Assembly: GCA_001687465.1 (NCBI GenBank)
Contig: LVLI01000233.1
Span: 62,001-126,000, forward strand
Reading direction: 5' to 3'
From: Halocafeteria seosinensis
Taxonomy: Eukaryota
Length of the DNA: 64,000 bases
Below, piece after piece: positions 1-64,000 of the stretch. The position numbers were made by a program, and so were the translations under genes. The notes under the pieces were generated by a model that was not told the DNA's origin, did no database searches, and worked only from the letters and a program-made list of their open reading frames with translations. How positions within the stretch are numbered: position 1 is the first letter of the stretch; every line of letters starts with the position of its first letter.

Positions 1-3000
1 AATCAAAAGATTCTCTGCTGCTGCCGGTCTCTGTTAATTCAGTCACTAGCTCACGCTTCTCTTTGGCTTCATTCCTGGCGCGAAGACGTGCCCAGGCCAC
101 CGAAAAACGAAACAAACCAGCAAGACGGTTTTTGGGCTGCGTTTCCTTCTTGATGATTACATCAATTGAGCTGCTACCCGCTGCTGCAGCTTGACGCGGA
201 TTTCTGTCAGGGGTATTATTGCCGTCTGCCTCAGATGGCAGACTAAGTGCGGTGGGTAGCTGTCGGTTGTCTCTGGGAAACTCTGTTGCATGCCCACTTC
301 CGGCAACAAACGTGGTCTCAACGCCCTCCGCTTTTGGTCCTTCATTTCGTCTCTTTTCTGGTATGTTCTCAGAAAAAAGTACAGGTTTAGAGAGAAAACC
401 AATAGAAAAACTGTGGTAGGTCAATCGTGGTTTCGTAATGTCTACTTCTGCTGGTGCCCGCAAAATGCGCTCTGTACTTTGAGCATTTTCTTGCAGAGTT
501 TTGCCCCTCGATGAACCCTTAGGGAAAACATGTTGCTCACGAGGCAGTATTACCGATTGGCCGTTCTCCAAGTTCTGTATCCCATGGGGATGCCAAAGGA
601 ACGCCCTCGGGATGCCGAGGCTTGCTGAGGGGTTAATGTTGTTGCGCCATGACAATCTAAATTGCTTTACCTGTAGTTTTTGCTCTACATTACTTAGTTC
701 TGGAAGGCTTCGAAGACGAAGTTTTACATGATGTGATTTCCGATGATGGTTCCAACGGAGCACAAATGAGCGTGCGATGTCGAATCCTGCCCTGCCCGTT
801 ACTAGAAATTGGACATCATGATGAGGCTCTCTAGGGTATCTCCGTCTATCTACCACATCTTGATACGGTTCGTTGACGCAGTCTTCTTCCGCCTGACTGT
901 ACGGAGACTTGTAATCTAGCCCGACCCATGTACTGGAATCCTCGTCGAAGAGCCGATGCTTCCAGTTGTCCCAGCGCCCGATTAAGATATCAATACCTCC
1001 GATCATGGCCAATCGCTGGTCGACAACGCAGAATTTCTGATGGTGACTCCACTTAATGCTGTCGGTGGGGGTGTTTCCAACAAAGTGCTGAAGCTCTGGG
1101 TGGGTAATGAGCTGCAAGGAGGAGCGTTATGAAAACGATACAGCATAACACAAAAGCAATTACGAAAGCGAAATCTAAACCCACATGAATGTTCCTATGA
1201 TACTTTCGCATTCTCTTGTTGAAAACTGAACCCGGATAAATAGCATCTCTTAAGAATCCTACCTCAGACCACAGCAGAATATATACATGAACGCCTTCCG
1301 CGGCCTTGGAGATTAGCAAAGAGTCCAACCTGCACACAGACAAGTGTTGTCATACAGAACCCTACGGACGCATCTTAGCAACTTTGCAACGAACCTATCC
1401 CGTAAAGGATTCCGTCGTAAGTAGAAAAAATCAGAGAAAAACCATCCACTGATGAAGATGTCGTACTGAGCTTTACGGAAGAGATCCACAACAAAGTCAA
1501 AGTAAGCTTCTCCGTCAACTAATGGACAGACGGGCACATGGGGAGACCACGGTTGTGCAGGCAAGTACGGATTGTGTAGTCGGGAATCACCACTATATTC
1601 GTCGATATTGAAATGAGTCCAAATATTCTCAAACTGGGGGATATTCTCTCGATGTATGGTGAAAGTCTTGTCATCGTCGTCGTTGTCTCCTTCCAGTTCC
1701 AAAGAAAACCCCTGAGTCCCCTGACACGTCTGTTCCAGCAGCGCTCCGTATTGCGCTTGACGGTATTGGAACTCTATCTGGCTGTACAATTGAAAGCATT
1801 CCACGGGACTAGGACTAATCCCGGGATATTCCTCGTGTCCTTTTAGATCTTCAGTCGGAGATTCCACATGACTCTTCATTTCAGACTCTTCCTCTGACCA
1901 CGTGACGAAGCCTGTAAACAGACAGTATCCAGGAAACGAGGATTCCTGAGACGAAGAGGATGCCATAGAAAAAAAAGAACTCAGATCACACATGGGCCTA
2001 AAAGAAGGATGGTCGCGGCCATCTACTGCACTGGTAGCTGTCCCCAGATCAGGGACTAAATCCCCATTGTATCGCTTGTTAGTATAGGCTTCGGAAGTAC
2101 ACCAAACGCAATCCTCCAAATGATACCGAGATTTAACGGGGGCAAAGCTTCTCAGACAGCTCAAACATCTATGAATATAGCGCCTACAGTAGCCGCAGCT
2201 GTATAAATCCACTCCATCAGCAAATAAACGGCAACCATTAATGATCTCGTGCTGACAGTCGTGGCCACAAAATGAGCATAGACCATGAGGGTCTTTTAGC
2301 ACTCGCGGAGTTTCCCCAAAATGGTTAATATTAAATTCTTGCCTAGAGCTCTTATGGTGGGCTGCACACCTAACTTTGTTAAATCGAGTCCTTGAGCTGC
2401 AGAAGAAGCACTGTTGATTCCATTTTCCACAATTTTCACAAACCATGATGTCGCGATTCACAACCCCTTGTTCCACCAAAGCGTGATAAGAGTACTGAAA
2501 GCAATATGAACAATATGCTCTTTTCCAAGTCTGTTCCGCTAGCCTTGCTGCCAGCTTTGTTTCTGTTGCCTTAGGGGTCGCTGCGCCACCAAGCTCCCGT
2601 TGTTCCTCTTCATACCCATCATTCTGAGCCCTTGCTCGCAGAGATGCACAAGCCTGGCAAAAGCGGATTAGATGATTTCGTAATCCAAAGATACCTTTAC
2701 AGGAACGCTCGTCTTTTGCCCAATTCATAAAACCCGCCCTGCTGATGAACGGGCCACATGATCCAATCCAGTACATAGGCGAGTTTCCTAAGGCCAATCT
2801 TGTCCGTTCACTTCTGGAGTCGGTCTTGGATGTATGTTGCGAAGGAAAATTTGCGTCAAATTGGTCCAGCAAACTTTCTTGGTTATGAGTAGGGTATCCG
2901 AGTGATCCCGGCAGCTCGCGAATTAGGTGCAAGAGTCTGCTGCGGACAATGTGCAACGGAAGTATCGGCAACAACACCGCCTCATCGGAGTGAACGCTTT

Positions 3001-3898
3001 TCAGGCCACCATGGATCTCTAAGTCCTCCAACCCTTTAGCTTCGGACATGGCTACGTGAAGTTGTCTTGTTGACTGGTTCCTCTTTACAATGAGTTGAAC
3101 TTGCTCCTGATACCGAGGTGCGACGTAAACTAACACTTGATCAGGGAGTTCAGTTCGCTCGAACGCTGCGGATGCAACACCGAATATGAGGGAGCTAAGC
3201 ACTAACATGTGATCAGTCTGGTTATTGGAGATATTCAAACTCAAAAAGAGCAAGTACTGCTCTAGCGTTGGTTCTTTTCTTCCTCGCTTTTGGGTGGAGT
3301 CGGGCAGATTGTTTGAGTCTGGTTCAATTTCTTCCTGTAGGCGATCCAGCAGCGGAAGAGGGCTATTTCTAGACAAGGAAGAGCTATCCCGCAGCGCCGC
3401 ACAAACGCAAATGGCCTTAACCAAAATTTCAGGCAGGTGACCGTGCAGTGCATGCCGTACATCCTCTCGGCGATACGTCCTGTACAATTCCGAGTCTTGT
3501 GGCAGACCGACTCCCAACAACGGATTCACACATTCGGCATTCACGCATTTCGCTCGATTTGCGTCGACCTGGGTACCATTGCTAGTATCTGAGGTTTTCG
3601 AGCCGGGCGCTTGGGAGCTTGTATCCTCCAGGGTTTGGAAGGGGCTGGCATACCGGAAGAAGTGGTCAATCATTGCCAACAGCGCCGTACGTCCAAGCCC
3701 CGTGCGTTCCACCCATTCCAGCAGTGCCCCCCTCCGGATGTACAAGTGTGCATCTCCTCGCAACAGAGCCGATTTACCATTCTCGGTACTTTGTTGCGAA
3801 TTCGGCAGCGTATGGCGGTCCCTGGAAGAAGTCCTCTTTACGGAGCTGGGTGGGTGCGACGCGGTCGCCGCCTTCTCACGGCTGCTGCCGTTCCCCAT
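1..3898 (-). CDS. Phospholipase D (HKD family), multi-exon, 3' end runs off the window
   Basis: PLD motifs LVDGEAYF, AQYDIFISGWFFS..YLRR, LDSLLISKAAEGVHVYILLW, the first HKD motif WSHHQKFCVVD (~1020-1051), IGGID..GRWD and REPHHD..F.LRWNH. Inferred introns are 1330-1394 and 1112-1184. The frame appears open to position 1 in spot checks; a second HKD motif is not seen in the window. Confidence 0.9.
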
Positions 3899-4164
3899 TG
3901 CACGTTACGATGTCCCTCTCCGTCCTATCTCATGCATATCTTCAATTGAAACAAGAAAATGGGTCTGCCTTGCCGAAACAATTCATTAACCTTATGTAGC
4001 ACTCTATAAACAGTGTTGAAGTTGGAGGGGGATCAGTGAGTCATCCACCGCAGATGTCATGACAGGAAGCAACTAAGAACTTAGTCTAAGGGTACCTATA
4101 TTGACCGTAATGAAAAAACGGTGTATTCGTAGGGATTTTAATTTGGAGATACCGACGCGCACAG

Positions 4165-4990
4165 TTAATAGCCCCTTGGATTAAGATCTGCTTTCTTGAT
4201 TCTAGGAGCCTCCTTCTTAAATCGATTGAGAGCGTCTTTTTCTTCCTGTGTCATATCGCGCAGTACGACGGTAAGTCTACTATATCGTAATCTCTCTATT
4301 CCCATTCTAGCTGCGATTGGTTTTACCCCAGAAGACGCAGTTGGTCGTGAAAACATAGACGTTCACACCACCCATAGTTGCTTACCTCTGGCGTGGATAT
4401 TCGGTCGCTTAGGTTGTGGTCCGTCTTTTCCCACATATGCATTATGCACGAGCAAGTCGTCCGTGGATAGGTCATGGTAAAAATCAGCTTTTTGAGAGGC
4501 TCGTTTAATTGCCTGGCCAACAATTGCTCCTCTTCGTTTTTCTGAGAACCGCATTTGAGCGATGGCTTCATTGACTCCAAGTCCTCTTATCTGAAACTAC
4601 GTGAACACTCATGCGTGAAAATACAAGCGGCAACTAAAGATACCGTTGCATTATCAATATGGGACGTACCTGCCTGGCAAGTAAACTGAGTTTTTTCGTA
4701 TGTCCTTTAATCCTCCTTTTCACGTACCACGAGAGTTTAGACCCGGGGGGCGCTTCGATTTGCTCCTCCGGTTCCACCACTTCCTCTACTGTATATCCGC
4801 CGCTCGGTCCAGGAGGTTGTTGTTCTTGACTAAAAGTAGTCTCGTGGGGCCTCCGTTCGGTTGTAATCTTCCTATATGGAGTAGTATAACCCATTCCAGC
4901 TTGGGACACCCAAGCCGGTCGTACCGTGTTAAGCACATTTTTCGCTCCTCCTATCCTCCACCAACGAGTCAATGCGCTTCTAATCATCAT
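4165..4990 (-). CDS. MRPL22: Mitochondrial ribosomal protein uL22m
   Basis: Spliced product KKLSLLARQ|IRGLGVNEAIAQMRFSEK...NAYVGK...RPNIHAR.RMGI.RLRYSRLTVVLRD matches uL22 motifs. Arg/Ser-rich N-terminal presequence; two short introns. Confidence 0.85.
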
Positions 4991-5235
4991 TCTCAGCTAT
5001 ACCTTCCTCCCATGATATAATAATTCAATTCTAAACCTTTCCTTTTCCTTTGTGACCTGGTTAAGCCTGACAAGACGACAATCTTTTATCAGCTTCACTT
5101 CTGACACCACCTCGTTCCATTTCCATGTTCCATGGCTGTTAAACGTACACTCTGGTGGTATCAGCAGATTGTTTGTACCGAATTTCATTCATGGGCAACT
5201 GTTGGCTGTACGCGTAGAAATATCTGCTTGTGAAG

Positions 5236-8200
5236 ATGCTGCGAAAAAATTGCTCGTGCTCGTCGTCCACGTGGGCGCGATTTGCGCAGACGAGTCCAAT
5301 TCGCGCCTATAACCAGAGACTTCGACGTCCGCTGTCGTATGGACTTCGCTTGCTGAACACCAATTGTTCGGCACAAAACATCCACCATCAACCTGCAGGC
5401 ATCTTTTCGTCGCTATCGTCGATCTCCACGGCGCCCCAACTTCGAACGACAGGGAGCAATGAGGTGTTTGCTTCCTCACCTTTAGCAAGACATTCTTCCA
5501 CCATGTACTTTTCGTCTTCGTCCAACACAGGGGAAACAGAGGAAGCGGCTCCCAAAAAGGAGCAGCCAGAGGAAAGAATACTGGAAGGACAAGGTACGCT
5601 GGTACAACTTTCGACTTTATAGAATAATCGAATAAACTTTGTTCTGAAAATATGTGCAGCCGAGAAGCACTCCTTCCAAGCCGAGACGAAAGAATTGCTT
5701 AGCATTGTCACAAATGCCTTGTATACGGACCGCCACGTGTTTATTCGGTAAGTTCGTCTGTGTCTGAGGGAAGGCTTCGGTAGTACGCTTCACGTCTGTT
5801 TTCGGAAACAGAGAACTAATCTCAAACGCGGCCGACGCCGCTGAAAAGTTGCGCCATCGTCAGACTAGTGGCGAATCTGTGATCGACCCTTCGAAAGAAC
5901 TAGAGATTCGTATCGAGACAGATGAAGCTTCCGGGATGTTTTCTATCTACGATTCCGGCGTTGGGTTGGACCATGATGAACTGGTTGAGAATCTGGGCAC
6001 CATAGCGCATAGTGGCTCAAAGAAGTTTTTGGAAAAGTTGAAAGAACAAAAGAGTGCTAATGATATTAAATCCAATCTCATTGGTCAATTCGGCGTCGGT
6101 TTTTACTCGACGTTTATGGTAGCCGAGGAAGTAAAGGTGTATTCTTTGAGTGGTGATCCTGACAAAGCCAAAGCCCACATGTGGTATAGCAAAGGAGATG
6201 GAGCATACGAAATTTACCCTGCTGAAAACGTATCAAGAGGAACGAAAATTGTTGCTAAGCTAAAGGAAGATGCGAAGGAGTTTGCGAATGAAAAGACGGT
6301 AGAAGAGACTATCCAGAAATACTCCAATTACGTCAATTTTCCGATATATCTGAATGGGAGGAAAGTGAACTCCGTTCAAGCAGTTTGGGCACTCCCACCC
6401 TCGCAAGTAACCGACGAGATGTATAATGGTAAGGCACTCCGTAGAATTTTGCGGCAAACATTTGTGTGAATGAAGCCTGTCTTCTTTTACTGCAGAATTC
6501 TACAAATACAAGACCAAAGCGTGGGACAACCCTCTATACCGACTGCACTTCCAGTCGGACGCGCCAATTGACTTAAAGGCGTTATTCTTTGTACCAGAGA
6601 TGTCAGAGGTAGGTTGAATGTTTTGGTATCCTGTGATGTCTCTTCTTTTCCTTTTTACCGGCTGCAACCTTATATAAGTCTGCGCCACTATTTTACATTT
6701 GGTTTGGTGTGGAAGAGCCGGTTGCACATAGTAATTCGGGTGGTCACGGTCGGAAGCCGAGGCTTTCGCACTGTGTTTCGGTTATGGGTGTCACCCACAC
6801 TCATAATTGAGTCGACGCCATTCACATTAGGTCTTCTCTCTTTTGGAGTGATAATTCTTCTTATATTGTGCTTACGCAGGAGGGATTCGGACTTGGAAGA
6901 ATGAAAGCAGGCGTGGACTTATACTCCAAGCGGGTTCTTATCGAACCCGAGTCCAAGGTAATGCCCGAATGGCTAAGGTTTTTGAAAGGAGTTGTTGATA
7001 GCGAAGATCTCCCATTAAATATCAGTAGGGAAGGCATGCAAGATTCATCACTGCTACGACGCATTCGTTCGGTACTGACGAGGAAGGTTCTGCGTTTTCT
7101 CGAAGGTGAAATCAAGAATGACAGGCAAAAGTATGAGAAATTCTTTAATGAGTTTGGCACGTTGCTGAAAGAAGGAGCCTGCTCTGACCAAGCTTACCAA
7201 ACAGAAATTGCCAAATTGCTCCTATTCGAATCTTCTGCACTTCCAGCGGGGCAACTTACCACCCTCGATGAGTATATCAGTCGAAGCAAACCGGGTCAAA
7301 ACCAGATTTATTACCTGGTCGCTCCTCACCGTGGGCTTGCGGATGCGTCCCCCTACATGGAAGCATTTAAACCCAAAGATGGTGAAGAGGGTGACACGGA
7401 AGTCTTGTACCTGTATAACCCTATCGATGATTTTGTCATGAATAATTTGAACTCCTATAATGGACGAAAGCTGCTGACGATCGAATCTAGCGAGGCCAAA
7501 CCTGAAGAATCAAAAGACGATGAGAAGAAACCAGATAGCAAAGACGAGACAGAAAAGTCGGAAAAAGACGAAGCTGAAGGACAATCAGATCCTTTGGGTG
7601 CTCCGAAGAAACTGTCAAAGGCCATGATTAGCGAACTGAGTGATTGGCTTACCTCGGAAGCGTTACCCCAGAAACTGAAAGCGGTTAAATCGACTAACCG
7701 TCTTCGATCCTCTCCAGCAGTAATCACTGATCATGAGTCTAGTAGTTTGAGGAGGATGATGCGGATGATGGACGCTCAACAGAGGAAGGACAGCGAGAGT
7801 CCCCGCGCTGAAGATAACATGCTTCCGAAACAGACTCTGGAAATTAATCCAGATCACCCAATCATTCGTCGAATGTACTCGCTGATGCATACACAAACAG
7901 ATGTTGCACGATCTACGGCCGAGCAATTGTTCGACAATGCTATTATCGCAGCGGGCCTGATGGATGACCCGCGCGGAATGTTGCCTCGTTTGAACTCCAT
8001 GATGGAACAAATGCTAGGTGTGACTCTTGAACGAGATACCCTGAAAGGCAGTCACGAAAAGATTGTAATGGATAAGGACCCAGAAGGCCGCTCAAAGAGA
8101 CATGCAGATGACAAAGAAGTTGAGTTTGAAGCTACCAAGGAAGCTATTGATGACGCAATGGCTGACGAAGCAGTCAAGTCTAAAATTAACGAATCCCTAA

Positions 8201-8244
8201 ACAATTCGTCGGAAACTACTGACTATGTGCATGGAAAGAAGTAG
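5236..8244 (+). CDS. TRAP1: Mitochondrial HSP90 (TRAP1/HSP75)
   Basis: FQAETKELL.IV.NALYTDRHVFIRELISNA.DA.EKLRH, NLGTIAHSGSK, IGQFGVGFYS, GVVDSEDLPLNISRE and LEINPDHPII. Presequence-like N-terminus; no MEEVD or KDEL tail; multiple introns. Confidence 0.93.
6655..6830 (+). ncRNA. Candidate intronic H/ACA-like structured RNA within TRAP1 intron 6609-6879
   Basis: Hairpin 1 is tgcaacc(6663-69)/ggttgca(6720-26), followed by an ANANNA box atagta (6728-33). Hairpin 2 is gggtgg(6738-43)/ccattc(6818-23) with internal stems, then ACA (6824-26). Confidence 0.5.
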
Positions 8245-8308
8245 CTCGATATTTTAGAAGCGCCATGAATAGTATCCAGAAATACACAGTATATTGTTAC
8301 TTTTGCAC

Positions 8309-9744
8309 TTAGAGTGATGAACCACGACTACTCCTCTCGCGATGTTTAGAACTAGACCTTCGCCGCCCATGGCTCGATTTATGTCTCTTGGACTTGTGGC
8401 GTTTCCTGTCTTTGGAAGAGGAGCTGCTTGACTTGTCTCCGCAGCGTTTAGAATGTGATCTTCGTCTTTCGCCGTCGTGGTTATCCAAATGGCGACTAGC
8501 TCCAGAAGTAGCAGGCCTACTCGGGTCACCCAATAAATCTTTTGAATTGACGGAACTAGGTCCCCCGTAGTTATGCTTTTCTTTCATTTGCTGAATTAGT
8601 AGATCTTTGAGTCTACCACGGTCCAAGGATTCAGGAGCGGCCACGTTAGGAAACCGGTCCTCGGTTTGGGAGCTTGAGCTTGTATTCGGTAAATCACGTC
8701 CAGCATTGAGCCCCAGGGTACGGAGCTTTTCTTGTACTCTTTGTAGACTCTCCCGTGCCGTTTGATGGTTCTCGTTCAACCTCAAAGCTTGGGAGAGAAT
8801 CTGTTCGGATTCCTTTATCTCGCGGCGAAGTTCATATCTGCAAGACTTCGTTTCACCTGGCCGATTTGTCGCAAAGAGTTGCGATTGCGGTAAACTTACA
8901 CTTCTGCTTTTATCAAGTAAGCTTCGATGGTATCTTTCTCTAGCGCTAGTGCTTGGTCGCAACACTTGAGGGCTTCTTTGTAGTAGCCTTGCTCCAAAGC
9001 TTGCCGTGCTTTCTGGGTTCTGCGGAAAAAAGAAAGCTGGTGCCCACTTCGGTCCCAACAACGGTTATCACAATCCGCGGCTGACCTGTGTTGAGCCCAC
9101 TCGCGGGACTGAAGCACATAAAGAGTGTCGTAGCGCCATCGGTTGGTCGGGTTCTCGGTCCTTTCAGGTTCCTGCCGTGTATGAACGCTACTCATTCCTT
9201 CATTTTCGGCATCGATACCGCCGCTTGCAACAGGAAGTTTAGGCGACAAGTCATCCAGATTTCCGTGTAGCAAAGACCTATGTTCCTCCACTCCAAATGC
9301 GCGAAGCATGTTGACATACGATTTGGGATTCCTGAAGGCATTGTCGCGTGTCAACTGGTCAATGTACGCATTCCCCTGCACAGGAGCTCCTGCCGCCATC
9401 TCTTCCAAAGGCGGCAGAAATGAAAATGCATAAATTTCTTGATGGTCATCACCAGAATCGACATTCACTTCATGTCGAGTTTTGCTTCGAATCATTTCCT
9501 TCGTGAAGCCGCCGGGCACAGTTTGACACGACCCGTCAAATTTCATTTCTTGAGGCTCCCCGGACAGCAGAAACGAGGTATCTAATACGCCTACTCTGTA
9601 CAAGTACTGAGAAATCGTTCGTGTCACTATTTCCTTCGCGTCCGTATCAGTACCGCTTTCGCTTTCTCTGTGGACAGCAGCTGCTGATTCTTCCATCAAT
9701 GCCTCAATGGCATCGTCGACGTCCGTGATGGTCGGTGCAGTCAT
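8309..9744 (-). CDS. TTC14-like tetratricopeptide repeat protein
   Basis: YAFSFLPPLEEM, FRNP..V.ML..FGV, YDTL..LQS.EWA, TPR helices (YKEALKCCDQALALE..IEAYL) and a Lys/Arg/Ser-rich tail. Built from two overlapping ORFs (8896-9744 and 8309-9061) joined by inferred splicing. Confidence 0.65.
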
Positions 9745-10066
9745 CGTGGAGGGGCCACGTAGTCGAGATTAAGCGTGCACTCACTCATATATCCGTTACC
9801 GAGCGCGTGTACTACGGACAACAAAGGATGCCCATCAACAAAGTCACTGTTGTTGAATTCCTCTTTGCTGCTGCTTTGGATTCCTCCCGTATTGATTGAT
9901 TGCAAAGAAGGAAGCGTCAAACATTTCGTCTACTTACTAAACGGTCGTGAACTTCAACTTCAACATGAGAGATCAACATACTATCCAGAGCACCCTTATA
10001 AGCCCGTTTCGTAGTGAATTCGGGCGTTTGTGCCATTGCCTTGTACCTGCACGACGAGCAGTTAAG

Positions 10067-13000
10067 ATGTCGTTGTCCTCGGTTTCGAAGGAGACCCCTA
10101 AAACGGATGGAAAGGGAGGTATGCCGAAGGCATTGAGCGCCGTTGCGGTGTCGATCCCGCGACCTTCGCCCTTCTTTCAACATACCGCTCTGTGCGAATG
10201 CGTCATTCATTACCTCCGAAATGGACCCATGGAAAACGAAGAGTCGCTCAGGGAGGTACGTTGCGTGGTCGATAGTTCAGGCTTGCTTCCGATCGTGTGG
10301 AAGACAGGGCCGACTACACACGACAAGTGTGAATTCCATGTATTATGCAGTTTATGCAAGATTGCCACACATTATGTGAGGAAAAATCGAAGGAGAACCA
10401 GCAAGATCATCTGAGGGATCCGCAATCGTTAGAACAGACCCTACAAAGCATCCATCGATTCAGCAAAGTGATACGTCCAACCGAGTCTACCGTCTGTCAA
10501 GGAAGCAACAAACGCCAGGATGGATTGACTACGGTAAGCTAGGAAAAAATTGTTTCAGAGGCCGTTTCTGGGTCGTTAGATTGGCGTTGTACTTCTCTCA
10601 GGTAAAATCTCTCTTTTCAAAGGAATTATACTTTACAAGCGTTCACAAGGAGGGCCATTTCAGGGCGATAGTACTCAAACGGGGTCACAGGTCGGCTCTT
10701 GTCATCTTCCCTTCGGACTTTTCCGAAAAGAAGATAACGCATGTCTTTTATCCAGGAGAAAGCACAAGTAGCGATGGCAGCAATGCTGAAAAGAATACGC
10801 GACCAAGTTATGCGTCGTTCGAAGGTCTGCGTAACTGTCAGGAACATTTACTTCGACTGTTTGGTGTCATAGGAGCTGGAATGTCTCATGACGATCTGGT
10901 AGATCCCTCCGAATTTAAAGCGACTGTGTTAAGGCGCAATAAGCGCCAAGCAAAAAAGAAGACGGATGAACCATCACCTAGACTGGAAAGAAGAAAAGAT
11001 ACCGATGCTCTTACCGACTCTCCAAACAGGGAAGATTCATCGGCATTTACACCCAGGAACAAAGCCCCTCCGGCACTGAAATCCGAGCAACCTGCTGAGA
11101 CCGGAAAAAGTCCTCAAACAGGAAGTATCGTTGCAGATGAACAGCAACAGCATCGTCCCATCAATTCGACACCCCGGACCTCTGGAGAAGCGCACGCGGA
11201 CCAGGATGACACGGTGAGAGATGATAAAAATAAGGAAGTGAAATCTGAGGGACAAGGGTTGAACCCTCGTGCCGCTGGATTAATTCACGAGTTGTTTAGT
11301 AGCGAGGTTAAATATGTTAAGTATCTACAGGAACTACAGTATAGTTACTCCTTGCAATTGTCACCTACTTCAGGAGCCCTTGAAGGTGGGAAGGACTCTG
11401 ATCGAAACCAGAACTTGTCGCCTCCCGAACATAGGCTCTTGTTCTCTGACGTCCCCAAACTCTTGGAAGCTCATGAAAGCCTTGAGGATTCGTTGCATGG
11501 AAGCGTTTTTGGTAGCGAACTCGCTGATGTTAGTACCGAAGATCTTTGCTCCCCCGAATACGCGAAATGTGTCCAGCTTGGAAGTACTGCTGACGTAATG
11601 GAGACATTCGCAAGAAGGCATGGACATCTCTATGAGCAATACATAGGCTATAGTTCACTTATAATATCGATGGTGAGATGGTTCCAAGCGAGACGCGCAA
11701 AGCTCTATGCTACCATCCAAAATCTTGCTCAGTCAGCAACTTCCCAGTCCTTGGAGTCACTAATAATGATGCCTGTTCAACGAATTCCACGGTACCTACT
11801 GTTGCTGAAGGATTTAAACCGAAAATTACCAGGCAGCTCTCCCGCGCGGAGTGCGCTTCAAAAGGCTATCCATGAGTTCGACAGGGTTACAAGAAATGGC
11901 GAGGCCAAGTCTACGGAAATGCTCCATCACTGTGCTCTTCTGGGTGTTGAGGCTCGTCTGAGGCCCCCTCCAGTTCCCTCTTTTACGGAGATAGATGAGA
12001 ATAAGCTGCTCTTCGAAGGTTACGTAAATAAGGTAAGCCTCACTCTATAATTATTTAGAACCCGTGAGACGATGGCTATCACATGTTCGGGTATGTCTTA
12101 CAGTTTGGTCGAAATCGGAAAAGCAAGACATACTACTGCTTCGTTACAAACGGCCAATTCATTTACGGGTCGCCCCAGAAGTATATGTTTGCAAGGAGAC
12201 GGAGCAGTAATTTTGGAACCGACTTGGATGCACACTCCCGACTCAAAGCTGATATATTTCTGACTGAGATGAAGGCAATGCACCCAGCAATTAGTGGCCG
12301 TTCTACAGCCTTATCCGATGATTTAGTTGCCCAGCGAAATTGCATCACTGTATATAACGTGTTCGACTTTGCAAACCACAAATGGCTGGGGGCTGAATTC
12401 AAGTTGGACCAGCTTCCGGACGAAGTTGCGTCTTTGTCCCGAGATCCCAAATGGAAGCACTGTTTTTACATTCGCGGCTCTCCTAAGAGTTTCGTATTCA
12501 GAGCTGCTGACCCACAGGACCGAAAGGTTTGCAAGGAAGCCCTAGAGACAGCGATCTTGCAGAGGCCTGACACTGTTGAACTCCCGCCTGATGATGTGGA
12601 AGACGAAAGCGACTATGAAGCAGATTCGGATGCTGAAGGCAAGCCAGCAGACGGGGAACCCTTACAAACCAAACCTAAACCCACTAAGCAGGAGGATGCC
12701 GGAAGGGAGTCTTTAGAATTTGAGTTACAACAGAAACGACAACACCTACAGAGACGACACAAGACGGCTACTGGTGAAAGCAGAAGCACCGTACACAGAA
12801 ACGCTCAAACAGCTCTGAAAACAATACTGCGGAAAGATGACGAAGGCAAGAATGGACACGTAAATTCTGCAGATGCCCAAGATGCAGCTCAAAACAATGG
12901 AGCGCAAAGTTCTCAAGATGCACAAGCACCAGCAGAAGCGACATCGTCATTGCCTGTCTCGAGTGCAGGAGCAGTGTCGTATGATGACGCTCCAGACCAA

Positions 13001-13759
13001 GAGCCGGTGTCTTCGAAGACAGCCAAAGCAACTACTAGTGCGTTTGTTGTTAAACCAGAGGAGGGTTCCCATACAACAGATATCCAAGAGAAACCACTGT
13101 CCAGTGTCTACTCAGAGTGGAAACAAGCCCGTAGGTCGTCTTTGAGACGCAGTTCTTTGGATCACAATGCTGCAGAAGCGTCTTCAGGAGAAGCTGTAAC
13201 CCCTGCAGATGACCGGGCAGATGCTCGGCAGAGACCAACAAGTAGGGTTCGCCCAGAAAGTACGAATTCTACCGCTCGCGCCGCTTATACACCGAGAGAA
13301 AAGCAGCGCTCAGCTGGGGTACGGCCTGCCTCCGTGCCCAGCGAGGACAAACTTGGCAGCTCTGGCGTGGCTCGGCATGCTTCTAACAAGAACAGAGTTA
13401 CAAACAGTCTGAAAACTGTGTGCCTCGCTGGACCTCAAAACAGACAAAGATTGCAGGAAGCTCTTGATGCTATCAAGGAGGCTCCGGACCCTTCTAACTT
13501 TGTCATATTATTCCGCAGTACTGAATCTTTGCTTTATAAGGCACTTTATCGCTACAATCCTCAAGAGAGTTACATAACGAAAATCCATGGTAAGGGACCC
13601 CAGCATATCGCCGCAGCGAATCCCCGTATCCGCAAGTTTCTGAAATACAACACTGGCTCTAGGTCCTTCGAGGATTTGCCAACAAGACAAATCACAGTGA
13701 CAACAGACGGCGTATGCATAGCCCCAATTCCGAAAGGGATCGTAGAATCAAATCAATGA
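10067..13759 (+). CDS. RhoGEF (DH)-PH protein with C-terminal CKK (CAMSAP/Patronin-type) domain
   Basis: DH motifs ELFSSEVKYVKYL...SLESLIMMPVQRIPRYLLLLKDL. PH motifs LLFEGYVNK|...CFYIRGSPKSFVFRAAD. CKK motifs NRVTNSLKTVCLAG...NFVILFR...YKALYRY...KIHGKGP..I...KFLKYNTGSRSF..LPTRQITVTTDG. A phase-0 intron (12033-12103) joins the two large ORFs; the 5' exons are less certain. Confidence 0.85.
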
Positions 13760-13848
13760 AACAACCCATGTATATTGTTGTTGTTTTTACTCTTGTTACC
13801 TCTGGCGAACGGACGTTGATTACCGTCGCTCATCAAATACCTACCCAT

Positions 13849-16114
13849 TCATCTACGAGCATCTTGATGGCCGTTAAAGGCTGACTGAGTCGAAGAAGGC
13901 CAAAGATTTCCTACAGAATGGAACGGAGAACTTCCAGAGCTCGAATCTCGAGGAATTCCGTAAGCAGCTCTCGTGCTCGGAGGGTATAAACTCGACGGAG
14001 AGTTTAGAGAGTAGTCTCCCAGCCAATTGGCTCTTGGGGAATGATGGCGATGTTGAGATATTCCATCTCCATTTTGAGAGTCTTCCCGCATGAGTGACTC
14101 GTCGTCAAATGTAAATGCTTTCGGCTTACGCCCTCGCTGTTCCTCTCCGGAAGAGCGGCTTGACGCACCGCCCCCGACGGAAGACGACCCACTCAACGGT
14201 GGGAAGTGATACATATGAGAGGCTGTGGCTCCAGTATCTACTGAAAGGCCATTACTGATAGGCCCACTAGACAGTGGGTAAGGAAGTTGATACATGAAAC
14301 TCCCATTACTCGCAGCTGAAGGAGTGTCCTGAGCACCGAAGTTTGGCGGAGCCATGTATCCTCCTCTCGACGATGGCGGTTGGGGATGCAACTGTTCGTT
14401 TGGGTCGTATGGATGCGACCCTAAAGTAAAGTAATTATCACTATCGAGATAGCCGCGCACAATGAAATCATCAGCACCGCCAGTTGAATTATGAGTACCC
14501 GAGCTTCCTTCCATACTCATTGGAGGGTTAGCGGACAGAGTGGTCTGGATATCGAAGGAGTTGTACGATTCGGCAGAGCCATCCCTGGGCACAGCGACAC
14601 TGCCTGCACTGCTAGGATTCGAGCTTCCTTCTGACTGCGTCGTCGGCCGGGTCGTTTTTCGTCTTTTGGCAGAATTCTGCTCGTTCATGTGTAAGTCCTC
14701 CATATTTTGGTTCAAAGCCTTAGCATAACGACCTGCCATATTCTGCACGGCGTTATACACACTATCCGGAACCTTGTCCTTCAACAGTTCAGGGATCTTG
14801 GAGTACGTTTCCGGATCCGATAAATCCAAGGATAGGAGTTCTGCCGCTCGTACCAGTAATGCCAATACCAACTGGACATGCTTGTTGGCCCTCGTCGTTG
14901 GTGTTAGGACTGTGCCGTTAGGAGTTCTCATCACTGAAGACGTCTGTACGTTGCTAAGCTGCGATACCAAACCTTGGATTTTAGTTGGATCAAGCTCCAA
15001 GTCCGTTCTTATCGACAGGTTCGGCCTCCTCTTCTGTCCAGTTTCACCAGCCCTTCGCTTGCCTTGTCTAGTCCTCGCTCTATCTGTCGAGCCCCGTGAC
15101 TCACTAGCGTTGGTGTTTTTGTTTGATTGCGTACTTGCATTTCTCCTTGAATTATTCCTCCCAGAGCTCTTTTGCTGCTCCACCGATTTTGCAACGGCTG
15201 ACGTAATACACCGCGGAAGAGCGGATGACAAGAGTTCCTTTGAGCTAAAGTGAGAGGGCAACGAATTCTTTAGCACCTGCGAAACAAGACAAGTTGTTAT
15301 AAAAGAATGCTTCCTCTCATACATGCAACGCAGTTCTTACCGAGTAGGATCGCTGAAACGAGGCGGAATCGGACTTCGATACTGAATCTATCAGTCGACT
15401 TAAGCTGCAGAGGATAGGTAAAAGGAACGAGATGAGCTTTCACCAGCAGAAACAACGCTGATGGATCCTTACTCGATGGATTTCTTCTCCGTTTGTCTGG
15501 TACTCCTTGAGGAATTCTGAGCAACCCTTTCAGGGGTATAGAAATGATCTTGAGAGAGAGGCGAGGACATGCTGTAGCCTTCAGGATAAGACTTAGAATG
15601 GACCGACGTATGGCTGGTTGTCGCAGCACTGGCGGACTCTTCCTCTTCCTCAAGGTGTCTCGATACCTCTTTATGAATTCTTCGAACATTTCTTCGCATA
15701 GTGGAATACCAGTGGTTTTTAATCTGGTTATCCGTCCTGTATCAATTTACACGAGTGTTGAGAAATAAACAGTAAGAAATCGTATATCGTAGTGACCACC
15801 AGCTGCGGCAGCACCTACCTTCCAGGTAATAGTTTGGCTATTTCCGCCCATTTATTTCCGAATTTCTTCTGGGCATCGTAGATAATTTGTTCCTCCTCTT
15901 CTGTCCATGGCGTTCTGACAATGGCAGGGTTCAGATGATTAATCCATCGGGCTCTGCATTGTTTTCCGGAGCGTTCAATTCCGGTCTTCGCCCCCAATTC
16001 ACGGGCCACCCGGGTCCATTTCTTCGTTCCAAAGCTGTGTACTAGTTGCACAAGGGTATTATCCTCAAACGTGGACCACTTCTTACGACTTCCTCCAGCA
16101 CTGAATTCGTCCAT
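13849..16114 (-). CDS. R2R3-MYB transcription factor
   Basis: KWSTFEDNTL...WTRVA...RSGKQCRARWINHLNP...PWTEEEE.II..Q.KFGNKWAEIAKLLPGR|TDNQIKNHWYSTMRR. Long Ser/Gly/Pro-rich C-terminus; several introns. Confidence 0.9.
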
Positions 16115-17534
16115 CTTGACTGAAATATCGCACAAATAAACGAAAACTCGCTAAGTGGTTCAACACTGTCTCGTTTTTCTTGCACTTCGTCGGTCTCTTT
16201 CCAGGTCTTTAGTGCATTGCAAGGGTGATTTTCTTACAGGAATACGCCAAAGGGATACTTTGACCGTGAGAGCACGTGTAGACAAGGTTAAGACAAGTGC
16301 ATAGAGGTGTTTGAAGCTCAAATCTCCTCGTGCTTGGCGGAGACCGGCTTTCAGTTGAACCTGTGGTTCTAACAGGATCTACAGTTCACAGTATTGCCAT
16401 GCAAACAACGAGGAATACTGGAATGACGAAACAGACAACACATAAACCAATACAGCGTATTGTCGTTTGGTTTCAACAGCAAATACGACAGCATGGACGT
16501 CCGTAACAAAGACGCAGGTTTGATTGTCGTGTTGCGTTTGGAGATTATGTGAATGCTTTGCTATTGCCACCACCGTCCTGAATACATTACTGATTCTGCA
16601 CGTCTGTGTAGTGCTAGTTTGGTTGCAGTGCCTGAATCAGAAGAAATCATGGTGCACCTATCGGTAGGAAGAGTGGCTTGGCTGTTCCCGTTGTACCCAG
16701 AACTTCTGGGCCAGAAGGCTTTAGTCAGTATTTACAGTAGAACCCATTATTCCAGAACACGCCAACACGAAGAGATCCAAGTTATTCCCAGCATATTTCA
16801 TATGGCGTTTATTCTATGAAGTGAAGACGATCTTACCTTTGATCAGTATCATGGATTACGGTACAATCTGACAACTGGATTACCACGGTGGGTTGTAGCC
16901 TGTTCATACCGTTTGTTGGCTGTCTACAACTGATACGGTGGATCGTGAGATTGATTTATCTTAATATATGAGCAGAGAGTCTCAAACCGAAAACCACAGC
17001 GGCGAGTTATTTCGATGATTTACAACGTCCTCCTTCGGGGGTGACATTGGAATGCAAGTCTTGGACGAAGTGGTTTCCTGTGAGCACTACTGTACAAAAC
17101 CAATGGAGACCTCGTGAGGGATACAGTCAATATGGCCAGTATAGTGTGCAGTGCTTTCCTGTGCAAAATATCTGTTAAAGTAGATTGCTCGTTGTAGCAG
17201 ATTTGGTCTCTGCCACCAGTCACGTTACGACACAGTTGCATGCCACAGGTAAGTGATCATAACGCTTATTGGATCGGCCCGAGAACGAGGTTAACAACAT
17301 AGCATAAATACAGTGAAAACTCGTAGTAGACTACCATGATAAGTTGACAAATACCGAGAATTACCCAAGGGGTGTAACCTTCACAAAGTCTTCATACACT
17401 ATCAGAGGCCATACAAGGGCCGATGATCATAGGAAATTGAAATCTACGGTGTTGTTACTGGTATTTTACTGTTTTTTAAACATAAAGCAAGACCTCAGCG
17501 AGTGTAGACTTTGACGAATGGCTTAGTAAAGGAC

Positions 17535-18452
17535 ATGTCGACACGGAACCTGAAGAACAGTCAGATACACGCCGAGATGGCTTCATCTACGCAAGCTGCA
17601 GCAGGCGCACCAGCCTCTACGAAAGGACCAGTTACAGAGGAGACAACTAAGGGTACTGTAGACCCAGTATCCAGTGACACAGCTTCCACACAGGCTTCAA
17701 CTAAGACGTCAAACGAAGGCAGACATATCAGTATCCACGATGCGGCTCGAGAAGGTGATACAAATAACCTCGTGCTGTGTTTAGGCACTGTGGCAACTTC
17801 TTCAGGAGCAGATATAATTAATTCCAAAGACAAACATCGCGTAAGTGCTTGTGCTTAAGTTATATGTCGTTTGTACTGTACAAGTTAAGAGGAAAGAACA
17901 CTCATGTCACTCAACATTTGCCGACGCAGAGGACGCCTTTACATTTGGCAAGCTTCAAAGGCAATGTAGACTGTATTAAGCTTCTAGTATCAAGCGGTTC
18001 CCAGGTCAATGCGGAAGCACAGGACGGTATCACCCCCTTACAGTTTGCGGTACAATCTGGTAACCTTGAAGCAGCGAAAGAGCTCCTTCTTTCTGGGGCC
18101 AATGTCGATTGCAAGGTTAGTTTTGACTTTGGTTTCATTTGCGAGTAGATCTAGTAGTAGATCCACTTATTGAGAGTGCCAAAAGTTGCAGATGAAGAAA
18201 GGCAAAACGCCGTTAATGACTGCTGCCGCAAAGGGCCAGGACGACTTGGTTAAACTGCTACTCGAGCACCAAGCAGACATCTCTGCACAAGACAAGAGTG
18301 GAAAGAAGGCTGAAGACTATGCAAAGAAGGATAGCACGAAGCAGATATTGTCCGCTGCCTCCAAAAAGAGGTCACGTCGTGACAGCAGCGACTGGGGAGA
18401 GGAAGAACAAGATTTAACGAACGTCAAGCAACATCGACAAGAAGACAAGTGA
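17535..18452 (+). CDS. Ankyrin-repeat protein
   Basis: Three exons containing IHDAAREGD, TPLHLASFKGN, TPLQFAVQSGN and TPLMTAAAKGQ. Start codon uncertain (17535 or 17577). Confidence 0.85.
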
Positions 18453-18825
18453 TCATTTCTTTTTTTACTTAAATAGAATTATTGACCCACTTTCTTAACG
18501 TGGGTTATATCATGTAAGTTCCGCTGTGCAGTCTCTCGGCATCATACGTTTCTCTGCGAGTGTTCGGCGACTGTTCGTCCTGGTAATGTTAAAGACATAA
18601 TTTGAGAGAGTATATTGCACAAAGTTAAACTGAGAATACAAAATAGTGTCGTGTGTTATCTATTATTCACTGTAATCTTGCGTACGAAAAAGATGGTGGG
18701 CGAAAATTCTCATCCATACAAGAGTATTCTTGGCAGACAACACTCGACTCAACGTAAACAGAGTTGATACTGACGGATCCAAGTATATTCATTTTCAGCA
18801 AAACCGAGAAAAAACTTAAACTAAG

Positions 18826-19178
18826 ATGGCGTCGTCGGGGTCTCCTCTGATGGAAGCGGTAAAGGCGGGGCGACAAGAATGCCAAGACCGCGCAGAAAGA
18901 GTCGCTCAGCGTCTTGAATCATCCAAGAAGACTCCCACCAAAGAAGAAAAAGAGGGAGAGGTATGAAAGTTCATCCCATATACACAAATATAAAATGGCT
19001 CTTGGCACGTTGTCGAGGTTTTACCCTCTCTTGTTCGCTCTTGCAGAGGCCCACCACAGACCCGAAAGGGAACGCGGATACGCCTGGTTCACGAGGCCTT
19101 TCAGAGGCACTGGAAGAGCAAAAAGAACTTGTTGCCAAACGCCAGGAAGAGTTTAGCCGGAATATACGGAACCAGTAG
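18826..19178 (+). CDS. Small hypothetical coiled-coil protein (two exons)
   Basis: ATG at 18826 (MASSGSPLMEAVK...), GT-AG intron ~18961-19046, in-frame second exon RPTTDPK...EEFSRNIRNQ*. Confidence 0.45.
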
Positions 19179-19532
19179 TGCAATACTTCATGTGGAAGCC
19201 AGAAGGGCCTGAGAAGGCTCAAAGCCTGTGCTCTTCATCACTGTCGGACGGTTGAAGGAAGAGTGGTACACAAACTCATTCACAGTTTCTTAAAGGGTTG
19301 TAGAAAGCACTCGGGGCTCCCAAAATACACAAATGTCTTTCAGAAGTCAGACAATCCAAGGAATTATCTGCCTGTGGCACCCATTGAATACACAAGCTTG
19401 ATTGTATCTTTAGCTCCATCAACGCAATTCGTTCTAGGATTCCAGGCAATTCCACTTGGACAATGGGAATTGTTAAGTACCACTGAGAACTTTGTGCCCT
19501 GTGAAAGCGGCTGATTGAATACCACAATCAGA

Positions 19533-20436
19533 ATGAGTGAACTGGAACGTGCCAAAAAGGAAGCTTCCGAGCGCCGCCACCGACGGGCTGAGGCTCTGGC
19601 TGAGCGCCTATCAGAAGGCTCCGGTCCCTCTTCCAGCGAAGGAGCATCGCCCTCAAGTAGCCCAGTATGTACCAATGATAAGTGTGTCGACGAACGTCCA
19701 TGCTTCACTCCATGCCCTCGTCCAGACCCGAAGGAACCCGCGATCAGCTTCAGCATCGGCCTCAGCATCAGCAGCGAGTGGTCGAAGTCCCAAACAAAAT
19801 ACGGACTCGTCCCTGGAAGCAGTTCTCGCTAGTGAGAGGGAGAGAGTCCAACAGCGGGTGGACAATTTTGTGAAGAAATTACTGAGCCAGTTTCAGGATG
19901 TCTCCGCTCAACCATTAGGCGACTCAGTAGTGGGATTCAAACGGCGGAGACTTCCGGACGAGGAAAATGAGGCTCAGTCCTGTAGTGCCTCCAATGTGGA
20001 CTCGAGTCTGGAGCAGCAAGGGAGGATCTTAAGCTATAGCTTTCAAGAAGCACTTCATGGATACATACAGAGAATAGTGCTATCAGAGTCGGTAGAAGAG
20101 AGACAAAGAAGTCGCTATGAACTCCTAGATATGTTCCATGATGAAGCCACGTGTCATATTAACTCGTACAATTGTACGAAAGTCGGTTTTGTTGACGCCC
20201 TTCTTACGTATTTTCAGGTGTATCATATCCAACTTGTTGTAAGTGACACAAGATACTTCCCAGAATCAGACGGCCAGAATAGAATTCGCCAACTGGGACT
20301 CCTATCATTCGGCAAGATGTGGAGTGTAAGCCTCGAAAACTCTCCCGAAGTTGACATGGAGCTTCGAATCACGCTGACGCGGCAAGAAGAAACCCAAAAA
20401 TATCTAGTCACTGAGTATATCTTCAAGCATTCGTAA
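19533..20436 (+). CDS. Hypothetical protein with C-terminal alpha/beta (possibly NTF2-like) domain
   Basis: ATG at 19533 and a phase-0 intron (19665-19725) join into the 299-aa ORF. The fold guess rests only on the helix/strand pattern. Confidence 0.55.
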
Positions 20437-20472
20437 AGTCGATCGTGCCTGACATTTCCAGACTCGTTATTC

Positions 20473-22100
20473 TCATGACGGCGCAGGCGCAGCCCCCTGT
20501 TGAAATGCATTCAGCAACTGGGACACGCCAAGTGAACGACGACCGAAGCGAGCAGCTTGGCTAAATCCTCTGCCACCGTTATTATGCTTCGTTCTAACAC
20601 GCTGAGATTTTCTAGTTGTCGTTTCTGCTGCCTTGCTATCGCCTCTATTAGAGGCAGCATCCTTGGAGCTAGCTGCGGAACCTTCGGTGTTTTTTTTATC
20701 CAATGCCTTAGAAGGTCCATCCCATAGCTTTGGATTATAAACATTCTCCCATATAACCTCAAATGATTTCTGGGTCTTAATGCGACGCAGAGATATTGTA
20801 GTATCTGTCGGAGAATGTACATGATAGCCCTTGAGTTTTACTACAGTTTCATTCGGCGACTGCTCAACTGATTCAACAAGGCCCGCATACAATCTGGAGA
20901 TTTGCGGTACGTTTTGCGTATGATGTAATTTCAGCTCTTGGTAAGAAATCATGTCCCCCCTCTGTGGAGGTTCGCTAATTGAACGATGATCCATATACGT
21001 AACAGACTCCTCATCGGCGTCCGTCTGTTCACCTCCTCCTTGGCTTGTATTCTGCGTTCGTTCCGTTTGCCCATTCTGGGGGGCAGTAGTAGAACTTCCA
21101 TGGTTCTGAATAGGGTTTTGCGCTGGTTCTGTGGTTACACTGAGTGCGCTAGATACCTCAACTTGATCCTGGACAGAACGAGAGACTTGGTTGGAGACCA
21201 ATCCAGAAGGTTGTGGAGTGGCGGAGATGGTAGACGTAGCACCGCCGTGATCACAGTCTTGTTGTGAGCTCTGTGCAATGATCCCACCAGAAGACGTTTC
21301 CGGCCTTTCTTCTGTGTCATCTGCCGATTCAATTGCCTTTTTCGCCTTCTTTTGTTTTCTTGCAGCTTTCTTTGTAGCCTCCCTGTGTAAAGCTTTCTGT
21401 CGCAACCCCTCTTGTCGAGCTTTCCATCCCGAGGCAGGATCTCTCACATTCAGGCGAGCAATATCTCCGTCGTGCATTGTACGTATGGCGCACTCTTCAG
21501 TGCCGTCGGTAGTTGTGGGAGCTTGTTCTGTTGTCTCTGTCGCTTTCCTGGTGCTCTCATCCTCTTCCCGAGAACGCTTTCGTTTGGTTGACTTCTTCGG
21601 TTTCTGTTTTGCGGTCTCTTGGTGCTTTTCACTTTTCGGTTTACTACTAGAAGATTTTTTGAGCTTTTTTTCTACTTTGGACGACTTTTTCTTGGTCGTT
21701 GTTCGTGTCTCTGCAAGTGGCTGGACCCTCACGTTGTCTCCTTCGCGCAACACTTTGGTTGATTCCGACGCAGGAATGAACGCGGTTCCAATATACAGCT
21801 GTACATCCTGCTCAACCCCTAGGCATTCTCGAATATGCGCTTGAAGATCCCCGATCGTAGGGCACTCGGGTGGAACTCTAATACAGACTTGTGAGACTTG
21901 GTCCTCATTGCCAATTATCGTGACAAATATACGAATATCCGTAACTATGAATCCTGCAGGAGGACTGCTGTGTCTGCACCAGCAGCCAAAACACCAATAC
22001 ATGCTCTCAGAAAATGTTCCAGCAAAGAGCAGTCCTTACATATGGGGAGGTTGAGGAGAGGAACATGTGTATGCACTCACAAAGGGCGTAGACGACGCAT
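20473..22100 (-). CDS. COIL: Coilin-like protein (Cajal body scaffold)
   Basis: N-terminal TIGDL..HIR..LG....VQLYIG.AFIP..EST.VLREGD.VRV, a Lys/Ser-rich middle, and C-terminal Tudor-like PQRGDMISYQEL.L....PQIS..Y.G.V. The first exon (ATG 22100) is inferred. Confidence 0.75.
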
Positions 22101-22349
22101 GGGGGCTCCACGGCGATAATTGAACACCCCCTCCTCCTCCTGTGTTGTACGGCGTACGCCATTGAGCAGCTCCCTGCAATGATTGAGTTGTCATTCTTAT
22201 TATTTTTCTCTATTGAATGAATATTCTATTTCTAGCAATACTTTTACGTAAGAGACCATACCTCCACGTCGAAGATATTTGAATTTTGATTGAATTGCGC
22301 TCGTACATACGGTGTTTCTTCAGCACAACGACGAATTACAATATAGAGT

Positions 22350-23123
22350 ATGGAGCCCGAGCGACTGGTGGACAGTCTGCCGTCATGGATAGAGGAGGAA
22401 ACAACGGCGCTCTTGAATGCACCGCCGGGGACACCGTTCCCACGACCTGGAGTTTCCTGTGTAGGAGGCATTTTTGATGTTTTCCACAGCAAAGAAGATG
22501 AATCTTTACCTCCCTGTGAGCGAGTTTGTTTCACATTTACCGACGCCCGAAAGTGCATCTTTGCGTTCTTGTCGCCCGAGGCGTTTAACGACCTCACTCG
22601 GCGCTGTGGGGACTCGTCGGATTGGACTTGCCTATTGTTACATTTGCTGGATTTCGAGTTTGTCTCCGTTTTGAGGAAAGGATACCCGCGAGCGGAGATA
22701 GCACTTTACATCAAGAGTTTCGAAAAGTGTGGTTTAGCTGTGCATTTTGCTGACCAAATAGGATCGGTAGAGTATATTCTGGACTGCCAGGAAGTTAAGC
22801 AGCCTTGGACTGAGATGTCAATGTCATCCAGGTATAAGATAGCGCCGCTGGCAAAAAAACTACAGTGCCCTCCTATCGGAGTATTTAAGGGAGAAGGGAA
22901 TCAACAATTGGCGCGAACCCCCTTCAAGACAGTCACTGGTGCCGAAGTAAAAAGGAAAGCAAGACTCCTTGGTGAGAAAAGGAACGAACACGAAGAAATA
23001 CCGGAAATAAGTCCTGCCTTGGAGACAAATGAAGAGGGTAAATATCGGGACCAAGGCTCAGAGAGTAGCTGTTCCGTAGAGGGCGTTGGACATTATGATA
23101 TGAGTGTGGATCCGCTCGGATGA
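22350..23123 (+). CDS. TPP1/ACD/Est3-like OB-fold telomere protein (putative)
   Basis: The pattern LPSWI...GGIFDVF...FTDARKCIFAFLSPEAF...LLLHLLDFEF...EIALYIKSFE...YILDCQEVK parallels the TPP1 OB fold (LRPWI, SDG.HSV.C.VT.EA, RLLLLQD, EFYLQVD.F). Confidence 0.6.
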   Translation: MEPERLVDSLPSWIEEETTALLNAPPGTPFPRPGVSCVGGIFDVFHSKEDESLPPCERVCFTFTDARKCIFAFLSPEAFNDLTRRCGDSSDWTCLLLHLLDFEFVSVLRKGYPRAEIALYIKSFEKCGLAVHFADQIGSVEYILDCQEVKQPWTEMSMSSRYKIAPLAKKLQCPPIGVFKGEGNQQLARTPFKTVTGAEVKRKARLLGEKRNEHEEIPEISPALETNEEGKYRDQGSESSCSVEGVGHYDMSVDPLG

Positions 23124-23180
23124 ATCGACCGGTAGCATTGCACAGAGTTGCTCCCTTTAGCACTAACTACTTACAGCCGT

Positions 23181-23600
23181 TTACTTCGAAGCAGGCTTTT
23201 CCACGGCTGATGCACTTGTGTCCTCAAGCTTTGGGTGGGCGTCCGACGAGTTCATCAATCTGGAACACAAGAAAGGGCGCAGTTCTTAGAGCGTACGAGA
23301 CCATTCCGTCACACAGCTATGAACATACTCTAGCATCTCTGCTTTCTCTCCTTCTTGGATCTTTTGTTTCCTGGCAATTTTCCTAAGTTGTTTTCCGGAA
23401 GGCTTCGGTCCATTCTTGATTTCATGCGATTTCGTAAACTGTTGCTGGTATGATGTTTTCTTGTTGATTCGATGTCGCCTTCGTTTTCGGTTCGCATCCC
23501 TGGATGAATTCCAGTTGCAACAAGAACATGTAAATGTGACTGATTTCCGGTAACTCAGTTCTGCTACGTACTCTTTCTTCCTGTTAATACCACGACCCAT
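23181..23600 (-). CDS. Small basic protein, Alb1/C11orf98-like (60S biogenesis)
   Basis: MGRGINRKK...RKRRR...SGKQLRKIARKQKIQEGEKAEML, with a spliced last exon ending EKPASK*. Confidence 0.5.
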
Positions 23601-24083
23601 TATGTCTTTGCTCCACGTGATCGCGTGCGAGAGTGGCTCAAGCCCTAAGCTCCTTCTAAAGGTTTCGTACAGTCTCAAGAAGAACACCACAGCGCTCTAG
23701 AACTTGATTTACTTCGCACTTCCTCTCTATATATCCAAATCCTGCTGTTGTTGCTCTCTGTGTGAGGTCGCCGACTCGCCGAGGTGTCAGCGCCCAACTT
23801 CAACGTCAAGCCAAGAAAGCTCAGGTTCAACCTTCCACTTTTCTTACAGGTTCACAGCCAATATCCAAAACTGTGAAGCGGGGTGCAATTTGCCGTGCAA
23901 TGCATGCCATAAGTGGAATTGATGCATGAATGAGTGCCTACAAGACAGTCGCGAGTATCGCTGTGCCACCTGCCGGAACAATTGGTATTTCACTTGCTAG
24001 AACCGGAGAAAATTGGCTAGAGACGCAGGCCTTCAAGTTTGTTTAAACGAAACGCTATTCAGATAGAACCCTTATCAACCACG

Positions 24084-25262
24084 ATGGAAGACACTGGAGG
24101 ACTGGGCCGTCTCCATAGTGGAACGAGCGCGTATGAGCAGGAGGATTTTGGGAGGATAGACTACTCTACGCTGTCTACAAGTCGCTCTGGACCACTGGTC
24201 CATAGCTCCTCAGTGGAATCGAATGGGCCTTTTTACAGACGTCCGACCGACAATAGTATACCAAGAGAATGGTCTACGTCTAGTTTCGACGTCTACGACG
24301 GTAGAGTGGATGAGCAAGGTTCCAATTTCCTCGCCACACCGTCAGTAGCCACGAGCCAGGAGCTCGATGGTTCAGTGCCGATCCCTAACAGTCAAGAGCT
24401 CGATGATTCTCATTATAGGCGTTCCAGTAGAGCGAAAAAGCGCGGGAGGTATACAGAAGTAGAACAGAGTGATGATATCGTCGTGGTGTCGCACAATCCG
24501 CCTCGAGGGTCCAGTAACCAGGGAAGCTATGTCGAAGACGAGCAGAGTGAAGAAGACACATTGTACAAGAAGATGCCCAACTACGGGGAGAAGACTAGCG
24601 ACAGCGTCACAATTGCTTCCGAAGACGATAACCTCCGGAAGCCCTCACACGAGTCAGAGCAGCATGAAGCAAATAACGGCAAGAGGTGTGGCGGCAAAGC
24701 CAGAGATATTGAAACCATGGGACTGCCTGATGTGTCGATGATAGACCCGAATTGCGGACTCCCCGACAAGATTTTCCGGGAATATAGTCCTGATGATGCT
24801 GTTTCTACAACATCGTTATCCTCGCAACCACTAGAACTTCGTTTGCTGCTGTCTAGCAAGGCTGCCGCCGCGCTGCGCCCGAATTCTCTTCGCTCTCAAT
24901 TCAGAGCTTCTTTGATCCAATGGGGGACGGGAAATCCTTTAACATACCTGGATGAAGAAGGAGAAATTCGACAAGCAGAGCCTTGTGTCAAGAGGCTGAA
25001 GCTGATGAAGGAGGGTAATAGGACGTATCTGTCAATGTGTATCCAGAGGAAGGGGGCAGCCAACGACCACTCGAAGTCGCTACCATTGAGCCGGAGCCAC
25101 GGCGGTTTTCCCTTTCACTTTATATTTGAAATCACTCCAACAGGAGAAGTTATTAAGTCGAATCCGGTAGAAATTTTGTCGAAAGAAACTCAAAAGCAAA
25201 GGAAAGAGAAGTCCGTTGTCAAACTTCTCGAGAGCAAGGGGAAGCTCGACTCACTAGTTTAA
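24084..25262 (+). CDS. Putative transcription factor, unassigned-domain family member 1 (one domain, ~24744-25190)
   Basis: Uninterrupted ORF. Disordered Ser/acidic N-terminus with KKR. Domain FREY..SQPLELRLLLS..EPCV..IQRKG..KSLPLSRSHGGFPFHFIF..SNPVEILSK. Confidence 0.75.
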   Translation: MEDTGGLGRLHSGTSAYEQEDFGRIDYSTLSTSRSGPLVHSSSVESNGPFYRRPTDNSIPREWSTSSFDVYDGRVDEQGSNFLATPSVATSQELDGSVPIPNSQELDDSHYRRSSRAKKRGRYTEVEQSDDIVVVSHNPPRGSSNQGSYVEDEQSEEDTLYKKMPNYGEKTSDSVTIASEDDNLRKPSHESEQHEANNGKRCGGKARDIETMGLPDVSMIDPNCGLPDKIFREYSPDDAVSTTSLSSQPLELRLLLSSKAAAALRPNSLRSQFRASLIQWGTGNPLTYLDEEGEIRQAEPCVKRLKLMKEGNRTYLSMCIQRKGAANDHSKSLPLSRSHGGFPFHFIFEITPTGEVIKSNPVEILSKETQKQRKEKSVVKLLESKGKLDSLV

Positions 25263-26337
25263 TATATGGTTGACGGTATGTTCCATTCCGGGCCAGTGTT
25301 TATGTTAGCTAAAGGGTGGACTGTGACTATCAGGGTCGGAATGTTGCTGTGGTTGAACGGCAGTGGATCACGTTCTAAAAGCTTTTGACTTCTGCTCATT
25401 TGCCAGTAACACTTTGGAACCTACCCCTACAAGTTCGAGTTCTTGCATTGGTAGCCCGCAACAAATGATTGGTAGAGTTAGGCCCTTCTAAACAGACTGC
25501 CTGAGTGAGTGCTATACCCATGAGCTGCCTACGGTTTCTAATAGCGTAGGTTTTAGGCTGGACCGGGGTGTTGAAACTGAACTTAAATGACCAATAAACC
25601 CGCCCCCATGAAGTTCAGCTTGAAATAGAACTGTGTATTGAACTCTACACTGTATATAAGCTTTTGTCGTAAGCATAAATGGAACTATGCATAGTGTAAG
25701 TTACATTTTCCATATGAGTCGGCACTGCGGCTGAACAACAAGGGTAACCACTTTAATGCGAACTTCAGTGCGAACTCACCAGTAGCAACTACTGAGTACC
25801 TTGCCAGTACGTGGTACTAAGCGCAAACGAGTCGCGTCACGGAATGCTTGCTCACATAAAATTGACCTGAGAAGCTCAGTCGTCTTTTGGAGAGGTTGAG
25901 TGTGTCATGTGGTGTGGCTAGGCCACCCACGAATGAACCCTACCCAGAACAGAAACACATGCTCACGTTATGGCGCATAATTTATAGAGAGCTTGGCCAG
26001 AATCAGATTCCGAAAGTCTGCCTGTGAACCATGTTTTCCGCAGCCAAGCATGGCTTCGGATACATAACTTTCTCGCGGCAAGAACCTTGTACCAAACGAG
26101 TCGAGTTATACATTTGTACCACTGATGCGAGGATTTGTTACAGATCAAAAACTTATCATCAGAAACGTCTTTTCCCATTAAACTCTTTTTCCTGAGCAAG
26201 TTGTGATTTTTAGGGTCAAACGAAAGCTTGCATTTTGCTCGCAAGTAAAGCCTAAGATCCGCAGAATTTTCTCGAACCTGAAACAGCAAGTTTCTCGACA
26301 GCTGAGGGTACCACGCTGCATTCTCGAGAAGGCAAGG

Positions 26338-28053
26338 ATGATGAAACAATCTGCCCTCAGGAGCAGTACTGGAGACTCATCGTTGCGAGGCTCGAGTGGC
26401 GGGTCGATTGGGTTAGAGTCGGGGAGGTGGGACTCGCTGTCACTCGGCCAGAGCGACAGTCTGGACGATGGGTTTGTCCCAGCTACAAACAGCAATGTCG
26501 TCGGCTGTACACCAGTTGAAGAGTTTCTGAGGGCCGCCTCTTCTGGCTCGTTAATGTATGATAATCACGGGAGTTATGGGTCTGATAAAATTGGGAAATG
26601 GCTTCGCCAGTTTAGTGGCAGTTCGTTGGCTTTAGATTGCGCTTACTGGGAGAGTTCGGTTGACGCCTTCGTGGAGCAATACCGCAGTAGCTCCGATGGA
26701 CTCAGAAACATAAGCGATGGTTCCTTTAGCTTTTACTGTTCCAATCAAGATGGTGAGAACGAAGGCTCTGCTAAGTCTGGAGATTCACTCCCCCTGGAAA
26801 TCGGCGACGTCCGTTCAGGGTCGCCCTTGTTTGATGATAGTGTGGAGAACTGCATACCCTTCAGCGGAATTCCCACGGATATTCAATCTGCTGCTGCCTC
26901 AAAAGTTCCAAGTGGGAAACGACCACCGGACGACTTGGTCTGCGATGAATCGGGTGGGAAGCACCAACGTCTCGCTGAAGAATCAGAAGAACCGTGGCTG
27001 GAACATGATCTCTCGGGTCATCTATATCAGGAACCGGTGGTGAATGGTTCCACGACGTCAAAACCGCTGGAGCTTCGACTGAATCTTACCGATAGTTGGT
27101 ACCAAGAACTTGCTCGGTGTAGTGCCTATTTCGAGAACGTTCTAGTTGAAATTGTGAAGGATTTCAGAGAGGAACAACCCAGGTTCTTTGCTCAGAACGG
27201 CAAAGGTAAGACTGCTGGTGACATGAAAATACCGACAGTGCGAGAAATGTGGCTTGAAGAGAAGAGCGGTGCACCTTCACAGCTCGTCATCAAAATTCAG
27301 CGCAAACCTAAGAATCCCTCAGATACTGAAGGTTGGTTGCCCACGTCTAAGGGACATGGAGGGTTCCCGTTTCAATTCCGAGTTACCCTTCGTCCGGCAA
27401 ACAAGAGCTTTACATCCTTCCCCACCATGATTCATACAAAGCAGTCGCTGAAGCAGACCACGCGAGCTACCTCCACGGTAAAGTTCAATAGACCAAAGAG
27501 AAATCGAGAAGGCCATGAAACAGCGGAGAGAATTCCAAGTGCCCTCAAAGTATCCACAACTACTTCCCAGTTTCTACCGGGGCACGGTCTTCCCCAGGTG
27601 GTGTTTCAAGAGTACCTTAACGAGAGCGGGAATTGCCGCTCCGAAGACATAGTGGTTATGCTGCGCCTTTCACAGAGAGCCAAGGAGGCAATTTCAGCAT
27701 ACAGTAACGTAGCGGACGGTTTAGATGTCCGACTCGTGAAAGATGATGCTGATGTGCCAGTCGAACCAGAATACTTTGACGTTGACACCGAGCTTATTAA
27801 AGTTGCAAGACCTTGCGTAACTCAAGTGTCGCTTCACAACGGAATCTTAACCGTCTACATCAAACGTAAAGGACAAGGGAAAAATAATTCGAAGTCTCTC
27901 CCTCTGTCGAAGTGTCATGGAGGATTTCCATTCCGGTTTTGCTTCCGAATTCGTGATGTACATGTACATCATGATTATGTTGAAACGGTGAGTTCGCAAC
28001 CTGTAGAGGTCCGGTCAAAGCAACCAAAGGCTCAGCAACGTCGTCCGAAGTGA
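26338..28053 (+). CDS. Putative transcription factor, family member 2 (two domains, ~27004-27443 and ~27577-28023)
   Basis: Uninterrupted ORF (open from 26203; first likely Met at 26338) with two copies of the HGGFPF domain and a basic tail QQRRPK. Confidence 0.8.
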   Translation: MMKQSALRSSTGDSSLRGSSGGSIGLESGRWDSLSLGQSDSLDDGFVPATNSNVVGCTPVEEFLRAASSGSLMYDNHGSYGSDKIGKWLRQFSGSSLALDCAYWESSVDAFVEQYRSSSDGLRNISDGSFSFYCSNQDGENEGSAKSGDSLPLEIGDVRSGSPLFDDSVENCIPFSGIPTDIQSAAASKVPSGKRPPDDLVCDESGGKHQRLAEESEEPWLEHDLSGHLYQEPVVNGSTTSKPLELRLNLTDSWYQELARCSAYFENVLVEIVKDFREEQPRFFAQNGKGKTAGDMKIPTVREMWLEEKSGAPSQLVIKIQRKPKNPSDTEGWLPTSKGHGGFPFQFRVTLRPANKSFTSFPTMIHTKQSLKQTTRATSTVKFNRPKRNREGHETAERIPSALKVSTTTSQFLPGHGLPQVVFQEYLNESGNCRSEDIVVMLRLSQRAKEAISAYSNVADGLDVRLVKDDADVPVEPEYFDVDTELIKVARPCVTQVSLHNGILTVYIKRKGQGKNNSKSLPLSKCHGGFPFRFCFRIRDVHVHHDYVETVSSQPVEVRSKQPKAQQRRPK

Positions 28054-28719
28054 TAGGAGACATACACTGAAATTAAGAGCTTCGCAATCTTTGATTTGGG
28101 TGTTGCTACAGTATTATTGCGTTCGCCACATTGTTGGCACCGTTGGCATCCAAAGATGCGAACCGCGAATGCACACATACGTATCCGACCACTCTATGAA
28201 ATAACAGAATGTATAATTCATGGCTTACCGGCTGAATATTCAAATGGACCACGACTACATGCATGCACCGTGAAGACACTGTTCAAGACAAACAAGGCTA
28301 CAACAGTAGGCAGCAGCTCAAATCTCCACAAAAGGAGTGCGTCACACCCATTAAGTCTAGTCCAATTCTATGAATGCACGTTCTTTTAGTCCCCTTTACA
28401 ACCAGTAGAATAAACATCCTCGTGCTACACACTGTGTAACACACACTGTATACCCCTCCATCCCAGGGTGGTACAACGAGTGTATGCGGCAGTTCACTGC
28501 CGCTTGTTCCGACTCCGCGTGAAAGTGCAATGCCTCTCGACACGACTAGGTTCTCGTTACTATAGTGAGTGACCCCAGTGTCGTAATTCTAGGAATGAGT
28601 GTAGTGCCTTGTTTTTAGGAATTCTCAGAACGGCTGGATCTCGGCAATGTGGAGGCCTGTGACCCTTGCAAGTAGCTAAAGGTGGTATCCGAAGCGTGTA
28701 TAGGCTGTATAAAAAGACA

Positions 28720-31700
28720 ATGGCCTCCAATTTCTTTGAATCCTCTATGGCATCGGGCGAATCAGCCCTTCAGAAAGTCAATGTAAGGCCTGCAACAAGC
28801 GAAGCAGCACTTGGGATTGAGCTTCACGACTCACACTTCGCATCTGCAGGCTCCCAAAGCGTATAAACAGAGCCGCCAGGCGATTTCGGCGGCATTCACA
28901 GCCGCCGCTGGGCTCGGTGGAGCTGCCATGAGTTTGCTGAAACTAGACATTGTTCGGGACTTTGCACAAAATGTAGCGCTGTTCTTCTCCACCATAGCAG
29001 CCAAAGCGCTGCAGCTGGCTCGGGAGACGTTTGGCCGAGTTTTTGGGGTGATCTCCATTGACCTCAACATGGTCTACAACAAGATCAATCCGTTCTATGT
29101 TATAGTCGCGCTTGGAATTTTGACCGTTATCTTGGTCATTACGTTCATCGCACTGTACTGCCTTTCCCGTAAGATGAATCCGGATGATATCCGACAGGTA
29201 CGATTCTTAACAAGGCCGTGCTGGAGAAATGCGTTCAAAACTAAGGTTTAACATTGTTTCAGGGTCATGAAGTTATCAAATGGGACGAGCGGAAAGAAGA
29301 TCAAAATATCCGGGTGTCGTTCATTAAGTATGGCCTTCTGGCTGGAACTTCCCTGTACCTTCCAGTCTCCCGAGCTCTGGCAGCGCTTGTCCGCTGTAAT
29401 CCCCAAATGATTCGGGTAAGTCAAACTTGTGACCAGACTTTGAGGGACTTCCTTCATCTTCTACTCTTGTCGCTCACATCAGGTGCTTGTTCAAGATGAG
29501 TTCCTGCAAGTGGAAGACGTCATCAACGCAAGTTCCAGTTGTCAAAATCTCACTATGGCCCTAAACGATGGAGCATCTGATTCCGATATCATCAACAATG
29601 AACGAAAAGATGTCAGTTTTGAGGACTGCAACTGCACAGATTGGAGTAAGTGTGGCTTTTCTTCTGGAATGCAGCACTCTCTTGGCATGCTCTTGCATGA
29701 CTCGCTTCGGCTGCAGAACCGTATACTATTGCGAGAGCAGTTGGTGCTGTGCTCATACTTCTATTCACTGTCGGATTTCCCGTGTATTGCATCTGGCTTA
29801 TCAAGAAGAACAAACCGTACGGCAGTCCTGAGGATCCCGAAAAATGCTACGACGAGGAAGGTAACCTCGTGGAATACACTGATGACCGGTAAGCCCCTTC
29901 GGCAGAAATTTCCAATCCATTTTTGGAAAATGCGGTCGCTCTTTCTAACATGTGATGCAGATATCAAGATGATTTGAAAAACGACCCAAATCAGCTTAAT
30001 TGCCCTTATCTGACACTGTAAGAGTCATTGTAGATGGGAGGCGTATTTGCACATTGAGTCGGTAGCATACACGCACATGCAGATACGACGGGTATGAGAG
30101 AAAATGGTCGTTTTACAAAGTTTGGGTGATGGCAACCAAATTCCTCCTCGTAGCTCCGACGATTATTTGGTTTCAATACCCATTGAGGCAGTCCATTTCC
30201 AGTGCCGTGGTAATTGGCGTTTTGAGCGGCTTCTCCTTTCTTTCCACCCCATTTATTGACCCTACCGGTAGGTCTAGCTTATCTAAACAGGTTGCGCTGG
30301 ACATTTCGTTGAAGATTTGTGAGCCTTCCTTGCAGATGATTTCTTGGACGCTGCGGGAAGAGTCACTAGTTTACTGACAATTTTATCTAGTTTAGGCTCA
30401 TCGTACTACTCCGGAGGAGCTCTCTCTGCTATAGTAATGGTGGCCAACTCTATCAATGCAGTTGTGATGGTTCTGGGAATCCTATGGGGAATATCCAAGG
30501 TTCGTTCTGTGCTGAAGAGTGTCACAGGCCAGCTCCAGTTTAGCGATAGTGTAAGGAAGATAGTCGGCTCGGCTAAGCGTATCATCCCCCATTGGGACAT
30601 TGCGTCGGAGCTGAAGCGGCGTATCTGGCACCCGTTTTGGGAATCGGTCCTACTCGAGGAAGGTGAGGTTTATGCTCGGCGTCTAACAGAGATGCAGCAA
30701 CAAGCCAGAGACACTGGAAAGAAACGAATTCTTGAGCATTGGAAGAATGGTGCTGTTCCTGAAATCAATAAAGTGCGCCAGCGTCTGATGGAGGAACACG
30801 AAGGAGTCGACGTTTACTTTTCTGGGGTATGTGCTAACTAACCGTAACTTGTGTCACAGTGTGTTAACATAGACCGTCGAATCCTTCTGCAGGAGACCCA
30901 TGACGGAGACCTTGATAGCAGCACGTGCTTTGGCAAGATGTATATTGTAAACTATCCTTTTCACGCTGTTATGGTCTACGATGACAGTGATGACTACACC
31001 TTTATCTGGGAAGGTAGGCATCGCTGATCTTCTAGTTGCTGTCACTCGAATAACACGTTATCTCCAAATACTGCTGCTGTGCAGATCGCACGACAAGTCT
31101 CCTGGAACAAAATGAAGACGAAGAAATCCAACGACGAAGAACAGTTCGAGAAAAGCTCCGAGGCCTGTGCGGTCCTGACCTTGGTTATGGACCCACTCTT
31201 ACTTTTCATTTAGAGAGGTGGGAAACGCATCAAGTGCCAGATGGCGTCGAAGAATACAAAGATAGCGAGGGCAACATCCAAACTAGACAAAGATACTCCA
31301 GCGTTGAGGTGCTGATGAGGTATTCTCAAGGCAATCTCGCTATAGGGATGAATTATGATCTTTCGATGCAAGCAGGTTTTAAGTTCGCTTTGCACCTGGT
31401 AGATGGCTCAGGGACAGCTGTTGCTCCCAACACTGGGGAAAGCTACACCGTGCATAATCAAGTGACACTTGGTAGAGAGGAGATAGGAATCGACAATCAG
31501 TACGTTTCCTGTCTACAGTTCCGCCAGTGATAGGGTATGGTATAATGGTGGTAACAAGAAGTGCAGGTTTAACGAGTGCGATGCACTTCGCCAGCTTTTC
31601 GAAAACAGTCCCAATGACGACATTTGGCCGCAGGGTCTGGAGCGCTGGCAGTCTCGAGTGCGTGAATATAGGACAAGTTTGATGCGTGAACGCTGCAAAG

Positions 31701-32674
31701 AGGAGAGCATTTTGAGCTCCGCATTTTGGTTACATATTTACGACAACGATACTGCAACTCGGGAGGAAATCGAGGCATATTTCAAGAAGTTTGAAGCTCG
31801 AGATAAGGTTAAATCGATTCCGGCAAGACATCAATCTGGACTCGACTACCTCTTGAATAAGATGACTTGGGTGAACAAGCATCCGTGTGCTGCAATTTGG
31901 TAAGTTCTCTACGCATGATTACTGTTTAGTTATCCGCTGTGGAACATCATGTTTGGATGTAAGAGACAGGTATGTATTCTTTGATGATTTATGGGAAACG
32001 AATAATGAAGTTGGTAAAATAGCCGATCTTCAGGAAGACCTGGATCCTACGTAAGTTTGTGCATCGCGTCGATGTCTTTTGGACGTCTTATCGAGGCTGT
32101 GCACGCTTTCAGTGAAGAACACTCGATCGCGTTTCGCCCTATGAAACGAGAGCGACTGGAAGAATGGTTGGATGAACGCGGCCTCAAATCTGGCTATCGG
32201 TGGCTAACTCCCAAAACCCTGAATATATTGTACAATTTGGTAAGCTCGGTGTGCAAGGCTTCGGTTTGCGAAGTAGCACGGAGAGTACATGTATCAATGC
32301 AGCTCGACCAGACGGATGAAGACTATCGCAAATTCGACGACGAATTGCGGCAAGTAGAGGACGAGGAAGGAGAAACAGAGGAAGTCCGTGGAAAGCGTGC
32401 ATCCGATGTGGGTCGTCAGTATTCCTCAACGGTTCAATGTGCCTATAGCGTGCGGCGGAACACGCCAACCAACAGAGTCGTCCGCCAGAGTCTAAAGTCG
32501 ATGCAGGAAGGGCATGTACGCAATATTGCAAACTACTCGGACGGCGCTTATATCCCAGAGCATGTCGAGGGTGATCAGTTTCCTTCGGAAGCTACGAATG
32601 CTCCAGCAGATAGTGATCTTACAGTTCCACTAGCGCAAGCTGGTTCTGACAACAATGCTTACGGATCTGTGTAG
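28720..32674 (+). CDS. Uncharacterised multi-pass membrane protein (many exons)
   Basis: Chain of + ORFs linked by GT-AG introns, with several hydrophobic helices (VIVALGILTVILVITFIALY, SSAVVIGVLSGFSF, ALSAIVMVANSINAVVMVLGILW) and a long soluble C-terminus. TATA-like tataaaaa just upstream of the ATG. Confidence 0.7.
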
Positions 32675-33365
32675 CTCTCAGATCGGACTCAAGCCTCTGG
32701 ACTTTCACAGAATTAAAATACATTCTAAGAAGCCATTAGCTACGACGATAATATTGTACCCTTACCTACAAAGGTAGGAGTAACTTCCTTACACAAACGA
32801 GTCACGTTCAACTGCCCGCACTTGGCTCCCTTGCTGCTCGGGTTTGTGTTGTGAAGCTGAGTACGATCCTGGTGCCGTACCAAGTACACTCATCTTATAT
32901 CGAGTAAGTAAGCAAGGCTTGATATGAAAGGTGAATGGCAAATTTTAACAGAGCTATTTTGCTTGTGGTTTATTTGCTGATAGAGAGTGTGTCGATGTAT
33001 AAAGGCATATCGTTTCAAAATAGAGGTGTATACCATACATCCTACCCTCACCCTCACACAGGAAGAAAATTCATTCTGACGGCTACCACTGTAGAGACTC
33101 TTGCTAGCAGCATTGTTCACTACAATATCGTTTGCTGATTACATGAATACTGAAGGCTATAACATAGAGGAAAAACACGGCCTGGACTAGAGCGTCTGGA
33201 TCCTGGAGCTTCTGCCTGCAGCGAAAGAAAACTCTCTGAACCCTCAGGGAACTGCTCTGAATCAGCCATAACAGAAACGATAACAAAGCATTCTGTTGAT
33301 CGTAACGAAATCTACGAAATATTTTCGATTATTTAGCACTGTATCCAACCGGAAGCCAAGGCGAA

Positions 33366-35228
33366 ATGGCTCATCTGCGTATGCCGAGTACCTCCACCTT
33401 AGGAGCAGCGATGCGAGAGCCATGTGATTTTCCGGACGGCCTCCGCAGCGACAGCTGGGGCTGGAGCTGCGTGTACGATTCTCCTCCAGACTCACTTAAG
33501 ACCGAATACCCCTGTTGTGCTGTTGGACTGAGTCCTGTCGACTCCGCGGATTCCGGGTCTGCATTGAGCATGTGTGTGCGGTGGACCGGCTCTGACGTTT
33601 CTTTACGAACGATCAGTCGTGTTTCGGACAAGGGTGAATTTGATATGCAGCTTAGCTACCATCCAGAGCACAGGGAAATGGTTGTTAGCGAATGCTCCCC
33701 CAGCAAGCAGACTTTGGCAGATCTAGAAGCAGCTTCCCCGTATCGTCCCAGTCCGAGACGCTCGGATAACGTCCGTCAATCTTCGCGGGAAGCAGAGCGA
33801 TGTTTACGCTCTACTTTCTATGGACATTACAGTACTGAAGCGAGCGGTCTTATTCCGGACCCGCACAATTCAACTACAGAGAGTGGTACCATAACTCATC
33901 GAAAAAGAAGCAGCACGTCATGTAGTGATGAGTATGAACGAAGGGGATGCAAAAGGCGCCGGACAACGCACGAAATCACTGACGATTCAACTGATACGGA
34001 ATCGGACACTGATGAGACAGAAACTCATATTGTTTCCGCTCCTGCTAAGTATTCGTTTTGCGAGGGCGAGCCAACAAGAGTAACTGACATGCCTGAGCAA
34101 ATATATCAGGAACCCCTTGTGAACGGCTCCATTAATTCTAAACCTCTAGAGATTCGACTTATCCTATCAAAGCGGTGGGAGCAGCTACTTGCGTCATGTA
34201 CAGACTATGCCAAAGAAGTTTCACTAGTAACTGTTAAAGCTGAGAGACGTCATGAAGAGCCAAGGTATTTCGTCGGAGACGGTAAAGGAATGCCAGCTAG
34301 TCAGCTGGGACGACCAACAATTCGGGAGATGTATCTGGATAGACGGAAGGGAGAACCTTCTCAACTTGTCGTGATGGTACAGCGAAAGCCAAAGAACACC
34401 TCGACAAAGACCCACGGTTGGTTGCCTACGTCCAACAGCCAGGGTGGTTTCCCCTTCCTCTTTCGTTTTACCCTCCGTAGTAGCAAGGAAATTGTGGATT
34501 CCCGTCCCGTTTTTATAGATACTAAGCAATCTCCCAATCGTGCTAGGGAACCCGCTTCATGCAGGAAGTCTACAAACGTCCCCAATCGGGAACGACCCAC
34601 GTTTGTTCCCGGGTATAAATGCCCTCATCAATTCTTCCTGAAGAACCTTAACAAGTATGGAAGCTCTGACGAAGATATGTTTGTTCGCGGATACGGCTTT
34701 CCTCGTCGATTGTTCCAGGAGTATAGAAACCCTGATGGAAGCTCTGGCTCCGAAGACATTGTCATCAAGCTAAAACTTTCCGCAGACGCAATGAAAGCTA
34801 TGCAAGCCTGTCGTTGTCCAAAAGAGTGCCTCCATGTCCGTCTCGTGAAAGATGATCAAGAGGAACCTGTTGAACCCGAGTACTTCGACTCAGAAACCCG
34901 TTCAATCAAGGTTGCAAGGCCGTGCGTCACGAGTGTCATCTATCTTGATGGAATTTTAACAGTAACCATAAAAAGGAAGGGACAAGGTAAAAATAATCCA
35001 AAGTCGCTTCCTTTGACAAACTGCCATGGTGGCTTTCCCTTCCGATTTTGCTTCATCATTGTGGATACTGTCGATACCAAAAATAAGGGCGAAAACTGTA
35101 ATCAGGATGCCGTTGTTCACAAACACACAGTTGTTCAAGTGATCCGTTCTCAACCGGTGAAAATATTTTCGAAGCAAGCGAACCCTAAAAAGTCAGTGGG
35201 AAGAACGGGAAGAAAACGAATATCTTAG
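33366..35228 (+). CDS. Putative transcription factor, family member 3 (two domains, ~34086-34530 and ~34689-35177)
   Basis: Uninterrupted 620-aa ORF with NLS-like RKR/KRRR, two domain copies closely paralogous to those of member 2, and a basic tail GRKRIS. Confidence 0.8.
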   Translation: MAHLRMPSTSTLGAAMREPCDFPDGLRSDSWGWSCVYDSPPDSLKTEYPCCAVGLSPVDSADSGSALSMCVRWTGSDVSLRTISRVSDKGEFDMQLSYHPEHREMVVSECSPSKQTLADLEAASPYRPSPRRSDNVRQSSREAERCLRSTFYGHYSTEASGLIPDPHNSTTESGTITHRKRSSTSCSDEYERRGCKRRRTTHEITDDSTDTESDTDETETHIVSAPAKYSFCEGEPTRVTDMPEQIYQEPLVNGSINSKPLEIRLILSKRWEQLLASCTDYAKEVSLVTVKAERRHEEPRYFVGDGKGMPASQLGRPTIREMYLDRRKGEPSQLVVMVQRKPKNTSTKTHGWLPTSNSQGGFPFLFRFTLRSSKEIVDSRPVFIDTKQSPNRAREPASCRKSTNVPNRERPTFVPGYKCPHQFFLKNLNKYGSSDEDMFVRGYGFPRRLFQEYRNPDGSSGSEDIVIKLKLSADAMKAMQACRCPKECLHVRLVKDDQEEPVEPEYFDSETRSIKVARPCVTSVIYLDGILTVTIKRKGQGKNNPKSLPLTNCHGGFPFRFCFIIVDTVDTKNKGENCNQDAVVHKHTVVQVIRSQPVKIFSKQANPKKSVGRTGRKRIS

Positions 35229-35751
35229 AGAGGAGCGAGGGGATTGACCATGACAATGCAAACTGCCGAAGAACGTTTGAACCACTGCGTTCCTCGCTGT
35301 TAGGACAGTGTTAGCAGCCCCAAAGCCAATACTAAAGGATCATGATGGAACATCTACACAAATATAAAATAGCTACATCAATAATAAACCCCTTAATAGT
35401 AGTAAATTAAAGGTTATCTTCGGGAATTCTTCATGTCGTAGCATGTGTCACAGGGTGTGTGTCAGCGTGCCCCTCCTCACGGTCAAGTTGAAGCGTTTTC
35501 CGCATGTCTTTTTGAAGAAAAATATCCCCGCGAAAATGTTCTCATGCGCTCAGAAAGAAGTTGTTGATATGCAGGAAGCTTTCATTTTAGAGTCGGTGGC
35601 GTTTTCCGATCAGGCTAAAATCACAGTGCCACCATAAGACTACACATGTAATTTCGGGAACCGTTTATTCCTTGTTCCCGAGCCTTCGGCATTTTCACAA
35701 CGCCTTGTTCAACAGCGCCGTTGAGCCCTTGTTTGTCCTGTCGTAAGGCCA

Positions 35752-36989
35752 TGGCGCAGGCCTCTCAAAGTGCTATAAGCCATAGAGAGGGAAATATGGA
35801 TGCCAACGAAAACTCTGCCAAGAGATTGAACCCTGATACGCCTCAATTTCGCATGGCATCGATGTCCAGTACTGACTCGGAGCGTCAGTTTGGCAGCCCT
35901 CGGAGCCAGTTTGGGAGGGACATATCAAATGGATACGGGTTTGAGAGGGGTTTAAGTGGTAGTTCAGGTTTCCATTCAAGGATAAGTAGTGAGTTCGATT
36001 ACGGATATGGAAGAAGAGGGAGCATGAGCTCCCAATTCAGCGGTGGAAGCATTGGGCTGCCGAGTGCAAGCGAGGTGAGCTTTGGCAGAAGTATGAGTGA
36101 GAGTTCAAAATTTCCAAGATTTCATAGCGACAATTCTTTCTATAGGACATCGTCAATTGATAGCCTGAATGCTCAAGAGCAGCACACAGTGGAGAGTTTA
36201 GAAATGCTGCGGCAAGCCGCAGGGCACTATTTGCAACCGGCTCCACGGGGCTCAGGAACCCCACAGTTCAGCTCTAGTAAATCATTTGACCCTTACCCAG
36301 CAAGGGGATACGAGGACTCACAGGCTGTCACTGTCACGGGCAAGAGGTACCGAGAGGAGCCAATTCCAGAATCAAAATTCAATCCTTCTGGCGTTTTTGT
36401 TTCAGCAACCTCAGATCCGGGACCAGCAGCGGACGCCGGCTTGCATTCCTCGTCCGAAATTCAGCAAGATGAGGGGGCTTGGTCGGATGTAACGATGGAC
36501 AGAACAATAAGGCATCCGCATTATGATTTTCCTTCACCACTGTACAGAGAATACATTGCACAGAATGGATCGCTGGCATCCGATCCCGTTGAGGTTCGAT
36601 TGATTCTTTCAAAGAAGGCCAGTACTGCTCTTTCGGAATATGAAAATCCTGCAGATGGGTTGTCTGTGACACTTGAGAAGCATATGCGCCAATACGATGA
36701 GCCTGAGTACTACGATGATCAAGACGGCAAGATTAAGACCGCGAAACCATTCATCAAGGCATGTTATTTGCAGCATGCTCCTCCTGGAAGCAGAAACAAC
36801 AAATCACAGCTCATTGTTAAAATACAGCGCAAAGGACCTGTCAATGATAGTGGGAAATCTCTCCCTCTCACCAAGTGTCATGGGAACTTTCGTTTCCGAT
36901 TCCGTTTCAGAATCCACAAGACGGACGAGCAGGTCTTATCGGATCCAATTGAAATCCGATCGAAGCAAACGAGGAAAAAGAATCCATAA
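35752..36989 (+). CDS. Putative transcription factor, family member 4 (one domain, ~36513-36969)
   Basis: Uninterrupted ORF. Domain YREY..NGSLASDPVEVRLILS..KPFI..IQRKG..KSLPLTKCHGNFRFRFRF..SDPIEIRSKQTRKK. Start codon 35752 or 35796. Confidence 0.78.
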
Positions 36990-37261
36990 ACTTTTATTTA
37001 TGTGTCGTGAGTGATCGGGTACTCTTCCCAGCTCCTTGGTCTTTCTACGTGCGACCGCAATTTTTTCGTCGTTCTTGATTTTTTCTTCGTTCTGTAGTGA
37101 GCGAAATGATTGTCGTCTTCAGCTATTCAAGCTTTTTGAGAGTCTTTCTAGACACGTTTACCATGTAATTAGCTACACATTCAGATTGAATTGTACCAGT
37201 ATAAGACACATATATCCATATTGTATTCGTCGGAAAGCTTTTCTATTTCCAGTACAGCAAA

Positions 37262-37930
37262 ATGAGAGAGCTTCGCTATCATGAGAAGAAGCTCCTCAAG
37301 AAGGTGGACTTCCTCCAGTGGCGTACAGAGCGTAATGTACGCGAAATACAGATTCTCCGAAGGTATATGATACAGAACAGGGATGATTATCACAAGTACG
37401 TTTGATGGAATCGAAAGCTGGGTGTCTGGTTATCAGTGCACAAGCAAATGTACAACACTGCCTGGTCGGTGTCACCCCCTCAACTTCAAGTGGAATCGTG
37501 CTTTTCGTGCAGATACAATAAGTTAGTAGGGAAGGTGACCAAGCTGGTTTCGAAGCTCAAGGAACTTCCACCGACAAATTCGCTACGCATAAAGACCACA
37601 GAAATGCTGCTTGATAAATTATATAAAATGGGATTGATCACCACCACCAGTAGTCTGAGCAAAGCCGAGAAGCTACCAGCTTCAGCGTTTGCTAGGAGAC
37701 GTTTACCTGTGGTCATGGTCCGATTAAAATTTTGCGAAACGCTGAAGGAAGCGGTTACATTCGTTGAACAAGGCCACGTGCGCGTTGGCCCTGAAGTTGT
37801 TACAGATCCCGCATTCCTGGTTACTCGGCCGATGGAGGACTTTATTACTTGGGTGGATGATTCGAAGATCAGGAAAACAATTGCTCGCTATAATGATAAA
37901 CTTGACGACTATGATCTGTTAGGAGAGTAA
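37262..37930 (+). CDS. IMP3: U3 snoRNP protein IMP3 (S4 domain)
   Basis: MRELRYHEKKLLKKVDFLQW...RDDYHK|YNKL...AFARRRLPVVM...AVTFVEQGHVRVGPEVVTDPAFLVTR.MEDFITWVD.SKI. One intron at ~37396-37512. Confidence 0.95.
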
Positions 37931-38198
37931 CGGATGAATGAAACGACACAAACATACACACACGTGCAACTAGTGGGGTAGGGTTGTAGTAGGCACATTA
38001 GATGTATTGGCGGTGATATCGGAGCGTCTACCATCCTCTCTGATTCCGTAGAGACATTTCAAGTCTCAGAGGGAATTAGTGGACACTTAAGAACTTGAAT
38101 CCCGTCATAAATTAAAAAAGAGTAGGGGCAGTTGCGATTCGTTGTTGGTATTCGCTGGAGGATACATGTATACTGCCCAAGCTGAGTCATGTTCCTCA

Positions 38199-40509
38199 TC
38201 AAGCACCACGACATTCATTTTCCTTCCCCGTTGGGCTGGAGTTGGTGTAAGCCCCACACTGCACACGAGATCCATCCTTCTTCCTCACAAACACCGGTTG
38301 TCCCTGTAATTGGGTAAAGTTGTGGTCCTGAGGATTCGCAAGTCTCAAGTTACCATTAGTCTGGTTCGTCGGCTGCGGGACATGGGGAAGTTTCTGGGTG
38401 CTTGGTCTGGTGGTAGTGCTTTTGAGAGGGCTGGACGCAGGCGCCCTTTTCGAGGGAGAATGCTGACTACGTGACCGCCGTTGGTGGTTCAACTGTGTCT
38501 CGCTCCTCAGGGAAGTCTTCACGGGACTTGACGGTATCCGTGCATTTGAATGAGCATTGGTACTACGGCCTTCAGCAGATTGCTGCCGCTTTGACAAACG
38601 AGTAGGAGTTCCTCCGACGCTAGAGCGTTTGGGATTGATACTCTTCCGGCTGGGTGTAGATGCTAGCCCTTCCACTGGCGGGTCAGTAACAGCAACATCT
38701 ACGTTCTCCTTGTCGGTGCCTTGAGAGCCGGAAACCGATTCCTTTTCAGCACACGATGGCAAGTCATTTCCTATCACCTCGACGGGAGAATTCCTCCCTC
38801 CCGATGACGTGCTATGCCTAGAAACGCTCTTACTTGCTTTCTGCCCCATCGTTGGGTTGACATTCCTTTGCGTTTGCGACCGTGCACGCAACCATTTTTG
38901 TCCTTGTGTATCAGTGACAGTGGAACTTGCCATAGACGCACTGGAACCGGTGTCACCACGAAGTGCTACTGTATTGCCAACGGATCTGCTCACGTCTTTA
39001 GTGGGGAATGTCGCTCGAGAGTTTTCCTTCGTCAGTGCGGAAGGAGTATCGGCTGCCTCTTGGGTACTCGTTTTTAACGCTCGGGTGTTCTTGTCTACTT
39101 TGGTAGGGACTTTGCGTGGTGAATCCTCAGAATAACGTTGTTGATGTTTCACTACATTATGCGATTGGACACGTAGACGGTTTTGCCCGTTCACTTGGCC
39201 GGTACTTTTCTTGTCCTCTCTTGTCGAGGTATACCTTACTTCCGATTTCTTCTTCGGCGATGATTGATCCACATTGCCCTGAAGTTGCTCTGCGACGGTA
39301 TTTAGCTTATTCAGTGTTGCTCGAAGTAAGCTTGGATCATTAAGTGGATCTCCACTCAGTCTTTTAGCACTGTTTCTTGTACTTATGGAGGTATCCACCA
39401 TTTGCGAGAAGCCGGAGTCATTCTGCAAGTCGATTCCCAATTCTCCCGCTTTTTGATAAATTTCATGAACAAGTTTCACCTCTGGTGAAGGCTCTGCAGG
39501 AGGAGTCTTTCGTGTTTCATTGACCGGTTTCTGCACGCGTTTTCCTTTCTTTTCCGACTTCTGCGGCAACGCTCCGGCATCTGTAGAAGTCTTCGAGGGC
39601 GTTTCGGCTGCACCAGCATTAGATGGTGCTCCATGGCTCTTCCACTCAACATTATCTTCCTTGTGCCATTGAGGAGACCGTAAGGGAGAGCTATTGCCAG
39701 TAGAAAAGCTCGGCAGAATGTTCTCCTCGCCAGACAGGTAAAATTGATCGCCACTTGGTTGTCGCACTGGAGAACTAAATCCTGGACTTCTCCCCCATGA
39801 AACGTCTTCCAGGGAGGTATTATAAGTGCTAAACTTCTTCGAAGATACCTGAGAATTTTTGTTGCTTGTGTCAAGAGCAACCGATTCGGTGTGGTTCCGT
39901 TTTTCCTGATTCTGGTATTGCATTTCCATGGCTGCAAGGGTGTCAACATCCAGTTCCCAAACATTGTTAGATCCCGTCTTTTCAGGTGACGGATGAGAGC
40001 GATTTGACGTAACAGTTGAATTATCTTCTTCTGGGTCACGGAAAACACTAGTATCGACAAACTTGCTTCTTCCGGGGAGCTCATCGGAATACGTAACCGG
40101 GCTTCTCATCGGCCTGCTGTATTTCTTCGAGGTTTTGCCCGTGCCTTTAGATTCCATCGCATCCTTGTAGGGGGAGTTTCTACCCGATTCCTGCGAGGAA
40201 TGGGAAGGTTCAGGTTCCATGGACGTGAGATGCGGAGGCTCGCTCTCTTACCTTCAAGCGATCGAGTTTCTTCCCGAGATATCGCACATTATTCTTATGA
40301 TCCCATTCATCCCTAGAAAGCATTCTTTCCAAATCTCTTCGAAAAGCTCGAATGCATCCATAAACAGAACTCCTTTCTCCATGGGGATGGCCGACACTCA
40401 GAAGCCAGGAAACGGCGCGTTTCCGGTCATCCTTTCGCACGCAGTGAAAACCTTTCCAACGTCGATGTTGAGGCGTCTCCCGATCCGAATGATGATGAGC
40501 TGGGTTCAC
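38199..40509 (-). CDS. Hypothetical Ser/Pro/Lys-rich, largely disordered protein
   Basis: A 673-aa ORF plus an upstream exon joined in frame through an intron (~40192-40252, AAG|gtaag...cag|GAA). Both ends uncertain. Confidence 0.65.
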
Positions 40510-41700
40510 TCACGGAGTCCTGCTGTTGAACAGTGGAAACTAACGAGTAACTAACAAAAGAAAGCCTTGAACTCCACCAGCTCAATGTAGAACAGCAAGC
40601 TCTGAGAGCTTCCCGTTGGTGTATATCAGGCTGTCACTCAATTCCAGAGTTTTTCTCGATAGTGACTGAGTTCACTCTGAACCACCGAAATTTCCAACTC
40701 ACGAAGAACAGATCTGTATACGAAAGCGAAGTTCGGACGTTGCGACGGACCGGGCTAGTTCGCCGGAGCTTTTAGCCTAGGTCGCCAGCATCGCAAGCTC
40801 CGGAGCTCAGGAAGCCAAGCTATTCAGGGCAGTCAAAGAAGATGGCAGCACGGCAATATACAGCTGATGGGCGTTATATTTCGTGTGAACTAGTGTTTGT
40901 TCGAGTAAACACAAAAGATGCCAAATATTCGGCGACAAAGAATGGTGCACAGCAGACTGGGGCTCTGAACGTGGAACGTGCTATGAAGAAAAAGCTACAG
41001 ATATTGTTTGTAAAACGTTCTCTATTTGTGACCGGTGGAAGGAAGACCTAACAAACTCCACTTTGTGGTGGCGTGATATTTGGCGAAGTATGGGTATCAA
41101 ACTACCGCTACCCGTAAAATATTTAAAATGATGAATTAGTGCTTCCCTCCCGCTCCAACCATACTGAGATACGTAGGCACACATCTGTTTTGAGTGCTTG
41201 TATGTCAGAATCTTCTAACGACTTGTAGGCGGCATGTTTCTCGGTACCACTACAAGACAGAAAGGCGATGAGTGCTGCGGCGCAAAGCAGCAGTAGCAGC
41301 TCTGCGTCTCAATCGGGACACAAACTCGCTCGTGAGAGTCATCCCTCCACCGCCGTGGAATCCTACCAAGAGCGTGAGTCCGACAGTGCTTCTTTGTTTC
41401 AATTACTTGCAGTTGTTTACGTCGGGATGCGAGGGGCATCGACAAGAATGCCTTAAGGTCATTTCTCCAGATATACAAATTCCTTGTTGCCAGTGTTGCG
41501 AACAGGCCTACGCCGAGACGATGATCGACTCTCCTACAGCATGCGACTATAACCGTATTCATTGATATTGAATGGTTAATGGACATCAGTTTCGTCCATT
41601 TAAAGTTAAGGGATCATAACAATGGCACTCCTGAAACGGATAAACAGTTGCCGCTAGTATCGTAACGCAAAGTTCAACAATGGAGAAAGGAGATAAGCGT

Positions 41701-41943
41701 ATGGATAACTATAAGCCGATGCCGGATCCTAACGATCCACAGGCTCCGGCCGAGGAGGGACAAAATCCGATCCAACAACGGTCCGGTTATGCGTATTATT
41801 GGGGCACACAGTACGCACCGTCTGGTCAATATTGCTATTATCCCCACACCGAACTTGCCTACGGAGGGCAATATCAGGTAGGCAGGTTTTGTTCCTGCGG
41901 GCGCGCCGCCAATGGTGATGGTACAGGTAACTACCCAACGTAA
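41701..41943 (+). CDS. Possible small Tyr/Gln/Pro-rich protein (first exon)
   Basis: MDNYKPMPDPNDPQAP...GYAYYWGTQY...YGGQYQ followed by a gtaggc donor-like site. Confidence 0.3.
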   Translation: MDNYKPMPDPNDPQAPAEEGQNPIQQRSGYAYYWGTQYAPSGQYCYYPHTELAYGGQYQVGRFCSCGRAANGDGTGNYPT

Positions 41944-42036
41944 TCTTAATCTTCGTTCACTCTTGACTTCTGATGTGCACACCTAGTACCTGTTCCACAT
42001 AATGGTAATACAGTACCCACATTGATCCTATGCCTA

Positions 42037-44507
42037 TCAGGACTCCTCTTTTTGCACAGAGCCGTCCCGCTCATGACCGAATAGTTCCTCCCGTAAGTGC
42101 TCACTATCCCCAGCCACTGTAGTCCCCGTTAGGGATGTTTCTTCTTGATTAGTGGCGAACTTTGCAGTGACACGCTGTCTAGGGATGTTGCATAGGTCAG
42201 CTCGCGACTCAAGATATTGAAGGATCGTTTTACCAGTAACAGCAGGCGGATTTTTCCTGCCACCTCCGCGTAGTGCCCGCTCAATGGATTGTTTCCCCAA
42301 AATCTTCCTGGATGGTGCACTTGGGTAACGGCTATAGTTGTGATTGTTTGGACCACCCCAATAACAATTGATTAGGGACTTGATTCCCTGCACAGCATCA
42401 TTAAAAAATATTCTCTGCTCTTCGAAGCTTTCTTCTGGAGCAGCAGCCAGATCGGTAGCTTGCATTCTTTGTTCCATAGCGACTTGGGTTTTATCTAAAC
42501 GCTGTACTCGTTCCTGCAAAAGTTGAAATCGTTTGGAATTTGCATCTCCTGCTTCTGAAGGAGCATACGCTAGTCCTCCTCCAGCTTCTGGATTCTCCCC
42601 AGCTCGATCCTCCAAAGCTTTCATTCTTTTCTCCAGTTCGTTTACTCTTTCCGGATTTTGTCGCTCTTTCTCTGTTTGGCCTTCCGCAATTTGTCGCCGC
42701 AACTGCTCAATTTCCTGTCGAAGAGTGTTCGGGTCTGTTGCATCACTAGAAGAGAAACCATCGGCAGCTTCAACTCCCGTTTCCTGTACCTCCTCACTGG
42801 TGTCGATGACCGTATCGCGAGAAGCGCTATGAACCTCGTGTTTCTTGGTTTGAAACTCCGTCGGTGTGCAGTTCAGAAACAATAAGATGGCTGAATCGCT
42901 GAGCTCCACCTTGTTCTTCATGGCTGCTTTAAGTATCGCCAGGCTTATACTAATTCCTTCAGCTTGGTAAATGTTTGGAGAGTCCTGATTTTTCCATGGC
43001 ATGACTTTATGCAAGCATCCACCTGGCACAGGGGTCTTCGGATCTAACGTGCGGAGTTTATTCTCGAGCGCGAGAGTTATGACACGACTTAAGCGCTCCA
43101 AAAATGGATTGACTTCTTCTCGTCTCTTTGGAAGGTTTTCAAGCAGACTCTTTATCTCTCTTTCTCGCCGATAATCGATGGCAGTTTGCAGAATAGTGCC
43201 GATTCCCTCTACAATATGACTCACAAGCGGGATTGTACCCGTTAAGACTTCCAGAAACTTAATTCCCTTGCCGACCGCGTCGTCACGGTTACGTTGCACC
43301 TGTCCAGTGCCCAGAACCATCGCTGACAAACTATAGTCCTGAAGATTAGAGACCAGAGCGTTGTAGAACGGGTATAATACATCTGTGGAACTCTCAATGT
43401 ATTGCCGTTCAATTCGTTCATCTCTTTTCCGAGGATTAAGTTTGATTGCTTCCGAGACTTGATCACGAGTCACCACTTTTCGTAGCTGTACCTCATCTAT
43501 CCATTGGAGCGCTTGCTGTTGAAGTGCGCTTCTCATCTCTGGGGTAAAACCCTCGACAGCTTCCTTGTCCACGTCTGAGACTGTATTCTTTTGCGGTTCT
43601 ACCTGGGTGCCGCTACTTCCAGTTTCTGCATGGCATTGGCAAATGAAGGGTGTAGCTCGACAAATGCGTTGCTGGTGTCCTTACCATTGGGGCTATGGGC
43701 ACGCTTATCGGCTTCAGCCTGTTGGATATCTTCTCTGGCTTTGACTAAATCAGGGTGTACAGTTAGTGCTTTGTTGAAATAGCTGATGGCCTCATCAAAT
43801 CGTCCGAGGTGGTACAATGCAAGCCCTTTCCTGTGGAAAGCACTTTCTCCAAAGTAAACATGGGGCTTGAATTCAGGGTCAATTTGGATACTCATATCAA
43901 AATACTCGAGGCTCTCCTCAAACCGTTTTCCTAGCAACAATGAATATCCTTTGGCGTACATCAGCAAAGCAGTGGAACCATTTTTTCGTACGCCTTCATC
44001 AGCTACACTTAAGGATTGTTCAATCTTCCCAGATTCTGCCAAAGCTTTGATCTTGTTGGAATACGCAACCTCTCCTGTATAGCATTGTCGCATTCCTCTG
44101 TCGACATGCTTGATCGCTTCTTCATACCTCTCGAGATATCTAAGTATATTTGCTCGGTTAACTTCCATAGCTCCAATATCATTGGACTTAGAGCGAAGGG
44201 CTTCGTCAGCTACTTTTAGCGCCTCTTGATAGCGTCCTGTCCCGCATAATGCAGCGCCCTTCAAAAGTAGGCCTTGGTGGTTTCGAGGGTCATTGCGCAA
44301 TATTGTATCAGCTGCATTTTCGAGGTCTGTGAAACGTCCCATGTCGTTACAAGCAGCCCCCTTGAGCAGGTTTGCCTGGATATTCTGGGGTTGTAGTTTA
44401 AGAGCTTCTGTGATCGACGCCAGGCAGTCACCATACTTTTTCTGAGTGTATAGCGAACTAGCCCGCTGAACCAACTTCTGAAATTTGCCAGCTTGTTGTT
44501 GATTCAT
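42037..44507 (-). CDS. TPR-repeat protein with unassigned helical/coiled-coil C-terminal region (two exons)
   Basis: About 7 TPR motifs (e.g. AFHRKGLALYHLGRFDEAISYFNKALTVHP). A 59-nt phase-1 intron (43626-43684, G|gtaagg...atgcag|AA) joins the 302-aa and 511-aa ORFs in frame. Confidence 0.8.
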
Positions 44508-45115
44508 GTTTCTCCTTGCTGGAATCCGTTAGAAAATGAAAATAGAAGAAAGAAAAGAAAAGAAGGAAAAAAGAGAGGACGGCACTGCCACCGCCCGTGC
44601 TTTAGCTCACAACTCAGTGTATTTGCCGAATTTAGTGCAATGACTAGAAAGGCTAACAGTGGTTGAACAAACAGTCAATGACCGCCTTTCGCTGCCAGTA
44701 TTTCTGGTGAGAATGTGTATACAATGACTAAGAAATGGGAATATCTTCCGTGCGGAAAGTGCCACTTCAATCACAGTTACACCAAGGTTCTCGGATGTTC
44801 GTCAACGGCTTACATTACAATGCTGACATGGTGATACAGAATTGGAGATTGTTCCGAGTGTTGGGATCACCATATCTAGCTAAACTATCTACCCAAGACT
44901 ACAATGCGATCAGAATGGTACAACTCCAGCTCACTGAACGAGAATCAGAATGTAGTTGCATTGTCCACGTATTTAGTCACCCTTTTGTGTTTATACGATG
45001 ATGCCCGGCATACTCCATTTCACAAACGAGTCCGAATCTTCTATGATGTGTTGCTCGATTCGTACCCAGGCTGTAGAGGAAGCTGCAGCCTGCAGCTCCA
45101 AATCATACTGCCAGC

Positions 45116-46694
45116 CGATTCCCAATTCTCCCGCTTTTTGATAAATCTCATGAACAAGTTTCACCTCTGGTGAAGGCTCTTCAGGAGGAATCTTTGCGTT
45201 TCATTATCCGGTTCTGCACACACTTTCCTTTATTTTTCAACTTCTGCGGCGACGCTCCTCCCGCATCTGCGGAAGTCTTCGACGACGAAAATGTGACTGA
45301 TGGCCCACCGGCAGCTGGATGTTAGCCGCTACAATTAGGTAGCAGCTGGCGCCCGTGTCTGGCAGCTACAGGCCCGCTGTTCCACTAGGAGAGAGGCAGC
45401 ATAAACGAGTGACTTCAAAGCATTGACGCAGACCCGAACTTCAGTATCCGTTTGCGTCACATCCCATGGGACCTCCGCATGGCTAGCTAGCAGTTCATTG
45501 CTTAATAGGATTGGGAGGATATTGTTGTTAGTTTCCTCTTGCACGTATAAGTCAGTTCGTGTAGCTTGCTCTTCGGCTGTTCTCGAATCCGAAATCCACC
45601 CGAGACGTGCTGTCCGTCTCAGTTCTTCGTCTCTCTTCTCTCCTGGCTCTCGATCCCCCTTCCCCATTGGTGTCTTCCCAACGTTCCATTCCGTCTCGTC
45701 CTTACTCCCCCGTCTCGACACAGCCGCTTGACTCGCTAGCAGTTCATAGGATATTGTTGTTAGTTTCCTCTTGCACGTATAAGCCAATTCGTGTAGCTTG
45801 CTCTTCGGCTGTTCTCGAATCCGGATTCCACCGGAGATGATGCATCTTCGTCGCTGCCTCTGGTCGAGAATTGATGGACTTCGTTCTCGAAAGTCGTTCC
45901 ATCCCTGCGCTGGTGTTCCTCTAGCGCGCGCTTTGTGTCCCCTTTTGTTCTTCGAGGGCGTTTCGGCTGCACCAACATTAGATGGTGCTCCATGGCTCTT
46001 CCACTCAACATTATCTTCCTTGTGCCATTGAGGAGACCGTAAGGAAGAGCTATTACCAGTAGAAAAGCTCGGCAGAATGCATTCTTTTCAAATTCCCTCG
46101 AAAGAGTCGAATGCATCCACAAACAGAACTCGTTTCTGCGCGGGGATGGGGCGCGTTTCCGGTCATCCTTTCGCACGCCGTGAAAGCCTTTCCAACGTCG
46201 ATGTTGAGGCGTCTCACGGTCCGAATGACGATGAGCTAAGTTCACTCACGGAGTCCTGCTGTTGAACAGTGGAAACTAACGAGTAACTAACAAAAGACAG
46301 CCTTGAACTCTACCAGCTCAATGTGGAACAGCAAGCTCTGAGAGCTTCCCGTTGGTGTATATCAGGCTGTCACTCAATTCCAGAGTTTTTCGCGATAGTG
46401 ACTGAGTTCACTCTGAACCACCGAAATTTCCAACTCACGAAGAACAGACCTGTATACGTCGTAATATACGAAAGCGATGTTCGAAGTTGCGACGGTCCCG
46501 GGCCAGTCGCCGGAGCTTTTAGGTCGTCAGCATCGCAAGCTCCGGAGCTCAGGAAGCCAAGCTATTCAGGGCAGTCAAAGAAGATGGCAGCACGGCAGGA
46601 TACAGCTGATGGGCGTTATATTTCGTGTGAACTAGTGTTTGTTCGAGTTAACACGAAAGAAGCCAAATATTCGGCGACAAAGAATGGTGCACAG
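45116..46694 (-). pseudogene. Rearranged partial duplicate of the 38199-40509 gene and its upstream region
   Basis: 45116-45282 matches ~39431-39596, 45949-46079 matches ~39590-39720, and 46080-46694 matches ~40320-40952. High nucleotide similarity with indels and frameshifts. Confidence 0.85.
45486..45832. repeat. ~100-bp direct repeat (45486-45600 and 45735-45832)
   Basis: Shared gctagcagttcat...aggatattgttgttagtttcctcttgcacgtataag...gtagcttgctcttcggctgttctcgaatccg. Confidence 0.9.
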
Positions 46695-47423
46695 GCTGCA
46701 GCACAGCGCTTGATTCTTCAACCTACAAATTTCTCGCTGAATCTATCACAACGCAAATGCGGCAAATCCGAGCGATATCGTGTACCGTCTAGAATTGTTG
46801 ACTCTAGTGAAATTTCCTCCGGAAAGAAAAGAGATATATATTATATACATCCTCATGTAGTTAGTGAGAATCTCACACCAAGTGGAAGTCAAATTGCACT
46901 GCCAGACTGAATCCAGATTGGGGACTTCCCTCATGTATTCTACAGAGTTGTTAAAGTAGCACTTTCCTTTGTCGAAGCTGCTCTATGCACAGTAGTCGGC
47001 AGGAAGCATTATCTGACACTATCATGATCGTTGTCGTTTGAATGAAATTGGATGCACCAACGTCTTCACAGTTGAGAAGCCCCTGCTTTAGAGATGGCAC
47101 TACCCGGTCGGGTTTGTTGCTGCACGTTCCTGTACAGTACAGGCTATCAGCATGGTTGCGTATGACGTTCTCTTATGGATGGTCCTCTGGATCATCCAAA
47201 CCCTGATAACGCTTACGGTCAAAGTCTACTGCTGCAACAGGAGCAAGTTAGGGTCTGATACTTCTCACAAGAGGGGATCCAGTAGTATCGACGGTAGGTA
47301 CTAGGGTCAGACCTTCTGATTGTGGTATTTAGAGTTCAAGCTCCCATGTGTGGTTTGGATTCAGAAACTAGCGCTTTGGCCCCGAGGGTGAACACGAACC
47401 CGGTGAAACGAGATGGCACAGAT

Positions 47424-48907
47424 ATGGAGGACCCGGCAAGCACAGCTGAAGTGGAAAGTGGTCAGAAGAGCACATGCAAAGAGAAATGGAAAAACTCCGT
47501 CTCGGCAAAGAGTATTTCTATTATCGCAGGAGTTAGTAGGTAGCTGGTACTGTGGCTTTCCAGCTATCAGAATTGACAACTCGTGGTTTCATGCAGACCT
47601 ACCGCTCGCCTACCTTTCTGGGTTCGTATTAAGTTGAGATACACTCTCAAATCGTCTGTATCTTTCACACGTGAAGGGGCTCTTCTTTCTTCCAGGGCTT
47701 GTTTGTTTGCAATCGTGATTGCTGCCTTCCAGAACAGCTTGATATTTGTCCCCGAAAAGGCGGACAAGTGCTCTATTGAATGCCCTATTGACGATCTATT
47801 TTGCTGCTCCTATGATCAGTTCAAAGCGTAAGCAATGCCTTTTTATTTTACCTCGTTAGTTCAATGTACAATCGTATACGCTTTCTAATCCCAGGGAACT
47901 AAACGCTACCGATGTATACTTTTCGGATAAGAAATCCGGACTCAAATTACACGGCTGGTATTTCTCTAACGTTAGCGATACAGATGGCAAACCTCCTCTT
48001 AGTATCCTTTACAACCACGGTAGCGGGAGGAACATCGCAGTCCAATATAGATTCCAACGGTATCAGGTCCTGCTGGCAACCGGGAACGTCCGCATTTTCG
48101 TTTATGATTATCCGGGTAAGACATTCTCAGAGCCTTGAAATCCTAGGCGTACATGCGGTTGTTGACTTGAGTATGGCTGGTACACCAAACGCAGGTTATG
48201 GGAAGAGTGACGGTAGCCCTTCTGAGGATAATGTTAAGAGCTCGGCATTGGCAGCCTACGAAGCATTCCAAAGCATTCTTCCACAAGATGTGAGAGGTGT
48301 CGGCAATTTTACCTTCCTGGGGAGGTAAGTTCACGATTATGAATATCGAAACTCGTCGCTAGCACTCTTACGATTGTTCAGATCGCTTGGAGGAGGAGTA
48401 GCCACTTGGGCCATGAGGCAATTGACGCAACAAAGCGGCATGGTATCTAATATGGTTTTGCAAAGCACATTTGCTTCCCTAAGTACGTTATAACACTCAT
48501 TTGGTTCCCGCTGGTTACCAAGCAATCAAGCATGTCGCCACAGAAGAGACGGCAGCCGCGCCATTTCCAGTCTACGGATGGGTAATTATCCAGGTCTGGG
48601 ATGTAACTTTTGACAGCGAAAACAACATTAAGCCTTATGTAAGTTCCAACTTCGGTGTAAGCTGTCTCCGTGTTTAACTGAATTTATACTTCTCCAACGA
48701 CAGAGTGGATGCTTGTATCAGTACCATTCAAAAGATGACGAGTGGGTACCGTTCCAACAGGGAGAAGACCTGTTCAAAGCTGCCCAACACGTGCCGACGA
48801 CGGGAGATTGCAAGGTGTTCGTGGAGGAGTCTGATGTCAAACATGATGACCCCATGACGGAGAAACAAGTTGACTCTCTTCATAGTTGGTTACAAGAAAA
48901 CAGGTGA
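47424..48907 (+). CDS. Alpha/beta hydrolase, ABHD13/ABHD17-like, with N-terminal membrane anchor
   Basis: FQNSLIFVP, YNHGSG.NI, YDYP|GYGKSDGSPSE, nucleophile motif GR|SLGG, LQSTF.SL, HSKDDEWVP and C-terminal H. Multi-exon. Confidence 0.85.
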
Positions 48908-48940
48908 CACTACGTTGCACACCTAAAGCGGCTAAACTGC

Positions 48941-50978
48941 TCACCATACCCAGGCGATAATACCAGTAGTAACACCTATCAGAAAAATCGACAACCCCGC
49001 GTTCGTTAACCTATGCCGACGATCGTGCTTTAGGTACTCCTCGTACTTTCGTCGTGCATCTCCATTCTTCTTAAGGAGATTGATGTAGTCTCCGTCTTCA
49101 TCGTTGTTCTTCTCTTTTTCGTAGGAATGTCCGTTTCCGTCTTCCGACAACAGTGTAGCTGCTTCATTGGTAGAGCCTGTGGCGTCATCCGTGGGTGCAA
49201 GATCGCCTGAGTTTTGGCATTCTTCGTAGGCGCCTGACTCTACTAAACGTTGCACCTTTTCTCTTTTACCCACCAATCTGTATGCTTGCTTGAATTCCTC
49301 TAGGTAGAAAGACTCTACTTTTCCAGCCGTTCTCAAACAGAACTTTACAGTGTTGGCTGCATTTTCAACAGGGTCCTTTAACTCCGTAAACAGACTCACA
49401 GTCACCATAACAAGCCCTGAAAGTAAAACTAACACAGCACCAAAGTGGAGAAAGCTCGATCCCACAAATACTTTGCCAAACCCTGAACTAGCCGTTGATC
49501 CCGCAGCAGAGAGGCCTGCCATCCACAGTAATCGAATACCGCCGAAAAGGTGTCCACTTATCAAACCTGTTAAAGCCCCTGCCTCCGTAGCACGTGGCCA
49601 CAAAACCGCAATCAAAAACACTATAGCAATGGGAGGCCCAATCATCGCATTGACACTTTGCATAGCTACATACAGCGAATCATCCAAATGTGAAAGAATG
49701 GGAATCCATAGTACGCCAAGTGCTGTCATTGTCGCTACCCATATTCTGCCGGCTCTGACCAGCGCCTTGTCCGTCGCTGCAGGCTTGAGCCTCTTGAACA
49801 CATCCATAGCAAATATGGTGGAAGCTGAGTTGAATGTACTCGCCAGCACCGATAAAATAGCGGCAAGCATTGCAGCGATCATCAGCCCTAGAACACCATT
49901 GGGCATCAAATGCGACATAACAACAGGAAATGCCTTATTTGCTCCTGGACATTCACCGTCATCATTCTGTGGACAATCCATATCCTCAGGATACAGATAT
50001 CGCGCAGCGATTCCCGGAAGACACCAAGCAAAGGGGATAGTTAATTTCAAGAATCCGGCCATGATACTTCCTGACGCCCCATGAGTGGTACTTTTTGCAG
50101 CTAAGCCCCGCTGGACCATTTCCTGCTCGGTACAATGGAACCATAGCATCAGCCACGGGGCACCGAATAAGGTGGCGGACCAGCTGTAGGGTCCAGATGT
50201 CTGGTACATCTTAAGATAGGATTCATCCATTCCAGCTGCAGTTGCTTCCGGACTATCGTGCAGCTTATCTGACAAGCCAGACCAGCCACCCACTTCATGC
50301 ATAACAAGCGCTGTAGTAAGAGATCCGCCGACTACCAAAAGTATTGTATTGATCACCTCCACGTGAATAATTGCGGCCAATCCGCCGATCATGGTAAATA
50401 CGCCTGTGAATAATAGCAAGATAGCGACTGACGTCCACATCCCAAGACCAAGTGTACTCTCCATGATTATCGCTCCACAAAACAGTGACGCAGAGACGCG
50501 GCTCACAATGTAAATTAGGAGTGACATCGCCGCCAAGTAGATCCTCATTTTCTTTCCAAATCGTCTCTCTGTGTACTCCGGCATCGTAAAGACAAACTGC
50601 CTCATGAAGATGGGAAGGAAGACATAGGCGAGCAATAAGAACATATATGGGCTCGCCATGTCGAAGAATGAAGCAGCAATTCCCACTGATGCTCCCGCAC
50701 TCGATAACCCTATGATTGAATCCGATCCTGTTACCATCAACCAAAGAATTCCAACCTACAGCGCGAAACTGTGAGTTTACGTTCGTTTACGTACCTATGT
50801 TGCTCGCAAAAAAACTAGATCCTACCGCGAACCATTTTGTATCCCTCTTTGCCAGGAAATAGCTGGTTGTATCGTGATTCTTCATCCGTCTGGCGTGGTA
50901 ATACGTCAAGCTCGCTAGGGCAAGCACGTAGGCAGAGATGAGTATGTAGTCAAAGTAGTTCGTCGTTGTGTTCGCCAT
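48941..50978 (-). CDS. Sodium:solute symporter (SLC5/SGLT-like)
   Basis: YFLA.RD..W.AVG.S.FASNIG, FTMPEY.E.RFG, GGL.A, W..CT.QE.VQR.LAAK, GL..AAMLAA..S...S.FNS.ST.F..D. Many TM helices. Confidence 0.93.
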
Positions 50979-51916
50979 TGCTCTCACTCGACATTTACGC
51001 AATACTGACGTTCAGTTTGAGCAATATCGGAGGCGAAGCGTCGTGATCTGCATTAATGACATCCTGTGGGTTGAATTTGAACCAGAAGCCATCTATTTTC
51101 TTCTCGCTCCTGAGATCTATGAGATTCCTCCCCTTACCCACGGATAACATGTCACAGAACAGGTATTGAAAAATAAACTCAACAAAGGATGGGCATGAAT
51201 CTACCGCATAAGGCTAAGAAAAAGCCTTCAGAAGACGAAAACCCATTCGTGGAACAGTTCCGAAGCCAAGCAAATGATTCCACTCACCTCAAAATTCCTC
51301 TCGAGACAATCGGTCGAGAACTGCTCTACAAAACAACAACAACAAGAATCAAAGAGACTATGCTATGCATAACGGATACAATCCCATGAAAGGGGAGTTT
51401 AATGGGATGAGCTCTGTGGTGTTCCGACAGCAAAACTTCAACTTCGGAGCGAATTTTACAGAGATCCTTGAGTTGACATGCCATTAACATGAGCATAGTC
51501 GCACGACATATGAACACAATGACTCCCAAATAAAATCTAGCGAGGTTTAAGTGGAAAGTTCAACATGTTCAGTTGTAACTGCACTCTACAGCATATGGAC
51601 TGGTACAAAACGAAGTTGGACAGTGGTTGTAGCCATTGTAGCCGAAGTGAGACGAGCACGAGCTACATCACTCCCCCATACCGATCAAGAAGCCCGATTG
51701 ATTTCGTGTATTCCTAATCTAAATCATGGCTCCTCCAAAACAGGTACTCCCGCCGCACAGAAACGGTAGAAGCCCTTGGCTCGTACCATACGTACGATTG
51801 TAGGAAATATTAGGCAAGGAGTAAATATCCTACGAATTCTAATACGCTGGACATAATTTTCGGCCCAGAATTTTCACCACTGTCTCTGATGATGCCATGT
51901 TGATAGGATAGTATGC

Positions 51917-52412
51917 CTAATTGCTATCGCAAGGGTCTTCTCCATTTCCAAAATCAATTGAGACTTTGTTATCGTCGCAGCAGACAAACTTGGGATCTTC
52001 TTGAGCTGCGTCATATATCATGGGGCCGCAACATTTCGTTTGGGAATAAACCTGCAAGCAACGGGAGTAGCTGGTGAGACAATATGTCCTCTGTTGTCGA
52101 CGACGACACGAGACTTACTCTGTCATACACGAACTCATTCTCACAACATATTTCCTTCTTTAGGTGATAAGGTTTAAAACCACAGCACCCAAACTCTTCG
52201 ATATCTTGTATACCAAATATGAAATCCGGAAATATCACTTTCTCGTCGCAGCAGAGCGCAATGTTAGTGTTGTATTCAACGTTTCCACAAAGCGTCAGCC
52301 TTACTGGGACATTCTCTGGGTGGCGAAGCTCTAGCTGTTGAGCCGTAAAACAGTGAAACTGAAGCAGCATAGCTGCTATTACAGTACCAATGTGGAACCT
52401 GTTGTTTAGCAT
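51917..52412 (-). CDS. Small secreted Cys-rich protein with galaxin-like CC repeats
   Basis: Signal-peptide-like N-terminus, then repeats LCGNVEYNTNIALCC, GCCGFKPYHLKKEICC and (after a phase-0 intron) KCCGPMIYD...FVCC. Confidence 0.65.
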
Positions 52413-52695
52413 GGTGAGGCGCTGGCTTCAACTTTCGCTATTTTACTGATGCTTTGCTCCGTTCTTCCAGCGACATTTGAAGGAGAGCCTTCATGCACAA
52501 CAAGAAACAAATAACTTGAATGAGAGTTTGGGAGCAATGCTGAAGCCTTGGATGACAGTGTCCCGTTGTCATCGGCGAACCCAAGTTGCTGAAACAATTG
52601 TTTGCAGGGTAGCCACTCAGCTGCACAACATTCATGGGCAACGCTGATTTCGATGTTTTGATGCCAATGTATACGGTTTACGCACAGATATAGTC

Positions 52696-53438
52696 ATGGA
52701 GGGGGCTACTGCTCCGAATAAAACACGTGGACTGCGCGCTTGCAGACGCTGCAAGCTCGTAAAGTCTTCGGACCAGGTACGCTGACGACTCCGGGTGGTG
52801 CATTACCACCAGTAGTGTGATGTCTCGTTTATTAGGGCTCCGAGGATGAAATTTCGAGGCTTTTTACCATTTCTTGTTCATGCAGTTTAAAGAAAGCTTC
52901 TGCGAAAATTGCCCGGAAGACGCCCCAGATATAGTAAATTCGGAAACCAGGCAGGAGTATATACAGAATCATACAACAACAGAGTTTGAGGGGTAAGCTG
53001 AATACGGTTCTCTCTCCAGTTGCATGTTCACTTGTTATCGTCGTTTCCGCGTTTTGTCCAGAATGGTCGCGATGATGAATCCCTCTGGGTCATGGGTGGC
53101 CAAGCGATTAAAGATGTGTACGTAGGCAAGCTCGGTGCTCAATGAGTCCCATCAGTACTGCAACTATGATTTGTGGTGCAGATTACGTAAACGATGACGG
53201 AAACCGAGTAACATATAAACCAGGTGTCTACGCCATACACGTTACGGCTGGAGAAACAGAACAAGAGAGAGAGGATGCATTGGAAGCGAAGCTCCGAGAA
53301 GAAGAGGAGGAAGAAGCTGCGCAGGATGCGGATGATTTCATTGAAGATGACCTAGGGCAACAGAATGCGAAAAACGGGCATTCAGGAGAACAAGAACGAG
53401 AGCTTTTCGAAGAAGACGAGCATGAAGATGAATTATAA
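52696..53438 (+). CDS. SPT4: Transcription elongation factor SPT4
   Basis: LRACRRCKLVKSSDQ|F...CENC...TTTEFEG|MVAMMNPSGSWVAK...PGVYAIHV, assembled from four small exons, with an acidic tail. Confidence 0.88.
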
Positions 53439-53546
53439 GCATACAATGAAAAATGCATGAATCATAGCTGGCAGTTACGGATGTACACAACCCCCCTCCC
53501 CCACACACATATTGCTGTTTGCAGCCAAATAGTACAATTTTCATCA

Positions 53547-54453
53547 CTAATGAAGTACAATCAGAAGCAGTATCAGGACGCCTAAGACAATAAACAAACG
53601 ACTGATCATTTGATTCATGTGCTGAGAACTCGGACTGACAGGTGGGGTTCCCCAATACGTTTGCTGAGAAGACGGAAAAACAACCAGTGTGCTAGATAAG
53701 TGAACCGATAGATTGAGAGAGGGCAACTTACAAAATGAAGCCCAAACAGAGAAGGGAAGTACCCCATTCCACCTGAGAAAAACGCAGCGTTCGGACCCAT
53801 ATCTGAAAATCGCGGTGCCTCAGGTCGCCTGCCGGAGGGCCTCTGAGGTACGCTCGTATCGTCTTTTGATTCTTCACCTCCGGTGCCTCTGCATAAAAAA
53901 GAAAAAAACAAGAAAACCCAAAAACCCGACACCGATTACACATTATAGCCAAACAATTATAGAAGTTTTAGCCACCTACACTGCTGGGTGAGATTGGGAT
54001 CCTCCTTTACCGTATATAGGAATGACATTGTCTGTGGTTACACCAGCTTTACACACGGGGCAAGTGTTTTTCCCAGCTTGTATCCACCGAAACAAACAGC
54101 TCCAGCTGCAGAGACAACGCATTCAGATTTATTCCTACTTAGATTAGTTAAGCGACGTAAGTGATATGTGCCTTACCAGTATAAATGTCCACATCTGCGT
54201 GAAACATAAAACGATGACTTAATACTGCAACACCGACAAGACACTTTACCGGCGAAGAAGTCACTTACTGCGTAACAACAGGGTCTGTTGCATGCTCCAA
54301 GCAAACCGAGCAATCAAAAAATGACATGCCATCTCCATCATTATGACTCTCTCTCCTTCCACTCTCATTTCCTCCATTAGAAGCTTCTGGACCTGAAGAA
54401 GATGCCGCGGCTCCGGATGAGCTTCCCCCCTGTTTGTGAGGATCAGAAGCCAT
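53547..54453 (-). CDS. RING-HC E3 ligase RNF5/RNF185/RMA-like, tail-anchored
   Basis: FDCSVCLEHATDPVVTQ|CGHL|YC|WSCLFRW...CPVCKAGVT.DNVIPIYG, then PQRPSGRRPE, G.FPSLFG and a C-terminal TM (LFIVLGVLILLLIVL). Confidence 0.9.
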
Positions 54454-54928
54454 TTTCCCTGTTCTTCCGTTACAAATCAACGCACAAAAATTGTCGAATT
54501 GTGCAATACTCCAGTTTGACTAGTCTCCTTGCTCTAAAATTGAATGGCCGCAATTAATTCATCCATAGAATCAAGTTGACCTTGAAGTCTCTTCCGCGTC
54601 GATTTATTCCATTCCACACCAACAAGCCACAATCCCCAGTACCAGATAGCAAAGCAAGTGAGTCTATAAGAGTGTTTACGTTGGAATATACTCATCAAAG
54701 CATACGCATTATCGCATCCAGCACGCTTAAGAGCAGCGCGTTTCGTGGTACCAAAGTGAAAGTAAAGATTGCTGCATCTCCGACAGAAGTGACACGAAAG
54801 CAGGCTACACCATAAAGGGGATCATTGTTGTCTGTGTCAGACGAGGAAGAAAGGGTAGAGACTCCTATAGAAACTATCACTATTGGCGACGGCATTGATC
54901 TATTCATTCCATACTAGGAAAGCACAAT

Positions 54929-56063
54929 ATGTCCTTCGCTAACGAGGTAAAGCTGTTCGGCCAATGGTAAGTGGGTTTAGCCTTTATATCGCCCATACTG
55001 CGGCCGGGTGCCGCTTAAAACCCATACAAGCGGATTCTGCAAGCAAATTTGAGCTATACGGATGGAAAAAGATGGTGGTATCGTGTCCATTGGGAGAGGA
55101 GTAGACTGTCAAAAGAGGTTGCCTTCGGGTAGGGGGAGCGACGGGCTCGTGGAACTACAAAAAATGGTGCTGTTGCCGGCAGGGGGAAAAGACAGGGCAG
55201 GGCCGTCCCTCTGGGTAGCGCTTCACCCCAGTTCGGGGCTTGGGTTGATACATTCTGTATTTAGGAGTATTATGTTGCTTGTGTCCAAATTACGAGTATC
55301 TTTTCCGAGACGGGAGTATCATGTCTGTAGATGTGGCTATTTTTCAAACTCTTCTATCCTTCATTATTGTGTTTGCAGGAGCTACGAAGGCATCGACCTT
55401 GGGGATATCTCCTTGGACGACTATGTTGCCTGCAGTAGAGAAAGAGGCGCCGTTTACTTGCCGCATACAGCCGGAAGATACCAGCTGAAACGATTCCGTA
55501 AAGCTCAGTGCCCTATTGTCGAGCGATTGGTTAACAGCTTGATGTTCCACGGCAGAAACACTGGAAAGAAAGCAATGGCTATCCGGATCGTACAACACGC
55601 CTTCGAGATTGTAAATCTTCTCACAGACGAAAACCCTATCCAGGTTTTGGCGCGAGCTATTGTTAACTCCGGTCCTCGTGAGGACTCTACTCGTATTGGA
55701 ACTGCTGGTGTTGTGCGTCGCCAGGCCGTCGATTTATCCCCCTTCCGTCGTATCAACCAGGCTATTCACTTGCTTGCTGTTGGTGTAAGTGTCTCAGTTT
55801 CTCTCAATATTTTTTTGTTTTGTTTTTTGTTTGTTAGGTTGAAGTTATTTCCAATGCTAAAGTGTCTTCATCTGTAACTCGGGAAAATACTGTGCTTGTG
55901 TATCTAATTTTCGATGCAGACACGCTCCGCTTCGTTCAGGACGATCAAGACCACCGCTGAGTGCTTGGCTGATGAACTCGTCAACGCCTCCAAGGGTTCT
56001 TCGAACAGTTATGCTATAAAGAAGAAGGACGAAATCGAACGTGTTGCGAAGGCTAACCGATAA
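54929..56063 (+). CDS. RPS5: 40S ribosomal protein S5 (uS7)
   Basis: [11 protein letters not shown]...[24 protein letters not shown]...[19 protein letters not shown]...[32 protein letters not shown]. Introns at 54967-55378 and 55785-55919. Confidence 0.97.
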
Positions 56064-56270
56064 AGAGTTAGCAGTTATACTATGTGTGTAGTTCGAGTCA
56101 TTCAGATGAACGGACTGACCCTGATGATCCCCTAAGCACGAACAAATAGACACATCTACCCTTTATACTTGATTAATCTCTAATGAAATGGTGTGGGATG
56201 TACCAGTAGTATTCCGCCATGGTTTACAACAGCTCTGACATTAAGAACGAGCGATCGAAGTGGTAGCCAT

Positions 56271-56804
56271 CTACGTGCTTTCATTCTTCTGAGGACCATT
56301 CTCACCCTTATTTTCTCCAGTCATTCGTCGTTGCAGCGATTCAACCAGCTCCAAAAGCTGTGCTTTCGATTGTTGGATGTTCTCCTCCTCCTTGTCGTAT
56401 TGATCTCGCAGGAACTTCTCATACACATTCGGACTATTCGATTCGATGCTATCAAGTTGACTGCACTCAGAAACATGCTTCATCAGAGCGTACTCATTTA
56501 GACAGAAGAAGGGAAGCACCTACCAAACGGCATCGACAGGCACTTTGTCCGATATGTCTTTAGAGTTCGCTTCAATTTCGCTGTAGCTGTGCACTAGCTC
56601 ATTGCTGCAGAGACATCAAGAATGGAGTTCGAAGTCATCTTGCCTGTGGTGGAGGCCTGCTCAGACTTACATCTGGTTTTGAATCAGCGTAGATGTCTCT
56701 GCAGAAGTTTCATCCTGACTTAAGGTATCTATCATCTCATTCAGATGCTGAATGGTAGTATCTACGCTGTTTGCAGCCGCTGTAATCCTGTCTTCGGAAG
56801 CCAT
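56271..56804 (-). CDS. Small helical protein, possibly Mediator subunit Med10-like
   Basis: Spliced MASEDRI...NQM|SEL...KVPVDAV...LDS..SNSPNVYEKFL.D.Y..EE...QSK..L..L..SL resembles the Med10 VP.EV..ID..NP..YT pattern. Confidence 0.45.
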
Positions 56805-57597
56805 GGTCTCAATCCACACTCACGCATCGAAGCCAAAAAACACTCATATTCCATCCATATTGGTTTCTACTAACTGAAGTAAGTTTAACAGGACCAACAT
56901 ACGCAGATACCTTGGGGGAACTGGAGCCGAATTGACAAATCTATCCGTACTTACACTACTCACTCAGCTGCTCAGCATTGCTACTCTGATTCCGATGAGT
57001 CATACAGGTAGTCATACAGTACAGGAAGGTGTAGATCTTGCCTTCGCCTCTCTAACTTTTTTCATTCCTCGAAAGAGAAACAAAAGCCATTCTACACCAC
57101 ATGAATATACAATAAAGTATTCTATTGAAACTCTATAGAAGGGGGCTGCCGCGGCGAGGCATACAGCGACCACTCTCCAGTTGTTCGCGTGGCCACTTCA
57201 GTCTTACACAGTACAAATTAATAGCTGACTGATCCTCGTCTCAGAGACGTTATTATTGTCACATGATAATTTATCTGACGTTCTGGACTTTCGACAACCC
57301 CCTTTTTGCCAGTACATGAGTGACTACTGTACTTACTACGGTAAGTAGCGTAACTCCATCCAGGCTCTGGCAGAGGGTATGGAATCTCTTTCTGTTTCGA
57401 AAGAACGACACAAAAGCAGGCATTATGTCCATGCGACCCAAGCAGGAGAATGGATGGGGCTATCTCGGAAAACCTGAGTGCATAGCAATACTGTGTTCTC
57501 TCTACCCCATAGTCATAGATGCCCCGCCGTCACAACTCCGCCTTCCGGAGCAGGCATATGTTCTCTGTGTGTGTGTGTGTTCTCGCTGGGAGCGACA

Positions 57598-58280
57598 CTA
57601 CGGCGCTGCCTTACAAGTCAGTGACGCCATACCACTGGAGTTTACTGCTACTCTTTTGTATTTGAAGCAGTTATGAGGGCGGGGGACTCCAAACGACAGG
57701 GGAACTTCGCAGACTTGAACTGGGTCCTGCAGTTGAAGTTCACGACCGTTGGCTTCCCGATTCCTCATGTTCGATTGTACCATTGCCAGTTGTTCACGGG
57801 TTGTCCCTATCTGGGTGATACTTGATTAAACACACGTACACTGAAAGGTAAAAGCTGTGCCTGAAGGAAAAAGTAAGTATTTTTCGCGTAGAGTCCCTCT
57901 CTCCGAGCAAGGAGAAAAAGCGACTGCCTTTGAAGTCAACTTGACGTTCTTGTCAGGGACACAATGGTGTATGAAGACAACGGTTCCTCCGTTTAGCGGC
58001 AGCTTCATATACTCCCCAAAGGATTGCTAATATGCGATATCGCACTTTGGGGCGTGCTGCTTTGTTTTCATCTTGTTTCCGTTGTGTCGACGAGGTTGAC
58101 TCGCCACCACCAGCCAAGGAAGTTGACCCGTGGGTCACGCTTTTTGTAGTTTTTTCCAAGGGGGTGCTTAGGGAAGGCCCCATCCCACCGCGACAGATGG
58201 TCCTGGTTTCGTTTGCTACAGTCCACGTGATCACTATTTTTGTCATCTCCTGTGTGTGGTATTCTCAGGGAGGACATTTG
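57598..58280 (-). CDS. Possible multi-exon hypothetical protein
   Basis: Chain of short minus-strand ORFs with plausible splice sites; no family recognised. Confidence 0.25.
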
Positions 58281-58426
58281 CAAGTGAAGTGATCGTCTTC
58301 TTGTCTACTGGAGCTTTGATAATCACGCCCGGCGCCTGTCTTGCTGACGCCCTCTGCGTGTGTGTGCGTGACGACAAGTTTTCCTTTCAGCACTATACAC
58401 GCTTTTCCAGGCGAGTTTAACAGCTA

Positions 58427-61400
58427 ATGGCGCGGCAGAAAGGTGCATATGTCCCACCTGCAAATAACCGTGGACTTGGAAATGGTAAAGATAAGCGCAC
58501 ACACCAGCACTTGAATGGATCCACTGCACACGTGCAGGAAGCGACTCTTCCGCCGGGGGAGGAAGACACAGCATTTACCCAGTTTTTCAACAGCACGTTT
58601 GTCCGAATCGCCTTATTCGTGTCAGTCGCCGTCATTCTCCTAACGGCGGGTACGGTAAAATCCTTGAACGGCGATGTGGTCGTCGCTGTATCCATGGTGG
58701 CGAAAGGAAGCCTCTCAGTGGTATTCAGTGCTTACAGGTACGATGTAATACTGATTTTACATAGGTTCTGCTTCCCCGTGCACGTTTGCCTCTCACCTAC
58801 TTGTTCTCCAGGTTATTCTTCTCTGCTACGACACTGCACGTGTTTGTTACAAGCAGCCCGGAAGATCCATGCGACCTCTTGTCCCTCCAGCTGTTGTTGA
58901 TGTCGGTTATGGGGCTGCATCTAGAACTCCCCGTCTTTGAGCCATTCTATGCGCCTGCACTTATGTATTCTCGCTATGTGGTTTTGCGAAACCTCAATAA
59001 TTTGTTTCAGCATAAGGACTTGCTTAGTACCTTTTGTATGGGTACCTTTATCATATGGAGCGAAGCGGTATGTTCCTACTGTACACGGCTAGTACATTGC
59101 CGCTGGTTAAAACCCGTATTACTCTGTAACGCAGGAAGCTGTTTCCTTTGGCATTCCACCGCCCTGGCGTATTACCTTCTCTGAATTCTTACAGCAGACA
59201 CTGTTTGCGTTCCGATGGGCCTTGATTATATGGATTGGCGTGGTCCTTTATCTCTACCTCAACTGGCGACCGGAAGATAACGAGGCTCCCAGAGAATCAA
59301 CGAATCATAATATCGACTACAGAAAAGAAAACCAAGAATTTGCTCACTCGGGCAAGGCAAACAAACCTCGTTTCGTCGCCGCGATTGTGCTGTCTCTCAC
59401 AATGCTCTTGACCGCCGAAACAATACAACTCTCCTCCGATAGTAGCCTTTTACAGCCGTCAACCTACAAGCGAACTTACGAAAAGATGGAGTTCGATTTC
59501 GTTAGTAAGGTATGGCCCGATTATGGACCACCAGATATGGAAGTACCTTTTGAGGACGAAGTTGCGAAGCGAGATGCATTCCCTGATGATGACGGAGAGG
59601 TAATACACTTGGATACTGAAGCAACCACAGAGGAGGACGACGCTTTGATTGTTAAAGTCCGGGATAAATTGGAGTCTTTAGGAATGAAAGAGAAGGATAT
59701 GATACGACTTGTCCAGCTTTACAACCTGATAAAGTCTCGCGGCGCCTTCCCGCCTGATAGGGTATTGTATGAGGAACATGCACCGGCTGGTACATTTATG
59801 AAAGCAGAACGGGTGCTGCAAGACGTCGCAAGACAAGTTGGTTGGAACGAGAACGATCTTTATCATGTCCGCGCACTTTTGAATATGATTGACCGTGTAA
59901 AAGCAAATGAGAAAATTGAATCGGCATTGTCCTCTGTTCAGTTTGCTTCAAAGGAGAGTTTGGGCGATGCGAAGCACGATGGGAAAGGACAAAATAAAAA
60001 GTCTGCTTTTTCCGCATCCTCATTGTTTCAGTCAGAAGCCGAAGGACAAGGTCCGACACCAGCTCTGGGGAGCCAAAACAGAAATCAGTTCTTCCAGAGC
60101 GATATTGAGGTAGAAGCCCCAATCAAGAAAGGAGATAATGTCATTATGCCATCTCGACGTTCCACGGCTAGCCAGACAGTGAGCGCAGCAATCTTTAGCT
60201 TCTTTACGAATCTTTGGGCTGCCGTTTCATCCTTCCGAGGCATCCTGACACTCTTCGCTACCGTTCTGGGTATTGGGGCATACGTGCAGAGGAAGAAACT
60301 CTTAGCGTTGCTGAACAAATATGAAGAAATGGATACTACTCAAGCTACTGTTGATCCGAATCCCAAATTAAGAGGGAAACGCCGTTTCGGAAGGAAACGT
60401 GGAAAGACAGATAATGAAGAGGCTTCTGTCAACAGAGCGTACTCCACGGCTGAAAATGGTCACGCGGATCTGGGCGCTTACCAGCATGAGCTTCCCCCTG
60501 TTGAAGTGGTTCAAAGCGGTCAATCAAAGCCGAAGAATATCCAAGCGTCTGAAGAAGACAATACAGCTAAGGGACGCAGCGGAAGTATGCAAGGGGAGTC
60601 TGTTTCTTCCGGAGACCTGGAACACGAAGAGCCTGAAAATAGTGGTATATTATCCTCTTGGAACACACACTCGAAGAAGGGGTCGAAGAAGAAACGAAAG
60701 CGCAAAACTGATCAGCGTGGTGGTGAAGAAGAACCTGAAGGAGAATTTGGCCAGCGAAACAGTTCAACGGAGGAGCATCGTTTTAACGAAGCCCTCGATG
60801 ACAGTACAGCCGAAAACATTGCGGAGAAGGAGCACCCTAGCACTGATATTAGGGGTGATAACACCGGCGAGAGTATTCCCGAAACTCAGGAAGCTACTAC
60901 TACCCCTGAGCCGAATGACCACCAAGAGGACGAGAGTAAGAGCGATATGACTCCTTTGGAGTCTAGCAAGCACGATGAGTGGAGGAAGGATGCGAGTATG
61001 GAAGACGTCATGGTTGGTGATGAGACAGAACAAGTGGAATCTGAGCCACTTCAATTTCAAGGCAGTCGTTCAGTGGAAGAAGAGCTGGAAGAAGAGACTG
61101 AAACCCATCAAATGACGGACAACTATAGTAGCGATAGGAATCAGTACCAATCAGCTGACAACTACGCACGACCAGGAGCATCTTTGCGCCAGTTTACCGA
61201 CGAGTTTTGGGACCCCACTTCGGAGAACTCCGCCATTTCTTCTCAAATCGGCGTGCTTCCTATTTCTGCCCCTCATATGAGCACAGATCTAGCCATTGAG
61301 CAAGCGATCTCGTCCTTGACTGAGTTCCAGGATTCTCCCACCCGTCGTGGTCCCTTTATGCCGGATGATCGGGAACAAGATAAAAACAGTTCGATGCCGA

Positions 61401-61597
61401 CTTCACGGCACGAAGACGCATATTCAAATAATGATCATATGTCCTATAATCACGATGCTTTACACGGCGATTATGGCAGTTCTCTAAGCAGTTTTGCGCT
61501 TGGTATGGACTCGCTCGATCTTGGATTGGGATCGTTGAGCTCTGGCCGACCTCTGCAGCGAGATTTTGACGATGATGACAATTCAGACCGCTACTAA
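58427..61597 (+). CDS. Hypothetical membrane protein with long acidic/disordered C-terminus
   Basis: Hydrophobic N-terminal exons and a 791-aa final ORF with TM segments (MIIWIGVVLYLYL, ILTLFATVLGIGAYV) and basic patches. Confidence 0.7.
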
Positions 61598-62644
61598 TGC
61601 TGTTTTCAAATAATTACATTCTCTGTAAAACACAATAGACACACTACCTGCTGCTTCCTACATGTACGTCCGCGTTGACACGTCACCATGACGCAGCCAT
61701 TCTCCGCTTGCGGTGACGTATTGTTGAAGTTGGGGTCGGCTCCCAACCTCCTGCTAGAGGCTGGAAATAAGGGGTCCAAGCTCTAGGGATGCCAAAGGGG
61801 AGATAAGCAGAGCGACTCCCGGAGAAACATGTTTCTACAGCGTTAGGGTTGTTGGTTCTTGTGTTGCAGTAATGGAGAAAGAGGTCCTTCTGCTGATGCC
61901 TGGAGTCAAATACAGGCGCGAAGTCTATGTGAAGTAAGTTGCGTGAACGGCATACTTCAGTAGCCAGAGGAGCGAGTTTTCAAACGCTGCTTCAAATTGA
62001 CCGAAGCACTACCGGGAACGGCACAGGGGAGGCTGTAGGGAAACAAAAAAGGTCCGGGATTTGACCGAGGTTCAACAAGTCCCCGGGGTGGTCGCTCATT
62101 ACGTTCCTGCTTGACAGAGGGGCTGATTAAAACTTGCGGAAGGGGGCATGTTTGGTACAATAGCTTATCCCTCTCTGGGAGCTGTTGGGGCGTCTGGATA
62201 CGGTCTGAATCGTCCTGTAGAATAAAGAGTAGGTTGAGTCAAGGTCTTCCGGGGGAAAGAGCGGTTTTACGGGTGCAGTGCAGCAGAGGAGGTGCGAGGC
62301 TAACTGCAGCAGCTGGGGGGGGCCAGGGAGTCAAACTCCGGCGAAGCAAGTGGTGGTTGTTGAAGTGAGAATTCAGCTGATTACCACCATTAGAGGCACG
62401 CTGCCACGTTTGTTTCAAAAGGTTTAAGAAATAATTGAGTTGTTTGCATAGTGCTGCATATAGAGTTGAGTTTTCTACTGTCTAAACATCGAGCACCAGG
62501 CAAGATTGCAAAATTTGTTGAAGTGCTTACGTGTGCTTCAACGTCAGTCACGAAGTTTTGGATATTTGCGCAGGGTGGTTTCCAAGTAAGAAGGAAACAG
62601 TTCGTAAACACAGAATACTAGGCAGTTGCTTGCGAGAAGAGTAG

Positions 62645-64000
62645 ATGATGGAATCGACACATGGAAATACGCACGGCGCAAGCCTTGCACCGCCAGGCCA
62701 CTTCTTGCAGAAGATTCATCACCTCGACTACTCAGAGGTGGTACTGAAGAATATTTATAAAATGCGAATGGGGTATTTGGCAGATCGTTTTGTTGTTGTA
62801 GTCAGGATGTTGTGCCCTAATTCCATCCGAAAGGCGAGTGTGGTCGCTGAGAAGAACTCAAAGGATGGCACGTATATACTGTCGGCAGCCCGGTGGTTTG
62901 CACGTTACACTGAAGGCATTCGTACCGGCGAGTATAATCCTCGTATTGAAGGAGTAGCTCAGGCTATGCGCCTTCTTCTAGCCAGCAGCGATGTGATGAT
63001 GGCTTTATCCATCTTGAGCGAAGAAGATCGGAAGGTGTGCATCGGCGAACACCTTGTAACTCACTTGCGGCGGCTGTGTAAAGACAACACTTTGGAGGAT
63101 AGTTCAATGGCGAGTTGTGACACAGTGGATGATGAGCTGAAAAAATGCTTGGAGATGCTCCCAGGATTTCGTAGCTCCTTTGCAACGGAACGTGAACTCT
63201 TAGCAGCTTATCCAGGATTCCAACTCCCGTTATCCGTCAGCCGCTATGTAATTAAGCAGTACTGTTTGCAAGTTTGCCACCTTCACTTGAGAACCTTGAT
63301 AAGTGAACTAATGGGTGGATATTTTATATGGCAAAACTCCCAAATTGGGTTCAATACGCTAAACAGAAGATCATCCGATAGCAGTGGCTCGACCAGTGTC
63401 TCTGAGGATTTCTTGGCTCCCTCGAAACTGAAGCGGCCTAGTGGAGGCACTGGTATGATGCCTCATTCTTCTTTCACCACTGAAGGGGGTTCCACCTGCA
63501 CGTCAAATCCTGGAGACCGAGAGTCCCGTTCGACGACGGAGGATGATTTCAGTGAGGGAGAATCTACCCTTAAGGCTCTTGATTATCAAAGAGAACGTTC
63601 GTGGACGAGTGACACCCTTGAGCTAGGAGACAAACCAGCTGTGTCCGACGACATGCTTTGCTTCCTTAATGACTACTACAGTAATATCGTTAAGGATTCA
63701 GAAACTTTGAACATTTCCTCCCTTATGCGACGCTTTGCCCTTTCCATGGGGAACCTGATTCCGAAGTCTATGGTAGAGAACGTTTCGGCATTGATACCGC
63801 ATTCTGATAGACGGTCCGTGTCAAACACAGGGAAGACAAACATTGCCTTTGCGTCGGGTACCGACCCGCACAACTTCGTCCAAAAGTTTAAAAAACTGGG
63901 TTGCTCATTCGGTTGGTTGTCGGAACGGGTGTTGACTGGAGGTAAAGTGGACTCGGCAAGGATAACGGCGGGTCTCCGGGCAGTATTGTCTTGTCCAGAT
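62645..64000 (+). CDS. Hypothetical protein, at least 452 codons, runs off the right edge
   Basis: Manual translation from ATG 62645 (MMESTHGN...) is open to position 64000. Absent from the ORF track because there is no stop in the window. Confidence 0.7.
   Translation, partial: MMESTHGNTHGASLAPPGHFLQKIHHLDYSEVVLKNIYKMRMGYLADRFVVVVRMLCPNSIRKASVVAEKNSKDGTYILSAARWFARYTEGIRTGEYNPRIEGVAQAMRLLLASSDVMMALSILSEEDRKVCIGEHLVTHLRRLCKDNTLEDSSMASCDTVDDELKKCLEMLPGFRSSFATERELLAAYPGFQLPLSVSRYVIKQYCLQVCHLHLRTLISELMGGYFIWQNSQIGFNTLNRRSSDSSGSTSVSEDFLAPSKLKRPSGGTGMMPHSSFTTEGGSTCTSNPGDRESRSTTEDDFSEGESTLKALDYQRERSWTSDTLELGDKPAVSDDMLCFLNDYYSNIVKDSETLNISSLMRRFALSMGNLIPKSMVENVSALIPHSDRRSVSNTGKTNIAFASGTDPHNFVQKFKKLGCSFGWLSERVLTGGKVDSARITAGLRAVLSCPD

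Follow-up and report, generated by a model that had tools for sequence, protein, structure and literature searches.

Four genes within a single stretch of the Halocafeteria seosinensis genome encode six copies of one domain of about 150 residues, which is predicted to fold as an immunoglobulin (Ig)-like beta-sandwich; the proteins are probably transcription factors (TFs), with the domain as their sequence-specific DNA-binding part, belonging to the p53/Runx/Velvet/EBF clan. Support for membership of this p53-like DNA-binding clan comes from several lines that are convergent and individually weak. H. seosinensis is a halophilic bicosoecid stramenopile, and the stretch of 64,000 nucleotides analysed here (the window) is typical of a compact eukaryotic genome, with short spliceosomal introns and a GC content of 43-52%. 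The genes and their domains are as follows:

24084..25262, + strand: gene 1, 392 aa, Ser/acidic N-terminus and a single C-terminal domain (EukProt copy P0008, same length, 3 substitutions)
24747..25208, + strand: gene 1 domain, aa 222-375 (six-copy alignment, profile search)
26338..28053, + strand: gene 2, 571 aa, two tandem domains (EukProt copy P0006)
27001..27471, + strand: gene 2 domain 1, aa 222-378 (pairs in the tree with gene 3 domain 1, support 100/100)
27577..28050, + strand: gene 2 domain 2, aa 414-571 (pairs in the tree with gene 3 domain 2, support 100/99)
33366..35228, + strand: gene 3, 620 aa, two tandem domains (EukProt copy P0007)
34077..34550, + strand: gene 3 domain 1, aa 238-395 (six-copy alignment, profile search)
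34686..35201, + strand: gene 3 domain 2, aa 441-612, with an insertion of about 20 aa in the predicted F-G loop
35751..36989, + strand: gene 4, 412 aa, Ser-rich N-terminus and a single C-terminal domain (exact sequence in EukProt)
36516..36986, + strand: gene 4 domain, aa 256-412 (used for the fold model and as the reference for residue numbering)

The four genes are expressed and lack coding introns. In the transcriptome-type protein set EukProt, genes 1-3 each have a counterpart of equal length and without gaps, differing by 3, 3 and 4 substitutions, respectively, and the gene 4 protein is matched exactly; the records of genes 1-3 bear names of transcript-assembly type and are marked complete, and judging by these names the frames are therefore transcribed without coding introns. 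In three sequencing runs (X2-X4), contigs of the neighbouring genes are joined across GT-AG introns of 62-117 nt, joints which run X1 does not show, and among 15 of the 18 joints listed (13 re-checked) none fell inside the four ORFs. None of the runs listed is on record as RNA, and since X1-X4 come from one study, possibly the source of the window itself, they do not provide independent support. The first-pass annotation, made from the sequence alone, had regarded the four genes as intronless amid spliced neighbours; the missing joints and the collinear EukProt copies agree with this, but the property is not unique to them, because no joint interrupts the ORF at 22350-23123 either.

The same annotation had proposed a cluster of four co-oriented paralogues starting at 24039. 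All four ORFs do lie on the + strand and are genuine paralogues, but the ATG of gene 1 is located at 24084 and a multi-intron gene interrupts the cluster between genes 2 and 3. This intervening segment (28928-32674) harbors one or two genes with about ten introns of 62-72 nt, and the three exons tested gave no Pfam match. The gaps upstream of genes 2 and 3 measure 1075 and 691 bp, compared with 482 bp for gene 1 and 522 bp for gene 4, in keeping with the 0.7-1 kb of apparently non-coding DNA described earlier; much of the gap between genes 1 and 2 is nevertheless probably UTR, since contigs of the spliced runs (24256-25489 and 25686-26871) cover part of it. The cluster is flanked by a gene for a Coilin_N protein (20473-22002, - strand) and one for an S4-domain protein (37263-37930, + strand) that resembles IMP3. 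A short dispersed repeat downstream of gene 2 (28200-28370), marked in the unspliced run by raised depth (418, compared with about 105) and numerous loose ends, is possibly a MITE- or SINE-like element. In two spliced runs, the segment 35065-35099, which belongs to the insertion in the second domain of gene 3, matches further contigs of high depth that have loose ends. Further downstream, 39418-40952 and 45103-46694 form a recent local duplication (87-98% identity), the second, decayed-looking copy representing part of a low-complexity gene at 38199-40220.

The 10-mer CAAACGAGTC occurs four times in the window (25824, 26093, 32794 and 45023), three times upstream of genes 2 and 3 and once about 500 bp upstream of a TPR-like ORF. 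Any 10-mer was found thrice in the combined upstream regions of genes 2 and 3 in 23 of 2000 simulations, and 32 different 10-mers reach at least four copies in the window; picked post hoc, CAAACGAGTC is a weak candidate for a cis-element. The number of 7-10-mers common to all four upstream regions was within the shuffle range.

Alignment confirmed six copies of one domain, distributed as 1+2+2+1 over the four ORFs, and reproduced the motif order previously read from the sequence, with 17 invariant columns. Pairwise identity among the six domains is 25-57%, all 15 domain pairs score well above their shuffles (z 14.7-74.9; 200 shuffles per pair), and a 26-row family profile recovered exactly six copies from the six frames of the window, at 136-179 bits with the next best hit at 7.3. 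Genes 2 and 3 share 49% identity over 370 aa. The N-termini contain 15-19.5% Ser and 12-18% D+E, with net charges of -5 to -17, as expected from the earlier description of Ser/acidic N-termini with patches resembling nuclear localization signals (NLS), although the K(K/R)x(K/R) patch of gene 2 sits in the inter-domain linker and not in the N-terminus. Of 29 family proteins, 24 carry this NLS-like motif where 8.6 would be expected, a number reached by none of 1000 composition shuffles; near-identical copies, cluster mates and a false positive were left out of the count. A Pfam copy of 24,736 models, presumably without PF28397, yielded no significant family for the four proteins, six domains, 25 homologues and 26 rows, and sequence searches of the PDB yielded nothing significant. 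No description of the domain family was found in the literature; the TFs named in parts of PMC5447177 are of the bZIP, sirtuin, Myb, AP2 and HSF classes, neither 'p53' nor 'immunoglobulin' appears in the main text of this paper, and its supplements could list the genes under other identifiers.

Intronless genes amid spliced ones, and a dispersed repeat just downstream of gene 2 (about 28200-28370), would also be compatible with genes that derive from a mobile element or virus instead of being host regulators. Such an origin is highly improbable: the Pfam scan revealed no family of transposases, reverse transcriptases or capsid proteins, none of the four genes is bordered by long inverted or direct repeats, the copies diverged long ago (25-57% identity) and still have intact frames, the GC content of the genes matches that of the window, and the best viral structural match is poor (BFVD, E 1e-3, TM 0.29).

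Searched against 1.84 billion cluster representatives, the six-domain profile gave 30 matches at E <=0.001, 18 of them at 1e-10; four correspond to the genes described here and one (P0033) is a false positive. The latter, a repeat protein with at most 3.2 bits against the 26-row profile, was dropped. Of the remaining 25 matches together with P0005, sources were looked up for 20 within P0009-P0033, of which 15 originate from other assemblies and five from the same transcriptome (P0010, P0013, P0021, P0023 and P0027, two of them with two domains). H. seosinensis possesses at least nine genes of the family with at least 13 domains, a genome-wide count that rests on transcriptome-type records. In a tree built from 31 domain rows, with near-identical copies, cluster mates, two partial matches, one split domain and the false positive excluded, the first domain of gene 2 is the sister of the first domain of gene 3 (100/100), and the same applies to the two second domains (100/99); both genes therefore derive from one two-domain gene, and the tandem or local expansion suggested at first reading is thereby placed, for this pair, as a duplication of a two-domain ancestor. 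P0027 groups (99/96) with six proteins from other assemblies whose E-F loop is shorter, and P0010 (99/97) with two from other assemblies, so that subfamilies span organisms and the family is older than the cluster. Its members may be clustered in other places too. For both P0011 and P0016 the longest contig listed measures 31,620 bases, and the record numbers of P0021 and P0023, like those of genes 1 and 2, are nearly consecutive. P0019, a K/N/I-rich two-domain homologue on a 70 kb contig, forms a long branch of the tree. Scans for genomic context among metagenome contigs with A1 and P0019, and among viral contigs with P0019 and P0017, found nothing.

The model of the gene 4 domain (pLDDT 93.7) aligns over its full length to Ig-fold chains, and the beta-sandwich guessed at the outset was thus recovered as a confidently predicted Ig-like sandwich. 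In Foldseek searches against the PDB neither of two models produced a match at E 0.001 or better; the longest alignments among the structural matches belong to seven separate DNA-binding families, and CSL, NDT80, T-box and NFAT are not among the 50 matches listed, which is no ground for their exclusion. Over the 26 family rows, K/R is kept at positions 105 (25/26), 106 (24/26), 150 (26/26), 55 (22/26) and 74 (16/26), L116-P117 is invariant, and H122 and G123 occur in 16 and 21 rows, respectively. Strand labels of the s-type Ig fold, assigned by strand order and not from coordinates, put the A-B loop, C-C' hairpin, E-F loop and tail at one pole. Conservation at this pole exceeds that of the opposite loops (mean JSD 0.46 vs 0.30, p 4e-6), while the split of top conserved positions by pole (10/66 vs 2/33) is not significant (p 0.16). 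Net charge is +2.7 in the E-F loop and +1.8 in the tail, against -0.6 in the A-B loop and -1.6 in the C-C' hairpin, and the A-B loop has no conserved K/R in the 26 rows.

The initial reading of these proteins as Ig-fold TFs holds in part: the fold is predicted as proposed, and no named family was matched in the Pfam copy scanned. As the predicted fold resembles the domains by which p53, Runx and Velvet proteins grip DNA, the genes likely constitute an overlooked family of gene switches. The domain could instead be an Ig-like nuclear or cytoplasmic module for protein interaction or RNA binding, its basic patches serving import or an acidic partner. We consider this unlikely, in view of the seven DNA-binding families with the longest structural alignments and of the language-model neighbours, among which all those with a characterised family are DNA-binding domains of the p53-like clan; in addition, a low-complexity Ser/acidic region combined with an NLS and one basic domain is the usual layout of a TF.

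As TFs, the proteins would enter the nucleus by means of the basic K(K/R)x(K/R) patch and would grip DNA with one end of the sandwich, namely the long loop that follows strand E (with R105, K106, invariant L116-P117, S/T119, H122 and G123) and the tail beyond the last strand (with S149, K150 and the basic residues that follow), in the manner of the RUNX1 loops and C-terminal tail. The Ser/acidic N-terminus may act as an activation or phospho-regulated region. In genes 2 and 3 the fusion of two diverged domains would allow a longer, two-part site to be read, for which single-domain members might need a partner. The cluster itself grew by local duplications, a two-domain ancestor giving rise to genes 2 and 3.

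A different question is whether the domain is a divergent branch of DG1062_N (Pfam PF28397), a named family with a wide protist range, and for this the chances appear only slightly below even. For both the gene 4 domain and P0009, the three top-ranking Atlas clusters are DG1062_N clusters (0.88-0.91; 181-185 features shared), and 6 and 8 of their ten best family-bearing language-model matches agree on this name; the clusters are eukaryotic, with haptophyte and oomycete members. However, DG1062_N is carried by only 50-60% of the members of those clusters, 4-10 of every 100 shuffled proteins attain 0.9, the recognition value is low (1490), and 30 matches in 1.84 billion representatives are fewer than a close haptophyte/oomycete-wide family would give. 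DG1062_N was likewise not matched in Pfam, but its name stems from Pfam 38.1 and PF28397 is presumably missing from the 24,736-model copy. The literature searched held no description of DG1062_N and no paper pairing DG1062 with Dictyostelium, and the papers listed for the bare term are unrelated by title. Membership would be compatible with a role as TFs, altering the novelty of the family and not its mechanism.

The family is real, expressed and locally expanded, and is perhaps already catalogued under an uncharacterised Pfam name. To our knowledge, Ig-fold DNA-binding families of the p53 clan have been described mostly from animals, fungi and amoebae. It is possible, with chances somewhat below even, that these at least nine genes and 13 domains form an undescribed p53/Runx/NF-kB-type branch of TFs outside these groups, with a DG1062_N-like link to oomycetes and haptophytes. 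If so, the clan would be an old, pan-eukaryotic class of regulators whose protist members, missed by TF surveys, read DNA with the E-F loop and tail and not with a basic A-B loop. Catalogues of protist TFs rest on Pfam matches, of which these proteins have none in the copy scanned. Confirmation of the family, in a supergroup other than those of the known families, would widen the range of the clan, bear on its age and add about nine regulators to the repertoire of one protist.

Among characterised systems, RUNX1 shares the Ig-like fold predicted here (structural matches 4l0z, 3wts and 1ean), but structural alignments show 6-8% identity, the Runt profile of Pfam is not matched, and the present family has extra helices and a hairpin, with two tandem domains in some members. 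RUNX1 contacts DNA through two loops and a C-terminal tail, with D171, R174 and R177 touching bases (parts of PMC3683927); residue 155 of the model aligns to RUNX1 177, with a register uncertain by one. Velvet proteins are likewise structural matches (VosA 4n6r_A, VelB and VeA 9i2s), again with no Pfam match. Their DNA binding needs the basic loop A (K37, K39, R41 and K42), whereas the loop B lysine K160 is dispensable (parts of PMC3876986). In structural alignment the terminal lysine of the family falls at K160, and the loop corresponding to loop A is not basic here, the conserved basic residues lying after strand E and in the tail; the Velvet requirements thus count against a simple transfer of mechanism. 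The DNA-binding domain of EBF1/COE (3mln, 3mlp; PF16422) is a further structural match, from which the family differs by its shorter domain and by the lack of a Pfam match and of any IPT or HLH domain found. EBF/COE proteins carry a zinc knuckle with His/Cys ligands; no conserved Cys set is present here, with Cys in at most 7 of 26 rows of any column. By language-model features, the best characterised neighbour is the N-terminal domain of CSL/LAG-1 (PF09271), at 0.85-0.86, which remains below 0.9 and without a LAG1-DNAbind Pfam match. CSL proteins consist of three domains including a beta-trefoil and a C-terminal domain, whereas the single or doubled 150-aa domain with low-complexity flanks leaves no room for these two. 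The CudA-like factors, a small lineage-restricted TF family reported from Amoebozoa only (parts of PMC8808424), resemble the present family by description, both having diversified through local duplication. Although by the tests run it is a member of none of the RUNX, EBF, Velvet and CSL families, the domain may well work as theirs do.
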